IMG/VR virus record: IMGVR_UViG_3300017917_003446
Location: 32,001-96,000 of that record
Strand: one strand, 5' to 3'
Length of the DNA: 64,000 bases
Source of the DNA: a virus
The notes below the pieces were generated by a model. It was not told where the DNA came from, ran no database searches, and saw nothing but the letters and a program-made list of their open reading frames with translations. Every line of letters starts with the position of its first letter. The first letter of the stretch is position 1. The position numbers and the translations under genes were made by a program. Shown here one piece after another: positions 1 through 64,000 of the stretch.

Positions 1-579
1 TTAAATCAGTTAGGGGTATCTTTTGTTTTTGATGATGATATTACAGTAAGGCGCCAAAGACTTGTTCCTATAAATACTCCTACAATTATAGATGAAAACA
101 CAAAAATTTATAAGGCAGAGTTACTAAACGAACAACCCGAAGAAAGTTATTATACGAAAAATGGTGATATCGTGTGGGACTTTTCATCAGGTGTAGCAGT
201 CGGAACTTATATTGCAGTTGATCGGGAAATTTCAGAGATAAAGAATACTCTTATAAACGTTATTGAGAGATATCGCGATCAAAAAGAAATGGATGGGTTT
301 ACGGTAACTGTACAAGGTAGTGAATATAAAATTTGGTCGGGTCCAGTCTCAAGACTTAATTTGTTGGAAAAATACAATTTAATGAATGAATCAGAAACTT
401 GCGTGTGGAAATTTATGGGAAATAAATGGGCTACATTGAACAAGTCCGAATTGTTAACTTTGTATCATTTGATTATGGATTATATCAGAGATCTTAATAC
501 TTGGGAACATGACAAAACATTAGAAATACGTAATGCTGAAACTGTGGATCAACTAAGAACCATTGCACTAGAGGATTAA
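1..579 (+). CDS. Hypothetical tail-associated protein, DUF4376-like (5'-truncated by window)
   Basis: The frame of ORF 172..579 is open back to base 1. The C-terminal part (ERYRDQKEMDGFTV...WKF...WATL...EIRNAETVDQL) resembles DUF4376 tail-fibre-associated proteins. Confidence 0.55.
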   Translation, partial: LNQLGVSFVFDDDITVRRQRLVPINTPTIIDENTKIYKAELLNEQPEESYYTKNGDIVWDFSSGVAVGTYIAVDREISEIKNTLINVIERYRDQKEMDGFTVTVQGSEYKIWSGPVSRLNLLEKYNLMNESETCVWKFMGNKWATLNKSELLTLYHLIMDYIRDLNTWEHDKTLEIRNAETVDQLRTIALED

Positions 580-581
580 CT

Positions 582-1754
582 ATGACCATTGTTGCATCTG
601 GAGAAATTTCACTTGGAGGTAATGCTACGGTTACAAGAAGTGTAGCTTGTGAACTTGGCAGAAGTGGAACTGGTGCTATTTGTATGGATGAGTCTGCCGT
701 TAGGACCTTGGCAGGACAAACAACTGCCGCCTCAGCTATTTGTATGAATAATTTTTATAGTAAATCAGACGCTGTTCCTACTGCTTTTGGACAATTCGTA
801 AAGGGGGGTTATTATGCAGGTGTAGCATTTAATAACTGTTGTGCTTATTATCTTTTTATAGCTCCTAATGCTTCGGGGTGTGCTTGTTGCCAATGGAAAA
901 CTACCGCCACACTTACCAATAATTGTTCCAATTCATCTTGTAACTATGATAATGGTTACTGGAATACCTTTACCTATTTAAATAATGCTGATCATCCTGC
1001 TGGTAATTGGACCGCAACTAGAACTATTGGTGGTTTTACCGATTGGTATTTGCCTTCTAGAAATGAATTACATACCATATATCAATGTAGCTTTGGTTTG
1101 CCAGCAGGAGAAGGATTTGCATCTACAACAAGCTACTTTACTAGTTCAGAAAGCGACAGCAATGTCAATAATGCTTTTATTAAGCAGATGAATAGCACTT
1201 TTCCCGCCTATTCTTCCAATAAGTCCGGTTCCTTGAATATCCGTGCTGTCCGGAGAACTGCATTTACTCCTGCAGCGCCCACCAGCATTGGACAACCAAT
1301 TTATGGAGGATTTTACATGGCGACCATTAGTTCCCCAGCGAACTATTATCTTATCTTAGCTCCCAATGCTTTAGGATGTACTTGTTGTACATATAAAACT
1401 TCCTCCTCCCTTGATAATTTGTGTTCCAATGCAACTTGTAACACACTTAATGGTTACTGGAATACCTATACCTATTTAAACAATACTAATTATCCTGCTG
1501 GTAACTGGGCAGCAACTAGGAATATGAATGGTTTTACCGATTGGTATTTACCTTCCAGAGCTGAATTAAGACAGATTTACGATTTTAAAGGTTCGTTACC
1601 AGTAAATGAAGGATTTCCAGTAGCCAGTTATCTTTCTAGTACGGAGGTTAGTGATTTCACCGCCTGCGCAGTGGGTATGACGAACGGCACCTGCGGAGGT
1701 GTTGGTAAAGGCACTGCCTGTAGAATTCGTGTCGTCCGGAGAGTCCCCTTTTAA
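582..1754 (+). CDS. Cys-rich virion/fibre protein with two tandem Lcl (DUF1566, C-type-lectin fold) domains
   Basis: Two internal repeats of GG(Y/F)Y..YYL..APNA.GC.CC..K..NGYWNT.TYLNN..PAGNW.ATR...GFTDWYLPSR.EL...IR.VRR. The N-terminal ASGEISLG motif is typical of small phage fibre proteins. Confidence 0.7.
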   Translation: MTIVASGEISLGGNATVTRSVACELGRSGTGAICMDESAVRTLAGQTTAASAICMNNFYSKSDAVPTAFGQFVKGGYYAGVAFNNCCAYYLFIAPNASGCACCQWKTTATLTNNCSNSSCNYDNGYWNTFTYLNNADHPAGNWTATRTIGGFTDWYLPSRNELHTIYQCSFGLPAGEGFASTTSYFTSSESDSNVNNAFIKQMNSTFPAYSSNKSGSLNIRAVRRTAFTPAAPTSIGQPIYGGFYMATISSPANYYLILAPNALGCTCCTYKTSSSLDNLCSNATCNTLNGYWNTYTYLNNTNYPAGNWAATRNMNGFTDWYLPSRAELRQIYDFKGSLPVNEGFPVASYLSSTEVSDFTACAVGMTNGTCGGVGKGTACRIRVVRRVPF

Positions 1755-1889
1755 TTATTTTTCTTATTTAATCATTTTTAATTGTGGCACAGTAAAACAT
1801 ATAATCAACAAAAACAAACACAAAAATTTTACAAAAAGTATGGTATAAAATTCTACTAAGAAATTACTAAAGTTATGAGGTGACTAATT

Positions 1890-2501
1890 ATGAACATTAT
1901 TCAAGTTTTTTCCACACCTGTTTGGAATTCTGCTCTTCCAGATTTTGAAAACCATAAGCAATCTTTTATAGATTGTGTACATGAGTTTCGCAAGAAATAC
2001 GAAACTGGTATTTCAAAATCAAACATCAACGGTTATCAATCTCCTATGATACTTACAAGAGAACCAGAAATGGCTCCTCTTTTTGAATATGTTTGCCAAA
2101 TTGGAATGAAGGCAATATTTGATTTACAACTAGTGGATTGCGATGTATATCTTTCTGCAGCATGGGTAAATTTTAATGAAAACCGAAATCATTACAATAT
2201 TGAGCATGTGCATACAGACACATTTTCCGGCGTATTTTATCTACAAATACCAGAAAAATCAGGAAAATTATCCTTGACAAATCCTGGTCTCAATCCTTTA
2301 TGGCAAGGTGCTCTATTAACCGACACCAAAAATAAGTTTAATGCTGATAGATTAAGAATTGAACCGGAAGAAGGACAAATTTTCGTATGGCCATCTTATC
2401 TTTCTCATGCTGTTGAGCCAAATGATCATGATGAAACTAGAATATCTATTTCTTTTAATATAATTTGTGTTCCTAAGGGGCATGTTGACAATACTAAGTA
2501 A
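1890..2501 (+). CDS. Putative 2OG-Fe(II) oxygenase (TIGR02466-like)
   Basis: WVN..HVH..FSGVFYL..P..G..WPSYLSHAV..RISISFN motif set. Confidence 0.8.
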   Translation: MNIIQVFSTPVWNSALPDFENHKQSFIDCVHEFRKKYETGISKSNINGYQSPMILTREPEMAPLFEYVCQIGMKAIFDLQLVDCDVYLSAAWVNFNENRNHYNIEHVHTDTFSGVFYLQIPEKSGKLSLTNPGLNPLWQGALLTDTKNKFNADRLRIEPEEGQIFVWPSYLSHAVEPNDHDETRISISFNIICVPKGHVDNTK

Positions 2502-2503
2502 TA

Positions 2504-3223
2504 ATGTTTTTACATCAAATTTTTATTAACGACAAAGGTAATTTGCCGACACAATTCCCACTTTATACAGAATTTTGCACAAATGAATTAAGAAGAATTT
2601 ATTTTGATTGGGAATATAAAATTTGGTCAAACGAAGAAATTAAAAAATTTCTTCGTAACAATTTTGAAGATATAGTTTTTAAGACATATGAAAAAATAAA
2701 ACCTTATTCTTATAAATCTGATTTAGCTAGATATTGCATACTTAAAATCTATGGTGGTCTTTATGTAGATTTAAATACTAGGTTTATTAATCGTATACAA
2801 CATGATGAAAATATTCTTTTTGCTTTTAGAGATTACAGTTTAACACAAAGACGAGGATGGTATGTTTCTACCTCTATTATATATTCTGCTGCAAACAATA
2901 ATATCTTAAATACTTGTACAGACATTTTGATAGATAACGTAAATAAAAATTATTATGGAAATTCTCCTTTAGATGTAACTGGACCAGGTGTACTAGGTAA
3001 AGCTATTATTCTAAATGACAGAAGTTTATCTGATATTAGTGGAGAATTACATTGTCTTACTCCATTGCATGAAAATAAAACATTAGCGTTTATTCAAGAT
3101 GGAGGAAATATAGTTGCATTTAGAAAACCAAATGCTCCCGGTGATCTAACTTTTTTTGGTTTCTCAGGGGTAAATAACTATAAAACTATGTGGGAAAGAG
3201 AAGACATTTATTATGATACCTAA
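2504..3223 (+). CDS. Glycosyltransferase family 32 (DXD sugar-binding, Och1-like)
   Basis: KSDLARYCIL..YGGLYVDL and TGPGVL motifs. Confidence 0.8.
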   Translation: MFLHQIFINDKGNLPTQFPLYTEFCTNELRRIYFDWEYKIWSNEEIKKFLRNNFEDIVFKTYEKIKPYSYKSDLARYCILKIYGGLYVDLNTRFINRIQHDENILFAFRDYSLTQRRGWYVSTSIIYSAANNNILNTCTDILIDNVNKNYYGNSPLDVTGPGVLGKAIILNDRSLSDISGELHCLTPLHENKTLAFIQDGGNIVAFRKPNAPGDLTFFGFSGVNNYKTMWEREDIYYDT

Positions 3224-4100
3224 AATAATTCATCATATTGCTCCAGAAAACAAAAATACTTGGCATCCTTTTTGGCATAAATGCTATGATTCTTGGAAAG
3301 AACAGTTTCCAGATTACAAATTTATATTATGGGACGATAAGAATGATATTGATGATTTAGTTAAAACACATTACAAAGTACATTGGAATTTATACAATGC
3401 TTTTCCTTTTCATATAATGCGTATTGATTTTGCGAGACTTTGTATACTGCATAAACATGGTGGAATTTATGCGGATATGGATGTATTTTGTTACAAAAAT
3501 TTTCAACATATTTTAACTAAAGAAGCATATTTTTTGGAAAATTTAACAAACGAGTATACTAGCGCTTGTGTGGAAAATAGTTTACTAGCATCAATATCTA
3601 ACAATAGATTGTTAGAGGAAATTTTGAGATATATCAAAGCATGTTATTTAAATTTTAAAAATTCTTTTCAAACCAATTCGGTAGATTGGAGATCAGCTGC
3701 TAATGCTTTTTTTGTTAACAATACTACCGGTTCAGGTATGCTTGATGTGGCATTCAATCATTATAAAAAATATTTTGATATAGATGTATTTAACTGTGAA
3801 TTATTCAATAATCGCCCTTCTTCTTACGATAAAAAATTTTACACCAAGCATGTTCATACCTCTATTTGGGGTGATGAATATAATAAAAGTAAATTACCTA
3901 ATATAATGTTGTTAGATGGTTGTATGTACAATATAGATACTATTGATGATAATAATCTTCAAATTTTAAAACAAGATTTTAAAGATGTTTTGATTTTGCC
4001 CAATGAAAGCTTTGACTTTTTTAAAGATTACACAAACGGAGTATATTTGAATGAAAACAATCTACATCAAATTAAAAAAATTGTAAGTAAAAAACATTAA
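3213..4100 (+). CDS. Glycosyltransferase family 32
   Basis: MIPKIIH start; RIDFARLCILHKHGGIYADMD. Confidence 0.8.
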   Translation: MIPKIIHHIAPENKNTWHPFWHKCYDSWKEQFPDYKFILWDDKNDIDDLVKTHYKVHWNLYNAFPFHIMRIDFARLCILHKHGGIYADMDVFCYKNFQHILTKEAYFLENLTNEYTSACVENSLLASISNNRLLEEILRYIKACYLNFKNSFQTNSVDWRSAANAFFVNNTTGSGMLDVAFNHYKKYFDIDVFNCELFNNRPSSYDKKFYTKHVHTSIWGDEYNKSKLPNIMLLDGCMYNIDTIDDNNLQILKQDFKDVLILPNESFDFFKDYTNGVYLNENNLHQIKKIVSKKH

Positions 4101-4957
4101 TGATACCTAAAATACTACATCAAACCGCTCCAACTAATAAGGATAATTGGCATCCGCTTTGGCATAAATGCCAACAATCATGGCTAACACATTTTAGAGA
4201 TTTTGAATACCGTCTGTGGAACGATGAAGAAATAGATTCGTTAGTTCAAAAAGAATATCCACAATATTGGGAAATGTATAATAACTTTACTATTCATATA
4301 TTAAAAATAGATTTTGTTCGTTTTTGCTTTATGCACAAATATGGTGGAATTTATGCAGACATGGATTACTTTTGTTATTCTAATTTTTATAATGAACTAA
4401 TCGAAAATATCTATTTGGTAGAAAATCCGCTTGGTAATGATCCAATAGAAAATTCTTTAATGTGTTCAGAGCCAAATCATCCTTTCTGGATTGAATGTAT
4501 GGATTTGGTTGTGGAAAGATACAATTATTATAATAAAAAATTTCCTCATAGACTTCAAGATTTAAAATTAATAAGTTTAGATTTAGAAAAAGGGTTACGA
4601 TTAAGACCTTGGTTAGTTTTTGGTATTACTGGAACAAATTTAATTTCAAGCCAGGCTAGGCTTACAAACCTCACCATTTATACTTTGCCATCAATTTTTT
4701 ATAATAATAATGATATGTCTTATAATGAGCAATATAGAGCTAAGCATATACACACGGGCTTATGGGGAAAAGAATCAATAGCAGTATTTTATTATGATGA
4801 AAAACATATAAAAACATTAAGAAATATCCCTTTAGATGAATTTTGTTTTTATACTGATTATAGCAACGGCAATTACCTAACATCTTGTTATAATGATTTT
4901 GATAAAAATAACTCCGATGAAAAAATTAATTTAGCTAGTGATTACGAATATAAATGA
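4100..4957 (+). CDS. Glycosyltransferase family 32
   Basis: MIPKILHQT start; KIDFVRFCFMHKYGGIYADMD; paralog of the preceding gene. Confidence 0.8.
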   Translation: MIPKILHQTAPTNKDNWHPLWHKCQQSWLTHFRDFEYRLWNDEEIDSLVQKEYPQYWEMYNNFTIHILKIDFVRFCFMHKYGGIYADMDYFCYSNFYNELIENIYLVENPLGNDPIENSLMCSEPNHPFWIECMDLVVERYNYYNKKFPHRLQDLKLISLDLEKGLRLRPWLVFGITGTNLISSQARLTNLTIYTLPSIFYNNNDMSYNEQYRAKHIHTGLWGKESIAVFYYDEKHIKTLRNIPLDEFCFYTDYSNGNYLTSCYNDFDKNNSDEKINLASDYEYK

Positions 4958-5832
4958 ATGATATTACTTTAGTATGTATTGATACTGTTACACACGAATT
5001 GGCAAAAAAAGCAATAGAAAAATCTTTAGAAAATATAGTTCCTAAAGAAGTAAAAATTTTTAGTGATAAAAACTTTTTTGCCGACGGACAGTGGATAAAA
5101 ATTAACCCGTTGGATCGCAATGAATATAGTGAATTTTGCTTGAAACATCTTTATAAACATATTGATACTGATTTTGTTCTAATGATACAAAATGATGGCA
5201 TGGCTACTAATAAAAACTTTTGGTCAAACGATTTTTTAAATTATGATTATATCGGCGCACCATGGCCAGAAAATATTTTTATTAGTTTTTCCGGAGTCGG
5301 AAATGGAGGATTTAGTTTAAGAAGTAAAAAATTACTATACGAATTACAAAATGAAAATGTGGTCTATCAGGCAAAACAAAATAAAAATGAAATTTGGGAC
5401 ACCACAGGCGAAGATTATGTAATTTGTGTAGAATATAAAAACTATTTACAAAAAATAGGAATTAAATTTGCTCCAATAAGCATCGCAGAAAATTTTAGTC
5501 ATGAATTTGAACCGGAAAAGAAAAATACTTTTGGTTTTCACGGTAAATTTAATGTTCCCCATTATCTATCAGAAAATGAAATAGAAAACTTTATTAAATT
5601 ACTTAAAATACGTTACGATAAAACTTATACAATAATGGTACTAGAATTAATACGTCTTGAAAAATATGAATTAGCCAAGTTAGCTATAGATTTGGGTAGA
5701 TATGAAAATGTTTGGGATATTTTCTTTTCTAAGCAAATATCTTATTATAATGTACTAAAACAATGTTGTAAAAATATAAACTTCTATGGTGAATTTACTA
5801 ATAATATTTTAGAAAAAATAAAAAATGTCTAA
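4954..5832 (+). CDS. DUF5672-like putative glycosyltransferase
   Basis: QNDG..W..DFL.YDYIGAPW..VGNGGFSLRSKKL..ED..FGFHG motif set. Confidence 0.7.
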   Translation: MNDITLVCIDTVTHELAKKAIEKSLENIVPKEVKIFSDKNFFADGQWIKINPLDRNEYSEFCLKHLYKHIDTDFVLMIQNDGMATNKNFWSNDFLNYDYIGAPWPENIFISFSGVGNGGFSLRSKKLLYELQNENVVYQAKQNKNEIWDTTGEDYVICVEYKNYLQKIGIKFAPISIAENFSHEFEPEKKNTFGFHGKFNVPHYLSENEIENFIKLLKIRYDKTYTIMVLELIRLEKYELAKLAIDLGRYENVWDIFFSKQISYYNVLKQCCKNINFYGEFTNNILEKIKNV

Positions 5833-6814
5833 CAAAAACTTGATACTTAATAAGATGGTAAATTTGGATTATTCACCTAAATGGGAATTTAGAGATAAAA
5901 ACATTACACTTATAAAACTTCTTGACTCATTAAAAATAAAAAAATGGAATAAGGAACAAGTAAATAATCTTCTCTTTGTTGGATTGGGCGGCATAGGTGA
6001 TGAATTTATTTTTAGTCGTTATGGAAAAATACTAAAAGAATATGCTATTACATTGGATTATACAAGTACAAACGGTTTGGAGTATATTATTAATCAGATA
6101 CCTCACTTTAACGAGGTATGGAATGTGCAATATACACCACATTGTTTTGAAATAGACAACGATTATAATATCAATAAATTTAAAAAATATGATGCTTGGT
6201 ATTCACCTTTTTTTGAAATGGACAGTAATAATAATGGTGTGGTAAAATGTTTAGACAGCGAATGGACAGAACAATATCTTTTTAACCTGCCCGAGTACGA
6301 CAGAAAATGGGAGCATCTTACACGCACCGATAAACCTAAAATTGGAATTCGTTTCGCAGGAAATTTTCGTACGGACACTTATCTCGGAAGAACATTACCC
6401 ATTGAAAAAATAGTAAATTTATTTGATGAAAAATACGAATTATTTTCTTTACAGTGCATGGAAGGATTGGAAAAATCTCAAGAATTAGGTCTAATAACTT
6501 TAGAAAATGAAATAAAAAATTGGTATGATACCTTTTCTTTTTTAAAATGCCTAGATGTTGTAATCACAAGTTGTAGTAGTGTAGCTCATGCCTCTGCTAT
6601 TCTTGATGTAAAAACTTTTGTTTTAGTCCCATATAATTCATATTTTATTTGGAAAGAATGTGATAACAATAATCATTATTCCTCTTGGTATGATAAAAAT
6701 GTAATATGTCTTAGACAACATAAAAAAGGAGATTGGTCTTATCCATTGCAACAAATTAAACAATATTTAGGCCTTTCAGATAATAACAAGAAATCTGTTT
6801 TTAACTATGTATAA
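5825..6814 (+). CDS. GT9/heptosyltransferase-like glycosyltransferase (GT-B)
   Basis: GGIGD, KIGIRFAGN, LDVVITSCSSVAHASAIL, WY..LRQ..GDW motifs. Confidence 0.65.
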   Translation: MSNKNLILNKMVNLDYSPKWEFRDKNITLIKLLDSLKIKKWNKEQVNNLLFVGLGGIGDEFIFSRYGKILKEYAITLDYTSTNGLEYIINQIPHFNEVWNVQYTPHCFEIDNDYNINKFKKYDAWYSPFFEMDSNNNGVVKCLDSEWTEQYLFNLPEYDRKWEHLTRTDKPKIGIRFAGNFRTDTYLGRTLPIEKIVNLFDEKYELFSLQCMEGLEKSQELGLITLENEIKNWYDTFSFLKCLDVVITSCSSVAHASAILDVKTFVLVPYNSYFIWKECDNNNHYSSWYDKNVICLRQHKKGDWSYPLQQIKQYLGLSDNNKKSVFNYV

Positions 6815-6828
6815 TCGTCTCTAAAATA

Positions 6829-7638
6829 ATGAATCTAATTTGTTTTTATCATGTTTGGCCAATACGAGGTTGGGAGTTATTATATCAGCAACAAATAATG
6901 GCTTTATATACCAGTGGTTTATATAATCATCTAAAAACTATCTATGTTTGTTGTAATGGCAATATTAATCTCCCCTTTGAAAATCCAAAGATAATTCAAA
7001 GATATAACAAGAATTTTACAAATGAAAGTGATACTTTATATTCAATGTGGCAATTAAGTAACTTAGATAAAACAGCAAAAATACTTTATATACATACTAA
7101 AGGTATTAGTTATCAACTTCATCATCTTAGAAAAAATGTTGATGCTTGGAGATTGTATTTAGAATTTTACAATATACATAAGTGGAAAGACTGTGTGGAA
7201 AAATTAAATGAGTATGATATTGTGGGAACTGAATGGTCAAATTTTCCTTTAACTTATACATCTAAAGATAAACTAATTAATTTGTCTAACAACGCAGGAA
7301 TATACTTAGGTAATTTTTGGTGGGCAAATGCAAAATATATTTCAAGCTTAGATAAAGATTATTTGTTTGATTATAGTGCATCTCATAAAATTGAAGGTAT
7401 AAATATGGAAGAAAAATATAATCCGAGCGAAAACGATAAAACACGAATTCTTAGGCATAATAGTGAACTTTGGCTTGGTACAAATTCACCTAAATATTTT
7501 AGTTTTAGAAATTTAAATGAAACGCTTCTTGAAATTACACCTCATAAAAATAGTGACCCAACTTTTAAATTCCTACATAATAAATACAATGTAGGTTATG
7601 ATACTAATGCTTTAAATTGTTTGGAAACTTTTTTATGA
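6829..7638 (+). CDS. Hypothetical protein, probable glycosyltransferase-like
   Basis: YIHTKG..WR..GNFWWAN..YI..R..SELWLG motif, recurrent in phage sugar islands. Confidence 0.5.
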   Translation: MNLICFYHVWPIRGWELLYQQQIMALYTSGLYNHLKTIYVCCNGNINLPFENPKIIQRYNKNFTNESDTLYSMWQLSNLDKTAKILYIHTKGISYQLHHLRKNVDAWRLYLEFYNIHKWKDCVEKLNEYDIVGTEWSNFPLTYTSKDKLINLSNNAGIYLGNFWWANAKYISSLDKDYLFDYSASHKIEGINMEEKYNPSENDKTRILRHNSELWLGTNSPKYFSFRNLNETLLEITPHKNSDPTFKFLHNKYNVGYDTNALNCLETFL

Positions 7639-8603
7639 ATACAACATTTTTAATTGACGGTGGCGCCGGAAGAGTCATTAATTCTATACCTGCACTGGAA
7701 AAATATTATAAACTAAATCCCGAAGATGACTTTAAAGTTTTAGTATATGGGTGGGAATCTGTTTTTTGGAGCCACCCTATATTACAAAAAAGAGTATTTG
7801 GGGCTAATCAAAAAGGAAATTTTGAGCATATCATAAAAGGAACAAAAATAGTTTCACCTGAACCTTATAGAAATCATAGATTTTTTAATCAACAAATTAA
7901 TCTTGTTGAAGCATTTGATGATGAAATCAACAAAACAACCGATCACTCTGATCTAAATTATAATTGTCTTCATTTATCTGTCACTGAAATAGCAAAATCA
8001 AAAGAACACATAGAAAATGTTAAAAATCAACAAAGAAAAAATAAAATGGTGGTATTTCAGCCATTTGGGTCATCCGTTGAATTAATTAACAAGCAACCTT
8101 TTGATCGTTCTAATCGTTCTTTTGAATCATCGGATTATTTTAAAATTGTTCAATCTTTATCAAGTGACGCTATTGTTTTTTATGCTAGTTTACCTATGTT
8201 TCGTCATCCAAACGATAATATTTCAATTTCTTTTGATGAAATAGGTTCATACCATAGAACATTAATGTGTTTGATTTATCATTGTGACTATTACATAGGA
8301 TGTTGCTCAATTGGGCAACATGTAGCTAGAGCTTTTGGTAAACCAGGATTGATTGCTATGGGCGGCACTAATGAAATAAATTTTAGTTATCCGAATCATT
8401 TTACTATTTACCGTAGAAAAAATAAGGAACCTAAGTATATACCATGGAGATTATCAGATGTAGATTGTGAATTTGCGGATAGAGAAAATGAGGGATTAAT
8501 GAAATTTTCTGATGATGAACTTAAAGAAATGATTTCAATAATAAAGAAAAATATTAACTCTTCTAACACCGACAGATTTGATAGATTAGTGTCCTATGGT
8601 TAA
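7635..8603 (+). CDS. GT-B (GT9-like) glycosyltransferase
   Basis: IDGGAGRV, VFQPFG, DYYIGCCSIGQHVARAFGKP motifs. Start placed at the ATG overlapping the upstream stop. Confidence 0.55.
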   Translation: MNTTFLIDGGAGRVINSIPALEKYYKLNPEDDFKVLVYGWESVFWSHPILQKRVFGANQKGNFEHIIKGTKIVSPEPYRNHRFFNQQINLVEAFDDEINKTTDHSDLNYNCLHLSVTEIAKSKEHIENVKNQQRKNKMVVFQPFGSSVELINKQPFDRSNRSFESSDYFKIVQSLSSDAIVFYASLPMFRHPNDNISISFDEIGSYHRTLMCLIYHCDYYIGCCSIGQHVARAFGKPGLIAMGGTNEINFSYPNHFTIYRRKNKEPKYIPWRLSDVDCEFADRENEGLMKFSDDELKEMISIIKKNINSSNTDRFDRLVSYG

Positions 8604-8967
8604 TGCGCCTATATCTATTGGTGAATTGTTTGATAAAATCACTATTTTAGAGATAAAACTAAGTCAAGTGAAAAATGAAGATAAATTGAAAAATATTACT
8701 ATGGAACATAATTATTTAAAAAAAATTTCTGTTTCCATAAATACTAAGAATATAGATTATCTTATAGATAATCTAAAAGAAGTTAATATGATTCTTTGGA
8801 ATATAGAAAATAGTATTAGAGCAAAAGAAAATCTGCAAGAATTTGATTTAGAATTTATTGAAATAGCAAGAAGTGTGTACAAAAATAATGATATTCGTGC
8901 AGATATTAAGAAAAAAATAAACATGTTAGCTAATTCTTTGTTATGTGAGGAAAAAGAACATCTATGA
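8596..8967 (+). CDS. DUF6165-like small protein
   Basis: APISIGELFDKITILEIK..LW.IE..IR..FIEIARSVY..ND.RA.IK..IN..EEK. Confidence 0.7.
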   Translation: MVNAPISIGELFDKITILEIKLSQVKNEDKLKNITMEHNYLKKISVSINTKNIDYLIDNLKEVNMILWNIENSIRAKENLQEFDLEFIEIARSVYKNNDIRADIKKKINMLANSLLCEEKEHL

Positions 8968-9758
8968 AAGAATATTATTTTATATCGGGATTGCCTAGAT
9001 CAGGTTCAACCTTATTATCAGGTATTCTAAGACAAAATCCTGATTTTTATGCTGACATTGCTTCACCTTTACAAGGTTTAGTTCAAGGTATTATAAACAA
9101 TATTACAAGTTCTGAAAGTAATACAACGATACAAGAAGACCGTAGAAAGACTATTTTATATGGTCTTTTCAACGCCTTTTACGATCATGTAAATAAACCT
9201 ATAATTTTTGATTCATCTAGAGGATGGACTTCTGTTACCCCTTTACTTAAAGAACTTTTCCCTAATACAAAAATAATTTGTTGTGTTAGGGAGATATTTT
9301 GGATTTTAGATTCTTTTGAAAGAATTGCTGCTAAAAATTGTCTTTATACCAATACCCTTGTAGAAGATGTAGCCAGATCAAATATAGAATCAAGATGCCT
9401 AAGTATGATGGATGCACGAAAAGATGGTATAGTTATAATGCCATGGTATTGGTTACGAGAAGGATTATCATTAAATAGAGACATGATTCATCTGGTTGAA
9501 TATAACTCTTTGTGCAAAAATCCAGAAGAAACACTTAGAGGTATTTATAATTTCATAGGTAAAGAATATTTTGAACATGATTTTGATAATGTGGAATATG
9601 AAAATGAAACTTTTGATCGTTCTTTAAACATGAAAGATTTACATACAGTGAAACGAAAAGTAGAATGGGTTGAAAGAAAAACTATTCTGCCTGATTTTGT
9701 AATAGAACAATTTACAAAAAAAGATTTTTGGAAGAAAAAAAATATAAACTATGAATGA
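8964..9758 (+). CDS. Sulfotransferase family protein
   Basis: PAPS-binding loop GLPRSGSTLL at the N-terminus; KIICCVR; YNSLCKNPEETLRGIYNFIG. Confidence 0.85.
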   Translation: MKEYYFISGLPRSGSTLLSGILRQNPDFYADIASPLQGLVQGIINNITSSESNTTIQEDRRKTILYGLFNAFYDHVNKPIIFDSSRGWTSVTPLLKELFPNTKIICCVREIFWILDSFERIAAKNCLYTNTLVEDVARSNIESRCLSMMDARKDGIVIMPWYWLREGLSLNRDMIHLVEYNSLCKNPEETLRGIYNFIGKEYFEHDFDNVEYENETFDRSLNMKDLHTVKRKVEWVERKTILPDFVIEQFTKKDFWKKKNINYE

Positions 9759-10341
9759 CTATAATAAAAATGTAATAGAAATACCAAATTTTATTTCCTC
9801 AAATCATCAAAATACTTTGGAAAACTATGTTTGTAATAGCAATTTTAAATGGAGTTACTATGAGGGAACTATTTTAAAAACAGACATACAATACACTAAC
9901 AATTGCGTTATAGAAAAAGGATTTAATCCTCCACAATTTTGTCATTTTGTAAATATTAATCACAATCCCAATATTATTTTTATGCGGCCAATTTTAGATT
10001 CTTTAGCATCATTCTTTAATAAAAATTTACAAATAATAAAATGTAAATTTAATCTTCTTACTCAAAGAAAAGATAGTTTACATCATTATCCTCATTCTGA
10101 TCTAGATAAATTTGATGGTAATGTTTATACTGCTTTGTATTATATAAATGATTCTGACGGCGAAACTTATCTTTTTAACGAATTTGCTCCCAAAATAGAT
10201 GATAATATTTCAATACATAAGAAAATTATTCCCGAAAAAGGAAAAATTTTGATTTTTGATTCAAGACGTTTTCATGCGTCATCAAGCCCACAAACAAATG
10301 AAATAAGATTAGTTTTAAATATTGTATTTGGAGTAGTTTAA
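9751..10341 (+). CDS. 2OG-Fe(II) oxygenase
   Basis: PHSD..YYINDSDGET..GKILIFD..HASS..RLVLN (HxD...H...R facial triad pattern). Confidence 0.8.
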   Translation: MNDYNKNVIEIPNFISSNHQNTLENYVCNSNFKWSYYEGTILKTDIQYTNNCVIEKGFNPPQFCHFVNINHNPNIIFMRPILDSLASFFNKNLQIIKCKFNLLTQRKDSLHHYPHSDLDKFDGNVYTALYYINDSDGETYLFNEFAPKIDDNISIHKKIIPEKGKILIFDSRRFHASSSPQTNEIRLVLNIVFGVV

Positions 10342-10342
10342 T

Positions 10343-11179
10343 ATGCAAAAGATATTAATTATGGGATTGCCGGGTTCAGGTAAAACGTATTTTGCTGAAT
10401 GCCTTAAAAAATATATGATGTCAGAACAAAAATCTTTATCCTTAATAGAAAACGATGCACCTTATCCAGATTTGTATTTTAAAGTCGATTGGTTCAATGC
10501 TGACGACGTAAGAAAAAGATTTAATGATTGGGATTTTTCTAAAGAAGGTAGAATTCGTCAATCGCTAAGAATGTTTGAATTCGCTATGAAATGTAAAGGT
10601 GATTATGTTATTTGCGATTTCGTAGCACCTTTGCCTGAAATGAGACATAATTTTAAGGCAGATTGGACCATTTGGATGGATACTATTGATTCTGGTCGAT
10701 ACGAAGATACTAATAAGATGTTCGTTCCTCCAGAAATTTACGATTTTAGAATAAACGAACAGAATGCTGAAAAATGGGTTCCCTATGTAGGCGAAATGAT
10801 TTTACAAAACAAACGTCGCCCTATATTTGATTGGAAAAAAGAAACAGTTCAAATGCTTGGACGTTGGCAACCTTGGCATGCTGGGCATAGAGCATTATTT
10901 GAAAGAGCATTTGCTAAAACAGGACAAGTTTGTATAATGATTAGAGATTGTCAAGGCTGGAATAAATCAAACCCTTATGCTATAGACCAAGTCAAATATT
11001 TTATAAAAAGAGATCTCGATCCACTTTATCAGGGGCAATACGAAATTTTGGTTGTTCCTAATATAGTAAATATTACTTATGGTCGAGACGTAGGTTATAA
11101 AATAGAACAAGAAGTTTTCGATGATGTTATACATGATATTAGCGCAACTAAGATTAGAAAAAATATGGGTTTAGAATAA
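10343..11179 (+). CDS. Adenylylsulfate kinase-like domain fused to HxGH nucleotidyltransferase domain
   Basis: N-terminal P-loop GLPGSGKT, NADDVR, DFS.EGR. C-terminal GRWQPWHAGH and ISATKIR. Confidence 0.75.
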   Translation: MQKILIMGLPGSGKTYFAECLKKYMMSEQKSLSLIENDAPYPDLYFKVDWFNADDVRKRFNDWDFSKEGRIRQSLRMFEFAMKCKGDYVICDFVAPLPEMRHNFKADWTIWMDTIDSGRYEDTNKMFVPPEIYDFRINEQNAEKWVPYVGEMILQNKRRPIFDWKKETVQMLGRWQPWHAGHRALFERAFAKTGQVCIMIRDCQGWNKSNPYAIDQVKYFIKRDLDPLYQGQYEILVVPNIVNITYGRDVGYKIEQEVFDDVIHDISATKIRKNMGLE

Positions 11180-11194
11180 CTAAAATCAAAATTT

Positions 11195-11202
11195 TATAAA
11201 TA
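11195..11202 (+). promoter_or_regulatory. T4-type late promoter
   Basis: Exact TATAAATA upstream of the tail fibre gene. Confidence 0.75.
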
Positions 11203-11229
11203 AAAGGACACTATATAGTGTCCTTTTTT
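11202..11229 (+). terminator. Palindromic hairpin followed by T-run (intrinsic terminator-like)
   Basis: Perfect 26-bp palindrome AAAAGGACACTATATAGTGTCCTTTT, ending in a run of six T. Confidence 0.6.
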
Positions 11230-11241
11230 CTTGGATGCCAA

Positions 11242-14200
11242 ATGGCGAATACAATTCAGCACAAACGATCCTCCGTTTTAGGGAAAATTCCTACATCTGC
11301 TAATCTAGCAGTGGGTGAAATTGCTATCAATTTTGCCGATAAACTAATTTATACTAAAAATACTGACGGTAACGTCATTGTAATAGCCTACGGCACACTA
11401 GAAAGATTTACTGGTAATATTATTCCTTCGCAAAACGTAACTTATACATTAGGTAATTCGACACATAGATTTAGTAATTTATTTTTAAGTGGATCTACAA
11501 TTAATTTGGGCGGCGCCTCTATAAAATATGAGGGCGGATTTTTTAAAGTATTAGATGAAAATGGTAATCCAGCTAAAACATTAATATACACAGCTAATAT
11601 TTTTGAATCAGGAAATACTACTTCTGGTAATGTTTATTTCACTAACAATAGAGCAAGAGCTGCTTTAACCAGCGGTAATTCTATATCTTATGATTCTACT
11701 ACAGGTAATATTACACTTTCTCCTTCAGGCGTTACTGCTGCATCTTATGGAAATGCATCATTAATTCCATCACTCACGGTTGATCAATTTGGTAGAGTAA
11801 CTAGAGTATCAAACGTATCAGTAGCCGGGGTAAACAATTTTACTGCTTCCGGCAACGCATTTACTATTCAAACTTCTGCTGGTACAAGTTTTACTGCAAA
11901 TATTCAACTTAATTCTATAAGATTAGGAACAGACACAACTGGAGACTATGTATCTAATTTGACCGCTGGAACAGGAGTTGTACTAAGTAATTTAGGTGGA
12001 GAAGGTATAAATCCTACAATAGCAATAGGTCAAAATGTCGCTACAACTGCAGATGTAACTTTTTCAAATATTACTGCCACCGGTAACATTATTGCGAGTA
12101 ATATTTCAGGTAGTCAAACTAATACAACAATAATTGCAGGTTCCTATGCATTCTCGTTTGATAATGCTGGCAATTTAACTGCGCCTACTGCCATTAATAC
12201 TGGAACAATCAATGCCAGATCATGGAATAATTTATATACTAATAACGTAATTGAAGGTACAAATTTATACTTTACTAATGCAAGATCATATGCCAATACG
12301 TTGACAGCAATAAAAACCGGTAACGGTATTGTTTATAATAGTACTACAGGCAATATAACTCTTAATCCCACAGGAGTAACTGCAACTACTTATGGTGGTA
12401 GTTCAAACGTATCTGTTATTACTGTAGATCAATTTGGAAGGATTACGTCAGCTTCTAATGCAGCAGTCGCAGGAGTTTCAAGTTTTAATGCATCAGGCAA
12501 TTCCTTTACTATTGCCACTTCAGCAGGTTCTACTTTTATAGCAAATATTCAACCAAATTCTGTGAGACTCGGAACTGATACTACAGGAGATTACGTAGCT
12601 AATTTAGTTGCAGGAGCAGGTGTAATATTAACTAATCTTGGCGGCGAAGGAATATCACCTACAATATCTATTGGACAAAATGTAGATACACATGCAGATG
12701 TAACATTTGCCAATATTACTATTACTGGTAATTTATCAGTATTAGGAAATGCAGTACAATTCAATGCTAATACTTTAGTTATAGACGATCCTTTAATCCA
12801 AGTCGGAGCTAATAACAATTTATCGGATTCTGTGGATTTAGGATTTTTCGGACATTATAAAGGTGGTACACCTAGTGTAGAAAGACATGCAGGATTATTT
12901 AGAGATGCTAGTGACGGTAATTTTAAATTATTTGCTAATTTGGATCCCACACCTGACGTTGTTGTTGATACAAGTAATGTATCATTTAATTTTGCCAATC
13001 TAATTGTCAATTATTTAACAGGCAATGTATTAGGTACTGTTAACACCTTATCTAATTTTTCTACAAGTAATTTATCGGAAGGTACAAATTTATATTTTAC
13101 CAATGCAAGAGTATATTCTAATGTTGCTCCTTTATTAACTACAGCTAATGTCTCAGAAGTAACTAATCTATATTTTACCAATGCAAGAGTTTATGCGGCA
13201 GTCACAGGTAACTTAGCATCAAAAGCTAATGTCACAGATTTAACAACTAGCAATATAGCAGAAGGTACAAATTTATATTTCACTAATGCTAGAGTATATT
13301 CTAATATTGCTCCTCTTCTAACTACTGCAAATGTATTAGAATTAACCAATCTATATTTTACCAATGCAAGAGTTTATGGAACAGTCACTGGAAATTTAGC
13401 ATTAAAGGCTAATATTGTAGATTTAACAACAAGTAATATAGCTGAAGGAGCGAATTTATATTTCACTAATGATAGAGTTTATTCTAATATTGCTCCTCTT
13501 CTAACTACTGCAAATATATTGGAAGTAAACAATTTATATTTTACAAATGCCAGATCATATGCTAATACGTTGATAGCATTACGTGCAGGTAATGGTATAA
13601 ACTATAATAATGTTACCGGCAATATTACGTTAACTGCAACCGGAGTTTCTTCTGCAACTTACGGCGGATCGGCAAATATACCGGTTGTTACCATAGATGC
13701 ATTTGGCAGAATATCTTCAGCATCCAACGTTGCTGTTGCAGGTGTGTCAAGTTTTACTTCTTCAGGTAACAGTTTTACTATAAGTACAGGCGCAGGTACA
13801 AGTTTTACCGCAAATATACAACCCGATTCAATTAGATTAGGTACAGATACTACTGGTCCTTATGTTGCAAATTTGGTAGCAGGTACAGGAGTAACCTTAT
13901 CTGGATTGGGTAATGAAGGAACAACACCCACAATAAACATAGGTCAAAGTGTTGCTGCAACATCTGACGTAGTTTTTGCCAATATTACTGCTACAGGCAA
14001 TGTTACTGTTTTAGGTAATGTTAATGTAGGCAATCTAATAGGTAACTTTACAAATACTACTATAACTGCAGGTAGTTATGTATTTACTTTTGATAATGCC
14101 GGTAATGTTACCATACCTACAGCATTAAATGCCAATACAATAAATGCAACTTTTTGGAATAATTTATATACCAACAATGTAGTTGAAAGTGTAAATCTAT

Positions 14201-17200
14201 ATTTCACTAATGCTCGTTCTTATTCTAATACTTTAGTCGCACTTAGATCAGGCAATGGTATTTCATACAACAATGTGACAGGAAATATCACATTAACAGC
14301 AACAGGTGTTACTGCCAGTACTTATGGTGGGACATCCCAAATACCTGTATTTACTGTTGATTCTTTTGGTAGATTAACCAATGCAAGTAATGTTGCAGTT
14401 GCAGGAGTAAACGCATTTACCTCTTCAGGTAATTCCTTCACTATAAGCACAGCAGCAGGTACAAGTTTCACAGCAAATATTCAACCAGATTCTATAAGAC
14501 TTGGAACAGATACAACCGGACCATATATATCAAACTTAATAGCAGGTACAGGTGTTACTTTAACAGGACTAGGTAACGAAAGCACTACACCTACAATATC
14601 AATTGGTCAAGCAGTAGATGCAACTTCAGATGTAACTTTCAAAAATATAATAATAAGTGGCAATTTAACTGTATCCGGTAATACCTCCTATATTAATACT
14701 GAAACAATTGAATTAGCTGATAATAAAATTACATTAAATTCTAATCTGACTGGTGCTCCCTCGGAAGATGCGGGATTAGTAATTAACAGAGGCACTAATG
14801 CAAATGTAGAATTAAGATGGAATGAAACTAGTGATTATTGGGAGTTTACTAACAATGGTACTAATTACTTTAAGATAGCAGTATCTACAACTGATTTAGT
14901 AGAGGGCACTAATTTATATTATACAAATACTAAAGCATACGCTAACACATTGTCTGCAATAAAAACTGGTAATGGAATAGTTTACGACAATACAGCGGGA
15001 AATATAACACTATCAGCTACCGGTGTAATAGCTGCATCATATGGAAACACTACACATCATATCGGATTGGTAGTAGATGAGCATGGTAGAATAACATCTG
15101 CTAATACAATAGCACTTACAACAGGACCTACAGGACCTCAAGGAGCGGCCGGTGTACAAGGTTCCCAAGGTAATGCTGGAGTCCAAGGAGCACAAGGTAA
15201 TGCGGGTATCCAAGGAGCACAAGGTGTTGCTGGAATACAAGGGGCACAGGGCAATGCTGGAATACAAGGGGCACAGGGTGTAGCAGGCGTACAAGGTTCC
15301 CAAGGTAATGCTGGAGTCCAAGGAGCACAAGGTAATGCGGGTATCCAAGGAGCACAAGGTGACGTAGGTGTTCAAGGTGCTGCAGGTGTACAAGGTTCTC
15401 AGGGCAATGCTGGAGTCCAAGGAGCACAGGGCGCTACGGGTCCACAGGGTGTAGCAGGCGTACAAGGTTCTCAGGGCAATGCTGGGATACAAGGTGCTAC
15501 GGGTCCACAGGGTGTAGCAGGTGTACAAGGAGCTCAAGGAGTTCAAGGCGCCACTGGTCCACAAGGATTAAATTCCTCAGATGAATTTTTCTCATCTAAT
15601 ATTACCGCAAATATTTCTATTACAGCAAATGTATGGAGAAATTTATATACTTCTAATGTAATAGAAAATGGAACTACTACAACAGGTAATGTTTATTTTA
15701 CAAATTCAAGAGCCAGACTTGCACTTACAAGTGGAAATGGTATATCATATGATTCTGCTACAGGTAATATAACTTTATCTTCAACAGATGTAGTAGCTAG
15801 CACTTATGGTGGCAATAATAGAATAATTCCCAGATTCACCGTAGATAGTTTAGGTAGAATTACATCTGCATCCAATACGACATTAGATGATATTGTACTA
15901 GGTACACAAACATCAGGTAATTATGTACAAAATGTTTTACCTGGAACAGGTGTTACTATATCAGGTACTCCGGGTGAATCAAGAGATGCTACAATTTCCA
16001 TTGGTCAGGCGGTATCTACTACCTCAGATGTTACCTTTGCAAATGTTACAGTAACAGGTAATTTATTAGTACAAGGCAATGCTGTTGAATTTGCAGCAAA
16101 TACTTTAGTAATTAATGATCCATTGATTCAGGTAGGTAAAAATCCTACAGGAGATGCTGTAGATTTAGGATTCTTTGGACACTATCTTACAGGATCGGTG
16201 GAAAGACATGCTGGATTATTTAGAGATGCAACTGACGGTAAATTTAAACTATTCGCAAACCTTGATCCAGAGCCAGTAACTATAGTTGATACAGCTAATA
16301 CATCTTACTACAAAGCATATTTTGAAGTTGGCACAATCGATTCAGCGAATGGCTCATTTACAGGAAATGTAACAACTGGTAATGTAAGTGGAACTAGAGG
16401 AGACTTCGTATATTTTGATGGTATTATGGATTCAGGTACCATTAATAACGCAGTTGTTGTAGAAAAATCGCCGGTAGTAACCGTCACATTAAGCGGAAAC
16501 ATAACAGGATCAGCATCTGCAATACTATCAAATTTAGCAAGTAATACAGTAACAGTTACAACTACACTAGAAAATACTGGAGTATCGGCTACAACCTATG
16601 GTGGATCTTCTAAAGTCCCTGTACTTGTAATTGATGCTAAAGGTAGAATAACGTCAGCATCAAATGTAAATGTTGCAGGTGTTACGTCATTTAGTGCTTC
16701 GGGTAATACATTCACTATAGCTACTGCTGATGGTGGATCATTTAGTGCAAATATTCAACAAAATTCAGTAAGATTAGGAACTGATACTACAGGTGACTTT
16801 GTAGGTAACGTACTAGCAGGGACAGGTTTAGTAGCAAGTGGACAAAGTGGTGAATATGCTAATGTAACATTAACACTAGCTTCTTCTGGTGTAGTAGCAT
16901 CAACGTATGGAAATGCTACTATTCAAAGTGTTATCACAGTTGATACTTATGGTAGAATAACTTCTGCAGCAAATGTTACTGCTCAAGTATCTAATACCAA
17001 TATTTTAGGAAACATTGCATCATCCCAACTTAATCCTACAGGAGTAACTGCTGCTAACTACGGAAATAATTCACATCATATTGGATTAGTTATAGATCAA
17101 CAAGGAAGAATAACTTCTGCAAATATGATACCTTTCTCTGCAGGTCCCACAGGACCTCAGGGAGCAGCAGGAGCCCAAGGCGCAACCGGTGCTCAAGGCG

Positions 17201-17790
17201 CCAATGGATCAAATGGTTCACCTGGACCTAACGGAGCTCAAGGTCCTGCAGGTGTTCAAGGTGCAACAGGTGCTCAAGGCGCCAATGGATCAAATGGTTC
17301 ACCTGGACCTAACGGAGCTCAAGGCCCTGCAGGTGCTCAAGGCCCAACAGGACCAACGGGGCCGCAAGGTGCTACTGGTCCTCAGGGTGCTTCGTCAGGA
17401 GGCAATTTATTATTGAATATATCATTGGGTGTTGGTACTCCAGCATCAGGTACTCAAGGTGAAATACGTGCTACTAATAACATTACTGCTTATTATTCTG
17501 ATGATAGATTAAAAACTAGAATAAATAATATTCCTAATGCTTTAGATAAAATTAAATCATTGTCGGGATTTTATTTCACAGCTAACGATGTAGCAAAATC
17601 TTTAGGATATCAAGGTGAACTTCAGGTGGGTGTATCTGCTCAGGAAATTCAAAGAGTTCTACCTGAAGTAGTAGCGCCTGCCCCTATAGATGATAAATAC
17701 TTAACAGTTAGATATGAGAAAATTATTCCGCTACTTATTGAAGGTATCAAGGAACTAGAAATAAGAATAAGTGCATTAGAAAACAAATAA
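11242..17790 (+). CDS. Long tail fibre protein with internal repeats, collagen segments and C-terminal intramolecular chaperone (peptidase S74)
   Basis: N-terminal IQHKRSS..GKIP..L..GEIAIN..D..IY; repeated YG..TVD.FGR.TSASN modules; Gly-X-Y tracts; C-terminal YYSDDRLK..YEKIIPLLIEGIKEL. Alternative GTG start at 11218. Confidence 0.85.
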   Translation: MANTIQHKRSSVLGKIPTSANLAVGEIAINFADKLIYTKNTDGNVIVIAYGTLERFTGNIIPSQNVTYTLGNSTHRFSNLFLSGSTINLGGASIKYEGGFFKVLDENGNPAKTLIYTANIFESGNTTSGNVYFTNNRARAALTSGNSISYDSTTGNITLSPSGVTAASYGNASLIPSLTVDQFGRVTRVSNVSVAGVNNFTASGNAFTIQTSAGTSFTANIQLNSIRLGTDTTGDYVSNLTAGTGVVLSNLGGEGINPTIAIGQNVATTADVTFSNITATGNIIASNISGSQTNTTIIAGSYAFSFDNAGNLTAPTAINTGTINARSWNNLYTNNVIEGTNLYFTNARSYANTLTAIKTGNGIVYNSTTGNITLNPTGVTATTYGGSSNVSVITVDQFGRITSASNAAVAGVSSFNASGNSFTIATSAGSTFIANIQPNSVRLGTDTTGDYVANLVAGAGVILTNLGGEGISPTISIGQNVDTHADVTFANITITGNLSVLGNAVQFNANTLVIDDPLIQVGANNNLSDSVDLGFFGHYKGGTPSVERHAGLFRDASDGNFKLFANLDPTPDVVVDTSNVSFNFANLIVNYLTGNVLGTVNTLSNFSTSNLSEGTNLYFTNARVYSNVAPLLTTANVSEVTNLYFTNARVYAAVTGNLASKANVTDLTTSNIAEGTNLYFTNARVYSNIAPLLTTANVLELTNLYFTNARVYGTVTGNLALKANIVDLTTSNIAEGANLYFTNDRVYSNIAPLLTTANILEVNNLYFTNARSYANTLIALRAGNGINYNNVTGNITLTATGVSSATYGGSANIPVVTIDAFGRISSASNVAVAGVSSFTSSGNSFTISTGAGTSFTANIQPDSIRLGTDTTGPYVANLVAGTGVTLSGLGNEGTTPTINIGQSVAATSDVVFANITATGNVTVLGNVNVGNLIGNFTNTTITAGSYVFTFDNAGNVTIPTALNANTINATFWNNLYTNNVVESVNLYFTNARSYSNTLVALRSGNGISYNNVTGNITLTATGVTASTYGGTSQIPVFTVDSFGRLTNASNVAVAGVNAFTSSGNSFTISTAAGTSFTANIQPDSIRLGTDTTGPYISNLIAGTGVTLTGLGNESTTPTISIGQAVDATSDVTFKNIIISGNLTVSGNTSYINTETIELADNKITLNSNLTGAPSEDAGLVINRGTNANVELRWNETSDYWEFTNNGTNYFKIAVSTTDLVEGTNLYYTNTKAYANTLSAIKTGNGIVYDNTAGNITLSATGVIAASYGNTTHHIGLVVDEHGRITSANTIALTTGPTGPQGAAGVQGSQGNAGVQGAQGNAGIQGAQGVAGIQGAQGNAGIQGAQGVAGVQGSQGNAGVQGAQGNAGIQGAQGDVGVQGAAGVQGSQGNAGVQGAQGATGPQGVAGVQGSQGNAGIQGATGPQGVAGVQGAQGVQGATGPQGLNSSDEFFSSNITANISITANVWRNLYTSNVIENGTTTTGNVYFTNSRARLALTSGNGISYDSATGNITLSSTDVVASTYGGNNRIIPRFTVDSLGRITSASNTTLDDIVLGTQTSGNYVQNVLPGTGVTISGTPGESRDATISIGQAVSTTSDVTFANVTVTGNLLVQGNAVEFAANTLVINDPLIQVGKNPTGDAVDLGFFGHYLTGSVERHAGLFRDATDGKFKLFANLDPEPVTIVDTANTSYYKAYFEVGTIDSANGSFTGNVTTGNVSGTRGDFVYFDGIMDSGTINNAVVVEKSPVVTVTLSGNITGSASAILSNLASNTVTVTTTLENTGVSATTYGGSSKVPVLVIDAKGRITSASNVNVAGVTSFSASGNTFTIATADGGSFSANIQQNSVRLGTDTTGDFVGNVLAGTGLVASGQSGEYANVTLTLASSGVVASTYGNATIQSVITVDTYGRITSAANVTAQVSNTNILGNIASSQLNPTGVTAANYGNNSHHIGLVIDQQGRITSANMIPFSAGPTGPQGAAGAQGATGAQGANGSNGSPGPNGAQGPAGVQGATGAQGANGSNGSPGPNGAQGPAGAQGPTGPTGPQGATGPQGASSGGNLLLNISLGVGTPASGTQGEIRATNNITAYYSDDRLKTRINNIPNALDKIKSLSGFYFTANDVAKSLGYQGELQVGVSAQEIQRVLPEVVAPAPIDDKYLTVRYEKIIPLLIEGIKELEIRISALENK
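13050..13570 (+). repeat. Tandem peptide repeats (TT.N..E..NLYFTNAR.Y) within the tail fibre
   Basis: Seven consecutive NLYFTN(A/D)R units in the translation, with further copies elsewhere in the gene. Confidence 0.8.
15124..15567 (+). repeat. Collagen-like Gly-X-Y repeat tract
   Basis: GPTGPQGAAGVQGSQGNAGVQGAQG... with repeated caaggagcacaaggt DNA units. Confidence 0.9.
17143..17391 (+). repeat. Second collagen-like tract containing an 81-bp tandem duplication
   Basis: ggtgctcaaggcgccaatggatcaaatggttcacctggacctaacggagctcaagg occurs at 17188 and 17269. Confidence 0.85.
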
Positions 17791-17804
17791 ATTAAATTTA
17801 TATT

Positions 17805-19508
17805 ATGAATAAAAGTGCAAAATTAGTTTTAATTACAATGTTTAAAAACGAATCTAAATCGATTCGTAGAATGCTTAAATCCACAATCGGATATGTGGAT
17901 TATTATATTTTTCAGAATAATGGTTCTGAAGACGGTACCCAGGAAATAGCTGAATCTTTTTTAAAAGAACACAATTTTCCTGGGTTTGTCTATTTGTTAG
18001 AGGAAGGGTGGAAAGGATTCGGTTGGAATAGAGATCATCTTATTCAAGTTGCACAAAAAACTGAACATGGGTGTGATTGGATTTTTAGTATTGATTGTGA
18101 TGAAGTTTTAGTTGTAGATAGTAATTTTGATTGGAATATTCTAAACAACAAAAATATTCATAGTTTTGAAGTTACTGCTGAATTTTACGGAAGTCTTTAT
18201 CAAAGAGCCAGACTTTATAATGCCAAATTTCCCTGGAGATTTAATCATGATTTAGCGCATGAAACAATATACATGGATATTCCAGAGGTGAAAGAAAATT
18301 TTAACAGATATGATTTAGATTATGGTTTTAGACAAATAGGTTATCCCGAAGGACAAAGTTGGGAATCGCCTAACAAATTTCTTTTTGATGCTTTAAACTT
18401 TGAACAAAAACTTTTAAAAGAAAATAGTATGTTAACTGATATGTATCATTTTTGGTACATAGGAAAAAGTTATTTTGATGCTATTCCTAGCAATTATCCT
18501 TTAGGATTAGATCATAAGAAAGAATTTGCAAGACGTAGTATTTTTTATTTTCTAGAATATTTAAAAATCATACATGAATTCGATACAAATATTAAAGCTA
18601 AATTTACTGATGAAAAATCTTATTACACTTTAGTTTTGATTGCCGAAGCATATTATTTTTTAAAAGATGAAGAAAATACAATAAAACATTTATATCTCGC
18701 AGAACAATTTTGCCAAGAAAGAAATGATCATTTGATAGCTTTAGCTGATTATTATGAAAAAGATAAAAATTATGAAAAAATGTTAGAGATAACAGAAAAA
18801 CTTATTGATCCTTCTAGAACAAATCCCTTTCCTAGATTGAACTTTGTTATTAATAAAAATCATTACTATAATACTGGTACTTTAGTTCAAGAATTAAATG
18901 AAAAAGCAAAAAACTATGTTAAAGAATATGCCATGTATAATTCAGCAATTAATATAGATTCAAAGAAAAGATTTTTTGTTATTGATAATTTTTACACTGA
19001 CCCTTTTAAAATAAGAGAATATGCTTTAGGTGTTAATTTTTCTGCAGATTTGAGATTTTATAAGGGAATAAGGTCTAATGAGCAACATATTTTTCAAGGT
19101 ACTAAAGAAATATTTGAATCAATTATAGGTGAAAAAATAAATCATTTTCATGAACATGAAATGTGCGGTAGATTTCAAGTATGTACATCAGAGGATCCTA
19201 TAGTATATCATAATGATAATCAAAAATGGGCAGCAATGATTTATCTTTCCCCAGATGCCCCTTTTTCTTCAGGTACTAAATTACTTGCTCATAAAGAAAC
19301 AAAGGCAAGATCATTTGAGGATAAGGGATATGAAAGAGCATTTAGTGGAGGGTTTTATGATGCTACAAAATTTGAAACTGTAGATGAAATTGGTAACGTT
19401 TTTAATAGATTAGTTATTTTTAATTCAAAATGTATACATTCAGCATCGCAATATTTTGGTACAGATAAATATTCTGGAAGATTAACACATTTGTTCTTTT
19501 TTGATTAA
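17805..19508 (+). CDS. Fusion of GT2-like glycosyltransferase, TPR-like helical region and C-terminal 2OG-Fe(II) oxygenase-like (DUF6445-like) domain
   Basis: MFKNE..I.RML..NGSEDGT..IDCDE at the N-terminus; VIDNFY.DP..IR..HND..YLSP..NVFNRLVIF..HSA..RLTHLFFFD at the C-terminus. Confidence 0.7.
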   Translation: MNKSAKLVLITMFKNESKSIRRMLKSTIGYVDYYIFQNNGSEDGTQEIAESFLKEHNFPGFVYLLEEGWKGFGWNRDHLIQVAQKTEHGCDWIFSIDCDEVLVVDSNFDWNILNNKNIHSFEVTAEFYGSLYQRARLYNAKFPWRFNHDLAHETIYMDIPEVKENFNRYDLDYGFRQIGYPEGQSWESPNKFLFDALNFEQKLLKENSMLTDMYHFWYIGKSYFDAIPSNYPLGLDHKKEFARRSIFYFLEYLKIIHEFDTNIKAKFTDEKSYYTLVLIAEAYYFLKDEENTIKHLYLAEQFCQERNDHLIALADYYEKDKNYEKMLEITEKLIDPSRTNPFPRLNFVINKNHYYNTGTLVQELNEKAKNYVKEYAMYNSAINIDSKKRFFVIDNFYTDPFKIREYALGVNFSADLRFYKGIRSNEQHIFQGTKEIFESIIGEKINHFHEHEMCGRFQVCTSEDPIVYHNDNQKWAAMIYLSPDAPFSSGTKLLAHKETKARSFEDKGYERAFSGGFYDATKFETVDEIGNVFNRLVIFNSKCIHSASQYFGTDKYSGRLTHLFFFD

Positions 19509-19511
19509 TTT

Positions 19512-20780
19512 ATGATAAATTATAGTTTTAGTATTATAACGCCAACACATAGTCCTAAAAATATTCCATTCTTACTAGAATTATATGATAGTTTAAAAGA
19601 ACAAACTTATTCTAATTGGGAATGGGTGCTGTTACTTAATGGTGATTTTTTTAATTTTCTAGTACCACCTAAAATTTTAAATGATTCACAAGTAAAAGTT
19701 TTTAGAACAAATAGTGAAAATAACAATATTGGTTTAGTGAAAAATTTAGCTTTTGGACAAGCAATAAATGATATACTAGTTGAAGTAGATCATGATGATA
19801 TATTAACTGATAATTGTCTATTAGAATTAAATTTAGCTTTTCAGGATCAAAGTGTAGGATTCGTTTATAGTGATGATGCTATTTTACATCATCAAAATAA
19901 CTTTATCCCTTATGATCCAGCATATGGTTGGACATACAGAAATTTTCATTGGAAAAATAAAGATCTAATTTCAATGAATAGTTTTGAACCGTCAAGTCAA
20001 AGCCTTTCCTTTATTTGGTTCGCGCCTGATCACGTAAGAGCTTGGCGAAAAGAAATTTATAATAGTATAGGCGGACATAATAAATCTTTATCAATTTGTG
20101 ATGATCATGATATCATGATAAGAACATATCTACATACTAAATTTTTTAAAATTAATAAACCTCTTTACATATATAGAATAACGGGTGATAATACTTCAAT
20201 AGATCACAAAAATGCAGAAATACAAATTGAAACAAGAAAAATATTCAATGAATATGCAGTAGCTCTAGCAGAAAAAGATGCTAAAGAAAAAAATTTATTA
20301 ATGATAGACTTAGGTGGAGGAATTAATGCTAAACCAGGATATACTACTATAGATTTAGAAGATGCAGATATCATAGCAGATTTAAATAATGGGATACCTT
20401 TGCCTGACAACAGTGTTGGAATAATTAATGCTAGCCATGTCTTAGAACATCTAAGAGATCCTATTAAATCTATGAAAGAAATTCATAGAGTATTAGTTCA
20501 CGGAGGATGGGCATTTATTGAAGTACCGAGTACAGACGGTAGAGGAGCATTTCAAGATCCTACTCATGTAAGTTATTGGAATGAAAATAGTTTTTTATAT
20601 TATACTGAAAAAAATATGGCCAGATTTATAAGAAATACTGATATAAGATTTTCCAAATTTAGGTGTGAAACTTTATTCCCTAATGATTGGATGAAAAGTA
20701 TAAATGCAAGCGTTGTTGTAGCATGGCTATGTTGTATCAAAGATGATTCAAAAAGATTTCCGGGAATTTGGAATATATGA
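19512..20780 (+). CDS. GT2 glycosyltransferase fused to class I SAM methyltransferase domain
   Basis: SIITPTH..EVDHDD..CDDHD, then IDLGGG..ASHVLEHL..EIHRVL..GG..DPTHVSYW. Confidence 0.8.
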   Translation: MINYSFSIITPTHSPKNIPFLLELYDSLKEQTYSNWEWVLLLNGDFFNFLVPPKILNDSQVKVFRTNSENNNIGLVKNLAFGQAINDILVEVDHDDILTDNCLLELNLAFQDQSVGFVYSDDAILHHQNNFIPYDPAYGWTYRNFHWKNKDLISMNSFEPSSQSLSFIWFAPDHVRAWRKEIYNSIGGHNKSLSICDDHDIMIRTYLHTKFFKINKPLYIYRITGDNTSIDHKNAEIQIETRKIFNEYAVALAEKDAKEKNLLMIDLGGGINAKPGYTTIDLEDADIIADLNNGIPLPDNSVGIINASHVLEHLRDPIKSMKEIHRVLVHGGWAFIEVPSTDGRGAFQDPTHVSYWNENSFLYYTEKNMARFIRNTDIRFSKFRCETLFPNDWMKSINASVVVAWLCCIKDDSKRFPGIWNI

Positions 20781-21379
20781 AATATAAAATACCACCTTAT
20801 GCTAATAAAAATGAAGGGTTACCTTATGTTGAATGGAAAAATGCTTTTAGTGAGGATGAAATAAAAAAAATAATAAATTTGGGAGAAAATTTACCCCTTA
20901 ATGATGCAGGAATAGTTCCAGATAAAGATAAAACTGTAGTTAATTTAGATTTTAGAAGATCTAAAACATCATGGATTGACCCTAATAATCAAAGTGAATG
21001 GCTTTTTAGAAAAATAGCATTTTTAGTAAGAGAAGTAAATTCTGATTTTTATAGATTTGATATAGATGGTCTATATGAAAGTTTGCAGTATACTATCTAC
21101 AATGCCAGTGATAAAGGACACTATGATTGGCATACAGATATAGGAGTATATGGGTCGGATTCTGTTACTAGAAAAATATCTATGAGTTTACTGCTGACTA
21201 ATCCTGACGAATTTGAAGGAGGTGATCTTGAGATTTGGGGATCTAGATATGTAGTTGCCCCTAAAGAAAAAGGAAATCCGATTTTTTTTCCATCATTTTC
21301 TTTACATAAAGTATCACCTATTACTACTGGTATTCGCAAATCTTTAGTAGTTTGGATAGGTGGTCCAGCATTTAGATAG
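20777..21379 (+). CDS. 2OG-Fe(II) oxygenase (prolyl-4-hydroxylase/PKHD-like)
   Basis: YDWHTD..RKISMSLLL..FEGG.L..FPSF.LHKVSP.T.G.RKSLVVW. Confidence 0.85.
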   Translation: MKYKIPPYANKNEGLPYVEWKNAFSEDEIKKIINLGENLPLNDAGIVPDKDKTVVNLDFRRSKTSWIDPNNQSEWLFRKIAFLVREVNSDFYRFDIDGLYESLQYTIYNASDKGHYDWHTDIGVYGSDSVTRKISMSLLLTNPDEFEGGDLEIWGSRYVVAPKEKGNPIFFPSFSLHKVSPITTGIRKSLVVWIGGPAFR

Positions 21380-21394
21380 CCAAATTAGTACCCT

Positions 21395-21402
21395 TATAAA
21401 TA
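21395..21402 (+). promoter_or_regulatory. T4-type late promoter
   Basis: TATAAATA 19 nt upstream of the ATG at 21421. Confidence 0.75.
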
Positions 21403-21420
21403 TTGCTATAGGGGGAAATT

Positions 21421-21756
21421 ATGGCTGTTACATCTAATCTAGTAATAGATCAAGGTTCCAATTTTAGTATAGTTGTTAGATATTTAGACGATGACGGAAC
21501 TGCAATTGATCTGACAGGGTACCAAGCACGATCTAAAATGCGCAGATCTTATTATTCTGCGAATGCTACCACGTTTGGTGTGGATATTTCAGACCCAACT
21601 AATGGAAATGTTACAATAACATTAGATGCAAATACTACTGCTAATCTTAAAGCAGGTAGATACGTTTATGATGTAGAAGTGGTCGCTAATGCCACTTACA
21701 CTGTTACTAGAATAGTAGAAGGCACCATAACCGTTATGCCTGAGGTTAGTAAATGA
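21421..21756 (+). CDS. Conserved virion structural protein of T4-like phages
   Basis: NLVIDQG..F..DLTGY..MR..G.VT.TL..T..LKAGRYVYDV..RIVEG.ITV.P; late promoter upstream. Confidence 0.65.
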   Translation: MAVTSNLVIDQGSNFSIVVRYLDDDGTAIDLTGYQARSKMRRSYYSANATTFGVDISDPTNGNVTITLDANTTANLKAGRYVYDVEVVANATYTVTRIVEGTITVMPEVSK

Positions 21757-22634
21757 CAGTAATTTTAGCAACCAAACCTAAAGCCGCGCAATTAGTTATT
21801 AATAAGGGCGGTGTTGCTGGTCCTCAAGGCGCACAAGGAGCCCCAGGCGCACAAGGCGCTACTGGTAGTATAGCAGGAATAACTACTGGAGTTATCGCAA
21901 GTACTTATGGTGGCACAGGTAATACTGCAGTGTTCTCTGTTGGTGCTAATGGGCAAATTTTATTTGCCACAAATTCAGCTATTTCAACTAGTTTCACATT
22001 ACAAGGTAACACTGGTTCTGACACTTTTAATACTGGTGATACATTAAGAATAGTAGGCGGTAATGGTATAACTACTGCTGCTACCGATAACACGATATCT
22101 GTAGCATTAACTCAAAATTTAACAGTTAATGGTAGTTTAACTGTAAGTGGTAATCTTTATGTAGAAGGTAACACTACATATCTGAATACAACAACTGCAG
22201 TTATAGAAGATGCACTTATAAAACTAGCAAACAATAATATCGCTGACACTGTCGATATAGGATTTTATGGTCAATATCAAAATGGTGGAGTAAAATATGC
22301 GGGTTTGTATAGAGATGCTGCAGACAACAAGTTTAAGTTATTTACAGGTTTAGAAGTAGATCCATCTGATCCCAATTTAGTAAGTATTCCTGCTGCTGGT
22401 TATACAAGAGGTAAACTTTTAGCTGACGTTGAAGGCGGCACAGTTTCTGAACTAATAAGTCCCATCGCTGTAGAAGATGGCGGTACGGGAGCAGCAGTAT
22501 TTACTTTGAATGGTATTTTATATGGTTTAAGTACAAGTTCTTTAGGATTTGCTACAGGTAGTAATGGTCAAGTTTTACAAATAGGTGATACCGGATCGCC
22601 TGTATTTGCCGTATTAGACGGTGGAGAATATTAA
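21753..22634 (+). CDS. Short fibre/collar-like structural protein
   Basis: Short collagen tract plus a domain shared with the long fibre (ED.LI..VDIGFYG..AGLYRDA.D.KFKLF); ends LDGGEY. Confidence 0.6.
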   Translation: MTVILATKPKAAQLVINKGGVAGPQGAQGAPGAQGATGSIAGITTGVIASTYGGTGNTAVFSVGANGQILFATNSAISTSFTLQGNTGSDTFNTGDTLRIVGGNGITTAATDNTISVALTQNLTVNGSLTVSGNLYVEGNTTYLNTTTAVIEDALIKLANNNIADTVDIGFYGQYQNGGVKYAGLYRDAADNKFKLFTGLEVDPSDPNLVSIPAAGYTRGKLLADVEGGTVSELISPIAVEDGGTGAAVFTLNGILYGLSTSSLGFATGSNGQVLQIGDTGSPVFAVLDGGEY

Positions 22635-23377
22635 TGTCTAATCCAACATCAAGACAGGGATTAATAGATTACTGTCTAAGAAAATTGGGGCATCCCGTTA
22701 TAGAAATAAACGTAGATGATGATCAACTTGAAGATCGTATAGATGAAGCTCTTGGATTTTATAGAGAGTTTCATTATGATGCTGTAGAATTAGTTTATTT
22801 AAAACATCAAATAACACAAACAGATATAGATAATCAATACTTATCTATAAGTGACGCTGTTACAGGTGTTACCAAAATATTTCCTTTTTCTAACAGGACA
22901 ACAGGTATAAACATATTTGATATTAGATATCAAATTCTTATTAATGATCTTTACAGTTTAATGTCTACTGATTTAATCTATTATTCTCAGGTAAGACAAC
23001 ATCTTGAATTAATTAATATGATGCTAATAGGGCAAAAGCCTATACGTTTTAATCGTCATATGAACAGACTATTCATTGATATGGATTGGGAAGAGGATGT
23101 TGATGTAGGAGATTACATAGTTATCGAATGCTATCGAATTCTCGATCCTGATACTTATACAGATGTTTATAATGATAGAATACTTAAAAAATATGCAGCT
23201 GCTTTAATTAAAAGACAATGGGGAGCAAATCTAAAGAAGTTTAGTGGTGTTCAATTACCCGGTGGTGTACAACTTAATGGACAAGTGATATTCGATGAAG
23301 CAATGCAAGAAATAAAAGAAATTGAAGAAGAAACAAGGAATACTTATGAGCTTCCTGTTGATATGTTTGTAGGCTAA
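22634..23377 (+). CDS. gp13: Neck protein gp13
   Basis: P.SRQ.LIDYCLRKLG.PVIEINVDDDQ..KRQWG.NL.KF.GVQLPGGV.LNG; synteny. Confidence 0.92.
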   Translation: MSNPTSRQGLIDYCLRKLGHPVIEINVDDDQLEDRIDEALGFYREFHYDAVELVYLKHQITQTDIDNQYLSISDAVTGVTKIFPFSNRTTGINIFDIRYQILINDLYSLMSTDLIYYSQVRQHLELINMMLIGQKPIRFNRHMNRLFIDMDWEEDVDVGDYIVIECYRILDPDTYTDVYNDRILKKYAAALIKRQWGANLKKFSGVQLPGGVQLNGQVIFDEAMQEIKEIEEETRNTYELPVDMFVG

Positions 23378-23398
23378 TATCATCTAGGCTCATAGAAG

Positions 23399-23427
23399 AG
23401 AATAACACCTTGTCTATACTTTGTCAA
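23399..23427 (-). promoter_or_regulatory. Antisense sigma70-like promoter
   Basis: Minus strand TTGACA-17 nt-TATTCT, with a TG extended -10. Confidence 0.5.
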
Positions 23428-23442
23428 TAGAAAAGAACAACA

Positions 23443-24192
23443 ATGGCAACCAATCATTATTTTCAATCAGGTATACCAATGGGGATTCGGCCAGAAAGCC
23501 ATCTCCACGAAGATCTAATAATTGAGTGCCTAAAAATTTACGGTTTCGATGTTTACTATCTTAATAGAGAATCAGTAAATGAAGATTTAATTCTTAACGA
23601 AGATCCTTTGAATAAATTTACCAGCGCATATCAAATTGAAATGTATTTGGAAAATGTAGATGGATTTGGTGGCGATGGTGATTTGATGACAAAGTTTGGT
23701 TTGGAGCTTAGAGATACTGCCACATTTATAGTATCAAGAAGAAGATGGGATTTGGAAATAGGTAGAAGTGGAAATGCTATTTTATCAAATAGACCATCTG
23801 AAGGCGATCTTATATATTTTCCATTAACTAAATCCTATTTTGAAATTAGAAAAGTTGTAGCAACTAATCCGTTTTTCCAAGTGGGACAATTGTATGTCTT
23901 TAAACTAGAATGTGAATTATATCAATACAGTTCTGAAGAAATTAGTACTCAAGATTCTACTATAGATGATAACATTACAGAACATTCATTGAATATTAGT
24001 GATTATGAAATTTTGTTAGAAGATGGTTCAAATTTACTATTAGAATACGAAGTACATTCCTCACTAATAAGAGAAGAATATAATTTAAGAGTAATAGATG
24101 TAATATCTGACAATGAAAACTTTGAAACTAATATATCAGATATTTTAGACTTTACTGAACGTAATCCTTTTGGTGAGGTCCATAATGCTTGA
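23443..24192 (+). CDS. gp14: Neck protein gp14
   Basis: LIIE.LKIYG.DVYY..IEMY.ENV.GF.G..KFG..RP.EGDLIYFP..DFTE.NPFG. Confidence 0.92.
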   Translation: MATNHYFQSGIPMGIRPESHLHEDLIIECLKIYGFDVYYLNRESVNEDLILNEDPLNKFTSAYQIEMYLENVDGFGGDGDLMTKFGLELRDTATFIVSRRRWDLEIGRSGNAILSNRPSEGDLIYFPLTKSYFEIRKVVATNPFFQVGQLYVFKLECELYQYSSEEISTQDSTIDDNITEHSLNISDYEILLEDGSNLLLEYEVHSSLIREEYNLRVIDVISDNENFETNISDILDFTERNPFGEVHNA

Positions 24193-24934
24193 TAAATTTT
24201 ATCATAGTACAATTCGTAAATCCATTATAGCTTTTGGTAATATGTTTAATAATATTACCATAGATAGAAAAAATTCTAGTGGTGCTGTAGTACAATCGTT
24301 AAGAATACCTTTAGCATATGCCCCAAGACAAAAATTCTTAGCAAGAATAGCACAACAACCTGTAGTAGAGGAAACTAGTCAACAAGTAATATTGCCTAGA
24401 ATGTCATTTGAAATGACTGGTATAATGTATGATCCTCAAAGACGAATTAGTTTGGTGCAGCAAAACAGATCATTAAATACTTCAACTACATCTTTGAATG
24501 CTCAGTATGCGCCTACTCCTTATAATATGAATTTGAGTTTATACATTTATTCTAAAAATCAAGATGATGCTTTACAAATTGTAGAACAAATACTGCCATA
24601 CTTTAATCCAGATTATAATTTATCCTTTAAAGCTATTCCTTCCATGGGAATAACACATGATTTACCGATACTTTTAGAAAATATAACTTATGAAGATGAT
24701 TATGAAGGAGATCTAAGTACAAGAAGATCTATTATATGGACTTTAAATTTTGTAATGAAACTAAACTTCTATGGACCAATCAATAGACAAGGTATCATTA
24801 GAAGAGTGGATGTGGACACATATTCCGACGCAGAATTATCAAAACGAATTAACCAATACGATGTAACGGCATCTCCAAGTACAGCGGTACCAGGAGATAC
24901 AATAGATTTTGTTGAAAATTTTGAGGACTTCTGA
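24185..24934 (+). CDS. gp15: Tail sheath stabilizer/terminator gp15
   Basis: FYH.TIRK.I.AFG.MFN..PLAYAP.QKF..LPRMSFE..QIVEQILPYF.P. Confidence 0.92.
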   Translation: MLDKFYHSTIRKSIIAFGNMFNNITIDRKNSSGAVVQSLRIPLAYAPRQKFLARIAQQPVVEETSQQVILPRMSFEMTGIMYDPQRRISLVQQNRSLNTSTTSLNAQYAPTPYNMNLSLYIYSKNQDDALQIVEQILPYFNPDYNLSFKAIPSMGITHDLPILLENITYEDDYEGDLSTRRSIIWTLNFVMKLNFYGPINRQGIIRRVDVDTYSDAELSKRINQYDVTASPSTAVPGDTIDFVENFEDF

Positions 24935-25347
24935 TGAAGAATATGGAAAATTTAAATGCTCTATTTAATATAGAGCCGACTCAAACCACGGCTTTAGTAT
25001 TGCCTTCTTCAAATAGAGAAGATGATAAGGATGATGACTATCAACTAGCAAGACAAACACTTCGCAAATTAATTATTAAAGGTGAAGATACTTTAGACGA
25101 GATGATTAATCTTGCTAAAAATTCAGAGCATCCAAGAACATATGAAGTTGCTGGACAACTAATTAAAACTATGTCAGATGTTGCTAAAGATTTATTATCT
25201 TTACAGAAGCAAATTAAAGATATAGACACACCTTCAAAGAATCAAGGGCAGATAGGTAATCAAACAAATAATGTTTTTGTTGGTTCTACAGACGAATTGC
25301 TTAAGTTGTTAAAGAAAGAAGACGGCAAAACAATTGAGCAACGATAA
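24934..25347 (+). CDS. gp16: Terminase small subunit gp16
   Basis: DDY..AR..L..SEHPR.YEVAGQLIK..NNVFVGST.EL. Confidence 0.9.
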   Translation: MKNMENLNALFNIEPTQTTALVLPSSNREDDKDDDYQLARQTLRKLIIKGEDTLDEMINLAKNSEHPRTYEVAGQLIKTMSDVAKDLLSLQKQIKDIDTPSKNQGQIGNQTNNVFVGSTDELLKLLKKEDGKTIEQR

Positions 25348-27040
25348 TCACTCATATAACGGCAATCCAAATTTAAAGCCTATTGATTATGCTTTAAATT
25401 ATACAATGGATCAGGTAAAGGAGATACTAAAATGCTCCGGTGATCCTATCTATTTCATAGAAAATTATTGTCATATAGTATCATTAGATCAAGGCCTTGT
25501 TCTTTTTAAACTATACGATTGCCAAAAAGAGAAAGTAGATACTATTCTCAATAATCGTAAAGTGATTCTAATGGAAGGCAGGCAACAAGGCAAGACAATA
25601 ACAGCTGCTGCTTGTATCTTATGGTATACATTGTTTCAATCAAGTAAAACTGTAGCTATCCTAGCTAATAAATCATCGTCTGCCAGGGAAGTGTTGCATC
25701 GTTATCAAATAATGTATGAACATTTACCTATATGGATGCAACAAGGCGTAAAGACTTGGAATAAGGGGGATGTTGAACTTGAAAATGGATCAAGAATAAT
25801 TACTGCAGCTACAAGTTCTTCTGGTATTCGTGGTAAATCTGTGAACTGGTTATACATAGATGAGGCTGCTATTATTCCTAATACTGTTGCTGAGGATTTC
25901 TTCACATCTGTTTATCCGACGATATCAGCAGGTGAAACTACCAAAATTCTTTTAACATCTACTCCTTTGGGTTATAATCATTTTTGGAAGTTTTGGAATG
26001 AAGCAGAACAAGGCAGAAACGGATTTACGCCTTTGTTTATTCCATACAGTAGAATACCTGGTAGAACTGAGAAATGGGCTGAAGAACAAAAAGCTATGTT
26101 AGGTGAACTTAAGTTTAATCAGGAAGTTTTATGTAGATTCTTAGGTTCATCGAATACTTTAATAGCTCCAGACATTATTGGTAGAATGTCCGCTTTACCC
26201 TATATCCATTCTAAAGATGGTCTTGATATTATAGAAGAACCAATACGAACAGTAAAAGATCGTGAGGGCAAATTGGTACATAAAGGTCATATCTATATCA
26301 TTATAGCAGACACATCTAGAGGAGTTGGTGGAGATTACTCAGCATTTACTGTTATCGACATCACAGAATATCCATATAAAATAGTAGCAAAGTATAGAGA
26401 TAATAATATAAACCCATTATTGTATCCCACGGTCATTGCTAAGGTGGGTAATGATTACAACAAAGCATATGTACTAGTAGAGATTAATGATAACGGACAA
26501 CAAATTGCTAACACTATGTATATGGATTTAGAATATGAAAATGTATTAGCTGTAGGATATGATGGTAAAAACGGACAATACTTATCAGCAGGATTTAAAT
26601 CTAATACTACACTAGGTATAAGAACAACAAAACAAGTGAAACGACTAGGTTGTGCTTTGTTCAAGGGTTTAGTTGAAAACAATAAGTTGTTAATTCATGA
26701 TGCAGATATAATTTCAGAAATTTCTACATTTATAGAGTCCAAAGGTACGTATGCTGCAGACTTGGGGTATCATGATGATCTTGTAATGACATTGGTATTG
26801 TTTGCTTGGGTCACTAACGAACTTTACTTCAAGGATATGACTAATAGTGATCTGAGATTAGAATTATATGAAAATCAAATAAGAGATATAGAAGATGAAT
26901 TGACACCCTTCGGATTTGTAGATGACGGTATAGATGATCTGGCACCTGAATTAGATAAATTCGGAGGCGATCTATGGTTTCATAAAGACTTAAATGCTGA
27001 AATGGAAAAACTAAAACATAAATGGTTAGATAAAGTCTAA
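25334..27040 (+). CDS. gp17: Terminase large subunit gp17
   Basis: YNGNPNLK, RQQGKT (Walker A), YIDEAA (Walker B), STPLG, nuclease D..GDYSA and HDDLVM motifs. Confidence 0.95.
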   Translation: MSNDNHSYNGNPNLKPIDYALNYTMDQVKEILKCSGDPIYFIENYCHIVSLDQGLVLFKLYDCQKEKVDTILNNRKVILMEGRQQGKTITAAACILWYTLFQSSKTVAILANKSSSAREVLHRYQIMYEHLPIWMQQGVKTWNKGDVELENGSRIITAATSSSGIRGKSVNWLYIDEAAIIPNTVAEDFFTSVYPTISAGETTKILLTSTPLGYNHFWKFWNEAEQGRNGFTPLFIPYSRIPGRTEKWAEEQKAMLGELKFNQEVLCRFLGSSNTLIAPDIIGRMSALPYIHSKDGLDIIEEPIRTVKDREGKLVHKGHIYIIIADTSRGVGGDYSAFTVIDITEYPYKIVAKYRDNNINPLLYPTVIAKVGNDYNKAYVLVEINDNGQQIANTMYMDLEYENVLAVGYDGKNGQYLSAGFKSNTTLGIRTTKQVKRLGCALFKGLVENNKLLIHDADIISEISTFIESKGTYAADLGYHDDLVMTLVLFAWVTNELYFKDMTNSDLRLELYENQIRDIEDELTPFGFVDDGIDDLAPELDKFGGDLWFHKDLNAEMEKLKHKWLDKV

Positions 27041-27051
27041 AACCATTTATT

Positions 27052-27059
27052 TATAAATA
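27052..27059 (+). promoter_or_regulatory. T4-type late promoter
   Basis: TATAAATA upstream of gp18. Confidence 0.8.
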
Positions 27060-27109
27060 AATAGTAATTTAGTTTGGCATGAAAAGTTAAAATATACAAG
27101 GAGAACAAG

Positions 27110-28795
27110 ATGGCATTTCAGCTTTCACCAGGCGTGCTAGTAACTGAAAAGGACCTTACATCGATCGTCCCAACAGTTTCTACTACTGCTGGCGCATTCG
27201 CTGGCGCCTTTCAATGGGGTCCTGTAGACGAGGTTACATCTATTGATTCTGAAAATAGATTGGTGGAAGTATTTGGAAAGCCAAATGATACCACATTTCA
27301 ATCATTCTTTACAGCAGCAAATTTTTTATCTTATGGTAACAACCTACAAGTTATCCGTGTTGTAAACAAGGCAACAGCTAAAAACGCTATATCAAATACA
27401 TTAGGCGCAGCGCAATTAATTACCAATGAAGATAGTTACGTCGCTACTTATGCTTCAGGTAATGTTTCTTTGGGTGTTGCTATAGCAAAATATCCCGGTA
27501 CACTTGGAAATTCTTTAAAAATATCTGTTGCAGACGGCGCAACTTATTCTGGCTGGAATTATGCTACAAATTTTGATTCTGCTCCTAGTACATCCACTTT
27601 TGTCTCGGCAGCAGGTGGTAGACATGACGAAGTACATGTTATAGTTATAGATGAAGATGGGGTTTGGACCGGCACAGCTGGAACTGTTCTCGAAAAATTC
27701 CCTAACGTATCTAAAGCATCAGATGCTAAGAAATTTGATGGATCTACTAATTATTACAAGAATGTTTTAAATAATAGTTCTAAATACGTATGGTGGGGTT
27801 CACATCCAACTGATCTTACTAGTAATAACTGGGGGTCAGCATCCACAACGACATTTGGTAATTTAAATGCAAATGTTCAAGTTTCGCTTGCTAGTGGCGT
27901 ATCCGCTGATTCCTTAACAGATGGTAATTTAATGTCTGCCTATGCGGAATTTGCTAATGACGAATTGTATGATGTAAGTTTAGTTCCATTAGGTAATGTA
28001 AGCACCACTGTAGCAACTTATGTAATTAATAATGTTTGCGAAATAAGAAAAGATTGTATAGCTTTTGTTTCTCCTGACCAGTCCCAAGTAGTAGGTATTA
28101 CAAGCAATTCTACACAAACTACAAATATCACAGGATATAGAGATTCCTTACCATCAAGCTCGTATGGAGTAATGGATTCAGGATTTAAGTATCAGTTTGA
28201 TCGTTACAACGATGTTTATCGTTGGGTCCCAGCAAACGGCGATACAGCAGGTACAGTTGTGAGAACAGATTTTACAACAGATCCTTGGTTCTCTCCTGCA
28301 GGCTTCAATAGAGGCCAAATTAAGAATGTTGTTAAATTGGCATACTCACCAAGACAAACAGATAGAGATACTCTGTATAAGAAAGGTGTAAATCCAATTG
28401 TAACATTCCCAGGACAAGGCACAGTATTATTTGGTGATAAAACACTATTATCTAAGCCTAGCGCTTTTGACAGAATCAATGTTCGTAGATTGTTTATTGT
28501 TCTAGAGAAGGCTATAGCAACTGCTGCCAAGTTCCAGTTGTTTGAGTTTAACGACGCCTTCACACGTGCGCAGTTTCGTAATTTAGTTGAACCTTTCCTT
28601 AGAGATGTTCAAGGTCGCAGAGGTATTACAGACTTTAAAGTAGTTTGCGACGAAACTAATAATACAGGTGAGGTGATTGATAGAAACGAATTTGTTGCAG
28701 ACATTTTTATTAAGCCTGCACGTTCTATTAACTTTATTCAACTTAACTTTATTGCGACACGAAGCGGTATTAGTTTTGAAGAAGTTGGCGCATAA
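27110..28795 (+). CDS. gp18: Tail sheath protein gp18
   Basis: FQLSPGV..E.DLT; PWFSPAG.NRG; SAFDRINVRRLF; KPARSINFI.LNF. Confidence 0.96.
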   Translation: MAFQLSPGVLVTEKDLTSIVPTVSTTAGAFAGAFQWGPVDEVTSIDSENRLVEVFGKPNDTTFQSFFTAANFLSYGNNLQVIRVVNKATAKNAISNTLGAAQLITNEDSYVATYASGNVSLGVAIAKYPGTLGNSLKISVADGATYSGWNYATNFDSAPSTSTFVSAAGGRHDEVHVIVIDEDGVWTGTAGTVLEKFPNVSKASDAKKFDGSTNYYKNVLNNSSKYVWWGSHPTDLTSNNWGSASTTTFGNLNANVQVSLASGVSADSLTDGNLMSAYAEFANDELYDVSLVPLGNVSTTVATYVINNVCEIRKDCIAFVSPDQSQVVGITSNSTQTTNITGYRDSLPSSSYGVMDSGFKYQFDRYNDVYRWVPANGDTAGTVVRTDFTTDPWFSPAGFNRGQIKNVVKLAYSPRQTDRDTLYKKGVNPIVTFPGQGTVLFGDKTLLSKPSAFDRINVRRLFIVLEKAIATAAKFQLFEFNDAFTRAQFRNLVEPFLRDVQGRRGITDFKVVCDETNNTGEVIDRNEFVADIFIKPARSINFIQLNFIATRSGISFEEVGA

Positions 28796-28812
28796 TAAAG
28801 GGAGAAGAATAA

Positions 28813-29376
28813 ATGTCAACAACATTTAATGTTAATCAGTTTAAAGCAGCACTAGTTAATGGTGGTGCTCGCCCTAATCAGTTTGCTGTCCAACTTAGTT
28901 TTCCAACTTATGTTACCGGACAAGCAAATGCTGTTAGACGTGCACCATTTTTAGTTAACATTGCTGAGTTACCAGGTCAGACTGTAAATCCTGCAATTGT
29001 TCTTTACAGAGGCAGAGAGGTAAAATTTGCAGGCGATAGAGTTTTCGCACCTTGGACTATTACTGTTCTAAACGATGCAGACATGTCTATTAGAAATTCA
29101 TGTGAGCAGTGGATGAACGGTATGGATGATCTTGTATCAAAGATCGGAAGATTAAATCCTGCAGAATACCAAAGAGATTTGGATATATTCCAATTAGACA
29201 GAAATGGAAATATACTAAAAAGCTATAAATTAGTTAGTGCGTTTCCAATAGATGTTTCTCCTGTAGGATTAGATTTTGGCGCCAATGATACCATTTCATC
29301 ATTTTCAGTAACATGGCAGTACCAGCATTTTACGACTTCGCAAAATACTGGTTCTTCATTTGCTTTACCATTTTAA
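28813..29376 (+). CDS. gp19: Tail tube protein gp19
   Basis: GGARPNQF..RGRE.KFAGDR.F.PWT.TV.ND. Confidence 0.93.
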   Translation: MSTTFNVNQFKAALVNGGARPNQFAVQLSFPTYVTGQANAVRRAPFLVNIAELPGQTVNPAIVLYRGREVKFAGDRVFAPWTITVLNDADMSIRNSCEQWMNGMDDLVSKIGRLNPAEYQRDLDIFQLDRNGNILKSYKLVSAFPIDVSPVGLDFGANDTISSFSVTWQYQHFTTSQNTGSSFALPF

Positions 29377-29392
29377 TAGTTGAATTTATAAT

Positions 29393-30913
29393 ATGGCGCT
29401 TTCGTTATTTGGCTACACAATATCTAAAGATGAACCGGCAAATCTGGAGGTAAGGAAGAATACCTTTATACCTCCAGATGACGACGAAGGCGCATCTGCG
29501 GTTGCTGGAGGTGGTTATTTTGGAACATATGTAGATTTAGATGCTACTGCAAAATCTGAATCTGAAGTAATTACTAAATACAGAGAGACGTCTATGTATT
29601 CAGACGTCTCTAATGCTATTGATGAAATAGTTACAGAAGCAATAGCAGGTACTGATACAGATAGATTAGTTGATATAAATTTAGATAATGTTTCTTTATC
29701 CGATAATATTAAATTAAGTATTAGAAATGAATTTTATTCCATACTTAGAATGTTGGAATTTAAATCTAAAGGTCAAGATATCTTTAGACGTTGGTATATA
29801 GATGGTAGAATTTACTATCAGAAAGTAATAGATAACACCAATCCAAGAAAAGGTGTTCTTGAGCTTAGATATATTGATCCAAGAAAAATTAAAAAAGTAA
29901 GAGATATTAAAAAGAAAAGATCTCCTTCTGGTATAGACATTATAGAAAAAATTGAAGAGTTTTACATTTATAATGAAAAAGGATTACGTTATACTCAGCA
30001 ATATGGCAATGTGCCAGGATTAAATCAGGGAATTAAAATATCACCTGATACTATTACATTTGTCCCATCGGGCGTAATGGATTTAGAAAAAAGTATTGTC
30101 TTAAGTTACTTGCATAAGGCGGTAAAGCCTGCCAATCAACTTAAGATGATGGAGGACTCCTTGGTAATTTATAGAATATCAAGAGCCCCTGAACGAAGAA
30201 TATTTTATATTGATGTTGGCAATTTACCCAAGATCAAAGCAGAACAATATTTGAAAGATGTAATGAATAAGTATCGTAATAAAATTGTTTACGATTCTAA
30301 TACAGGTGAGATTAAAGACGATAGAAAATTTATGTCAATGCTCGAAGATTTCTGGCTACCTCGCAGAGAAGGTGGTAGGGGCACAGAAATTACTACATTG
30401 CCAGGTGGCGAAAACTTGGGTCAGATAGATGATATAAATTACTTTAAGAATAAGTTGTATCAATCTTTAAATGTACCCATGTCTAGATTAGAAGCATCTA
30501 CAGGAATGAATTTCGGTAGGGCTGCTGAAATAACTAGAGATGAATTAAAATTTGGTAAGTTTGTAGATAAACTTCGCAAAAAATTTAATGAATTATTTAG
30601 TGATGTAATGCGAACACAACTTATTCTAAAAGGAATTATGACTGATTCTGATTGGAATGAAATTAAAGAGGATATTAATTTCATATATTCTCAGGACAGA
30701 TATTATTCAGAATTAAAGGATGCTGAAAATTTAAGAAATAGAGTAGATGTTCTTAATCAAATGGCACCGTTTATTGGGACGTACTTCAGTCAAGAATATG
30801 TTATGAAGAAAGTTTTAAGATATACCGATGATGAAATGATAGCGGTTAAAGAGCAAATCCAAAATGAGGGACCACCTCCACAACCAATAAATAATGCTGA
30901 GCCACAACAATAG
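29393..30913 (+). CDS. gp20: Portal vertex protein gp20
   Basis: RRWYIDGR, YRISRAPERRIFYIDVGNLP, EDFWLPRREGGRGTEITTLPGG. Confidence 0.97.
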   Translation: MALSLFGYTISKDEPANLEVRKNTFIPPDDDEGASAVAGGGYFGTYVDLDATAKSESEVITKYRETSMYSDVSNAIDEIVTEAIAGTDTDRLVDINLDNVSLSDNIKLSIRNEFYSILRMLEFKSKGQDIFRRWYIDGRIYYQKVIDNTNPRKGVLELRYIDPRKIKKVRDIKKKRSPSGIDIIEKIEEFYIYNEKGLRYTQQYGNVPGLNQGIKISPDTITFVPSGVMDLEKSIVLSYLHKAVKPANQLKMMEDSLVIYRISRAPERRIFYIDVGNLPKIKAEQYLKDVMNKYRNKIVYDSNTGEIKDDRKFMSMLEDFWLPRREGGRGTEITTLPGGENLGQIDDINYFKNKLYQSLNVPMSRLEASTGMNFGRAAEITRDELKFGKFVDKLRKKFNELFSDVMRTQLILKGIMTDSDWNEIKEDINFIYSQDRYYSELKDAENLRNRVDVLNQMAPFIGTYFSQEYVMKKVLRYTDDEMIAVKEQIQNEGPPPQPINNAEPQQ

Positions 30914-30921
30914 GAGATATT

Positions 30922-31131
30922 ATGACTGATACTGTAGAAACAGAAATTGAAAATGAAGAAGAAACAACAACAAACGATGTTATTAGAAGTATGGTAGATA
31001 CTATTCTACAAGGCGATGCGGTAAATGCACAAGCAACCTTTGCTTCTTTAATGTCTGGTAAAGTTGCTGATGCCATAGACAATAGACGTTTAGATATATC
31101 ACAATCTTTATATTCGAGAGAAAAAGAATGA
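30922..31131 (+). CDS. Small acidic prohead core protein (gp67-like)
   Basis: Acidic 69-aa protein immediately after the portal; position matches gp67. Confidence 0.55.
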   Translation: MTDTVETEIENEEETTTNDVIRSMVDTILQGDAVNAQATFASLMSGKVADAIDNRRLDISQSLYSREKE

Positions 31132-31826
31132 AAGACTTTAAGTCCTTTAAAGTAGATATGTTCGAGGCAATGAATCGTAGCCCATATGCTATTGGTATGG
31201 CACAAGCTATGAAGTCAACAGGTGATAAACCGCCCTTAGAAAAATCTACAATAAAGAAAGCTCATAAAATTGCTAAGTCAATTATGAAAAATGAGTCAGT
31301 GGACGATGAAGGAAATATGGCAAGAGGTGAATTAATGCGCATGTCAAAGCAAGCAGCTGATCTTGCTATGATGATGACAGATGAAAAACAATTAGATGGG
31401 TGGGTGCAGGCAAAAATTACTAAAGCTGCAGATTATTTAGATTCTGCACACGATTATCTAATGTTTAGCAAACAAGAAGTAGATGAGAATCAACATTACT
31501 GTGCCAAGCATGTATACTCAGACATATTTGGTGAAGGTATTGTACTTGAAGCTGAACACGCTGAACCTAATGCCGATGGTGAAATTGAATGGTATACAGT
31601 AAAATTTGATCATGGTGACGAAGTGGTATTCACAGAAGACCTTACAATTCTTATGGCAGAATATCATAACAACCATAAGAAAAAGAAAGAGAAAAAAGAA
31701 AATGAGATGAATGAAAAACTTCATCCTAATCAGCAAAAGATAGATGTACATGAACCCGAAAAAGATGAAATCACTGCTGCTGATTTTGCCAAGTTACGTG
31801 CTATAAGAAAAGGTAAAGGAAAGTAA
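31128..31826 (+). CDS. Hypothetical head-associated protein (modular, charged)
   Basis: Located between portal and protease; K/E-rich modules; function not assignable. Confidence 0.45.
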   Translation: MKDFKSFKVDMFEAMNRSPYAIGMAQAMKSTGDKPPLEKSTIKKAHKIAKSIMKNESVDDEGNMARGELMRMSKQAADLAMMMTDEKQLDGWVQAKITKAADYLDSAHDYLMFSKQEVDENQHYCAKHVYSDIFGEGIVLEAEHAEPNADGEIEWYTVKFDHGDEVVFTEDLTILMAEYHNNHKKKKEKKENEMNEKLHPNQQKIDVHEPEKDEITAADFAKLRAIRKGKGK

Positions 31827-31829
31827 TAA

Positions 31830-32240
31830 ATGGCTGCTACAGTTACCATTCTTAAAAAGGTTAGACAACAAGCTATAGTAAAGGTAATAGGTGATGGTGT
31901 TGCTAACGTAGATATAAAAACCTTGGCATTAGCAGATGAAACTTTTGCTGATTATACAGGTAATGCCAACGTAACAATAAATTCTGTGCTTTGGTCATCA
32001 ACAGATGCCAATGCTCCTATTTTAGTTAAAAGACCATACAATGGTGCAAATGTAATGATATTGCATGGTAATGATAATTGGTCATTATCTCAGATGATGG
32101 GATTCGTAGAATCTACAAATAGTACTGCTAATATATCTGTTACTATGCCAGGGTCCGGCGGAACATTGTATTTAGGATTAACTAAGAATAATGGATTTAC
32201 TGAACCTAATCAGCAAGTCATTACTAAGGTAACAAGCTAA
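31830..32240 (+). CDS. Hypothetical virion protein
   Basis: 136-aa ORF translationally coupled to gp21, in the head module. Confidence 0.5.
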   Translation: MAATVTILKKVRQQAIVKVIGDGVANVDIKTLALADETFADYTGNANVTINSVLWSSTDANAPILVKRPYNGANVMILHGNDNWSLSQMMGFVESTNSTANISVTMPGSGGTLYLGLTKNNGFTEPNQQVITKVTS

Positions 32241-32884
32241 TGAAACTTATAAAAGAAATTCATCAAGACTTAGAATATATTACTGAAGAAAAATCTGGAG
32301 GCAAACACAATACCTATATCAAAGGTATTTTTATGCAGTCAGAACAACAAAATAGAAATGGTAGAGTATATCCTAAATCTGTTTTAGAAAAAGAATTACA
32401 AAGATATCAGAATATGATATCTGAAAAAAGATCATTGGGCGAATTAGGTCATCCTCCTAATCCCCAGATTAATCTTAATAATGTATCACACCTTATTACC
32501 AATCTACAATGGGAAGGTAACGATATAATTGGCACAGCAAAAATCTTAGATACTCCAATGGGTAAGATTGCTAAGAACTTCATTGAAGAAGGAGTTCGCC
32601 TAGGTGTTTCCTCAAGAGGTTTAGGATCACTTAAAGAAAGAAACGGTATAAACGAAGTTCAAGATGATTTTCATCTTGCAACTGTAGATATTGTAGCTGA
32701 TCCATCAGCACCAGATGCTTTTGTTGAAGGCATTATGGAAAATGCAGAATGGATTTGCGAAAATGGTGTTTGGAAAACTATAGAAGTAGAACAAGCACAG
32801 AAAGTAATTAGAAAAGCATCAAATAAACAATTAGCCGAAACTAAGCTTAAAGTATTTGAAGCATTTTTAAATTCTATCAAATAA
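32240..32884 (+). CDS. gp21: Prohead core protease gp21
   Basis: GIFMQ..NRNGRVYP, LGELGHP, GVSSRGLGSL, DIVADPSAPDAFV. Confidence 0.96.
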   Translation: MKLIKEIHQDLEYITEEKSGGKHNTYIKGIFMQSEQQNRNGRVYPKSVLEKELQRYQNMISEKRSLGELGHPPNPQINLNNVSHLITNLQWEGNDIIGTAKILDTPMGKIAKNFIEEGVRLGVSSRGLGSLKERNGINEVQDDFHLATVDIVADPSAPDAFVEGIMENAEWICENGVWKTIEVEQAQKVIRKASNKQLAETKLKVFEAFLNSIK

Positions 32885-32892
32885 TCAAATCT

Positions 32893-32900
32893 TATAAATA
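32893..32900 (+). promoter_or_regulatory. T4-type late promoter
   Basis: TATAAATA upstream of gp22. Confidence 0.8.
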
Positions 32901-32934
32901 TTAAAGTTAGATTAATAACTCATAGGAGAGAAGG

Positions 32935-34044
32935 ATGTCAGTAGACTCTAAAATAAAGGAATTGCTAGAGCGCGTTAAAGCTCAGGCAACTGACGCCGAG
33001 ACTCTGTCGGAAGAAGGTGCACAGCCAATGGGATCTACTTCCGTAGCCAAGGATTCAAGTATCAAAGCAGCTAATGCTGGAGATGCTACATATCCTATGC
33101 AGGGCTCGTCTCAGAAGGCAAGTGTAGAAACACGGGATGAAGAAGAACCTAATCAAGGTATGAAAGCTTCAGCACCAGTTTCCAAGAACAATCTTACAGC
33201 ACAAGGTGTAGGTGCTGCACCTAATTTTACTACAGTTGGAGATCCAACAATGGCAGTTAATCAGCCTAATAGTAAAGGTAATGTTACTAAAGAGAATGTT
33301 GAAGATCAAGACGCACCTTCTCTTAAAGAACAAATTGTTTCTATCTTCGGAGAAGATGTATCAGAAGAATTTGCTGATAAAGCAACATCTATTTTCGAAG
33401 CTGCAGTAGTTGCTCGTGTTAATTCCGAAATGGAAAAAATTGTTGAGCAATTAGAAGAACAAAAAGCTACAGAACTTACTGAAGCTAAAGAGCAGATGGT
33501 AGAAAAAATTGACTCGTTTTTAAATTATGTCGTTGATCAGTGGATGACAGAAAATGAGCTAGCAATCGAAAATGGTCTTCGTACAGAAATCGCCGAAGAT
33601 TTTATTGTAGGATTGAAGTCTCTATTTAAAGAACATTACATCGAAGTACCTGAAGAAAAGTACGATGTAATTGGAGAACTACAAGGTAAAGCCCAAGATC
33701 TTGAAGACAAACTTAATGAAGCCCTTAATGGCAACATTGAAATGAAGAAAGAACTTGAGGATATGAAACGTGCTGCTGTATTGGAAAGCGCATCAAAAGA
33801 TTTAGCTGACACCGAAGCTGAAAAGCTAGCTAAACTTTTAGAAGGCGTAGATTTTGAAAACGAAGAACTTTTTGCAGAAAAAGTTTCAGTGATCAAGGAA
33901 AATTATTTTCCAAAGAATAGCAAACCAGTAAGCACAAATTCTATTACTGAAGATAGTTCAGAGCCACCTGCTGATATGCTTGTTGAAGATAGCACAGTAT
34001 CAAAATATGCTAGAGCGCTATCAAGAACAATTAAAAAGAATTAA
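32935..34044 (+). CDS. gp22: Prohead scaffold protein gp22
   Basis: KA..IFEAAV..YV..WM.ENELAIE.GLR.EI.E.F..GLK.LF.EHYI.VPEEK.D. Confidence 0.92.
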   Translation: MSVDSKIKELLERVKAQATDAETLSEEGAQPMGSTSVAKDSSIKAANAGDATYPMQGSSQKASVETRDEEEPNQGMKASAPVSKNNLTAQGVGAAPNFTTVGDPTMAVNQPNSKGNVTKENVEDQDAPSLKEQIVSIFGEDVSEEFADKATSIFEAAVVARVNSEMEKIVEQLEEQKATELTEAKEQMVEKIDSFLNYVVDQWMTENELAIENGLRTEIAEDFIVGLKSLFKEHYIEVPEEKYDVIGELQGKAQDLEDKLNEALNGNIEMKKELEDMKRAAVLESASKDLADTEAEKLAKLLEGVDFENEELFAEKVSVIKENYFPKNSKPVSTNSITEDSSEPPADMLVEDSTVSKYARALSRTIKKN

Positions 34045-34063
34045 TCCCATAGGAGTAATGTAA

Positions 34064-35362
34064 ATGTTTTTATCCGAACAACTACAAAAGAAGTGGCAAG
34101 CCATTCTTGACCACGCTGACCTTCCTGAAATTAAGGACAGCTATAAAAGAGCAGTTACATCTGTTCTTTTAGAAAATCAAGAACGTGCATTGCGTGAAGA
34201 GCGTTTTTCTCTCTTTGAAGGTCCAGCAGCAAACAACATTCAGTCAACAGGCGGTCTTGACACATACGATCCTATCCTTATCGGATTAGTTCGTCGTTCT
34301 ATGCCTAATCTAATGGCTTATGATATTTGCGGTGTGCAGCCAATGACAGGTCCAACAGGACTTATTTTTGCAATGCGTGCTCATGTAGGTTCAGGTCGTT
34401 CTAATACTGATCCAACACTAGAAGCATTGTTCAATGAAGCCAACACAATGGTTTCTGGTGCTAATAGCCCAACACATGCAGGTACCAACCCAGCTGATTC
34501 TCCATATACAACTGCAGGTGGTATGTCAACAGCATTTGCTGAGCAGTTAGGAACTTCAGGTAATGCTGCATTCAACGAAATGTCTTTCAGTATTGATAAG
34601 ACAACAGTTACTGCTGAGACACGTGCTCTAAAAGCTGAGTACACAGTTGAATTAGCACAAGACTTGAAAGCAATTCATGGTCTTGATGCTGAAGCAGAAC
34701 TTTCAAACATTCTTTCACAAGAGTTTATGTTTGAAATCAATCGTGAGATTGTACGTTTAATCTATACAGTTGCGAAGACAGGTTCTCCTGCAACAGCAAC
34801 AGCAGGTACATTTGACCTAGATGTAGATTCAAATGGACGTTGGTCTGTTGAGCGTTTCAAAGGTCTTCTATTCAATATTGAGCGTGATGCTAATCATATT
34901 GCGCAAGATACTCGTAGAGGAAAAGGTAACATCATCGTTTGCTCTGCAGACGTAGCTTCTGCTCTAGCAATGGCTGGTGTTCTTGATTACGCTCCTGCTT
35001 TATCAACAAGCCTAAATGTTGATGACACAGGTAATACATTCGCAGGTGTTCTAAATGGACGCTTCCGTGTTTATGTTGATCCATATTCAGCTAACCTAGG
35101 CGCAAGCAGCCAGTTCTATGTTGTAGGTTATAAGGGTTCTAGCCCATATGACGCTGGTTTGTTCTATTGCCCATATGTTCCTCTACAGATGGTTCGTGCT
35201 GTTGATCCTAACAGCTTCCAACCAAAGATTGGCTTCAAGACACGTTATGGCTTGATTGCTAATCCATATGTTGTACAGGCAAATGGTACAGTAGATGCTG
35301 ATACATTTACAGCAAATCGTAATCAGTACTATCGTCGTACCAAGGTTACAAATCTAATGTAA
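34064..35362 (+). CDS. gp23: Major capsid protein gp23
   Basis: LLENQE, CGVQPMTGPTGLIFAMR, RALKAEY..ELAQDLKAIHGLDAE.EL, FQPKIGFKTRYG. Confidence 0.98.
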   Translation: MFLSEQLQKKWQAILDHADLPEIKDSYKRAVTSVLLENQERALREERFSLFEGPAANNIQSTGGLDTYDPILIGLVRRSMPNLMAYDICGVQPMTGPTGLIFAMRAHVGSGRSNTDPTLEALFNEANTMVSGANSPTHAGTNPADSPYTTAGGMSTAFAEQLGTSGNAAFNEMSFSIDKTTVTAETRALKAEYTVELAQDLKAIHGLDAEAELSNILSQEFMFEINREIVRLIYTVAKTGSPATATAGTFDLDVDSNGRWSVERFKGLLFNIERDANHIAQDTRRGKGNIIVCSADVASALAMAGVLDYAPALSTSLNVDDTGNTFAGVLNGRFRVYVDPYSANLGASSQFYVVGYKGSSPYDAGLFYCPYVPLQMVRAVDPNSFQPKIGFKTRYGLIANPYVVQANGTVDADTFTANRNQYYRRTKVTNLM

Positions 35363-35388
35363 TCATTGAGCCGACACAGATCGGACTT

Positions 35389-35412
35389 AAGGGGGAGCAA
35401 TCCCCCTTTTTT
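35389..35412 (+). terminator. Rho-independent terminator after gp23
   Basis: AAGGGGGA-GCAA-TCCCCCTT followed by a T-run (GNRA tetraloop). Confidence 0.88.
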
Positions 35413-35417
35413 GTCTT

Positions 35418-35425
35418 TATAAATA
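35418..35425 (+). promoter_or_regulatory. T4-type late promoter
   Basis: TATAAATA upstream of gp3. Confidence 0.8.
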
Positions 35426-35443
35426 ATAGTGAAAGGAAGTTAA

Positions 35444-36034
35444 ATGGCATATACTGCAAATATTTCACTATTACAAGATTCATATACAAACAATAGGCCT
35501 ACGACTTATAATTATCTAAGACCTAATGGTTTTAGATTTACTATAAAAGAAATGCCTTATGTTGCATATACTTGTCAATCAGCAAATATACCCGCATTGC
35601 AACTTGGTAATGCCATTTTGCCTACACCTTTTGTTGATATTCCTATAGCGGGCGATAAAATTAATTTTGGAGATCTTACTTTAAGATTTTTGATTCAAGA
35701 GGATATGTCAAATTATATAGAAATTTTGGGTTGGTTAATTGCTTTGGGGTTCCCAATTGAACACAAACAATTTACATCATTTGTTCAAAAGAGAGAAAAT
35801 AGGTTCCCATATTCACAAGGCGGCAAAAGAACAGATGCTTTGGCATACTCGGATGCAACTTTGACTATTTTAGACTCGACAAACACACCTAAAACCGATA
35901 TAATGTTCTATGATTTGTTCCCAATCTCAATAGAAGCTTTGGATTATGACGTGACCACAACCGATGTACCATTTATGGTAGGAATTGCGTCTTTTAAATA
36001 TAAGTATTTTGATATTAAAACATTAACAGTATAG
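35444..36034 (+). CDS. gp3: Tail completion/tube terminator protein gp3
   Basis: NYL.PNGFRF..CQSANIP..GDKI.FGDL..RFL..EDM.NY.EI..W..SDATL.IL; synteny after gp23. Confidence 0.85.
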   Translation: MAYTANISLLQDSYTNNRPTTYNYLRPNGFRFTIKEMPYVAYTCQSANIPALQLGNAILPTPFVDIPIAGDKINFGDLTLRFLIQEDMSNYIEILGWLIALGFPIEHKQFTSFVQKRENRFPYSQGGKRTDALAYSDATLTILDSTNTPKTDIMFYDLFPISIEALDYDVTTTDVPFMVGIASFKYKYFDIKTLTV

Positions 36035-36042
36035 AGGTAATT

Positions 36043-36918
36043 ATGTCTGAAAATATTGATCCTACCGTTGAAAATACAGTGCCTTTGGTTGAAGCAGATG
36101 TTCCGCAACAAGATGATGGTAAAATTACTATCAGTATTGATGAATTGAGAAGTAGCAAATTCTTTATTGCTACTCCTTGTTATGGTGGTGCTCTCACCGA
36201 ACCATATTTTAGGTCTGTTATTAAATTGATGACCTTCTTCAATCAGCACAGAGTACCATTAGCGTTTGGCACAATTGCTAACGAATCTTTGGTTACTCGA
36301 GCAAGAAACGTTTTACTTGCATATTTCTTAGCATCAGATTATACTCATTTGATGTTTATTGATGCAGACATTGAGTTTCAAGTAGATGATATTATGAAAC
36401 TGTATGCCCATCAAAGAGATGTGTGTGTTGGTGCTTATCCCAAGAAAGGTGTAAATTGGGATAGAATTAAAGAAACAATTTTAACGGAACCTGAGAAGGC
36501 AAAGTCTCCTGGAGAAATTGCAGCACTCGGTGCAGATTATGCAGTTAACTTTAAGTTCTTAAATAAAGAAACAAGAACAATTGCTGTAGATCGAGGGGTT
36601 GTAAAACTACATGATGCCGGTACAGGTTTCATGATGATCAAGCGCAATGCTATTCTTAAACTAATTAAAGCATATCCTGAATTAAAATACAATAATGACG
36701 TCCAATTGAATCAAGATTTGTCTGATCATTTTTATGCTCTGTTTGATACAATGATCGATCCTGTTGATCGTAGATATTTGTCTGAAGATTATACCTTCTG
36801 TCGTAGGTGGCAAGACATTGGTGGAGATATTTGGCTTGACCCAAGTATTAGTTTAAATCATTATGGATCATTCTGTTTTTCGGGTAACCCAGCTCAAATT
36901 ATTCAATTTCAAAAATAA
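36043..36918 (+). CDS. GT-A fold glycosyltransferase-like protein
   Basis: IATPCYGG, NESLVTRARN, THLMFIDAD (DXD), GTGFMMIKR, YLSEDY.FCRRW. Confidence 0.7.
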   Translation: MSENIDPTVENTVPLVEADVPQQDDGKITISIDELRSSKFFIATPCYGGALTEPYFRSVIKLMTFFNQHRVPLAFGTIANESLVTRARNVLLAYFLASDYTHLMFIDADIEFQVDDIMKLYAHQRDVCVGAYPKKGVNWDRIKETILTEPEKAKSPGEIAALGADYAVNFKFLNKETRTIAVDRGVVKLHDAGTGFMMIKRNAILKLIKAYPELKYNNDVQLNQDLSDHFYALFDTMIDPVDRRYLSEDYTFCRRWQDIGGDIWLDPSISLNHYGSFCFSGNPAQIIQFQK

Positions 36919-36921
36919 ATT

Positions 36922-37362
36922 ATGAAACTGTCCGAACTCCAGGAAATGTGGGCGGAGGACTGTAAAATTGATGAAACAAATCTTGGCAAGGAGTCAGCTA
37001 GAGTTCCTACTCTCCATGCCAAGTATATCAACTTTCTTTCCTCAACTAGACTCAATCTGCGTAAAGCAGAATCTGATTATTTTAACTGTAGAAGAAAAAA
37101 ATATAGATACTACAGAGGTGAAATGTCTCGTGCGGAATTAGAGTCCGAAGGTTGGATACAATGGCAAGGAGCTAAACCCCTAAAGAATGAAATTGATGAG
37201 TTTCTTCAGGGAGATGCTGATTTAATTTTATTACAAGATAAAGTAGAATATTTTAAAACAGTATTATATCAATTAGAACAAATAATTCGGTCAATAAATT
37301 CAAGAACATGGGATATAAAGTCCTCAATTGAATGGACAAAATTTACTAATGGATTAATGTGA
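36922..37362 (+). CDS. uvsY: Recombination mediator UvsY
   Basis: W.ED.KID..L..ES..P.LH.KY..YY.G..I..R.W.IK..IEW.KF; directly before uvsW. Confidence 0.88.
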   Translation: MKLSELQEMWAEDCKIDETNLGKESARVPTLHAKYINFLSSTRLNLRKAESDYFNCRRKKYRYYRGEMSRAELESEGWIQWQGAKPLKNEIDEFLQGDADLILLQDKVEYFKTVLYQLEQIIRSINSRTWDIKSSIEWTKFTNGLM

Positions 37363-38846
37363 TGGCAGACATTAGTATTAGAAAGAAAAATGAAGTACAT
37401 CTTATTGTAGATTCAGATCCTTCAATTGCTCAAGAATTAAACGATCATTTTTCGTTTGATGTGCCCGGAGCAAAATTTCATCCATTGTATAAGTCTCGTA
37501 TGTGGGACGGAAAAGTTCATTTGTTTTCTATGTTTACAAAAGAATTATACGTTGGCTTGAAGGAGTATCTTGAAAATTTTGCAGTTGAACGTGATTATCA
37601 AATAGATGAAAGTAATTATAAACCTGCTAAAGATGAATGCACTATAGAAGAAGTAAAAGATTTTTGTGAATCGTTAAAATTATCATCAAAAGATCAACCA
37701 ATTCAAATTAGGGAATATCAAATAGATGCAATCTATCAGGCAATTATCAACGGAAGACGCCTTTTATTATCGCCAACTGGTTCGGGAAAATCTCTTATTA
37801 TTTACTGCCTCATACGATGGCATCAAAAGTATGGAAGACGACAACTTATTCTTGTCCCTACAACAAGCCTTGTGGAACAGATGTACTCAGATTTCCAAGA
37901 CTATTCAGGATTAAATGGTTGGAAAGCTACAGAAAATTGTAGAAGAATTTACGGTGGGCATGAAAAAGTAAATGATTATAATGTAGTAATAAGTACATGG
38001 CAATCACTTTATAAAATGCCTAAACAATTTTTTGCTGAGTTTCAAACCATATACGGAGATGAAGCACATCTATTTAAGGCAAAAAGTTTGACCGGTATTC
38101 TTAACAAGTGTGCTATCAGCCCATATAGAATAGGTACTACCGGAACATTGGATGGAACTAAAACTCATAAGTTGGTGCTTGAAGGATTATTTGGTCCTGT
38201 TTATAAAGTAACAACTACCAAAAAATTAATAACAGATAAAACACTAGCTGATCTTCAGATATACAATCTAATTCTTGAATATCCTGAAGAAATTAGAAAA
38301 TTATTGCGAGGCAGAACATATCAGGAAGAAATGGATTTTCTTGTCCAATACCCTGCAAGAAATAAATTTATTCGAAATCTAGCATTGAAACAAAAAGGAA
38401 ACACATTGGTGTTGTTTCAATTTGTAGAAAAACACGGAAAATTGCTATATGATATGATTCAGGCAAAGTGCGAGGATAGGCAAGTCTTTTTTGTTTATGG
38501 TGGAACAGATACAGAACAACGTGAACTCGTAAGACAATTGACAGAGAAAGAAAATGATGCTATAATAGTGGCATCGTATGGCACATTCTCAACTGGGATA
38601 AATATTAAAAATCTTCACAATATTATTTTTGCTTCTCCATCCAAATCTAGGATTAGAAATTTACAATCAATTGGAAGAGGATTGAGAACAAGTGAAACCA
38701 AACAGGCATGTAACTTATACGATATAGGCGACGATTTATCTTGGAAATCCAAAAAAAATTATACGTTATTACATATGATTGAGCGAATAAAAATCTACAA
38801 TGATGAGCACTTTGATTACAAACTACTAAAGGTGCCGATTCAATGA
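37359..38846 (+). CDS. uvsW: DNA helicase UvsW
   Basis: WDGK, SPTGSGKS, DEAH, GTTGT, STGINIKNLHN, QSIGRGLR. Confidence 0.95.
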   Translation: MMADISIRKKNEVHLIVDSDPSIAQELNDHFSFDVPGAKFHPLYKSRMWDGKVHLFSMFTKELYVGLKEYLENFAVERDYQIDESNYKPAKDECTIEEVKDFCESLKLSSKDQPIQIREYQIDAIYQAIINGRRLLLSPTGSGKSLIIYCLIRWHQKYGRRQLILVPTTSLVEQMYSDFQDYSGLNGWKATENCRRIYGGHEKVNDYNVVISTWQSLYKMPKQFFAEFQTIYGDEAHLFKAKSLTGILNKCAISPYRIGTTGTLDGTKTHKLVLEGLFGPVYKVTTTKKLITDKTLADLQIYNLILEYPEEIRKLLRGRTYQEEMDFLVQYPARNKFIRNLALKQKGNTLVLFQFVEKHGKLLYDMIQAKCEDRQVFFVYGGTDTEQRELVRQLTEKENDAIIVASYGTFSTGINIKNLHNIIFASPSKSRIRNLQSIGRGLRTSETKQACNLYDIGDDLSWKSKKNYTLLHMIERIKIYNDEHFDYKLLKVPIQ

Positions 38847-39310
38847 AAACCAAATTAAATTACAAATTTATTAAATTAACAAATGGTGATGATATAATTT
38901 GTACTTTGGATTCAGATACAACCAAATTAAAACAGAACGAAAAATTATTTGTTGTTGATCCTGTCTTGGTTGTTAGAATGAGATATCCTAGAGGTATGTC
39001 TATGGTAGAAGGATACGTATTTCAACCATGGGTAAGTTATGCTGCTCAATCTGTTTTTGAAATACCTGCATGGAGTATAGTAACATCTGCAGATTTAGAA
39101 GATAAAATTAAAGAGACTTATATCAAATATATTACTGAAGAAGTGTCTACCAATGTAGTACAAAAAACAACTGAAGATGATCCGCAAATATCTAAGGAAG
39201 AAGCAATAAGAATTGCAGACATGCTTAGTTCAATTACAATGTCACAAAAGGATGAAGAAGATGCCGAGGAAGAAACAAGTAGTCCCCGCGGGCGACGCAC
39301 TCTCCATTGA
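38843..39310 (+). CDS. Conserved hypothetical protein between uvsW and gp55
   Basis: IKL.NGDDII..P..PW pattern at a conserved T4-like position. Confidence 0.6.
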   Translation: MKTKLNYKFIKLTNGDDIICTLDSDTTKLKQNEKLFVVDPVLVVRMRYPRGMSMVEGYVFQPWVSYAAQSVFEIPAWSIVTSADLEDKIKETYIKYITEEVSTNVVQKTTEDDPQISKEEAIRIADMLSSITMSQKDEEDAEEETSSPRGRRTLH

Positions 39311-39863
39311 AGAACCTATTCCTGTTTCTTCTCATTATGTAGATAATAAGAAATTTCTACAAGCATTAATTGAGTATAGAGCAAGTATAGAAAGTGCAAA
39401 AGCTGCAGGTAAAGAACAACCACAGGTGCCTAATTATATAGGTGAATGTTTTATAAAAATAGCCACTCATTTATCATATAAATCTAACTTTATTAATTAC
39501 ACTTTTAAAGATGATATGATTAGCGATGGTATTGAGAATTGTCTCACAGCTGTTGCTAAATTTGATCCAGCAAAATCATCTAATCCTTTCGCATATTATA
39601 CTCAGATAATTTATTTTGCCTTTTTGCGTAGAATTCAAAAAGAAAAGAAAATGCAGGCAACTAAATATAAGATGATTGAATCTATGGATTTGGATGCTAT
39701 TATTACTCAAGAACATGATAGTGGAGAATTTAATAATCAATTCTTAGATTATCTAAAGAAACAATTGGATCAAGTAGATATTGATAAACGAGTAGTTAAT
39801 CTACCTAAAAAGAACAAATTAGCTGAGGAAGAAACCAAAAGTACACTTGATCTAGATGATTAG
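39261..39863 (+). CDS. gp55: Late transcription sigma factor gp55
   Basis: HYVDNK.F..YIGECF.KIA.HLS...NF.NY..DMISDGIENC..NPFAYYTQI.YFAF.RRI.KEK. Start inferred at MPRKK. Confidence 0.93.
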   Translation: MPRKKQVVPAGDALSIEEPIPVSSHYVDNKKFLQALIEYRASIESAKAAGKEQPQVPNYIGECFIKIATHLSYKSNFINYTFKDDMISDGIENCLTAVAKFDPAKSSNPFAYYTQIIYFAFLRRIQKEKKMQATKYKMIESMDLDAIITQEHDSGEFNNQFLDYLKKQLDQVDIDKRVVNLPKKNKLAEEETKSTLDLDD

Positions 39864-39876
39864 TTTACTATATAAT
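39847..39876 (+). promoter_or_regulatory. Sigma70-like promoter for the deazaguanine cluster
   Basis: TTGATC-18 nt-TATAAT just upstream of queE. Confidence 0.5.
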
Positions 39877-39901
39877 ATAAGATTATTTACTGGAATATGT
39901 T

Positions 39902-40747
39902 ATGAGCAAAATTAAAATATCGGAGTTATTTTATTCTATTCAAGGTGAAGGCCGATTCATGGGTGTGCCTTCAGTCTTTTTAAGGACATTTGGCTGTAAC
40001 TTTACTTGTGACGGTTTCGGTAAACCTAAAGGAGAAAAGAGTGACGAGCGAGACATCATTGCACAACACGCGGATCAGTACAAAAATTATAAATCTTTGC
40101 CTTTGGTTACTACAGGCTGTGATAGTTACGCTAGTTGGGATGTTAGGTTCAAGCATCTTAGCCCTGTTGTGTCTATTGATGTCATTGTTGATGCCATTCT
40201 ACATATGCTACCTCATGGCAAGTGGACAAGTGAGCATCTCGTTATTACAGGAGGCGAACCACTCCTTGGGTGGCAAAGAGCGTACCCTGATCTCCTCTCG
40301 CATCCCGATATGGTCAATCTTCAAGAGCTCACGTTCGAGACCAATGGAACACAAAAACTAGAAGCAAAATTTTCTGAATATCTTAAGACTCATTGGCGTA
40401 AAGGTTGGGATAAGCTTACTTTTAGTGTAAGTCCCAAGCTAAGTGTTAGTGGCGAAAAATGGGAAGATGCCATACAACCTGAAGTAATTGAACAGTATCA
40501 GGAACATGGATATGTCTATTTAAAGTTTGTAGTTGCAGATGAAAAAGATGTAGCAGAGGCAGCTATGGCGGTTGAATGTTATAGAGATAATGGATTTACA
40601 GGTCCAGTTTATCTAATGCCTATTGGTGGAGTAGAATCAGTTTATGCTATGAATAATAAAAATGTTGCATTGATGGCAATGAAGAAAGGCTGGCGTTATA
40701 GTGATAGACTTCAGGTGCCGTTATTTAAAAATGAGTGGGGAACTTAA
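39902..40747 (+). CDS. queE: 7-carboxy-7-deazaguanine synthase QueE (radical SAM)
   Basis: ELFYSIQGEG..G.PSVFLR.FGC, ITGGEPL, FETNGT, SVSPKL; adjacent to folE. Confidence 0.9.
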   Translation: MSKIKISELFYSIQGEGRFMGVPSVFLRTFGCNFTCDGFGKPKGEKSDERDIIAQHADQYKNYKSLPLVTTGCDSYASWDVRFKHLSPVVSIDVIVDAILHMLPHGKWTSEHLVITGGEPLLGWQRAYPDLLSHPDMVNLQELTFETNGTQKLEAKFSEYLKTHWRKGWDKLTFSVSPKLSVSGEKWEDAIQPEVIEQYQEHGYVYLKFVVADEKDVAEAAMAVECYRDNGFTGPVYLMPIGGVESVYAMNNKNVALMAMKKGWRYSDRLQVPLFKNEWGT

Positions 40748-41481
40748 TGAATAGTAAACTTGTAGAAGAAGCACCGTATCATCCTGGATATGAGGGTGCC
40801 GTTTTTGGGCGCCCAATGAGTCAAGTGATTCGTGAACGTATAAAGGAAGGACAGGCTAGATTTTTTGCCAATGATAATATTTCACCTTTTATTCATAATG
40901 AAGATGAGATTGAATTGCTTGTAGATGAAGTAGCAGATAAGTTTCAACAAGTTTTACATTCTTTGTGTATTGATACTCTTAACGATCATAATACACAGGA
41001 CACAGCACGTCGTGTGGCTAAAATGTTTATAAAAGAAACATTTAGGGGTCGCTATGCTAATCCGCCTAAAGTTACAGCATTTCCTAATGTAACAGAATAT
41101 GATGAATTATATGTGACAGGTCCTATTACTATAAGGAGTACTTGTGCCCATCATTTTCAAAACATTGTTGGTAAAGCATATATTGGCGTATTTCCGGGCA
41201 AGAATGTTATCGGCCTTAGTAAGTTTAATCGTATCACGGATTGGATCGCTTCTCGCCCGCAGATTCAAGAAGAAATGACTGTTCAAATTGCTGATGCTAT
41301 TCAGAAAGAAACCGAAGCAGAAGGTGTTGCAGTATTGATCCAAGCAGAACATCATTGTATGACGCATAGAGGTGTAAAGGAACATGAATCAGATATGACT
41401 ACATCTGTTATGCGAGGCGCATTCAGAGAACATCCTCATTTGAAACAAGAGTTTTTTAACATCATTCATAAAATGAAATGA
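40747..41481 (+). CDS. folE: GTP cyclohydrolase I
   Basis: T..RVAKM, STCAHHF, IGLSKF.R, RPQIQE, AEHHCM..RGV. Confidence 0.95.
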   Translation: MNSKLVEEAPYHPGYEGAVFGRPMSQVIRERIKEGQARFFANDNISPFIHNEDEIELLVDEVADKFQQVLHSLCIDTLNDHNTQDTARRVAKMFIKETFRGRYANPPKVTAFPNVTEYDELYVTGPITIRSTCAHHFQNIVGKAYIGVFPGKNVIGLSKFNRITDWIASRPQIQEEMTVQIADAIQKETEAEGVAVLIQAEHHCMTHRGVKEHESDMTTSVMRGAFREHPHLKQEFFNIIHKMK

Positions 41482-42851
41482 AACTATATAGCAAACGAAT
41501 AGCATTTTGTATTAGTGATCAACATCTTGTATCTCACGGTGGTATAGGTCAATTTGCCAAAGGATTTACTGAAATGGCAAATAGACTAGGTTGGAAAGTA
41601 GATATAATTATGGACAAGGCCCCAACAGGAGGTTTTAGTTCTGTTGTTGAGGGATTTGGAGCTACATTAGTCTATCCAACAACTTCAAATTCTTATTCGG
41701 AACATACTGGCACATTTGCATTTAATGATTCAGTAAATTTTGAGAAGATAATAAATTTTAGACGAGCATTAATGTATGCTATGTCTATGAATCTTTATGA
41801 TATGATTGTGTGCAATTCTATGGAGTCTATGCCCGCAGCATTCTCTCTTGATCTCGGTAGAAATATCCCTGTGGTATTTTATACACATGAAGAGTCTATG
41901 GTCTTTAGAGATACTAGAAAATTTAAAGGCGTATTTACAGAAAGTTGTAATGAATTTTTTAATAGATTAATGACGGTAGAACATGCTTTCGTTGGCACAC
42001 AATCGCAAAGAAATGTTGATGAATTAAAGTCGAATGGTAGTAACAATGCAACTTTGCTTCCAATGCCTATGTCAGAGCGAGATCTACTTACTCCTAACTA
42101 TGAAGAAAGAACAGGTGTATTATACATAGGTAGATGGGAAGATAGAAAAAATCCAGAAGCATTTTTAGATGTAATAAAGAAGACTGGATTGCCTGCAAAA
42201 ATTATTACAAATAGTAACGGAAAAAAGAAATTTGAAATACGTCTTGCTGAATTAGGTATTACAGATTATGAATTAAAAGCCGGGATAGTAGGTAAGGAGA
42301 AAGTTGATTTTATAAAATCTGCAAGAGTGCACTTTAATCCTTCACTAAGAGAAAATTATCCATTTACATTCTTTGAATGTATGGGGCATATGCCAAGTAT
42401 CGTTATAGATAAATCTGAATGGGTAACTAATTTCGATAAGAAATATTATGCTAGAATTAAAACAGAAGAAGTACCTGCATTCATTAAAAAGATATATGAA
42501 AATATGAATCCTAAAGAATGGTATGATACTGGCGCTTTAGAATACGTAAAACAGTTAGATGAGAACACTGCAGATAAATGGGTAAACTTTTTGGACTCAT
42601 ACTCGCCTTCATCTATATCTAAATCTGATTCGGCAAAAATTAATACATATGATACAGTTAAATATTTGGATTTCATAAAAGAATTAAATAGAAAGTCTTT
42701 GGCTATCGAAGACATTAAAAGTGTATTGACAAATAAGCATAAGTATAATATAATCTATACTGATGACAACACCTATCTATCAAAAGACAAACACTTTGTC
42801 CCCAACGAAAAGACTAGTAATAGTGCTAGTCTAGAGGATTTATTTGCATGA
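41478..42851 (+). CDS. GT-B (GT4-like) glycosyltransferase with C-terminal SLEDLFA motif
   Basis: HGGIGQF, VLYIGRWEDRKNP, NPSLRENYPFTFFE (ExxxxxxxE-type GT4 motif). Confidence 0.8.
   Translation: MKLYSKRIAFCISDQHLVSHGGIGQFAKGFTEMANRLGWKVDIIMDKAPTGGFSSVVEGFGATLVYPTTSNSYSEHTGTFAFNDSVNFEKIINFRRALMYAMSMNLYDMIVCNSMESMPAAFSLDLGRNIPVVFYTHEESMVFRDTRKFKGVFTESCNEFFNRLMTVEHAFVGTQSQRNVDELKSNGSNNATLLPMPMSERDLLTPNYEERTGVLYIGRWEDRKNPEAFLDVIKKTGLPAKIITNSNGKKKFEIRLAELGITDYELKAGIVGKEKVDFIKSARVHFNPSLRENYPFTFFECMGHMPSIVIDKSEWVTNFDKKYYARIKTEEVPAFIKKIYENMNPKEWYDTGALEYVKQLDENTADKWVNFLDSYSPSSISKSDSAKINTYDTVKYLDFIKELNRKSLAIEDIKSVLTNKHKYNIIYTDDNTYLSKDKHFVPNEKTSNSASLEDLFA
42726..42754 (+). promoter_or_regulatory. Consensus sigma70 promoter embedded in the GT gene, upstream of dpdA
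   Basis: TTGACA (42726)-17 nt-TATAAT (42749). Confidence 0.7.
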
Positions 42852-44131
42852 AGATTTTCGAATATGTGATTTCCGGTCCTGCGTATCTGCGCCTTGGTGC
42901 AGAACAATGTAACGACCCGGAAACACTTGACATGATTAATACTCTTATTTCAAAGACATGCCATAATCAAAATAATCATACCTTCTCACTTTTGTATAAC
43001 GGTTTTACAGAAAAGAACTTTGGTGCTAAACTACAAAAGTACAGACCTGCTATTAAACAGATTCACGCAGACTCAGGCGGTTTGCAGATTATAACTCGAG
43101 GATTACAAAATACTCCTGAGGTAAGAGATAAAGTATATACCAATCAAGGCACTTATGCAGATATAGGTATGGCTTTTGATGAGATTCCTGTTAAGGCTAC
43201 TCAGGATGGTAAATCATCTAAGATAGATACCAAGCGTAGATTCTTTGACAGAGAAAATTTTGATGCGTATGCTACTCAAACAGGCAAAAATGTTCGAGCA
43301 CAAATAGAAAAATTTGCAGAACTTAAATCTAATTGTAGACCATTTGTAATTATACATGGCGCATCCCATGATACATATCAACAATGGGCGGAGGCAATTT
43401 TAAGAGAAGTATCTGAACCATTACATGATAGAATCGGTGGTGTAGCTATGGGATCAGCTGCACTTGGTATGGGGCAGTTAGAAGATGTAAAAAGAGCATT
43501 CTATGTTACTCTAATGCCTTTTAGTAAACCATTTCATCTACACGTACTTGGTGTTGGTGCATTAAGACGTATGCTTCCTTATTTACTATTCAGTCAAACA
43601 GGTTTATATGATGGCATTGATATCTCTTATGATTCTACTACTCATTCTATGTCCTTGGATAATGGTCTCTTTTATTTCTCACACTATAAAAAGACTCCGG
43701 GCTCCGCGTATGGCGGTACGTCGGTTAAAATGGGACGAGAATACTCAAACATTTATAGAACAGTGACAGAAGAAATTAATAATGTTTGTGGTACTACTTA
43801 CGAGCCAGAAGAATATCACAAGTTAATGAACTATCAGGTAACTGCCTATTTAGAAAAAGGTGGTAAGTTCATAGATGTTATGAGAGCAAGATTAGCGTTT
43901 ATTCTAACTAATGTACATAACTTTACTAAAGATGTTTCAGAACTTACTCAATCTAAAGAACAATTCTTAAAATTTGCGAGAGACAAGGGTTGTGAAAATG
44001 AATATGCTACATTATTTGAAGTGAAAAATTTAACAGACTTTCTACATTGGGAAAAGCATGTGGGATGTCATATGGAATCAGAATCAGTTGCAGATAAACC
44101 ACCAGTATCGTTAGAGGATCTATTCGCATGA
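42848..44131 (+). CDS. dpdA: DpdA-like tRNA-guanine-transglycosylase-fold protein (7-deazaguanine DNA insertion)
   Basis: TGT-fold motifs ADSGGLQI, MAFDEIP, HLHVLGVG, SYDSTT; located within a folE/queD/queE cluster. Confidence 0.8.
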   Translation: MKIFEYVISGPAYLRLGAEQCNDPETLDMINTLISKTCHNQNNHTFSLLYNGFTEKNFGAKLQKYRPAIKQIHADSGGLQIITRGLQNTPEVRDKVYTNQGTYADIGMAFDEIPVKATQDGKSSKIDTKRRFFDRENFDAYATQTGKNVRAQIEKFAELKSNCRPFVIIHGASHDTYQQWAEAILREVSEPLHDRIGGVAMGSAALGMGQLEDVKRAFYVTLMPFSKPFHLHVLGVGALRRMLPYLLFSQTGLYDGIDISYDSTTHSMSLDNGLFYFSHYKKTPGSAYGGTSVKMGREYSNIYRTVTEEINNVCGTTYEPEEYHKLMNYQVTAYLEKGGKFIDVMRARLAFILTNVHNFTKDVSELTQSKEQFLKFARDKGCENEYATLFEVKNLTDFLHWEKHVGCHMESESVADKPPVSLEDLFA

Positions 44132-44511
44132 TTATTAAACAAGACGTCAGACCAAGAACAGAAACCTATATTAAAATTAGAACTGAATTTGAAGGATATC
44201 ATCGTTATCCTATTGCTAGTCAAATTGATCCTCGTATTGCCTTTCTTGAAAATGAACACAGGCATATGTTTAAGGTTGAGGTTAAAATCTCTGTATCACA
44301 TCTTGATAGAGAGCTAGAGTTCTTTTTAGTTAAATGGGCACTGCAAGATTTTATCAAAGGCGGCAATATGAATCATAAATCTTGTGAAATGATTGCTACA
44401 GATATTCTTGAACAACATCTTATTCCAAAGTATGGGCAAAGATTTTATGAGATTGTAGTATCAGAAGATGGTGAGTCTGACGGTATCGTAACATATTATC
44501 CGGGTGAGTAA
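44128..44511 (+). CDS. QueD paralog (T-fold), DpdL-like
   Basis: FEGYH..LENEHRHMF.VEV..RELEF..SCEMIA..VSEDGE. LxxxHRHxF replaces the QueD CxxxHG motif. Confidence 0.65.
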   Translation: MIIKQDVRPRTETYIKIRTEFEGYHRYPIASQIDPRIAFLENEHRHMFKVEVKISVSHLDRELEFFLVKWALQDFIKGGNMNHKSCEMIATDILEQHLIPKYGQRFYEIVVSEDGESDGIVTYYPGE

Positions 44512-45677
44512 TGGGCAAACTATATTATATGGGGCTGGAGCCTTACGAGGGCCGTTACACTTTGCAGTTACAGCATTGGAGTGAGGAAGTATTCAAGCGT
44601 AGAGGTATTGAATATGAGGTGATTCATGGTGAGTTACTTGATACTTCAAAGTCTATTGTTACGGGGCAAGTATTAGATGCCCATGGTCGCAGCTATTATT
44701 CTTTGACACAGATGGCAAAACTTGTAGCAAAAATGAAGGCGGGTGAAGTAACTTGGGAAGATACTATTTTCTTTGAGGATATGTTTACTCCTGGTATGGA
44801 AGCATTGCCTTACATCATGGATCAGACTACTCCAGAATTTTGCCCTAATGTGTGGGTAAGATGTTTGGCACAAACTATTGATCCTGACGACTTTCTTCAT
44901 GTGTGGCACATGGAAGAATGGATGAGTAAATATGAGCATATGGTCAATACATTTGTCAAAGGTGTTTTGGCATCTAATGAAGAAATGGTTGCTCATATGA
45001 AAATTGCAGGTTGGAATGTTCCTATTCATAATATTTCTGGTCTAGCATTTGGTAAAGAAGAAGTACAATCTAGAGTATCTGTTAGAAAAGACTTTCATAA
45101 TCGTAAAAGGCGTGTATGTTTTGCTGCTAGATTTGATCAGGAAAAGCAACCTAATTTCTTTATGGATATGATCGAAAGATTAAAACCATATCATGATATA
45201 GAGTTTTGTGTCCTATCAGGTGGACCTTTGCGTAGTAATGATGAATTGATACTTCAAAGGGCAAGAGAACTTAAACAAAAAGGTATGTTAACTATTCATG
45301 AGAACTTGAAGAAGAATGAGTATTATGAAATACTAGCAGATTCCCGAGTATTGTTTAATTGTGCTCTACAGGATTGGGTATCTAATACAGCATCAGAAGC
45401 AGACGCACTTGGTACTAATTGTTTATATCCTGCGTATCGTTCTTTTCCTGAGACTTTCGCAAATGATTCTGAGTGTTTGTATATTCCTTGGTCTTGTGAA
45501 GATGCTGACACTAAATTAATTAAATTGCTTAATAAGCCAAGGCAAAATTTAGGCAAATTATCTGATTGGACAAATGGCACTATTGATCGTTGCTTAGACA
45601 TAATGTATGATGAATCAGGTCAATGGTATAGAGGCGGCATAAGGTATCGTAATCATGTCACAGAATCTAAATACTAA
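44511..45677 (+). CDS. GT-B glycosyltransferase
   Basis: FAARFDQEKQP, LFNCALQD..SNT..EADALG..YP.YRSFPE. Confidence 0.7.
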   Translation: MGKLYYMGLEPYEGRYTLQLQHWSEEVFKRRGIEYEVIHGELLDTSKSIVTGQVLDAHGRSYYSLTQMAKLVAKMKAGEVTWEDTIFFEDMFTPGMEALPYIMDQTTPEFCPNVWVRCLAQTIDPDDFLHVWHMEEWMSKYEHMVNTFVKGVLASNEEMVAHMKIAGWNVPIHNISGLAFGKEEVQSRVSVRKDFHNRKRRVCFAARFDQEKQPNFFMDMIERLKPYHDIEFCVLSGGPLRSNDELILQRARELKQKGMLTIHENLKKNEYYEILADSRVLFNCALQDWVSNTASEADALGTNCLYPAYRSFPETFANDSECLYIPWSCEDADTKLIKLLNKPRQNLGKLSDWTNGTIDRCLDIMYDESGQWYRGGIRYRNHVTESKY

Positions 45678-46647
45678 AAATATTTTAGTAACAGGAGCCG
45701 CCGGTTACATTGGCGGTATAACTTGTATTGAATTAAAACGTAAAGGATATAATGTTTATGGTGTAGATAGAAGATATTTTGCACACTTAAATAAATTTTA
45801 CGATGAATTTTTACAGTGTGATTTTACTGATTATGAAACATATCTGTTAATTAAACGAGTAAAACCTGCAGCAATTATTCATTGTGCTGGTACAAGTTTA
45901 GTTGGTCCTAGCTTTAAATCTCCAGGTGTGTACTTTGATAATAATGTAGCCAGAACAAATCGCCTACTTAATTTTATTAAAGATGAATTACCGAATACCA
46001 AGTTTATTTTTAGTAGTAGTGCAGCAGTATATGGTAATTGGAATAAAGATGCATATAGAGAGTTTGATGACACTAAACCGGTGTCCCCTTACGGGCAAAC
46101 TAAATTAATGGCAGAAGAGATACTACATTGGTATCATAAAGCATATGGTTTAAAATATGTTGCACTAAGATATTTCAATGCGTGTGGCGCAGACCCTGAA
46201 GGTGAACACGGTCAAGAACCAGATGCTACACATATTTTTGCTAAATTATTCGATGCTGCATTGAACGATAAACCTTTCAATTTAAATGGTGCAAATTTTC
46301 CCACAAAGGATAATACCTGTATACGAGATTATGTGCATGTAACAGATATTGCAGATGCACATATAAAATGTATTGACACTGATACTCAAGGGATATATAA
46401 TTTAGGAAGTTACAAAGGAACTTCTAATCTTGACTGTTTAGAATATGTTGAAACTTTACTAAAAAAAGAGATTGTCGTAAATGTTCAACCTGCTCTTGAA
46501 GGAGACCCTGCTATTTTAGTGGCAGATCCTACTAAATTTACAGCAAAAACAGGATGGACTGCTTGGAGAACTATACCTATGGTAGTAAACAATTTAGAAA
46601 AATGGTATAATTCTAATATCTATAAAAATTATCTCAAGCGGCCTTAA
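45655..46647 (+). CDS. galE: UDP-glucose 4-epimerase
   Basis: LVTGAAGYIG, FSSSAAVYG, SPYGQTK (YxxxK), LRYFNACGAD, CIRDYVHVTDIADAH. Confidence 0.9.
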   Translation: MSQNLNTKNILVTGAAGYIGGITCIELKRKGYNVYGVDRRYFAHLNKFYDEFLQCDFTDYETYLLIKRVKPAAIIHCAGTSLVGPSFKSPGVYFDNNVARTNRLLNFIKDELPNTKFIFSSSAAVYGNWNKDAYREFDDTKPVSPYGQTKLMAEEILHWYHKAYGLKYVALRYFNACGADPEGEHGQEPDATHIFAKLFDAALNDKPFNLNGANFPTKDNTCIRDYVHVTDIADAHIKCIDTDTQGIYNLGSYKGTSNLDCLEYVETLLKKEIVVNVQPALEGDPAILVADPTKFTAKTGWTAWRTIPMVVNNLEKWYNSNIYKNYLKRP

Positions 46648-46680
46648 GACGCTCATCCCGCTCAATAAATTCTGCGTGTC
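46637..46680 (+). ncRNA. Putative H-type pseudoknot (preQ1-I riboswitch-like) in the queD leader
   Basis: Stem AGCGG/CCGCT, 16-nt loop ending CATC, A-rich 3' tail, and loop ACGC complementary to downstream GCGT. Confidence 0.5.
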
Positions 46681-46706
46681 ATCAAACTTACTCAACGAGG
46701 CAAGAG

Positions 46707-47216
46707 ATGGCTTTAATCAACCTATCAAGACCATACAAATACACTAGTACAAAAGAATACCATGATGCATTTCCGTGTGCATATAGACAATGGCGCGCCG
46801 ATAGTCATTGTAACTTAATACATGGTTATAGTTTTTCAATGAAGTTTTATTTTGGCACAGATCATTTAGATGTTCGTAATTGGGCGGCAGATTATGGTGG
46901 TCTAAAAGAACTAAAGAAAATACTTGAAGATCAGTTCGATCACACTTTGCTAGTAGCACAAGATGATCCAGAGCTTGAAACTTTTAAATTATTACAAGAA
47001 AAGAATCTAGCTAAACTAACTATTCTACCAAGACTAGGTTGTGAAGGTTTGGCAGATATGTTATACAAATATGTAAATGGTGTTTATATCCCAGATATGT
47101 GGGGTCCTGGTGAAGCAGAAAGACTTTGGTGTTATCGTGTAGAAGTTAGAGAGACGCAAAGTAATATGGCATTCAGAGAAGGGCACCGAGAATGGAACGA
47201 GGATTTGTTTAGCTAA
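46707..47216 (+). CDS. queD: 6-carboxy-5,6,7,8-tetrahydropterin synthase QueD
   Basis: CAYRQWRADSHCNLIHGYS, DYGGLK.LK..L..FDHT, GCE.LA, VEVRET..N.A. Confidence 0.88.
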   Translation: MALINLSRPYKYTSTKEYHDAFPCAYRQWRADSHCNLIHGYSFSMKFYFGTDHLDVRNWAADYGGLKELKKILEDQFDHTLLVAQDDPELETFKLLQEKNLAKLTILPRLGCEGLADMLYKYVNGVYIPDMWGPGEAERLWCYRVEVRETQSNMAFREGHREWNEDLFS

Positions 47217-48259
47217 TGAAAATATGTTTACTAGGCGATACACATTTTGGAGTCAGAAATGACTCCAAAATCTTTCATAAGTATTTTGAAAAATTCTATA
47301 GTAATATCTTTTTTCCTGCCTTAAAAGAACATGGTATAGAAATAATAGTTCAGCTAGGTGATCTATTCGATAGAAGAAAGTATATTAATTTTTTAACACT
47401 ATCTGAATCTAAAAGATACTTTTTTAACGAATTACGAAAACGAGAAATAGAATTACATGTTCTTATAGGCAATCATGATATATTCTGGAGAGAAAACTTA
47501 GGAGTAAATTCTCCTAATCTTTTACTTAATGAATATTCAAATATACTCATCTATGAGGAACCCACAACATTAAAAATAGGGCAAATGTCTATTGATATTA
47601 TACCTTGGATATGTAAAGATAATCAAGCTGAGATTTTAAAATTTATAGAAAACACTGAGTCTAATCATTGCTTGGGACATTTTGAGATATCAGGTTATGA
47701 AATGATGAAAGGTGTTGAAAGCCATGAAGGTATAGATAAAAATTTGCTAAAGAAATATAAGCATGTTTATAGTGGACATTTTCATACTGCATCATCTAAA
47801 GGTAATATTACTTATTTAGGTACGCCTTATGAACTTATGTGGTCCGATTGTAATGATCCAAGAGGATTTTATATACTTGATACAGTTACAGAAGAACTAG
47901 AATTTATTAAGAATCCATATACTATATTTACCAAGTATTATTACAATGAATACGAACATCAACCATTAGAAGAGGTTGAAGATAAATTTATCAAAATTAT
48001 AGTAGTGGATAAGAAAGACTATAACTTGTTTGATAATTTTGTAGAAAATCTTTATAAAAATAATCCATCAGAAGTTAAAATAATTGAGGACATGTCTGAG
48101 TTCGAAAGTTCTGCGGTTGACGATAATATTAATTTAGAAGATACTATGACACTATTGTCGGAGTATGTTGATGGTCTTGAAACAGATGCAGACAAATTAA
48201 GATTAAAAACTATTCTAAGAGAGCTTTATGTAGAAGCGCATGATTACGAGGAAACATGA
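47216..48259 (+). CDS. gp47: Recombination endonuclease gp47 (Mre11/SbcD-like)
   Basis: GDTHFG, LGDLFDRR, GNHD, GHFE, SGHFH. Confidence 0.95.
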   Translation: MKICLLGDTHFGVRNDSKIFHKYFEKFYSNIFFPALKEHGIEIIVQLGDLFDRRKYINFLTLSESKRYFFNELRKREIELHVLIGNHDIFWRENLGVNSPNLLLNEYSNILIYEEPTTLKIGQMSIDIIPWICKDNQAEILKFIENTESNHCLGHFEISGYEMMKGVESHEGIDKNLLKKYKHVYSGHFHTASSKGNITYLGTPYELMWSDCNDPRGFYILDTVTEELEFIKNPYTIFTKYYYNEYEHQPLEEVEDKFIKIIVVDKKDYNLFDNFVENLYKNNPSEVKIIEDMSEFESSAVDDNINLEDTMTLLSEYVDGLETDADKLRLKTILRELYVEAHDYEET

Positions 48260-49968
48260 TAAGATTCACTAGAATAAGATGGCGTAATTTTTTATCTACG
48301 GGCAATCAGTTTACAGAAATACAACTGAATAAAAATCCCACAACACTTATAATAGGCGAGAATGGCGCAGGTAAAAGTACTATTCTCGATGCTATTTGTT
48401 TTGGTCTTTTCGGTAAGGCATTTAGGAACATTAATAAACCACAACTTGTTAATTCTATTAATCAAAAGAATTGTACTGTAGAAGTAGAATTCATTATAGG
48501 TAAAAAAGAATATAGAATAGTTAGGGGTATGAAACCTGGTGTATTTGAAATATATCAAGATGGTACTATTATAAGCCAGGAAGCAGCTAATAGAGATTAT
48601 CAGAAATATCTTGAAGACAAAATACTTAAACTAAACTATAAGTCTTTTACTCAGATTGTTATACTTGGGTCTGCATCTTTCACACCCTTTATGCAACTAT
48701 CGTTAGGAAATAGACGAGAGATTATTGAGGATATATTAGATATACAAATATTTACAGTAATGAATTCTATTCTCAAAAATAGAATGATAGATCTAAAAGA
48801 AGAATTGAGAACATTAGACGCTATAATAGAGATAGGAAAACAGAAAGTAAAACTTCAAACTGATTATATCAAACAACTTGAGGAAGATCAGAAGAAACGA
48901 GAAGCAGATGCACAACTTGCCATTATACAATCACAAGCAAATATTAATAAGCTACAAGAAGAGGCAGAGAAGTTGGTTAAAGATCTCGAGACTCTCAAAG
49001 AATCAACCAGGGATGAGCAGACTGTCTCGCAAAGAAGAACTGAGATGGTTACTTTACTTAAATCACTCACTCAGCGTATCGACTCTGCCCGGGATCAGAT
49101 TACCTTCTACGAAGAACATGATAATTGTCCAACATGCGCTCAATCACTTACAGGAGAGCTTAAAGATACAGCGATTGAGAAACACTCGCATAAAATCGAA
49201 GAAATCAACGCAGCACTTGACTCGCTTAATAACAAAATCTCAGAAGTTGAAACAAGAATTGATGAGATATCTGCTATCAAGAACTCAATTGCCGATATAC
49301 AAGATTCGATCGTTGACACTAACAGCAAAATCATCAGCGAGCAAACTTTTATCCGCAAGATACAAACAGAAGCAGAGAGATCGATTGATTCAGAGAACAG
49401 TTTGGCTAGTGCTAAATCAACCCTCAAGGACCTTGCCAAAGAGGTTGTATCGTCGGCAGAAAGTAAAAGTAAGCTTAAAGAGAACTCGTATTATTTTGAA
49501 GCCTGTGCCACGCTACTCAAGGATACTGGAATCAAGACTAGAATTATAAAACAGTATCTTCCTGTCATAAACAAATTGGTAAATAAATATTTAAACGCCA
49601 TGGACTTTTTTGTTTCATTTGAGTTGGATGAAGCATTTAATGAAACAATCAAGTCAAGACACAGAGATGACTTTAGTTATGCTTCATTTAGTGAGGGCGA
49701 GAAACAAAGAATTGATCTTGCATTATTATTTACTTGGCGCACTATTGCTAAAATGAAAAATAGTGCTGCAACTAATCTACTGTTACTAGATGAAATATTT
49801 GATAGTAGCCTTGATGCTATGGGTACAGAGTTTGTTATGACTCTTCTAAACACTATAGGTGATGATATAAATGTATTTGTGATTTCTCATAAGGGAGATC
49901 AACTTATAGATAAATTTGGTCATCTTATAAAATTTGAGAAACATCAAAACTTTAGTAGGATTGTATAA
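48256..49968 (+). CDS. gp46: Recombination ATPase gp46 (Rad50/SbcC-like)
   Basis: GENGAGKST, CPTC zinc hook, FSEGEKQRIDLAL, LDEIFDSSLD, ISHK. Confidence 0.96.
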   Translation: MIRFTRIRWRNFLSTGNQFTEIQLNKNPTTLIIGENGAGKSTILDAICFGLFGKAFRNINKPQLVNSINQKNCTVEVEFIIGKKEYRIVRGMKPGVFEIYQDGTIISQEAANRDYQKYLEDKILKLNYKSFTQIVILGSASFTPFMQLSLGNRREIIEDILDIQIFTVMNSILKNRMIDLKEELRTLDAIIEIGKQKVKLQTDYIKQLEEDQKKREADAQLAIIQSQANINKLQEEAEKLVKDLETLKESTRDEQTVSQRRTEMVTLLKSLTQRIDSARDQITFYEEHDNCPTCAQSLTGELKDTAIEKHSHKIEEINAALDSLNNKISEVETRIDEISAIKNSIADIQDSIVDTNSKIISEQTFIRKIQTEAERSIDSENSLASAKSTLKDLAKEVVSSAESKSKLKENSYYFEACATLLKDTGIKTRIIKQYLPVINKLVNKYLNAMDFFVSFELDEAFNETIKSRHRDDFSYASFSEGEKQRIDLALLFTWRTIAKMKNSAATNLLLLDEIFDSSLDAMGTEFVMTLLNTIGDDINVFVISHKGDQLIDKFGHLIKFEKHQNFSRIV

Positions 49969-50561
49969 TGCTTATTCGTAAAAGTCAATTACAACTTGTG
50001 AAACCCGAAGATCCTATATTACATAAAGTGCCTGCTCCTTATGTGTTTGAGGACTACGAGGATACTACAGAGTTATTTGCTAATCTAATGTTTGATAGAA
50101 TGCAAGAACTAAAAGGTATGGGTTTAGCTGCAAATCAAGTGGGTGTAAATACTCAATTTTTTACTATGGGTGTAGATGTACTTCGTATTGATGTATTCAA
50201 TCCTAAGATTGTTTCAATGAGCGGAGAAGTAACAACAGAAGAAGGATGCTTAACTTATCCTGGGATTTTTCTACAAATTAAAAGACCATTGAATATAGGT
50301 GTTGAATTTCAAAATGTCAAAGGTGAACTGGTAAAGATGAATCTTACTGGTCTAACTGCGAGAATATTTCTACATGAATATGATCATCTTATGGGCAAAA
50401 CATTTAAGGAAAAGGTATCTAATCTTAAATGGTCACTTGCTAATAAGAAGCTTAAGAATGTAAGAGATAAACTTAAGAAAGAAATAAGACAACGATACAT
50501 TGTCGACACTTATAAGGAAATGTCAAATGTCGCAAGTAGTGTTACAGGAGTACGAGAATAG
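49968..50561 (+). CDS. def: Peptide deformylase
   Basis: GMGLAANQVG, EGCLT, HEYDHL motifs. Confidence 0.9.
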   Translation: MLIRKSQLQLVKPEDPILHKVPAPYVFEDYEDTTELFANLMFDRMQELKGMGLAANQVGVNTQFFTMGVDVLRIDVFNPKIVSMSGEVTTEEGCLTYPGIFLQIKRPLNIGVEFQNVKGELVKMNLTGLTARIFLHEYDHLMGKTFKEKVSNLKWSLANKKLKNVRDKLKKEIRQRYIVDTYKEMSNVASSVTGVRE

Positions 50562-50943
50562 TTTTGATTTCGGATTTACCGCAGTTGATTCAGAAGAATC
50601 AATAGTAGAAAAACCTGTAGTAAACACGCAGGAGATAGTACAGCCAGTATCTGACGAAATAGCTGCACTTAAGACAACCATAGATGCAATTTATGGAAAA
50701 TTGGACAGTCTTGAGGAAGTCATATTGGCAGGCTCTGGTTCATCGTTTGATATCGATTCTTATAAAGGTCTTGTTGATAAGGAAGCAACAGCAAAACTCA
50801 AAGCAGTAGAGGGTTTAATTATGCCTCTTTTAGTTAATCTTATGAAAAATCCTACGAAAGATTACATCAAGTGGCCAAATAGAGTACCTGTTATTGAAGC
50901 GCAGATAGCCAAAATTTTAGCAATAACACGCCCATCTTCGTAA
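50527..50943 (+). CDS. Conserved hypothetical protein
   Basis: FDFGFTAVD..LIMPLL.NL.KNP.KDYI.WPNR; function unknown. Confidence 0.55.
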   Translation: MSQVVLQEYENSFDFGFTAVDSEESIVEKPVVNTQEIVQPVSDEIAALKTTIDAIYGKLDSLEEVILAGSGSSFDIDSYKGLVDKEATAKLKAVEGLIMPLLVNLMKNPTKDYIKWPNRVPVIEAQIAKILAITRPSS

Positions 50944-50993
50944 GTCGTTGAATTCAAAATACATTTTTTCTGACGTATACTTTTAAAAAAGTA

Positions 50994-51022
50994 TTGACAC
51001 CTGTTACTTTTACATATATAAT
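50994..51022 (+). promoter_or_regulatory. Consensus sigma70 (early) promoter
   Basis: TTGACA-17 nt-TATAAT with an A/T-rich upstream tract; GAGGAG Shine-Dalgarno follows. Confidence 0.85.
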
Positions 51023-51045
51023 TATGTATATCGTGAGGAGTCCAG

Positions 51046-53187
51046 ATGTCCATCAACAATATTTCCAATCAAAAGTCTGTGCTGGCAAAGTTGCTAGCAC
51101 AAGAGAATCTCACTGTAGAACATAAAAAGGTTCCTACAGCATATTTTGATCCCAAGAATAGAATCCTGTGCCTTCCTATTTGGAAAGATATGTCTGCTGA
51201 CGTTTATGATTTATTAGTAGGTCATGAAGTCGGTCATGCTTGGGAAACGCCACCAGAAGGTTGGCATAGCGCTATTGAAGAAAAGGGTAAAGCATTCAAG
51301 TCTTTTCTTAATGTAGTAGAAGATGCTCGTATTGAAAAGCTAATAAAGAGCAGATATCCCGGTCTTAAAGCACCTATGTATCGGGGCTACAAAGAATTAT
51401 TTGATCAAGATTTTTTCGGTGTACGAGATCGTGACATTACTAGATTAAATTTAATTGATCGCTTGAATATCCATTTTAAGCTTGGTTCTCTTATGAATGT
51501 TCCGTTTGAAGAGGAGGAGGAACATTTCGTAACTAGAATGGACAACCTGCGTTCATGGGAAGATGTTTACACGTTGGCATGCGAGCTCTTTCAATATGTG
51601 AAAGAAAATCCAACTACTAATTTTGATGATCTCGAAGATGGTGAAATGCAGTATTCAGAAGATTGGGATGATGATGCAGATTATGATGAATTAGATGAGG
51701 ATGAAGCAACTAGTATACGTGGTAATAAGGCTTCTAAGGGTGGAGAAGATCCTGAATCATTAACTGACAAATCTTTTAGAGAAAAAGAAAAATCATTATT
51801 GGCAAGTGATATGCACCCATATGTCTATACTAATCTTAATACTGTGGACATAAAGGATTTCGTTATTCCTCACAGTGTTGTCTATACAAGAGTTGATTTT
51901 TCTTCGTTTGATAATTATTCAGAGTTTGCTCAAGCTAATTTACACGGCGATCCAAGTGTCCCAGAATTTATTGCAGAATTAAATGTATTTGATTCAGCAG
52001 CACTATTTTATGAGTATAGAACAAGAAATACTAAATTTATTGCTTATCTTGTTAAAGAATTTGAACTTCGCAGAAATGCTGCACAATATGCAAGAGCAAG
52101 TGTAGCTAAAACTGGGGAATTAGATACTGAAAAGGTATGGTCATACAAATTAAAGGATGACCTATTCAAACGAGTTACTAAGATTCCTTTGGGTAAGAAT
52201 CACGGTATGATTATGTTCATAGATTGGTCTGGTTCTATGTCAGACAATATTACAAACACTATAGAACAGTTTTTAGTTCTTGGTGATTTCTGTAGAAAGG
52301 TAAATATACCGTTTGAAGTTTATGCATTTTCAGATCAAAGTATGAAGGCCTTTGCAAAATCTGATGAGGACGTGTACAGAAAAAGATTCTCCAGAAAAAA
52401 CAAAGATTTATATTTTGAAAATTCTCATTTTAAACTGTTGAATTTGCTTTCATCAACTATGAGTAATTCACAATACAGAACTGCTCAAGTTAGATTGTTG
52501 CAGTATGCTAAGGCTTCTGATAGAGATAAATTTAATAGTTTTAGTAGATTTAGATACCATGCTATTCCTAAAACATTGTCATTAGGTGGCACTCCTTTGA
52601 ATGAAGCTATTCTTTTAGCAAACTATATCGTCCCTGAGTATAAGCGTGTAAATAAAATTGACGTTATCAATACTATCTTTTTGACGGATGGTGAAGGTGT
52701 AGAAATAAATCACACATTTGACAATGATAGAATGTCTTCATTAAGATATCAAGCGCAATCTAATCTATATAATTTAGTTTTAAAAGACAAATCAACTAAT
52801 ATTTCGGTTACAGCTAAGCCCGGTGAACTTGTTACTTCAGCTCTCTTAAGAATGTTGAAAGCTAGATCTGGTACTAATCTTATTGGATATTTTATTACTA
52901 ATCGTAGTATTAAAAATACTTCTTTGAATCTTGCTACAAATTATGGCAATCCAGTAACACCAGAACAAGTGCAAGAAGAAATGAAAAAATCCAAATTCTA
53001 TAGTGTTAAAAATGTGGGGTATGATGAATACTTTGTTGTACAAAGTAAGGATCTTGAAATTCAAGAAGACAAACTTGAGGTGGAAGGTAATTTGAAACGC
53101 GATTATTTAAAAGCTTTTATGAAGAACCAAAAAGCTAAATTAATTAACCGTGTTCTTTTGAACAAGTTTATTGAACAAATCGCTTGA
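51046..53187 (+). CDS. CobT-like protein: HExxH metallopeptidase-like N-terminus and VWA domain
   Basis: GHEVGHA, NVVEDARIE, acidic linker, DWSGSM MIDAS, LGGTPL, FLTDGE. Confidence 0.75.
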   Translation: MSINNISNQKSVLAKLLAQENLTVEHKKVPTAYFDPKNRILCLPIWKDMSADVYDLLVGHEVGHAWETPPEGWHSAIEEKGKAFKSFLNVVEDARIEKLIKSRYPGLKAPMYRGYKELFDQDFFGVRDRDITRLNLIDRLNIHFKLGSLMNVPFEEEEEHFVTRMDNLRSWEDVYTLACELFQYVKENPTTNFDDLEDGEMQYSEDWDDDADYDELDEDEATSIRGNKASKGGEDPESLTDKSFREKEKSLLASDMHPYVYTNLNTVDIKDFVIPHSVVYTRVDFSSFDNYSEFAQANLHGDPSVPEFIAELNVFDSAALFYEYRTRNTKFIAYLVKEFELRRNAAQYARASVAKTGELDTEKVWSYKLKDDLFKRVTKIPLGKNHGMIMFIDWSGSMSDNITNTIEQFLVLGDFCRKVNIPFEVYAFSDQSMKAFAKSDEDVYRKRFSRKNKDLYFENSHFKLLNLLSSTMSNSQYRTAQVRLLQYAKASDRDKFNSFSRFRYHAIPKTLSLGGTPLNEAILLANYIVPEYKRVNKIDVINTIFLTDGEGVEINHTFDNDRMSSLRYQAQSNLYNLVLKDKSTNISVTAKPGELVTSALLRMLKARSGTNLIGYFITNRSIKNTSLNLATNYGNPVTPEQVQEEMKKSKFYSVKNVGYDEYFVVQSKDLEIQEDKLEVEGNLKRDYLKAFMKNQKAKLINRVLLNKFIEQIA

Positions 53188-53212
53188 CACAGTAATCAAA
53201 TTAATATATACT
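53184..53212 (+). promoter_or_regulatory. Sigma70 (early) promoter
   Basis: TTGACA-17 nt-TATACT upstream of the AAA ATPase; GAGGAG Shine-Dalgarno. Confidence 0.75.
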
Positions 53213-53240
53213 ATTGATATAATTGAGGAGTGACTTTAAC

Positions 53241-54413
53241 ATGAAACTATCAGATATCCAAAAACGCACTATTGTTTCCAGTCTTGCTACTATTTTCGGT
53301 AAGCAAGCAACCCGCAAAGACATCATTGATCATTTCAAAAATAAGAATGAATCTGTCCCTAATTGGTTGATCAACGGTGCTCAATATAGACTTGATCGAG
53401 GTCTTATTAATCTAGTTATGCCCTCAGATACCACACCTGTTATCCGGGAAGAATTAAAACAAGAAGAACTTGTGCCTGCCTTACAAGCACAAGTAGTTCC
53501 TATTCGACAAAAGAAAATGATACAGGAAGTAGATAATCTTGTACCTTCAAAAGATGAAACTTATGTTCCGTTTGGTTTCTTCAGGGATTTAGAATCAATT
53601 ATTAAATCAAATGCCTTCTATCCGTTATTCATTACTGGTCTAACAGGTAATGGCAAGACAACTATGGTCGAGCAGGTATGTGCCAAGTTGAAACGTGAGT
53701 GTATTCGAGTAAATATTAGTATCGAAACAGATGAGGATGACCTTGTAGGTGGTAATACTCTGGTTGATGGCAACGTAGTATTCCGTGAAGGTCCGGTTAT
53801 TACTGCAATGCGACGTGGTGCGATACTTCTTATAGATGAGATTGACCGTGGTAGTAATAAGCTTATGTGTATTCAGGGTATTCTTGAAGGCAAGTCATTC
53901 TTTATTAAGAAGACCGGGGAAGTAGTATCACCTAAAGCAGGTTTCAATATTATTGCAACTGCTAATACTAAAGGTCGTGGTACAGATGACGGCAAGTATA
54001 TTGCAGCACAGATTTTAGATGAGGCATTTCTTGAGCGTTTTCCTATTACTGTAGAACAAGAATACCCTAATCCGACTATTGAGCGCAAGATTATTATCAA
54101 TAACATGGAAGCGATCAATAACGTAGATGAAGAGTTTGCAGACAAGCTTGTATCCTGGGCTGAGATTATTCGTAAGACTTATATGGAAGGCGCAATAGAC
54201 GAACTTATTTCTACTCGACGTCTAGTTCATATTGTTAAGGCATTTTCTGTGTTTAAAGATAGACAAAAAGCGATTAATCTTTGTATCAATCGTTTTGATG
54301 CCGACACAAAGACTGCGTTTATGGATTTATACTCTAAGATGGACAATCCACCTGAGGAGAAAGTCGTCAGTGGAAACACCCAAGAAAATGTGAATGAAGA
54401 AATACCATTCTAA
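53241..54413 (+). CDS. CobS/MoxR-like AAA+ ATPase
   Basis: GLTGNGKT, ETDEDDL.GG, LLIDEID, ATANTKGRG, AFLERF, ISTRRLVHI. Confidence 0.88.
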   Translation: MKLSDIQKRTIVSSLATIFGKQATRKDIIDHFKNKNESVPNWLINGAQYRLDRGLINLVMPSDTTPVIREELKQEELVPALQAQVVPIRQKKMIQEVDNLVPSKDETYVPFGFFRDLESIIKSNAFYPLFITGLTGNGKTTMVEQVCAKLKRECIRVNISIETDEDDLVGGNTLVDGNVVFREGPVITAMRRGAILLIDEIDRGSNKLMCIQGILEGKSFFIKKTGEVVSPKAGFNIIATANTKGRGTDDGKYIAAQILDEAFLERFPITVEQEYPNPTIERKIIINNMEAINNVDEEFADKLVSWAEIIRKTYMEGAIDELISTRRLVHIVKAFSVFKDRQKAINLCINRFDADTKTAFMDLYSKMDNPPEEKVVSGNTQENVNEEIPF

Positions 54414-54427
54414 ATACTAAATAACTA

Positions 54428-54461
54428 ATGCCCCGGTTGGATCCCGGGGTGTCTTACTTTT
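54428..54461 (+). terminator. GC-rich hairpin, possible terminator
   Basis: GCCCCGG-TTGGATC-CCGGGGT followed by an imperfect T-rich tail. Confidence 0.45.
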
Positions 54462-54472
54462 TGGAGATACTT

Positions 54473-55000
54473 ATGGGAATGCTAAGTTTAGAGCTACTTA
54501 GTCAATATGCTGAGGGAGACACATTCATAGAGACAGGTACTTATATGGGTGATACTGTACAATTAGCATTGGATTATGGATTTAAAAATATTCACAGTAT
54601 AGAATTAAATTTAGATTTATATGGAACATGTGCTAAAAGATTTGAGGATAGAAATAATGTAAAAATTTGGCTAGGCGAATCTCAAGATAAAATAGATGAA
54701 ATTTTACAAACGCTTGAAGGTCAAGCTACATTTTGGTTAGATGCACATGCAAGTGGACCTTTACCTGGCGGTAGATTCGGCGGGTCTCCTTTGGTGCAAG
54801 AACTTAATAATATAGGTAAGCACCATGTAAAAAATCATGTTATTATCATAGATGATTGTAGGTTATTTGGAAGTGCAGAGTGGTCTGGTCTTAAGAAAGA
54901 ACAAGTTACAGATGCTCTGTTAGATATAAATAATAGATATCGAGTTACCTATGTAGATGGTGAAATTCCTGGAGATATTATGATTGCAAGAGTGATCTAA
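54473..55000 (+). CDS. SAM-dependent methyltransferase-like protein
   Basis: FIETGT..G, SIEL, GES, FWLDAH, IIDD.R. Confidence 0.6.
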   Translation: MGMLSLELLSQYAEGDTFIETGTYMGDTVQLALDYGFKNIHSIELNLDLYGTCAKRFEDRNNVKIWLGESQDKIDEILQTLEGQATFWLDAHASGPLPGGRFGGSPLVQELNNIGKHHVKNHVIIIDDCRLFGSAEWSGLKKEQVTDALLDINNRYRVTYVDGEIPGDIMIARVI

Positions 55001-55932
55001 TGCAAGAAAAAAGCAAAATATTCGTAGCTGGCCATAAGGGAATGGTAGGGTCTTCTTTGGTAAGAAGACTTCAGTATCATGGTTATATGAACATCAAAGG
55101 TGTGAATAAATCTACCTTAGATCTTACTAATCAAAAAGAAACCAGAGAATATTTTGAAGAAGAACAATTTGATTACGTGTTTTTAGCTGCGGCTAAGGTG
55201 GGAGGTATTATAGCAAATAGTACCTATCCAGCAGAATTTATTTACAATAATCTTCAAATACAAAACAACATTATTCATAGTTCGTATTTGACGAACGTAA
55301 AGAAGCTATTGTTCTTAGGATCATCTTGTATCTATCCTAAGATGGCACCGCAACCTATGCAAGAAAAGGATTTACTGTCTGGGTATCTTGAACCTTCTAA
55401 CGAAGCATATGCGCTTGCTAAGATAGCAGGATTAAAAATGTGCCAGTTCTACAATAAGCAATATCAAAGCAAATTTATTTCTTGTATGCCATGTAATCTT
55501 TATGGTGTCAATGATAATTTTCATCCAGAAAATAGTCATGTTATACCTGGTTTGATTCGTCGTTTTTTAGAAGCAAGAAAAAATAATTTAGAATCGGTAT
55601 CATGTTGGGGAACAGGTTCTCCGATGCGAGAATTTCTTTTTGTGGATGATCTTGCTGATGCTTGTATTTTATTAATGAATAAGTATGAAGATTACTCTGA
55701 AACTATTAACATAGGGTCAGGTGAGGAAATTTCCATAAAAGAACTAGTTGAACTTGTAGCTTCTATTATTAGATATGAGGGTAAAATAGAATGGGATACT
55801 AGCAAACCTGACGGCCATCCAAGAAAAGTTATGGATGTTTCTAAAATTAAAAATTTAGGTTGGTCTCCCAAGTTTAATTTAAAGAATGGAATTACTACAT
55901 CTGTTGCTTGGTATCTAATGAATCAGTTATGA
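55000..55932 (+). CDS. fcl: GDP-L-fucose synthase
   Basis: VAGHKGMVGS, LAAAKVGGI.AN, FLGSSCIYPK, YALAKIAG, MPCNLYG.NDNF, WGTGSP.REFL.VDDLA. Confidence 0.95.
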   Translation: MQEKSKIFVAGHKGMVGSSLVRRLQYHGYMNIKGVNKSTLDLTNQKETREYFEEEQFDYVFLAAAKVGGIIANSTYPAEFIYNNLQIQNNIIHSSYLTNVKKLLFLGSSCIYPKMAPQPMQEKDLLSGYLEPSNEAYALAKIAGLKMCQFYNKQYQSKFISCMPCNLYGVNDNFHPENSHVIPGLIRRFLEARKNNLESVSCWGTGSPMREFLFVDDLADACILLMNKYEDYSETINIGSGEEISIKELVELVASIIRYEGKIEWDTSKPDGHPRKVMDVSKIKNLGWSPKFNLKNGITTSVAWYLMNQL

Positions 55933-56807
55933 AAAAATTAAAAATTCAATTTATAGACACATGGGATGCATGTGTTCAGTTTTTTGTAGATGTTCTTAGT
56001 AATCGTTATGATATAGAAATAACTAATGATGCAGAGTTTTTACTATTCTGCGATGAAAATTTTGGCAATGGTAATTTAGTTTATTCTAAAAATGATATTA
56101 CTAAAGTTTTATTCACCGGTGAGAATAGAAGACCTGAAAATTATGATTGCCATTATGCTATAACTTTTGATCATAATCATAGTCCATGGCATTATAGATT
56201 ACCATTATATGTGATGGATATGTGGGCAATTGAAGTATTTCATAAAATGGCAAGTAGACCGTATGGTTATTTGTTTCAAAAAAATATAGTAAACGTAACC
56301 AATAAAACAGATTTTTGCGCATTCGTTCATAGAAATCCCAACAATCCTATCAGAAATAATTTCTTTAAAAAATTAAACAGTATAAAAACAGTTAATAGCG
56401 CAGGCAAACTTTATAATAACACTGGATTAGATTTACCAGATGTACCGTCAAAAATAGATTATTTTACTAAGCACAAATTTAGTTTATGCTTTGAAAATTC
56501 ATCTCATCCTGGATATGTAACTGAAAAAATTCTACATGGTTTTTATGGTAATACTATTCCTATTTACTGGGGATCTAAAACTATAGCAAAAGATTTTAAT
56601 CCTGGTTCGTATCTAAATTATTTTGATTTTAGAAATGAAGATGAACTGATACAAAAGATTTTGGAGATTGATTCTAATGATAATTTGTACAACAGAATAG
56701 TAAACACGCCCAAGTTTTTATATAATATTCCTAACGAATGTGTTATACTTAATAATTTTTTAAACTGGTTTGATGCAGTAGTTTACGAGAAAAGATATTC
56801 AAAATGA
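55929..56807 (+). CDS. Alpha-1,3/4-fucosyltransferase (GT10)
   Basis: FTGEN.RP, FCAFV..NP, KFSLCFENSSHPGYVTEKI..TIPIYWG (GT10 signature). Confidence 0.85.
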   Translation: MKKLKIQFIDTWDACVQFFVDVLSNRYDIEITNDAEFLLFCDENFGNGNLVYSKNDITKVLFTGENRRPENYDCHYAITFDHNHSPWHYRLPLYVMDMWAIEVFHKMASRPYGYLFQKNIVNVTNKTDFCAFVHRNPNNPIRNNFFKKLNSIKTVNSAGKLYNNTGLDLPDVPSKIDYFTKHKFSLCFENSSHPGYVTEKILHGFYGNTIPIYWGSKTIAKDFNPGSYLNYFDFRNEDELIQKILEIDSNDNLYNRIVNTPKFLYNIPNECVILNNFLNWFDAVVYEKRYSK

Positions 56808-57625
56808 AAGATTTAGTTATAGGCGGGTTCACTAGATATGGTTGGGATCAACTTAAAAATTGGGTATTGTCTCTAAAAGATACCGGATATTCAGGTGATA
56901 TAGTTCTAGTAGCATTTGAAACAGATCAGGGAACTATAGACAAACTAACAGAACATGGAGTAGAAGTTATACCGGTAAACAAGGAGCTGAACTACAGAAG
57001 CAAAATACCTATACATGTTGAACGCTTTGTATTCATGTATCATAATATAAAAAATAGAAAATATAGATATGTGCTTACAACTGATGTCAAAGATGTAATT
57101 TTTCAAACTAATCCTTTTTATTGGGTAGAACACAATTTAAAAAATAAAAAGGTAGTTATATCTTCTGAAAGTTTAAAGTACAAAGATGAACCCTGGGGTA
57201 ATGAAAATTTATTGCAGACTTTTGGTAAGTATATTTACAATGAGTTTTCAAATAAGGAGATCTTTAATGTCGGAGTGATTGCTGGCGAATATGAATATGT
57301 CAAAGACTTAATGCTACAATTATTTGTAATGTCAATAAACAGACCTATACCCATTGTAGATCAAGCTACATTCAATTTTTTAATGCATACCGAACCATGG
57401 TTGTCAGTAACTAAACGAGTTAGATCTGAGGATGGGTGGGCATGCCAATTAGGTACTACTATGGATCCGAATAAAATTGATGCATTTAGACCTTATCTTT
57501 TAGAAACAGAACCTAAAGTCCGCAACGGATTAGTTTTTACCAACAAAGATATAAAGTACCACATTGTTCATCAATATGATAGAATACCTTCCTTAAAAAA
57601 ATATATAGATGAAAAATATTCTTAA
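56804..57625 (+). CDS. Putative glycosyltransferase (GT-A)
   Basis: VERF..VLTTDVKDVIFQ.NPF, NVGVIAG, DQA.FN, IVHQYDR. Confidence 0.6.
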   Translation: MKDLVIGGFTRYGWDQLKNWVLSLKDTGYSGDIVLVAFETDQGTIDKLTEHGVEVIPVNKELNYRSKIPIHVERFVFMYHNIKNRKYRYVLTTDVKDVIFQTNPFYWVEHNLKNKKVVISSESLKYKDEPWGNENLLQTFGKYIYNEFSNKEIFNVGVIAGEYEYVKDLMLQLFVMSINRPIPIVDQATFNFLMHTEPWLSVTKRVRSEDGWACQLGTTMDPNKIDAFRPYLLETEPKVRNGLVFTNKDIKYHIVHQYDRIPSLKKYIDEKYS

Positions 57626-58322
57626 AATTGCTTGTTGCATTTCAGGACAGCCTCGATCTTATAAAATTGGGCATGAATACATACGAAAAAATTTATTAGA
57701 TGTCTATGATGTGGATGTCTTTTATCATACTTGGTTCAACGATACTGTTGACTTTGATGAAATAGAACATTTATACGAACCTAAAAATTTAGTAGTGGAA
57801 AAACCTTTGCCTAACGTATATGTAGAAAAATATCCAAGAATACCTGGTCCTAAATTTCCTGCATATTTTACAGTATCAGCATTTTATTCTATATACACCG
57901 CAAATCTTTTAAAGCAACAATATGAAAAAGAAAATAATTTTGAATATGATTGGGTAGTAAGAATAAGATTCGATTATGCTTTAAATGGTGATCCTGATTT
58001 CTTAACTAAAGATAACACCAAACTTTATATTCCTAATTGTAGAATAGTGCCTGAAAGAAATTTTGGCAATGATCAGTTTGCTATGAGTTCGTCAAAAAAT
58101 ATTGACAAATATTCAAGTACACATACACACCTTGATGAATTTTATAATAAAGGTACTACTATGATAGGTGAGGATATGTTAAAAGAAAATTTGATATATC
58201 ATAATCTTGTTGGTGAAAATTTAGTCTATATGGATATGAATAATCCTTTTCCTCCTGGTCCTCATAACGGTACCTGGCATTCATTAATAAGAGAAGATTA
58301 TGAAAATTGGACCGCCAGTTAA
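57609..58322 (+). CDS. Hypothetical sugar-modifying protein
   Basis: IACCISGQPR..DVF.HTW..YDWVVRIRFD..NDQFA pattern seen in polysaccharide loci. Confidence 0.5.
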   Translation: MKNILKIACCISGQPRSYKIGHEYIRKNLLDVYDVDVFYHTWFNDTVDFDEIEHLYEPKNLVVEKPLPNVYVEKYPRIPGPKFPAYFTVSAFYSIYTANLLKQQYEKENNFEYDWVVRIRFDYALNGDPDFLTKDNTKLYIPNCRIVPERNFGNDQFAMSSSKNIDKYSSTHTHLDEFYNKGTTMIGEDMLKENLIYHNLVGENLVYMDMNNPFPPGPHNGTWHSLIREDYENWTAS

Positions 58323-59001
58323 TAATTTATTTTTAGTCACATCTTGTATCAATACTGATTTTGGAATCTATAAACCACAACAAAGATTCGAACAGACTAT
58401 TGAGACTATTGCCTCTATTCGTAAGTATGCACCTAATAGTAAAATTTTTATAGCTGATAATTCCTATATTAAAGAATTAAATGAGAACGTGTATAAATTT
58501 TTTACGCAATCTTGTGATTTTGTAGCAAATTTTAGCAATGAAACAAATTGTAAAAATTTAAATGCTGCAAGATTAAAAAGTGCAGCTGATACTGTTTTGA
58601 CCTTAAAAATGGTAGAGTTAATACTTAGCCATAAAGATGGTATGAAATTATTAAATGGTGCGAAAAGAATTTATAGAATATCTGGTAGATATCAACTTAC
58701 AGAAGACTTTGATGAAAATAGGTTTGACTATTTTGGAAAATTTGTTTTTAGACGACATGACACCTGGAGACAAGAAAAAGATATAGATGGGTTATACATT
58801 ACAAGACTAATGGGAATTTGCCCATCTTTATGTAGCATGTATCATACTGCTCTTACTAAATCTGTAGAAACAATTTTAGAAACAGGTGTCGATATGGAAC
58901 ACGCCATTTATAAAAATATAGATAGAAATTATGTAGTTGATATAGATAAATTGGGCGTTAAAGGAAACGTAGCTCCTAATGGGCAACTTCATATTGATTA
59001 A
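58300..59001 (+). CDS. Hypothetical protein (sugar island)
   Basis: FLVTS.I..RF.QT..TI.SIR..I.DNS..ISGRY..EH. Confidence 0.45.
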   Translation: MKIGPPVNNLFLVTSCINTDFGIYKPQQRFEQTIETIASIRKYAPNSKIFIADNSYIKELNENVYKFFTQSCDFVANFSNETNCKNLNAARLKSAADTVLTLKMVELILSHKDGMKLLNGAKRIYRISGRYQLTEDFDENRFDYFGKFVFRRHDTWRQEKDIDGLYITRLMGICPSLCSMYHTALTKSVETILETGVDMEHAIYKNIDRNYVVDIDKLGVKGNVAPNGQLHID

Positions 59002-59741
59002 TGAAACTTATAAAAGAACTAAGGGGATATTCTGGCAGTAAAGTATATCTTATGAAATCTAATAATGAATACTTTGTTAGAAAACAAGGTAACGTTAGTA
59101 GAAACTACGAACGACTGAACCAGTTGTATTCTATTGGTTTGCCTGTAGTAAAAGTATTGAATTATGAGAAAGATACTTTAGATTTAGAGTACATACAAGG
59201 GTTCGATATGGAAACATATCTTCAAAAGAATAACCCTATTTTATTATCAAAATTTATAATAGAATCTCTTGAACAAGTAAAAAGAACAGAACAAGAATTA
59301 AAAGATTATACTGACACATATAATGAAAAATTAAATTGGATAAACAATTTAAACTTTAGTTTCAGTGCATCCTCTCTTATTGAAACATTGCCTAAAAAGA
59401 TAAAGAAATCTGAGTATTTTGGTGATCTTACCTTAGAAAATATATTGTTCAATAAGCATAAAGGCTTTATAATTATTGATCCTGCAACCATAGAATATGA
59501 CTCTTGGATTTTCGATCTAGCTAAACTTAATCAGGATATAACTTGTAAATGGTTTTTGCGAAATAGTAAATCAAATTTGGATCACAAATTAACTTTATTG
59601 AAGAACAATATAGAAAATGTATATGGACCTTTAGATAACTATTTAACTATAGTAATGTTAATCCGAATATACAGACACGCAATTAATGATTTAAAGACAA
59701 GAATTTTTTTAGACAAGCAAATAAAACTATTATGGAAATAA
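59001..59741 (+). CDS. APH/choline-kinase-like phosphotransferase
   Basis: GYSGSKV, GDLTLENIL, IIIDP, DLAKL.QD. Confidence 0.7.
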   Translation: MKLIKELRGYSGSKVYLMKSNNEYFVRKQGNVSRNYERLNQLYSIGLPVVKVLNYEKDTLDLEYIQGFDMETYLQKNNPILLSKFIIESLEQVKRTEQELKDYTDTYNEKLNWINNLNFSFSASSLIETLPKKIKKSEYFGDLTLENILFNKHKGFIIIDPATIEYDSWIFDLAKLNQDITCKWFLRNSKSNLDHKLTLLKNNIENVYGPLDNYLTIVMLIRIYRHAINDLKTRIFLDKQIKLLWK

Positions 59742-60763
59742 TTGTTCCGGCGGCAGGATTATCGACACGATTCCCTGGTACTAGACCTAAATACTTATTG
59801 TATGATTACTCAGGTGAACTAATGCTTAAACGAGCATTAGCACCTTTCCTAGGTAAATTTAATATTACTATTGGTATATTGCATCAACATGCTGTGCAAT
59901 ATGATGCAGTTAAAATTATTGATAGAGAAATAGGTAATGTTAAAATAGTAATACTGAATGAGCCAACCAAAGGACCAGCTGAAACAGTATATAAAATTTT
60001 AGAAAGATTTGAAGATGATGTTGAATTTCTAGTTAAAGATTGTGATAATTTTTTTAACATAGAATATGAAACAGGAAATATAGTATATTCAAGTGATATT
60101 AAATACCACGAAACATTAAGAAAATTATCTTCTAAATCTTTCGTTACCTTAAATAGCCAAGGTGTAATTTTAGATATAGTTGAAAAAGAAATAGTTAGTA
60201 ATCACTTTTGTATAGGTGCTTATAAATTTGATTCGTCCAAAGCATATAAAGATGCATACGAAAATATTTCCAAGAATATCAGTAAAGAAATATATGTATC
60301 ACATGTTATTAGTTATCTCATAAGTAATAATCATGTTTTTGTGAATCAAGATGTAAGAGAGTTTGTAGATGTTGGTACCTTAGAAGATTGGAATAAGCAC
60401 AACTATAAACCTACCATCTTTTGTGATATAGATGGTACGTTAGTGAAATCAATGCATCGACCATATGATGGTGAGTATGAGGTGCTTGAGAAAAACTATA
60501 AAGTTATAAAATCTGAGTATGATAGGGGATGTCAAATCATTTTTACAACGGCGAGACCATCGTCAGCACAAGAAGTAACTATGATGATGTTACGACAGCT
60601 TGGATTTACGAATAATTGTAAATTAATAATGGACCTACATAATGCGCCTAGAATATTAATTAATGATTATCATCCTACAAATAGATATCCTAGTGCGATA
60701 AGTTATAATGTTAAACGAGATGGAGATGACTTAAGTGACCTATATTATAGACAAAATAATTAA
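59732..60763 (+). CDS. Sugar nucleotidyltransferase fused to HAD-family phosphatase
   Basis: VPAAGLSTRF..PKYLL, KDCD, DVGT; C-terminal FCDIDGTL, TTAR, RILIND. Confidence 0.75.
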   Translation: MEIIVPAAGLSTRFPGTRPKYLLYDYSGELMLKRALAPFLGKFNITIGILHQHAVQYDAVKIIDREIGNVKIVILNEPTKGPAETVYKILERFEDDVEFLVKDCDNFFNIEYETGNIVYSSDIKYHETLRKLSSKSFVTLNSQGVILDIVEKEIVSNHFCIGAYKFDSSKAYKDAYENISKNISKEIYVSHVISYLISNNHVFVNQDVREFVDVGTLEDWNKHNYKPTIFCDIDGTLVKSMHRPYDGEYEVLEKNYKVIKSEYDRGCQIIFTTARPSSAQEVTMMMLRQLGFTNNCKLIMDLHNAPRILINDYHPTNRYPSAISYNVKRDGDDLSDLYYRQNN

Positions 60764-61055
60764 TTACAAGTATAACGAAGATAAACTTATACGAGAGCTA
60801 CAAGACTATGTAGACTCTACCTACGGACAACACTATGCTCAGGGAAAAATACAAACTACAGAATTCATTATTGATAATGGTCATGGTATTGGTCATACTG
60901 TCGGTAATATAATTAAGTATGCCCAAAGATATGGAAAGAAAGCCGGAAGGAATAGGAAAGACATACTAAAGATATTACACTATACTTTAATAATGCTATA
61001 TGTACATGATATTGAAACAGCCAATGAAAAGGAACTAGATGATGCAGATCAGTAA
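60735..61055 (+). CDS. DUF3310-like conserved phage protein
   Basis: YKYNE..Y.D.TY.QHY..GNIIKYAQRYGKK.G.NRKD.LK..HY. Confidence 0.7.
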   Translation: MTYIIDKIINYKYNEDKLIRELQDYVDSTYGQHYAQGKIQTTEFIIDNGHGIGHTVGNIIKYAQRYGKKAGRNRKDILKILHYTLIMLYVHDIETANEKELDDADQ

Positions 61056-61698
61056 AGAAACAATTGACATTCTAAAGAATTTTGCGAGTATCAATAGCAA
61101 TATTCTTATTCGTAAGGGCAAAACTCTTTCTACAATTAGTACAGCTAAAAGTATTTTTGGTCGTGCTACAGTAGCAGAAGATTTTCCTGTGGAAGTACCC
61201 ATCTATGATTTAAACTCTCTGTTAGCATTGCTAACACTGATGGAAAATCAGAATGTAGAATTCGGTGATAAGTCCTTAACTATCTCTAAAGATGGCGGTA
61301 AGTTTGAATACTTTTATTCTAACCCATCTGTTATTGTTGCAGCACCAGATAAAAGTATTGAATTGGATAGTCATTTCCAATTTAAACTCACAGCTGAAGA
61401 TGTTCAAATGATTATGAAAGCGGCTGCTATTACCTCGGCGCCTACAATTTCAGTTGCTTGTAAACATCAACAAGTAGTACTTACTGTAGGCGATAAGAAG
61501 TTTGACACTGCTAATACTTATAAAAAGATTATTGGTCCAGGGATCGAGGACTTTGAATGTCATATCTCAGTAGAGAATTTTAAAGTTATTCCTGATGCAT
61601 ATTCTATTACTATTTCTAAAAAGAAGTTCTTGCATCTAAAGCATGAAACTAAAAGCATAGAATACTTTATTGCGATGGAACCAGATTCTGTGGTATGA
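61039..61698 (+). CDS. gp45: DNA polymerase sliding clamp gp45
   Basis: S.ET..ILKNFA.IN..I..G..L.T.S..IYDL..L..Y.IA.E.DS; synteny with gp44/62. Confidence 0.92.
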   Translation: MMQISKETIDILKNFASINSNILIRKGKTLSTISTAKSIFGRATVAEDFPVEVPIYDLNSLLALLTLMENQNVEFGDKSLTISKDGGKFEYFYSNPSVIVAAPDKSIELDSHFQFKLTAEDVQMIMKAAAITSAPTISVACKHQQVVLTVGDKKFDTANTYKKIIGPGIEDFECHISVENFKVIPDAYSITISKKKFLHLKHETKSIEYFIAMEPDSVV

Positions 61699-61877
61699 AC
61701 GATACACCATTAAGTAAAGCTGAAGAAAATATTCGTTATGTCGCTCGTATAATTAGCGAGCGAGAATGTGGATCTCAAGAACAATGGGAATACTATATTT
61801 CTCGTGCTTGGGATATTATATTATTAGTAGAGCAACTAGGATTTTTAAATAAAAAAAGATTCTGGGGCGAAAAGTGA
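61695..61877 (+). CDS. Small hypothetical protein
   Basis: 60-aa ORF coupled to gp45 by an ATGA overlap. Confidence 0.5.
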   Translation: MNDTPLSKAEENIRYVARIISERECGSQEQWEYYISRAWDIILLVEQLGFLNKKRFWGEK

Positions 61878-61887
61878 TGGAGTTAAT

Positions 61888-62829
61888 ATGGAATATCGTG
61901 AGGATCAATTTCTTTGGGTTGAAAAGTATCGCCCAAGAAAATTAGATGATTGCATCTTACCCGAAAGCCAAAAGACTATCTTTGGTGATATGCTTGAAAA
62001 GGGTGAGATACAAAATATGTTATTATGTGGTTCAGCAGGTGTAGGTAAAACTACAGTTGCCAGAGCTTTATGTGAACAATTAGGTTCAGATTATATTATT
62101 ATAAATGGTTCTGAAGAATCAGGTATTGATGTCCTAAGAACTAAAATCAAACAGTTTGCTTCTACAGTATCCTTTAGTGGTAAGACTAAAGTTGTTATTC
62201 TAGACGAGGCAGACTATCTCAATCCTAATTCTACACAGCCTGCCTTAAGGGCATTCATTGAAGAATTTTCTTCTAATTGTAGATTCATTTTTACTTGTAA
62301 CTTTAAAAATAGAATCATTCCTCCTTTACATTCTAGATGTGCAGTAATTGAATTTAAGATAAGTAAAGATGAGAATCTTAAGATAAAGGCAAAATTCCAT
62401 AAAAGAATTATGCAAATTCTTGAGATAGAAAAGATTGATGCAGATAAAAAAGTAGTAGCCAGAGTTATTGATAAGCATTTTCCTGATTATAGAAGAATTC
62501 TAAATGAACTTCAGCGATACTCAGTATCAGGTAAGATAGATGAAGGTATTCTAGTAGATCTCAGTGATGAGAATATGAATTCTTTGAAGAATACTTTGAA
62601 GGAAAAAGATTGGAAAAAGATGAGAGCATGGGTTGTAAATAATCTTGATAACGATCCATCATCTATTTTTAGAAAAATCTATGATACACTATTGCCTGAG
62701 GTTGTAGAAGTTCCTCATATGGTATTGCTACTAGCAGATTATCAATATAAAGCAGCTTTTGTAGTAGATAATGAGATTAATCTAGTTGCCTGTCTTACAG
62801 ATATTATGTCTACGGTGAATTTCAAATGA
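61888..62829 (+). CDS. gp44: Clamp loader large subunit gp44
   Basis: LWVEKYRP, GSAGVGKTT, ILDEAD, PLHSRC, FPDYRR.LNELQ. Confidence 0.96.
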   Translation: MEYREDQFLWVEKYRPRKLDDCILPESQKTIFGDMLEKGEIQNMLLCGSAGVGKTTVARALCEQLGSDYIIINGSEESGIDVLRTKIKQFASTVSFSGKTKVVILDEADYLNPNSTQPALRAFIEEFSSNCRFIFTCNFKNRIIPPLHSRCAVIEFKISKDENLKIKAKFHKRIMQILEIEKIDADKKVVARVIDKHFPDYRRILNELQRYSVSGKIDEGILVDLSDENMNSLKNTLKEKDWKKMRAWVVNNLDNDPSSIFRKIYDTLLPEVVEVPHMVLLLADYQYKAAFVVDNEINLVACLTDIMSTVNFK

Positions 62830-63272
62830 CTTTGTTCGGCGAAAAACCTGTAGAACTAATTAAAGAGGAACCCTGGAAAGCTCCGGCTATTACGCCCTTC
62901 GATTTTATAAATGCAATAAATGAAACTAAAGAAAATCTTATTGTCGATGATTGGTCAGAGAAACAATACAATCCTTATATTATAAACAAGGGTTTGTCTT
63001 ATGGTAGAGACACTATTCATGCAGCAAATGCGATGAATGGGCGTCCACACCTGGATAAGGCTCTTCAGTTTTCGTTCTTAATAAATATAATTAGGCCCAA
63101 AAAAAGATTCAATAAATGGATCAAAGCCGAAAAAATTGATGCGCTAGAAGTAATCAAGGAATACTATGGATATAGCACAGCAAAAGCCCGCCAAGTACTT
63201 CCTCTTCTCGACGACTCAAAAATAGATTATTTAAGAACAAAACTAATAAAAGGTGGAAGAGATGTCCGATGA
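62826..63272 (+). CDS. gp62: Clamp loader small subunit gp62
   Basis: Y.PYIINK.LS..D..AN.MN..Q..FL.N..R..KRF.KW..KEYYGYS..KA. Confidence 0.9.
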   Translation: MTLFGEKPVELIKEEPWKAPAITPFDFINAINETKENLIVDDWSEKQYNPYIINKGLSYGRDTIHAANAMNGRPHLDKALQFSFLINIIRPKKRFNKWIKAEKIDALEVIKEYYGYSTAKARQVLPLLDDSKIDYLRTKLIKGGRDVR

Positions 63273-63687
63273 GTTCTTTAAGATAGATTTTCCTGGTTAC
63301 TCTCCTTTGGAAATAAACTTGTTGCAACCTGACGATTTTTTAAAGGTCAGAGAAACCTTGACGAGAATAGGTGTAGCTTCTAGAAAAGACAAAGTTCTTT
63401 ATCAATCCTGTCATATTTTACATAAGCAGGGTCGCTATTTTATAGTACATTTTAAAGAATTATTTGCTCTTGATGGTAAGCAAGCTGATCTAACTGATAA
63501 TGATTTACAACGAAGAAATACTATAGCTAAATTACTTGTGGATTGGGGTCTTGTAAAGATTATTGATGCATTTAAATATAACGATTTAGCACCTTTATCC
63601 CAGATTAAAGTCATTGCTTTTAAAGAAAAGGATGACTGGGATTTACAAACAAAGTATAATATTGGTAAGAAAAAGCAGTCTGTGTAA
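63262..63687 (+). CDS. regA: Translational repressor RegA
   Basis: DDFLKVRETLTRIGVASRK..LYQSCHILHKQGRY.IVHFKELFALDG..KYNIG. Confidence 0.96.
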   Translation: MSDEFFKIDFPGYSPLEINLLQPDDFLKVRETLTRIGVASRKDKVLYQSCHILHKQGRYFIVHFKELFALDGKQADLTDNDLQRRNTIAKLLVDWGLVKIIDAFKYNDLAPLSQIKVIAFKEKDDWDLQTKYNIGKKKQSV

Positions 63688-63698
63688 TAAATAATAAT

Positions 63699-63808
63699 AT
63701 CCCTGGGATGGGAACTAGCATGCCAGCGAAGGCTAGTAAAATATCCACTGGTGCCAACGCCATTTGGGTTGGCAATTAATTAACTCGCTTAATAGGAGAA
63801 CTAAAATG
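63699..63808 (+). promoter_or_regulatory. Structured 5' leader of hsp20 with ROSE-like RBS hairpin
   Basis: Stems ACTAGC/GCTAGT and TGCCAAC/GTTGGCA; CTCGCT-TAAT-AGGAG pairs over the Shine-Dalgarno. Confidence 0.55.
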
Positions 63809-64000
63809 ACGTTGTTACTTAAAAACGGACCTTTCGATATGTTTAAAGATTTTGAAAAACTATTTGTAGGTTTTGATGATACTTATAGTCGCATGGCTAA
63901 ATTTCATGACGATGTGACCAAAAATATTCCAAATTACCCTCCATATAATATTCGTAAAGTAGAGGACAATAAGTATGTCATTGAACTTGCAGTAGCAGGA
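63806..64000 (+). CDS. Small heat-shock protein Hsp20/IbpA (3'-truncated by window)
   Basis: MTLLLKNGPFDMFKDFEKLFVGFDD..NYPPYNIRKVEDNKYVIELAVAG; follows regA as in other T4-like phages; not in the ORF track. Confidence 0.9.
   Translation, partial: MTLLLKNGPFDMFKDFEKLFVGFDDTYSRMAKFHDDVTKNIPNYPPYNIRKVEDNKYVIELAVAG

Follow-up and report, generated by a model that had tools for sequence, protein, structure and literature searches.

We identified one peptide, [ST]-L-E-x-L-F-x-COOH, at the ends of two adjoining enzymes of a T4-like phage, a DpdA2-like DNA guanine transglycosylase and a glycosyltransferase (GT1), and judging from the comparisons below, these last seven residues are likely a T4-type clamp-binding peptide. 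Because both enzymes end in the tail peptide of the gp43 polymerase of close relatives, both probably dock on the gp45 sliding clamp, whose gene lies in the same window, the 64,000-nucleotide stretch of viral DNA analysed here (Table 1).

Table 1. Features of the window that bear on clamp docking, in order of position.
Feature	Position	Strand	Basis
gp55 late sigma factor, ends STLDLDD	39213..39863	+	Pfam Sigma70_r2
QueE-like (39902-40747) and FolE (40735-41481), 7-deazaguanine precursor supply	39902..41481	+	ORFs; Pfam GTP_cyclohydroI; BUCT-ZZ01 QueE annotation of homolog
GT1, GT-B (GT4-like) glycosyltransferase, 457 aa, with extra C-terminal domain and floppy tail	41478..42851	+	ORF, AF2, Foldseek
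GT1 C-terminal peptide S-L-E-D-L-F-A, putative gp45-binding motif	42828..42848	+	ORF end, homolog comparison
DpdA2-like DNA guanine transglycosylase, 427 aa	42848..44131	+	tblastn, AF2, Foldseek
Variable linker from DpdA catalytic domain to tail (about residues 405-420)	44060..44107	+	Homolog comparison
DpdA C-terminal peptide S-L-E-D-L-F-A, putative gp45-binding motif	44108..44128	+	ORF end, homolog comparison
DpdL-like QueD paralog (44128-44511, motif LENEHRHMF) and GT2 (44511-45677), neither with the tail	44128..45677	+	
QueD (PTPS family), ends ...WNEDLFS	46707..47216	+	Pfam PTPS
gp45 sliding clamp, proposed docking partner	61039..61698	+	Pfam gp45-slide_C; profile match

The first-pass annotation had reported a common ending for GT1 and DpdA, and we reproduced its coordinates and sequences: the proteins end ...NSASLEDLFA and ...KPPVSLEDLFA, with one residue between motif and stop in each. 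Its reading of the likeness as conservation of protein, not duplication of DNA, is borne out by the codons, which are agt cta gag gat tta ttt gca in GT1 and tcg tta gag gat cta ttc gca in DpdA (five nucleotide differences, all synonymous). When ORFs of 50 aa or more were read in all six frames of the 115,472-bp source record, LEDLF occurred twice, at these two C-termini only. Matches to [ST]L[DE].[LF]F one or two residues before a stop number 2 in the source record, where about 0.01 would be expected per genome. LEDLF at both C-termini exceeds chance.

QueD had been noted as having a similar ending, and NEDLFS is present, but it is kept only in homologs of 88-97% identity and lacks the invariant first Leu. 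Other QueD homologs end in QENLLD, NEVLL, NEILI or AIYEG, and those at 59-64% identity in HREDNEF... The ending is probably a chance look-alike and not the mark of a clamp client. We consider it unlikely that QueD is a third client, with precursor synthesis also held at the clamp, even though E-D-L-F stands at its extreme C-terminus, three of the four occurrences of [DE]DLF in the record are C-terminal and inside this cluster, and close homologs retain an E-x-L-[FLI] end. Asn replaces the invariant Leu (WNEDLF), the more distant homologs end differently, the QueD tails of ACP17 and BUCT-ZZ01 are without the motif, and the substrate is a soluble pterin, not DNA.

A Pfam DNA_pol_B search and a reading of all ORFs found no gp43 in the source record, which is 59% complete, and the polymerase tail was therefore taken from relatives. 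The comparison with gp43 that the first-pass annotation had proposed revealed the same tail type, TLEGLF[ASG] before the stop. gp43 ends in TLEGLFA in three records whose DpdA is about 92% identical to that of the window, the stop being taa and free of overlap, and in TLEGLF[SG] in five records whose DpdA is 75-81% identical. The complete 203-kb genome of one relative (G003), read in six frames, yields 1024 ORFs in which [ST]LE.LF has exactly three occurrences, each closing a protein: gp43, DpdA and GT1. ACP17, BUDD and Yut2 carry the C-terminal motif on gp43 and DpdA only (0.01-0.03 expected per genome), with LD[DE]LFE common to the two proteins in ACP17 and LE.LFG in BUDD. In the BUCT-ZZ01 phage, gp43 (TLDDFFS), DpdA (SLDSFFD) and the GT (SLEDFFND) all have FF. 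At this L/F position, the tail agrees with the phage's own gp43 in 5/5 motif-bearing lineages. Tails of this type end 105 (74%) to 121 (85%) of 142 full-length DpdA2-like representatives at 50% identity, versus 3.7-7.6% of background ORFs.

The tail is not universal among these enzymes. Two gp45-encoding lineages have a DpdA that departs from the pattern: the KVP40-type DpdA2 is without the tail and ends in FPAFKEQE, and the pf16 DpdA has a degenerate end, TLDLMCA. The BUDD homolog of GT1, which is located away from dpdA, was checked and has no tail. Looser C-terminal patterns, searched in the source record, G003 and ZZ01 for gp33-like or further clients, returned nothing convincing. A protein of 231-236 aa ending in GLQSFFV or GLETFFA was considered as a fourth client; it is a baseplate hub protein (phrog_150) and was treated as a chance look-alike, an example of how loosely similar ends arise in unrelated proteins.

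The proposed docking partner is a clear relative of the T4-type clamps, the profile of the window gp45 matching RB69 gp45 (1b77/1b8h, E 9e-25) and T4 gp45 (1czd) over the full length. Could the peptide instead dock on another partner shared with gp43, such as a chaperone or another part of the replisome, for instance the clamp loader or gp32? What the comparison shows is a sequence in common with gp43, and for the T4 gp43 tail more than one gp45 site has been reported, one in a pocket on the clamp face and one at the open interface between subunits, which leaves the details of gp43 tail docking unsettled (PMC2988020). We nevertheless regard another partner as quite unlikely, given that the polymerase tail of T4 and RB69 binds gp45 by crystal structure and biochemistry (PMC2988020; PMC6212786), that the clamp encoded here is a full-length homolog of theirs, and that the L-x-x-[LF]-F spacing is the core of PIP-type clamp-binding peptides.

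The two carriers of the peptide have unrelated folds. The top Foldseek matches of the GT1 model are GT4-type GT-B enzymes (E 6e-12), and the model has the two Rossmann domains of the GT-B fold; Pfam GT1/GT4 matches fall below the curated cut-offs. The AF2 model has a pLDDT of 86 overall and of less than 50 for residues 448-457, so that disorder is predicted for the GT1 tail. Its position in the operon beside dpdA, together with the clamp-type tail, suggests that GT1 is probably a DNA glycosyltransferase. The window DpdA is 31.8% identical to the DpdA2 of Vibrio phage VH7D (tblastn, E 3e-49), and the alignment of its homologs has invariant Asp, Ser and His columns. Searched as a profile against PDB sequences, the DpdA alignment gave no match, and a fold search was thus needed to place the protein; Foldseek retrieved the TGT 7a4k (E 2e-8, probability 1.00) and also the DpdA 7ui4. 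The AF2 model of DpdA (pLDDT 83) has a short helix at 422-426, and a short helix is predicted at the motif in both models. Since the DpdA tail has a pLDDT of 70-79, part of it may be packed against the enzyme's own domain.

Such packing on the catalytic domain would fit a tail that serves the enzymes themselves, for example as a degradation tag or through autoinhibition, stability or oligomerisation, and that resembles the polymerase end by convergence. The same reading is favoured by the KVP40-type DpdA2, which is active in E. coli with no tail of this kind. We find it improbable, however, as a single tail is borne by two unrelated folds, TGT-like and GT-B, follows the polymerase variant across lineages (LF versus FF), and in several genomes is confined to these enzymes and the polymerase, and as the model predicts a disordered end for GT1. 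A docking peptide for gp45 remains the reading that we prefer.

The conservation of the peptide bears on how the two tails arose. L-E-x-L-F at both protein ends shows no variation in 69 related contigs, and the preceding linker is variable, reading DKPPSS, AVAPSS, HQPRMS, EVAPST, IIAPSS or TQPPVS before the fixed motif in DpdA homologs. Residues L452, E453, L455 and F456 of GT1 do not change across 37 homologs (50-87% identity) while their synonymous codons vary, and L422, E423, L425 and F426 of DpdA are invariant in 41 homologs. The four residues are likewise unchanging in 36 unique DpdA and 35 unique GT1 tail contexts, with several synonymous codons in use. In the window, each stop lies in an ATGA overlap with the following gene, whose ATG is preceded at a distance of 8-13 nt by GAGGA; it had been cautioned from this that translational coupling might force part of the motif. 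This caution stands for the final Ala, which is compatible with the overlap: where an overlap exists, the last residue varies only among codons ending in A. It does not extend to L, E, L and F, which survive without overlap or Shine-Dalgarno (SD) sequence. Three DpdA and two GT1 contexts without the ATGA overlap retain the motif, the isolates Yut2, BUDD and BUCT-ZZ01 keep it with a non-overlapping dpdA, and it is present in the 25 of 35 GT1 tails that have no SD-like run (GAGG/GGAG/AGGA); coupling therefore does not account for it. The gp43 of the closest relatives also has a final Ala, yet no overlap. It is scarcely credible that the motif was produced by translational coupling, or by copying of the gene ends as DNA, and for L, E, L and F we rule this out, as the residues are fixed while codons differ between both genes and among homologs, most GT1 tails read ttagaaagt (LES), and the identical tail type ends gp43 at a taa stop; the last residue alone may owe something to the overlap.

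DpdA shares its operon with FolE, QueD, QueE-like and DpdL-like genes, the last of which has the LxxxHRHxF signature of DpdL (PMC10516641). The operon also has two GT genes, and QueC is absent from it. A GT2-like gene adjoins DpdA in ACP17, BUDD, ZZ01 and G003, and the GT2 tails end in ..SKY in 48 homologs. The late sigma factor gp55 is a known clamp client in T4, yet in the source lineage its tail is looser and without the exact motif. Across the lineage, gp55 ends in IDLL, LDLDD, VDFF or MDFL, tails that are hydrophobic-acidic but not of the gp43 type.

We suggest that a variable, flexible linker carries the peptide, the same one that ends gp43 of this phage lineage, and that the tails would tether DpdA and GT1 to gp45 clamps loaded on phage DNA. 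Once tethered, the enzymes could search newly synthesised duplex and modify it, with base exchange first, and then probably glycosylation. In this model, we infer docking on gp45, the moment of action relative to the fork, and DNA as the substrate of GT1. One could go further, tentatively, and imagine the gp45 trimer as a three-place tool belt that polymerase, DpdA and GT1 occupy together or in quick succession, making the two-step hypermodification co-replicative; we think this possible but doubtful as yet. Were it so, the tail would be required for dense modification. Tail-bearing DpdA/DpdL pairs such as that of ACP17 gave no product, as published, in E. coli without the phage clamp, a failure that the tool belt would explain, as it would the modification of < 0.1% of G by the tail-less KVP40-type DpdA2.

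In the literature, phage 7-deazaguanine modification is a post-replicative base exchange, and how the whole genome is searched rapidly before restriction is left unexplained. Insertion by DpdA2 is low (< 0.1% of G) and is called post-replicative with the clamp unmentioned (PMC10516641), and our literature search found no paper tying DpdA to a clamp. A polymerase-type tail on DpdA and the adjoining GT offers a testable answer, namely that the replication clamp delivers the enzymes. It also suggests a remedy for the failed heterologous reconstitutions, co-expression of gp45 and its loader, and the tail could be used as a search handle for more clamp-borne DNA-modifying enzymes. Tail-bearing phages have been cultured (ACP17, BUDD, Yut2 and BUCT-ZZ01), and tests are thus feasible.

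Several known systems resemble the one proposed here. The DpdA2 of Vibrio phages VH7D and nt-1 is homologous to the window DpdA, with KVP40-type members lacking the tail; the VH7D enzyme has been validated experimentally, and DpdA2 of the VH7D/nt-1 type puts preQ0 or preQ1 into DNA (PMC10516641). The [ST]LDFL[FYL] pattern of the T4 clamp clients, which the first-pass annotation had given in outline, can be read from NC_000866, where gp43 ends in ASLDFLFG, gp55 in SLDFLYEAND and gp33 in NTLDFLL. One T4 gp45-binding tail can stand in for another, and the linkers that bear these tails vary (PMC2988020). Like the gp43, gp55 and gp33 peptides of T4 and RB69 (PDB 1b8h; PMC2988020), the tails described here are hydrophobic-acidic, stand at the extreme C-terminus after a variable linker, follow [ST]-L-[DE]-x-[LF]-[FYL] with the same spacing, and have a gp45 homolog as the cognate clamp. 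They differ at position 4, which is small or acidic (D/E/S/G) here and Phe in T4, and in their carriers, a transglycosylase and a glycosyltransferase instead of a polymerase and transcription factors; clamp binding here is putative.

Two other T4 enzymes are close parallels. The T4 DNA ligase loop GLDFLFD binds gp45 with a Kd of 10.7 uM by ITC, and binding is also supported by SEC and crystallography (PDB 6drt; PMC6212786). As is proposed here, a DNA enzyme other than the polymerase was marked as a client by a copy of the gp43 tail (EPEGLDFLFD in the ligase), and the prediction for the ligase was later proven. In the ligase the motif is in an internal loop and serves core replication, whereas here it is C-terminal and belongs to an accessory anti-restriction modification pathway. 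The T4 alpha-glucosyltransferase shares the idea of a phage DNA glycosyltransferase on the clamp, concomitant with replication, and is the one published precedent for a gp45-bound DNA-modifying enzyme. That interaction was reported earlier, as cited in a 2025 preprint (bioRxiv 10.64898/2025.12.06.692756), which did not reproduce it: the alpha-glucosyltransferase did not co-purify with gp45, the enzymes being C-terminally His-tagged. The T4 enzyme ends in ...FDIITK, with no clamp motif, whereas GT1 has a conserved polymerase-type motif. If GT1 docks in this way, an idea disputed for the T4 enzyme would gain support from sequence.

The bacterial beta-clamp motif QL[SD]LF is not matched by S-L-E-D-L-F, which has the L-x-x-L-F spacing and no Gln; this spacing is that of L-D-F-L-F in T4. 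It also recalls the PIP-box core h-x-x-a-a, with L-x-x-L-F here and L-x-x-F-F in BUCT-ZZ01. The maintenance methyltransferase DNMT1 is a PIP-box client of PCNA, recruited to newly replicated DNA by a short peptide. DpdA and GT1 differ in that their peptide does not start with Gln, a phage trimer takes the place of PCNA, and the chemistry is base exchange and glycosylation instead of methylation, but docked on gp45 they would be the phage counterpart of such clamp-recruited, DNA-marking enzymes of eukaryotes.

Two adjacent genes, encoding a GT4-like glycosyltransferase (GT1, 457 aa) and a DpdA2-like protein (427 aa), end in the same seven residues, ...NSASLEDLFA and ...KPPVSLEDLFA. Judged from their sequence, these tails are most likely gp45-binding peptides. 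As the first-pass annotation pointed out, the two genes spell the common residues differently (agt cta gag gat tta ttt gca in GT1, tcg tta gag gat cta ttc gca in DpdA), and therefore these do not reflect a DNA repeat. In the source record (115,472 bp, 59% complete; the window is its bases 32001-96000), six-frame ORFs of 50 aa or more contain LEDLF only at these two C-termini.

A Pfam search with the DpdA-like protein gave no match. Its AlphaFold2 model (pLDDT 83) finds structural matches in tRNA-guanine transglycosylases (E 2e-8, probability 1.00) as well as in the bacterial DpdA structure 7ui4, and insertion of preQ1 or preQ0 into DNA has been demonstrated for the DpdA2 proteins of Vibrio phages VH7D and nt-1 (PMC10516641). 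The GT1 model has an additional C-terminal domain, and its tail (residues 448-457) is of very low confidence (pLDDT <50).

Locations of the genes discussed (window positions unless another record is named)
Feature	Location	Basis or remark
gp55	39213-39863	
GT1	41478-42851	GT-B fold model (pLDDT 86); Foldseek E 6e-12 to GT4-type enzymes
DpdA2-like	42848-44131	homology to VH7D and KVP40 proteins (31-32% identity, E 3e-49); TGT-like fold model
DpdL-like QueD paralog	44128-44511	LENEHRHMF
GT2-like	44511-45677; ACP17 84803-85831; BUDD 16337-17494; G003 about 120618-121691	
QueD	46707-47216	ends WNEDLFS
gp45 clamp	61039-61698	full-length homology to RB69 and T4 gp45, E 9e-25
Baseplate hub protein	own record 7066-7761 (-); BUCT-ZZ01 7844-8554	own-record gene outside window
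KVP40-type DpdA2	KVP40 71308-72687	
BUCT-ZZ01 gp55	BUCT-ZZ01 8799-9458	
342-aa protein	G003 135508-136536	ends NLEKFFRGML

The operon around the two genes also encodes a QueE-like protein, FolE, the DpdL-like QueD paralog, a second glycosyltransferase (GT2), an epimerase and QueD. Because the paralog shows the DpdL signature known from the literature (LxxxHRHxF), and QueC was found neither in the 115,472-bp record nor in three complete relatives, the inserted base is likely to be 7-deazaguanine or CDG, not preQ0. A tail-less GT2-like gene adjoins dpdA and dpdL in distant lineages too (ACP17, BUDD, BUCT-ZZ01 and the complete relative G003), and the three genes look like a conserved module. It is a remote alternative that GT1 glycosylates a pterin instead of DNA, as might be suggested by the adjoining FolE and PTPS-family genes and by a cyanobacterial tetrahydrobiopterin glucosyltransferase (9v0l) at rank 33 among its structural neighbours.

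As had been claimed, each of the two stop codons shares bases with the following start (ATGA), and GAGGA lies upstream of that start. In 69 related viral contigs with DpdA homologs 73-94% identical, none of L, E, L and F changes across 36 unique DpdA and 35 unique GT1 tail contexts. These residues are encoded by synonymous codons (TTA/CTA/CTT, GAG/GAA, TTA/CTA/TTG/CTG, TTT/TTC), the residue after E can be D, E, N, G, S or A, and the linker preceding the motif is clade-specific. L-E-x-L-F is kept in three DpdA contexts with a taa stop and spacer and no SD-like run, in two GT1 contexts without overlap, and in the 25 of 35 GT1 tails that read ttagaaagt, without GAGG, GGAG or AGGA; the cultured isolates BUCT-ZZ01, Yut2 and BUDD likewise retain the tail on a non-overlapping dpdA. 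Gene overlap as the force behind the motif is thus ruled out. The earlier caution that coupling could dictate E-D and A fails for the invariant E and may hold only for the final residue, whose codon the overlap seems to restrict to those ending in A; even so, the closest relatives have Ala at the end of a gp43 that overlaps no other gene.

No gp43 was found in the 115,472-bp record, so the polymerase comparison proposed in the first-pass annotation was made in relatives, where gp43 ends in TLEGLF[ASG]: ...KATLEGLFA in three records whose DpdA is about 92% identical, and ...PQATLEGLF[SG] in five whose DpdA is 75-81% identical. In G003 (202,665 bp), [ST]LE.LF occurs exactly three times in 1024 six-frame ORFs, at the ends of gp43, DpdA and GT1. 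Separately, the gp43 match of one close relative (G006:C1:37586-40339) is broken into fragments that have TAA stops and are separated by a 310-aa ORF, which suggests that its gene 43 is interrupted by a mobile element or intron.

C-terminal tails in distant lineages
Phage	gp43	DpdA	GT1
BUCT-ZZ01 (DpdA 39% identical)	TLDDFFS	SLDSFFD	SLEDFFND
ACP17	SLDDLFE	TLDELFE	not applicable
BUDD	SLESLFG	SLEELFG	not applicable
Yut2	SLEDLFGW	SLDDLFG	not applicable
pf16	SLEDFFS	TLDLMCA (degenerate)	not applicable
KVP40	TLESFFG	none	not applicable

A Leu-to-Phe change is common to all three BUCT-ZZ01 proteins. In a whole-genome census of ACP17, BUDD and Yut2, the C-terminal motif was found on gp43 and DpdA only, with 0.01-0.03 expected per genome by chance. 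Searching 1.84 billion representatives with a profile yielded 433 DpdA family members; among the best 150, the strict motif ends 39 of 142 full-length proteins, and looser definitions give 105-121 of 142 (74-85%) versus 3.7-7.6% of background ORFs.

Some observations do not agree cleanly with clamp docking. A clear DpdA tail is absent from pf16 and KVP40, and KVP40-type DpdA2 is tail-less though KVP40 gp43 ends in TLESFFG. Published modification in DpdA2 phages is <0.1% of G (PMC10516641), and a putative link between tail presence and modification density is possible. A GT1 homolog in BUDD, checked for a tail, had none. gp55 of the window lineage is a further imperfect fit, with tails (IDLL, LDLDD, VDFF, MDFL) looser than the polymerase type; BUCT-ZZ01 gp55 has SLEKFF 30 residues ahead of its acidic end. 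The sigma-factor clamp epitope is therefore looser and differently placed.

Look-alikes occur as well. The baseplate hub protein (phrog_150), a structural protein, has a conserved end, GLQSFFV or GLETFFA, that probably arose by chance, and a G003 protein matches the motif loosely, with four trailing residues. The QueD end, previously likened to the two tails, does not have their invariant first Leu, and its conservation goes no further than close relatives; we regard it as unrelated. Also not in clean agreement with clamp docking, an earlier reported interaction of T4 alpha-glucosyltransferase with gp45 recently failed to reproduce (bioRxiv 10.64898/2025.12.06.692756).

As gp45-binding peptides, the DpdA and GT1 tails would tether the base-exchange enzyme and the glycosyltransferase to clamps on phage DNA, where they may work directly behind the fork or from clamps that stay behind on the DNA. 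Full-text literature searches found no paper connecting DpdA with a sliding clamp, and the main DpdA paper describes the modification solely as a post-replication event (PMC10516641). Expression of ACP17 dpdA and dpdL in E. coli gave no product (PMC10516641); since ACP17 DpdA bears the tail, we speculate that the lack of a clamp might be among the causes. In T4, the tails of gp43 (ASLDFLFG), gp55 (SLDFLYEAND) and gp33 (NTLDFLL; all from NC_000866) bind gp45 and are interchangeable, on divergent linkers (review PMC2988020), and a loop of T4 ligase holds a copy of the motif and binds gp45 (Kd 10.7 uM) at the face pocket of each subunit (PMC6212786).

Follow-up and report, generated by a model that had tools for sequence, protein, structure and literature searches.

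A conserved pseudoknot in the queD leader of uncultured T4-like phages, a candidate sensor of a translational switch

Introduction

Does the leader of a phage queD gene carry a regulatory RNA and, if so, what might it sense? QueD is the first enzyme that commits a GTP-derived pterin to the 7-deazaguanine bases, which are put into phage DNA against restriction. In the window analyzed here, a stretch of 64,000 nucleotides from an uncultured virus, queD follows the sole gap of a tightly packed operon. A sequence-only reading had proposed a pseudoknot resembling the class I preQ1 (preQ1-I) riboswitch in this gap, and we evaluated the proposal by comparing the leaders of related phages.

Genomic context of queD

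The gap comprises 59 nt (46648-46706), and the open reading frames of the + strand are otherwise packed from 39902 to 50561, as had been noticed from the sequence. The description of the gap as GC-rich for this genome also held, with 52% for the aptamer against 33% for the window. The features of the locus outside the leader RNA are as follows:

46621 to 46628, + strand: late-promoter-like octamer TATAAAAA, 8 nt 5' of helix P1
46707 to 47216, + strand: queD, the presumed regulated gene, of the 6-carboxytetrahydropterin synthase/PTPS family

The queD product was assigned to Pfam PF01242 (1.8e-15) and to the QueD-like PHROG 2389; its best NCBIfam family was TIGR03367, yet below the cut-off. On the other side, the 5' arm of P1 and the loop L1 overlap the final codons of the upstream epimerase gene, and the UAA stop of this gene (46645-47) lies inside L1. 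The octamer has one mismatch to TATAAATA, which we take to be the T4 late-promoter octamer consensus. Among the 174 distinct regions upstream of queD in relatives, only 76 have an octamer with at most one mismatch inside 40 nt (14 exact), at distances clustering at 7-11 nt. In AT-rich DNA such matches are weak evidence, and a late promoter before P1 is suggestive only.

Structure and covariation of the pseudoknot

The leader carries a 44-nt H-type pseudoknot (46637-46680) with two helices, a 5-bp P1 and P2, composed of the following elements:

46637 to 46641, + strand: 5' arm of P1, AGCGG, pairing with 46658-62
46642 to 46647, + strand: loop L1, CCUUAA, conserved only in its first three bases, N-C-U
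46648 to 46655, + strand: 5' strand of P2, GACGC-U-CA, pairing with 46673-80
46656 to 46657, + strand: loop L2, UC, with the invariant C directly 5' of the P1 3' arm
46658 to 46662, + strand: 3' arm of P1, CCGCU, pairing with the P1 5' arm
46663 to 46672, + strand: loop L3, CAAUAAAUUC, consensus N-N-A-N-A-N-A-Y-U-C
46673 to 46680, + strand: 3' strand of P2 (P2b), UG-C-GUGUC, whose last three bases, GUC, also belong to the predicted start-codon-sequestering helix

The evidence for this structure is comparative because folding of the single window sequence did not exceed chance: its minimum free energy (MFE) was -13.7 kcal/mol (z = 0.39), a value matched in 130 of 200 shuffles. When the leaders of homologous queD genes were compared, compensatory changes were found in both P1 and P2 across about 145 versions. 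P1, AGCGG 46637-41 with CCGCT 46658-62 and a 16-nt loop, is exactly the helix drawn in the sequence-only reading, and compensatory changes keep it paired in the relatives. It was paired in 100% of 51 distinct relatives, with GC or CG at pair 2 and CG, UA or AU at pair 3. The 145 aptamers included 92 with AGCGG/CCGCU, 22 with AGUGG/CCACU, 22 with AGAGG/CCUCU and six with ACCGG/CCGGU; one relative (L230) has UGAGG/CCUCA.

For P2, the loop-to-tail pairing proposed earlier exists, but not in the register given for it (ACGC 46649-52 with GCGT 46674-77). That register, equivalent to a slide of -2, was paired in 42.6% of cases across relatives and was rejected in favor of the one listed above, which reached 87.4%. 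P2 consists of seven pairs flanking an invariant U46653.C46675 mismatch, and this U.C mismatch was present in 144 of the 145 aptamers. The counts come from a gap-free core alignment of 103 sequences (A5) and from anchored scripted counts, which replaced the full-aptamer MAFFT and covariance-model (CM) alignments (A2 and A3) due to unpaired gaps in P2.

The 87.4% of paired P2 cells compares with 65.5 +/- 1.2 in shuffles (0 of 500 as high), a statistic inflated by the relatedness of the sequences, which the slid-register control and the spread over several QueD clades mitigate. The covariation score was 0.565 against 0.195, and in A5 the slid registers were paired in 22-43% of cells. Cells changed on both sides numbered 177, and such changes occurred in six of the seven pairs. 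Cognate strands formed 4.12 of the five variable pairs, compared with 2.63 +/- 0.10 when strands were swapped between sequences. The closing pair changed from A-U to G-C in L024, L027 and L066, and again in L223 and L243.

Several unpaired bases are also conserved. L1 is 4-13 nt long and variable in composition and length beyond its start, where position 2 is C in 145 of 145 aptamers and position 3 is U in 144. Position 1 is never G (U in 59, C in 53 and A in 33), nor is the L1 base able to pair with the L2 cytidine ever a G. L2 is UC in 104 aptamers, CC in 23, UUC in nine, AC in four, CUC in three and UCC in two. In alignment A1, for which relatives were chosen by protein, C46657 of L2 and A46665, A46667, A46669, U46671 and C46672 of L3 are invariant. 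Together with C46643, U46644, U46653 and C46675, these make up at least nine invariant unpaired bases. They cluster at the P1/P2 junction (the N-C-U start of L1, the Y-C of L2 and the A-Y-U-C end of L3), and the base of P2, UCA/UGC, is also among the invariant junction positions.

Distribution in related phages

The roughly 145 distinct versions come from uncultured T4-like phage contigs. All carriers in the collections searched were uncultured phage contigs, plus five MAG contigs that are probably phage. A covariance model of the motif (R1) gave exactly one match per locus with DNA upstream of queD, 80 matches in the window and 79 loci. All matches were on the queD strand, and all but one (L044) lay directly upstream of the queD reading frame. 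The 115-kb record contained a single match, as did each of four phage contigs of 192-303 kb, and scores in the first set of relatives were 41-74 bits.

The gene downstream of the motif was of the QueD family in 84 of 84 loci found by pattern. These QueD proteins are 29-92% identical and form at least three subfamilies, and the gene order and the upstream or neighboring genes vary between loci while the motif stays. In an independent, protein-selected QueD clade, the motif was present in 28 of 39 loci. BLAST searches of GenBank phages with the region and with a consensus-like copy returned nothing. In the closest cultured phages (Acidovorax ACP17, Xanthomonas X1 and PhiXhv-15, Pseudomonas pf16 and Rhizobium RHph_I1_18), queD overlaps or abuts the upstream gene, and the covariance model had no match in ACP17, X1 or PhiXhv-15. 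QueC was not found in six motif-bearing phage records, and a DpdL-type signature is present.

Expression platform

Downstream of the aptamer, the Shine-Dalgarno (SD) sequence and the start codon are covered by a second predicted helix, which shares three nucleotides with P2:

46678 to 46683, + strand: 5' arm of the alternative helix, GUCAUC, overlapping P2 by 3 nt, from RNAalifold and the window MFE
46697 to 46700, + strand: Shine-Dalgarno sequence GAGG, within the loop closed by the alternative helix
46706 to 46711, + strand: 3' arm of the alternative helix, GAUGGC, including the queD start codon (46707-09)

The sequence-only reading had pointed to a small CTC-AAC-GAG hairpin over the SD. What is conserved downstream is not this hairpin but the helix of GUCAUC 46678-83 with GAUGGC 46706-11, over the start codon, which is also the MFE helix of the window. 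RNAalifold on 40 leaders of the window's class placed it at columns 6-11 and 45-50, paired in 38-40 of 40, with changes of UG/UA/CG and CG/UA.

We then considered P2b with the ribosome-binding site (RBS) region in 173 distinct leaders. At least two of the five variable bases pair in 170 of them, as calculated from the tail-only MFE with P2a absent. Blocking P2b raised the mean unpaired probability of the SD and start codon from 0.35 to 0.53 (0.23 to 0.43 in the window), and 13 of the 173 leaders showed lower, not higher, accessibility. In the swap test, P2b-RBS complementarity was 3.51 against 2.98 bases, a small difference from a weak control. The overlap is just 2-3 nt in the commonest leader class. 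It is nevertheless kept by differing platform designs, namely GUCAUC/GAUGGC, GCCAUC/GAUGGC, AAGUCAUC/GAUGACUU and UGCCAU/AUGGCA, and also UGUCU/AGACA, CCUAUG/CAUAGG and CCUUAUU/AAUAAGG. Rough energies are alike (-6.0 kcal/mol for P2 and -5.5 kcal/mol for the alternative helix), and the distance from P2 to the SD downstream of it is 16 nt in the window and 16-25 nt across leaders. A platform pairing that would exclude part of the aptamer is present in silico.

Proposed mechanism and ligand

The leaders of metabolically coherent genes carry a covarying, structured aptamer, the generic mark of a riboswitch. The pseudoknot is very probably a cis-regulatory RNA, as judged from sequence comparison. 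With somewhat less confidence, we favor for it a role as sensor in a translational switch, most probably one that represents a new orphan riboswitch class.

In the proposed mechanism, the end of the P2 3' strand would double as the 5' arm of a helix covering the SD or the start codon, and P2 and the sequestering helix would therefore be mutually exclusive. With the pseudoknot folded and stabilized by ligand, the ribosome site would be free and QueD would be made; with P2 open, the site would be closed. Since the SD is outside P2, and P2b can pair with the SD or start region, the overall logic appears to be ON and not OFF as in preQ1 riboswitches.

The invariant L2 cytidine probably reads a guanine-like heterocycle as the ligand, although this is speculation. 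Equally speculative candidates are H2NTP or another pterin, CPH4, CDG, 7-deazaguanine, and guanine released by DpdA. Phage-made preQ1 or preQ0 is unlikely because no QueC was found in six motif-bearing records. The earlier suggestion that a variant aptamer may serve another metabolite of the pathway fits this absence of QueC and the DpdL-type signature. Against a riboswitch, a seven-pair P2 may be stable without ligand, and a pathway metabolite more usually turns its first committed enzyme OFF by feedback than ON.

In its most complete form, the proposal is a new riboswitch class limited to uncultured T4-like phages. It would sense a guanine-like 7-deazaguanine or pterin metabolite, or DpdA-released guanine, and turn queD translation ON, so that precursor supply tracks the demand of DNA hypermodification. 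We put this version forward as a tentative possibility.

Alternative explanations

The pseudoknot might instead be a translational operator bound by a protein (QueD, another phage factor or a host factor), like the T4 gene 32 pseudoknot. It is a 5'-leader pseudoknot in a T4-like phage, possibly near the transcript 5' end if the promoter-like octamer is used, it is associated with a single gene, and its long P2 could hold without a small ligand. Autoregulation by QueD conflicts with an RNA core that is near-invariant while QueD diverges to 29% identity and at least three subfamilies. An unchanging partner, for example a metabolite, is therefore favored. A trans factor devoted to a single gene would also be less parsimonious, and a small pocket fits the clustering of invariant bases at the junction and the lack of any G opposite the L2 cytidine. 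We consider a protein operator unlikely.

Another possibility is a divergent but genuine preQ1-I riboswitch, reading preQ1 or preQ0 via the L2 cytidine and exerting feedback OFF on queD. The H-type architecture before queD proposed in the sequence-only reading was upheld as conserved, whereas membership in class I, in any recognizable form, is not supported. Like preQ1-I (RF00522, types 1-3), the element is an H-type pseudoknot of similar size in the leader of a gene of the queuosine/7-deazaguanine pathway. Its 5-bp P1 is crossed by P2 and ends in GG/CC, and the AGAGG/CCUCU variant is frequent. It also has adenines in L3 and, immediately before the 3' arm of P1, the invariant cytidine C46657, the predicted ligand reader; in preQ1-I the L2 cytidine is the specificity cytidine (PMC10622847). 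In preQ1-I, an L1 uridine and an L3 adenine read the minor-groove edge of the ligand, and the A-rich L3 lies in the P1 minor groove (PMC10622847).

P2, in contrast, has 7-8 positions and the invariant U.C mismatch, compared with 3-4 bp in preQ1-I; L2 has 2-3 nt instead of 4-6; and L3 follows N-N-A-N-A-N-A-Y-U-C, ending in Y-U-C, whereas that of preQ1-I is a run of A's up to its last base. In L1, C-U is conserved at positions 2-3, while preQ1-I has its U right after P1. The short P2 of preQ1-I contains part of the SD, so that the ligand represses; here the SD is 16-25 nt past P2, the P2 3' strand can pair with it, and P2b competes with the RBS-sequestering helix. No QueC was found in the six motif-bearing records.

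The Rfam search with Infernal, suggested in the sequence-only reading, matched the leader to no preQ1 class and to no other family. At gathering score, Rfam 15 (4227 models) gave nothing relevant in the window or in 20 relatives, RF00522 included. At E<=10, only chance-level, unrelated matches were obtained for a 351-nt slice (46500-46850), an 83-nt slice (46630-46712) and the 81-nt AGAGG-variant leader L025, and RF00522 had no match on either slice. Over the whole record, its best matches, 12.6 and 10.7 bits, lay elsewhere, against a gathering score of 39 bits. Models of guanidine-III, SAM-II/V, preQ1-II/III, THF-II, pistol and other ribozymes had no match either. We regard a divergent preQ1-I riboswitch as quite improbable.

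A ligand-independent element (a 5' stabilizer, translational enhancer, kinetic timer or thermosensor) would keep the ribosome site open by co-transcriptional folding of the pseudoknot. The aptamer is indeed transcribed ahead of the RBS, P2 differs little in energy from the alternative helix, and single-sequence folding is unremarkable. A stabilizer, however, would need no invariant unpaired bases, and at least nine are present, plus the invariant mismatch, which makes such an element very doubtful.

Finally, the hairpin might have arisen by chance, act on the upstream gene as an intrinsic terminator, or be conserved through the overlapping end of the upstream reading frame. These readings would agree with the shuffle result and with the epimerase codons under P1 and L1, but the comparative data refute all three, because the motif (41-74 bits) stays while upstream genes differ, no U-run follows P1, and a terminator would leave the covariation of P2 unexplained.

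Novelty and comparison with known systems

Neither Rfam nor the full-text literature searched contained a prior description of this pseudoknot, and the word "riboswitch" is absent from a paper on phage 7-deazaguanines (PMC10516641). If the preferred reading holds and the RNA binds a metabolite, it would form a new riboswitch class whose aptamer, at about 44 nt, is very small, and a natural ON-type counterpart or relative of the preQ1-I architecture. No riboswitch before it would have been devoted to a pathway of DNA modification, and phages would tune the supply of hypermodification precursors with their own RNA sensor. The element could also yield a compact sensor of an intermediate, a deazapurine or a pterin, for which we know of no RNA sensor. 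Even with a protein partner, the element would be a well-defined, abundant phage regulatory RNA without an Rfam family.

The compact pseudoknot architecture is shared with the guanidine-III (ykkC-III), SAM-II/SAM-V, preQ1-II and fluoride riboswitches, which differ in their conserved bases; association with queD only is found here. The proportions of guanidine-III (about 4-5 bp in P1, about 7 bp in P2, 2 nt in L2 and about 10 nt in L3) resemble those of the queD leader. In the THF-II riboswitch (folE motif), ligand recognition relies on a conserved U and C that lie opposite one another within a helix. This pair recalls the invariant U.C of the queD leader, and the two are linked through the pterin/GTP cyclohydrolase pathway. 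THF-II, however, folds as a simple hairpin, interrupted by an internal loop, upstream of bacterial folE, and its Rfam model has no match in the queD leader.

The T4 gene 32 leader pseudoknot, an operator bound by gp32 in T4-like phages that controls translation, is likewise a 5'-leader pseudoknot in the mRNA of a T4-type phage. It precedes another gene, is without the conserved junction pocket, and no homology to the queD leader was detected. The add adenine riboswitch is a translational ON switch in which a strand of an aptamer helix is also the anti-RBS strand, and its ligand-bound form frees the SD and AUG. Its aptamer is a three-way-junction purine aptamer, not a pseudoknot, with a sequence unrelated to that of the queD leader, and yet the regulatory logic proposed for the queD leader is the same.

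Gene neighbourhood of the queD leader

The leader lies in a run of tightly packed ORFs on the + strand, at 39902-50561 of the window. The Pfam/PHROG-type assignment resulted in the following genes.

39902-40747, +, QueE-like radical SAM protein
40735-41481, +, GTP cyclohydrolase I
within the run, +, two proteins without a Pfam family
44128-44511, +, 127-aa T-fold protein carrying LENEHRHMF
within the run, +, group 1 glycosyltransferase
45655-46647, +, NAD-dependent sugar epimerase
46707-47216, +, QueD/PTPS
within the run (SbcD-like start at 47216), +, SbcD-like and SbcC-like nucleases
within the run, +, peptide deformylase

The sole gap, 46648-46706 (59 nt), is the one that the sequence-only reading had pointed out. 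Its description of P1 (AGCGG 46637-41 with CCGCT 46658-62), of a 16-nt loop and A-containing linker, and of a GC-rich element (aptamer 52% G+C vs 33% for the window) was likewise confirmed. The queD stop overlaps the SbcD-like start (47216; region 47213-47219), so the leader may, by coupling, also influence translation of the downstream recombination nuclease genes. In other loci (e.g., L117, L129, L137, L160), queE lies immediately 3' of queD.

The motif LxxxHRHxF was proposed as the signature of the CDG decarboxylase DpdL (PMC10516641), and LENEHRHMF of the T-fold protein fits it. QueC (PF06508) was not detected in the source record (115 kb, estimated 59% complete), and five further large contigs with the motif gave no match above cut-off; all of these records are incomplete. 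Given this signature and the lack of a QueC match, the inserted DNA base is probably 7-deazaguanine or a derivative.

Structure of the pseudoknot

Folded alone, the window leader was unremarkable (MFE -13.7 kcal/mol, z = 0.39). Rfam returned no family for the whole window at the gathering score, and Rfam 15 holds none corresponding to this pseudoknot. Full-text literature searches gave no description of it, and BLAST against GenBank phage records gave no detectable copy.

P1 was paired in 100% of 51 distinct sequences, with pair 2 as G-C or C-G and pair 3 as C-G, U-A, or A-U. Among the 145 distinct aptamers, P1 takes four fully complementary forms, and single mismatches occur three times; in locus L230 the first pair is U-A.

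The ACGC/GCGT helix previously suggested as P2 had to be rejected, as it corresponds to a slide of -2 that is 42.6% paired in A5, the gap-free core alignment of 103 sequences. P2 instead joins 46648-46655 with 46673-46680 (last two digits below).

G48-C80, Watson-Crick
A49-U79, Watson-Crick
C50-G78, Watson-Crick
G51.U77, wobble
C52-G76, Watson-Crick
U53.C75, mismatch
C54-G74, Watson-Crick
A55-U73, Watson-Crick

In A5, 87.4% of P2 cells were paired, vs 65.5 +/- 1.2 in shuffles (0/500) and 22-43% in slid registers. The covariation score was 0.565 vs 0.195, 177 cells were changed on both sides, and U-A, C-G, A-U, and G-C were all observed at the innermost variable pair. When P2 strands were swapped between sequences, variable pairs fell from 4.12 to 2.63 +/- 0.10 of 5. 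Of the 145 aptamers, 144 have the U.C mismatch, and the closing A-U becomes G-C in five loci (L024, L027, L066, L223, L243).

Unpaired bases are also conserved in the loops: L1 (4 to 13 nt) begins N-C-U, with a first base that is never G and a variable remainder, L2 is Y-C, and L3 is N-N-A-N-A-N-A-Y-U-C. In an H-type pseudoknot, these unpaired bases would all converge on the P1/P2 junction, which is the ligand pocket in preQ1-I (PMC10622847).

A shortened variant (L239:1429-1472 and L234:1-31) has a 4-bp P1 (UAGG/CCUA), an L3 of just 7 nt (CUAAUUC), an unchanged P2 base and platform, and a covariance model score of only 16.7 bits. It may be a copy in decay or show where the fold reaches its limits.

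Distribution among relatives

Of 80 IMG/VR loci whose QueD shows 87-96% identity, all those that include upstream DNA carry the same leader. The covariance model R1, built from the protein-selected alignment A1 (57 distinct copies), gave 80 matches over the window and 79 loci, one per source and all on the queD strand; L061, which lacks upstream DNA, gave none. R1 matched once in the whole 115-kb record and once in each of four phage contigs of 192-303 kb. Over the window and the 79 loci, every match lies directly upstream of the queD reading frame except in L044 (2048-3492), where the pseudoknot (2048-2101) is separated from queD (2971-3492) by an ORF of 276 aa whose LDLGCHIGF motif is SAM-methyltransferase-like. 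A two-gene unit thus follows the leader in L044, and in no other locus seen does a gene stand between motif and queD.

We also searched with a degenerate pattern of the invariant core, in which P2 and the greater part of L1 were unconstrained and two P1 positions could vary. More than 120 additional viral contigs carry the motif, and the next gene was QueD-family in 84/84 loci with readable downstream DNA, at 29% to 92% identity to the window's QueD and in differing gene orders. From GTDB genomes, only five contigs were retrieved (L083-L087), all from MAGs and with phage-like QueD; probably, phage DNA was binned together with a host in each case. One contig bears the label Nitrospira and the other four are assigned to Bacteroidota (Bacteroidetes, Haliscomenobacter, Crocinitomicaceae, Chitinophagales), a hint at Bacteroidota hosts. 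The Haliscomenobacter MAG (G001, contigs C1 and C58) has two motif copies, one on a 183-kb contig.

In a second QueD clade (195 aa), collected by protein alone, 28 of 39 loci carry the motif, and the most distant members are without any leader. The closest cultured phages, ACP17, X1, PhiXhv-15, pf16, and RHph_I1_18 (L257-L261), also lack it, their queD overlapping or abutting the upstream gene; in RHph_I1_18, queD adjoins peptide deformylase and SbcCD-like genes, like the window. No phage isolate with the motif came to light, and this restricts direct experiments in a native system.

Among close relatives (L005, L013, L023, L024, L037, and others), the QueD N-terminus differs by 5-30 residues, and the start codon beside the motif is often upstream of the conserved core. 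The leader-to-start spacing is preserved, whereas the N-terminal tail is not.

Proposed expression platform

In nearly every leader, the 3' strand of P2 (P2b) ends in 2-6 bases that complement the Shine-Dalgarno (SD) or start-codon region, in several designs.

GUCAUC/GAUGGC (window, 46678-83 with 46706-11)
GCCAUC/GAUGGC
AAGUCAUC/GAUGACUU
UGCCAU/AUGGCA
UGUCU/AGACA, beside GGAG
CCUAUG/CAUAGG(AG)
CCUUAUU/AAUAAGG

The helix of the window type was recovered by RNAalifold; 38-40 of 40 sequences pair there, and the changes are consistent. Folding without the P2 5' strand paired at least two of the five variable P2b bases with the ribosome-binding region in 170/173 leaders. Blocking P2b made SD plus AUG more accessible, with a mean unpaired probability of 0.53 instead of 0.35; this value increased by >0.1 in 112 leaders and decreased by >0.1 in 13. 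Rough energies are similar for P2 (-6.0 kcal/mol) and the alternative helix (-5.5 kcal/mol). Because the swap control for P2b complementarity was only weakly positive, we infer, rather than demonstrate, an ON logic, in which the folded pseudoknot would free the ribosome site.

Interpretation and comparison with preQ1-I

There is no doubt that the element is a structured, conserved RNA linked to queD. A metabolite-binding riboswitch is favoured by four observations: the invariant bases centre on the junction, G never occurs opposite an invariant cytidine, the RNA core is maintained even where QueD has diverged to 29% identity, and part of the aptamer can alternatively pair with the ribosome-binding site. 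Rival readings are an operator bound by a protein and a structural element that needs no ligand. Genuine preQ1-I with OFF logic is less probable, and a chance origin is excluded.

For the riboswitch reading, candidate ligands are guanine-like: H2NTP, CPH4, CDG, 7-deazaguanine, or the guanine that DpdA releases. Since the pathway in these phages appears to end at CDG/7-deazaguanine, preQ0 or preQ1 of phage origin is improbable.

The sequence-only reading had regarded the element as a preQ1-I-like variant, and the architecture is indeed similar. However, the preQ1 models did not match slices of 351 or 83 bases, even at E<=10, and the element departs from preQ1-I in its P2/L2 proportions and in the SD-in-P2 design. 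For these reasons, we did not file it as a member of preQ1-I.
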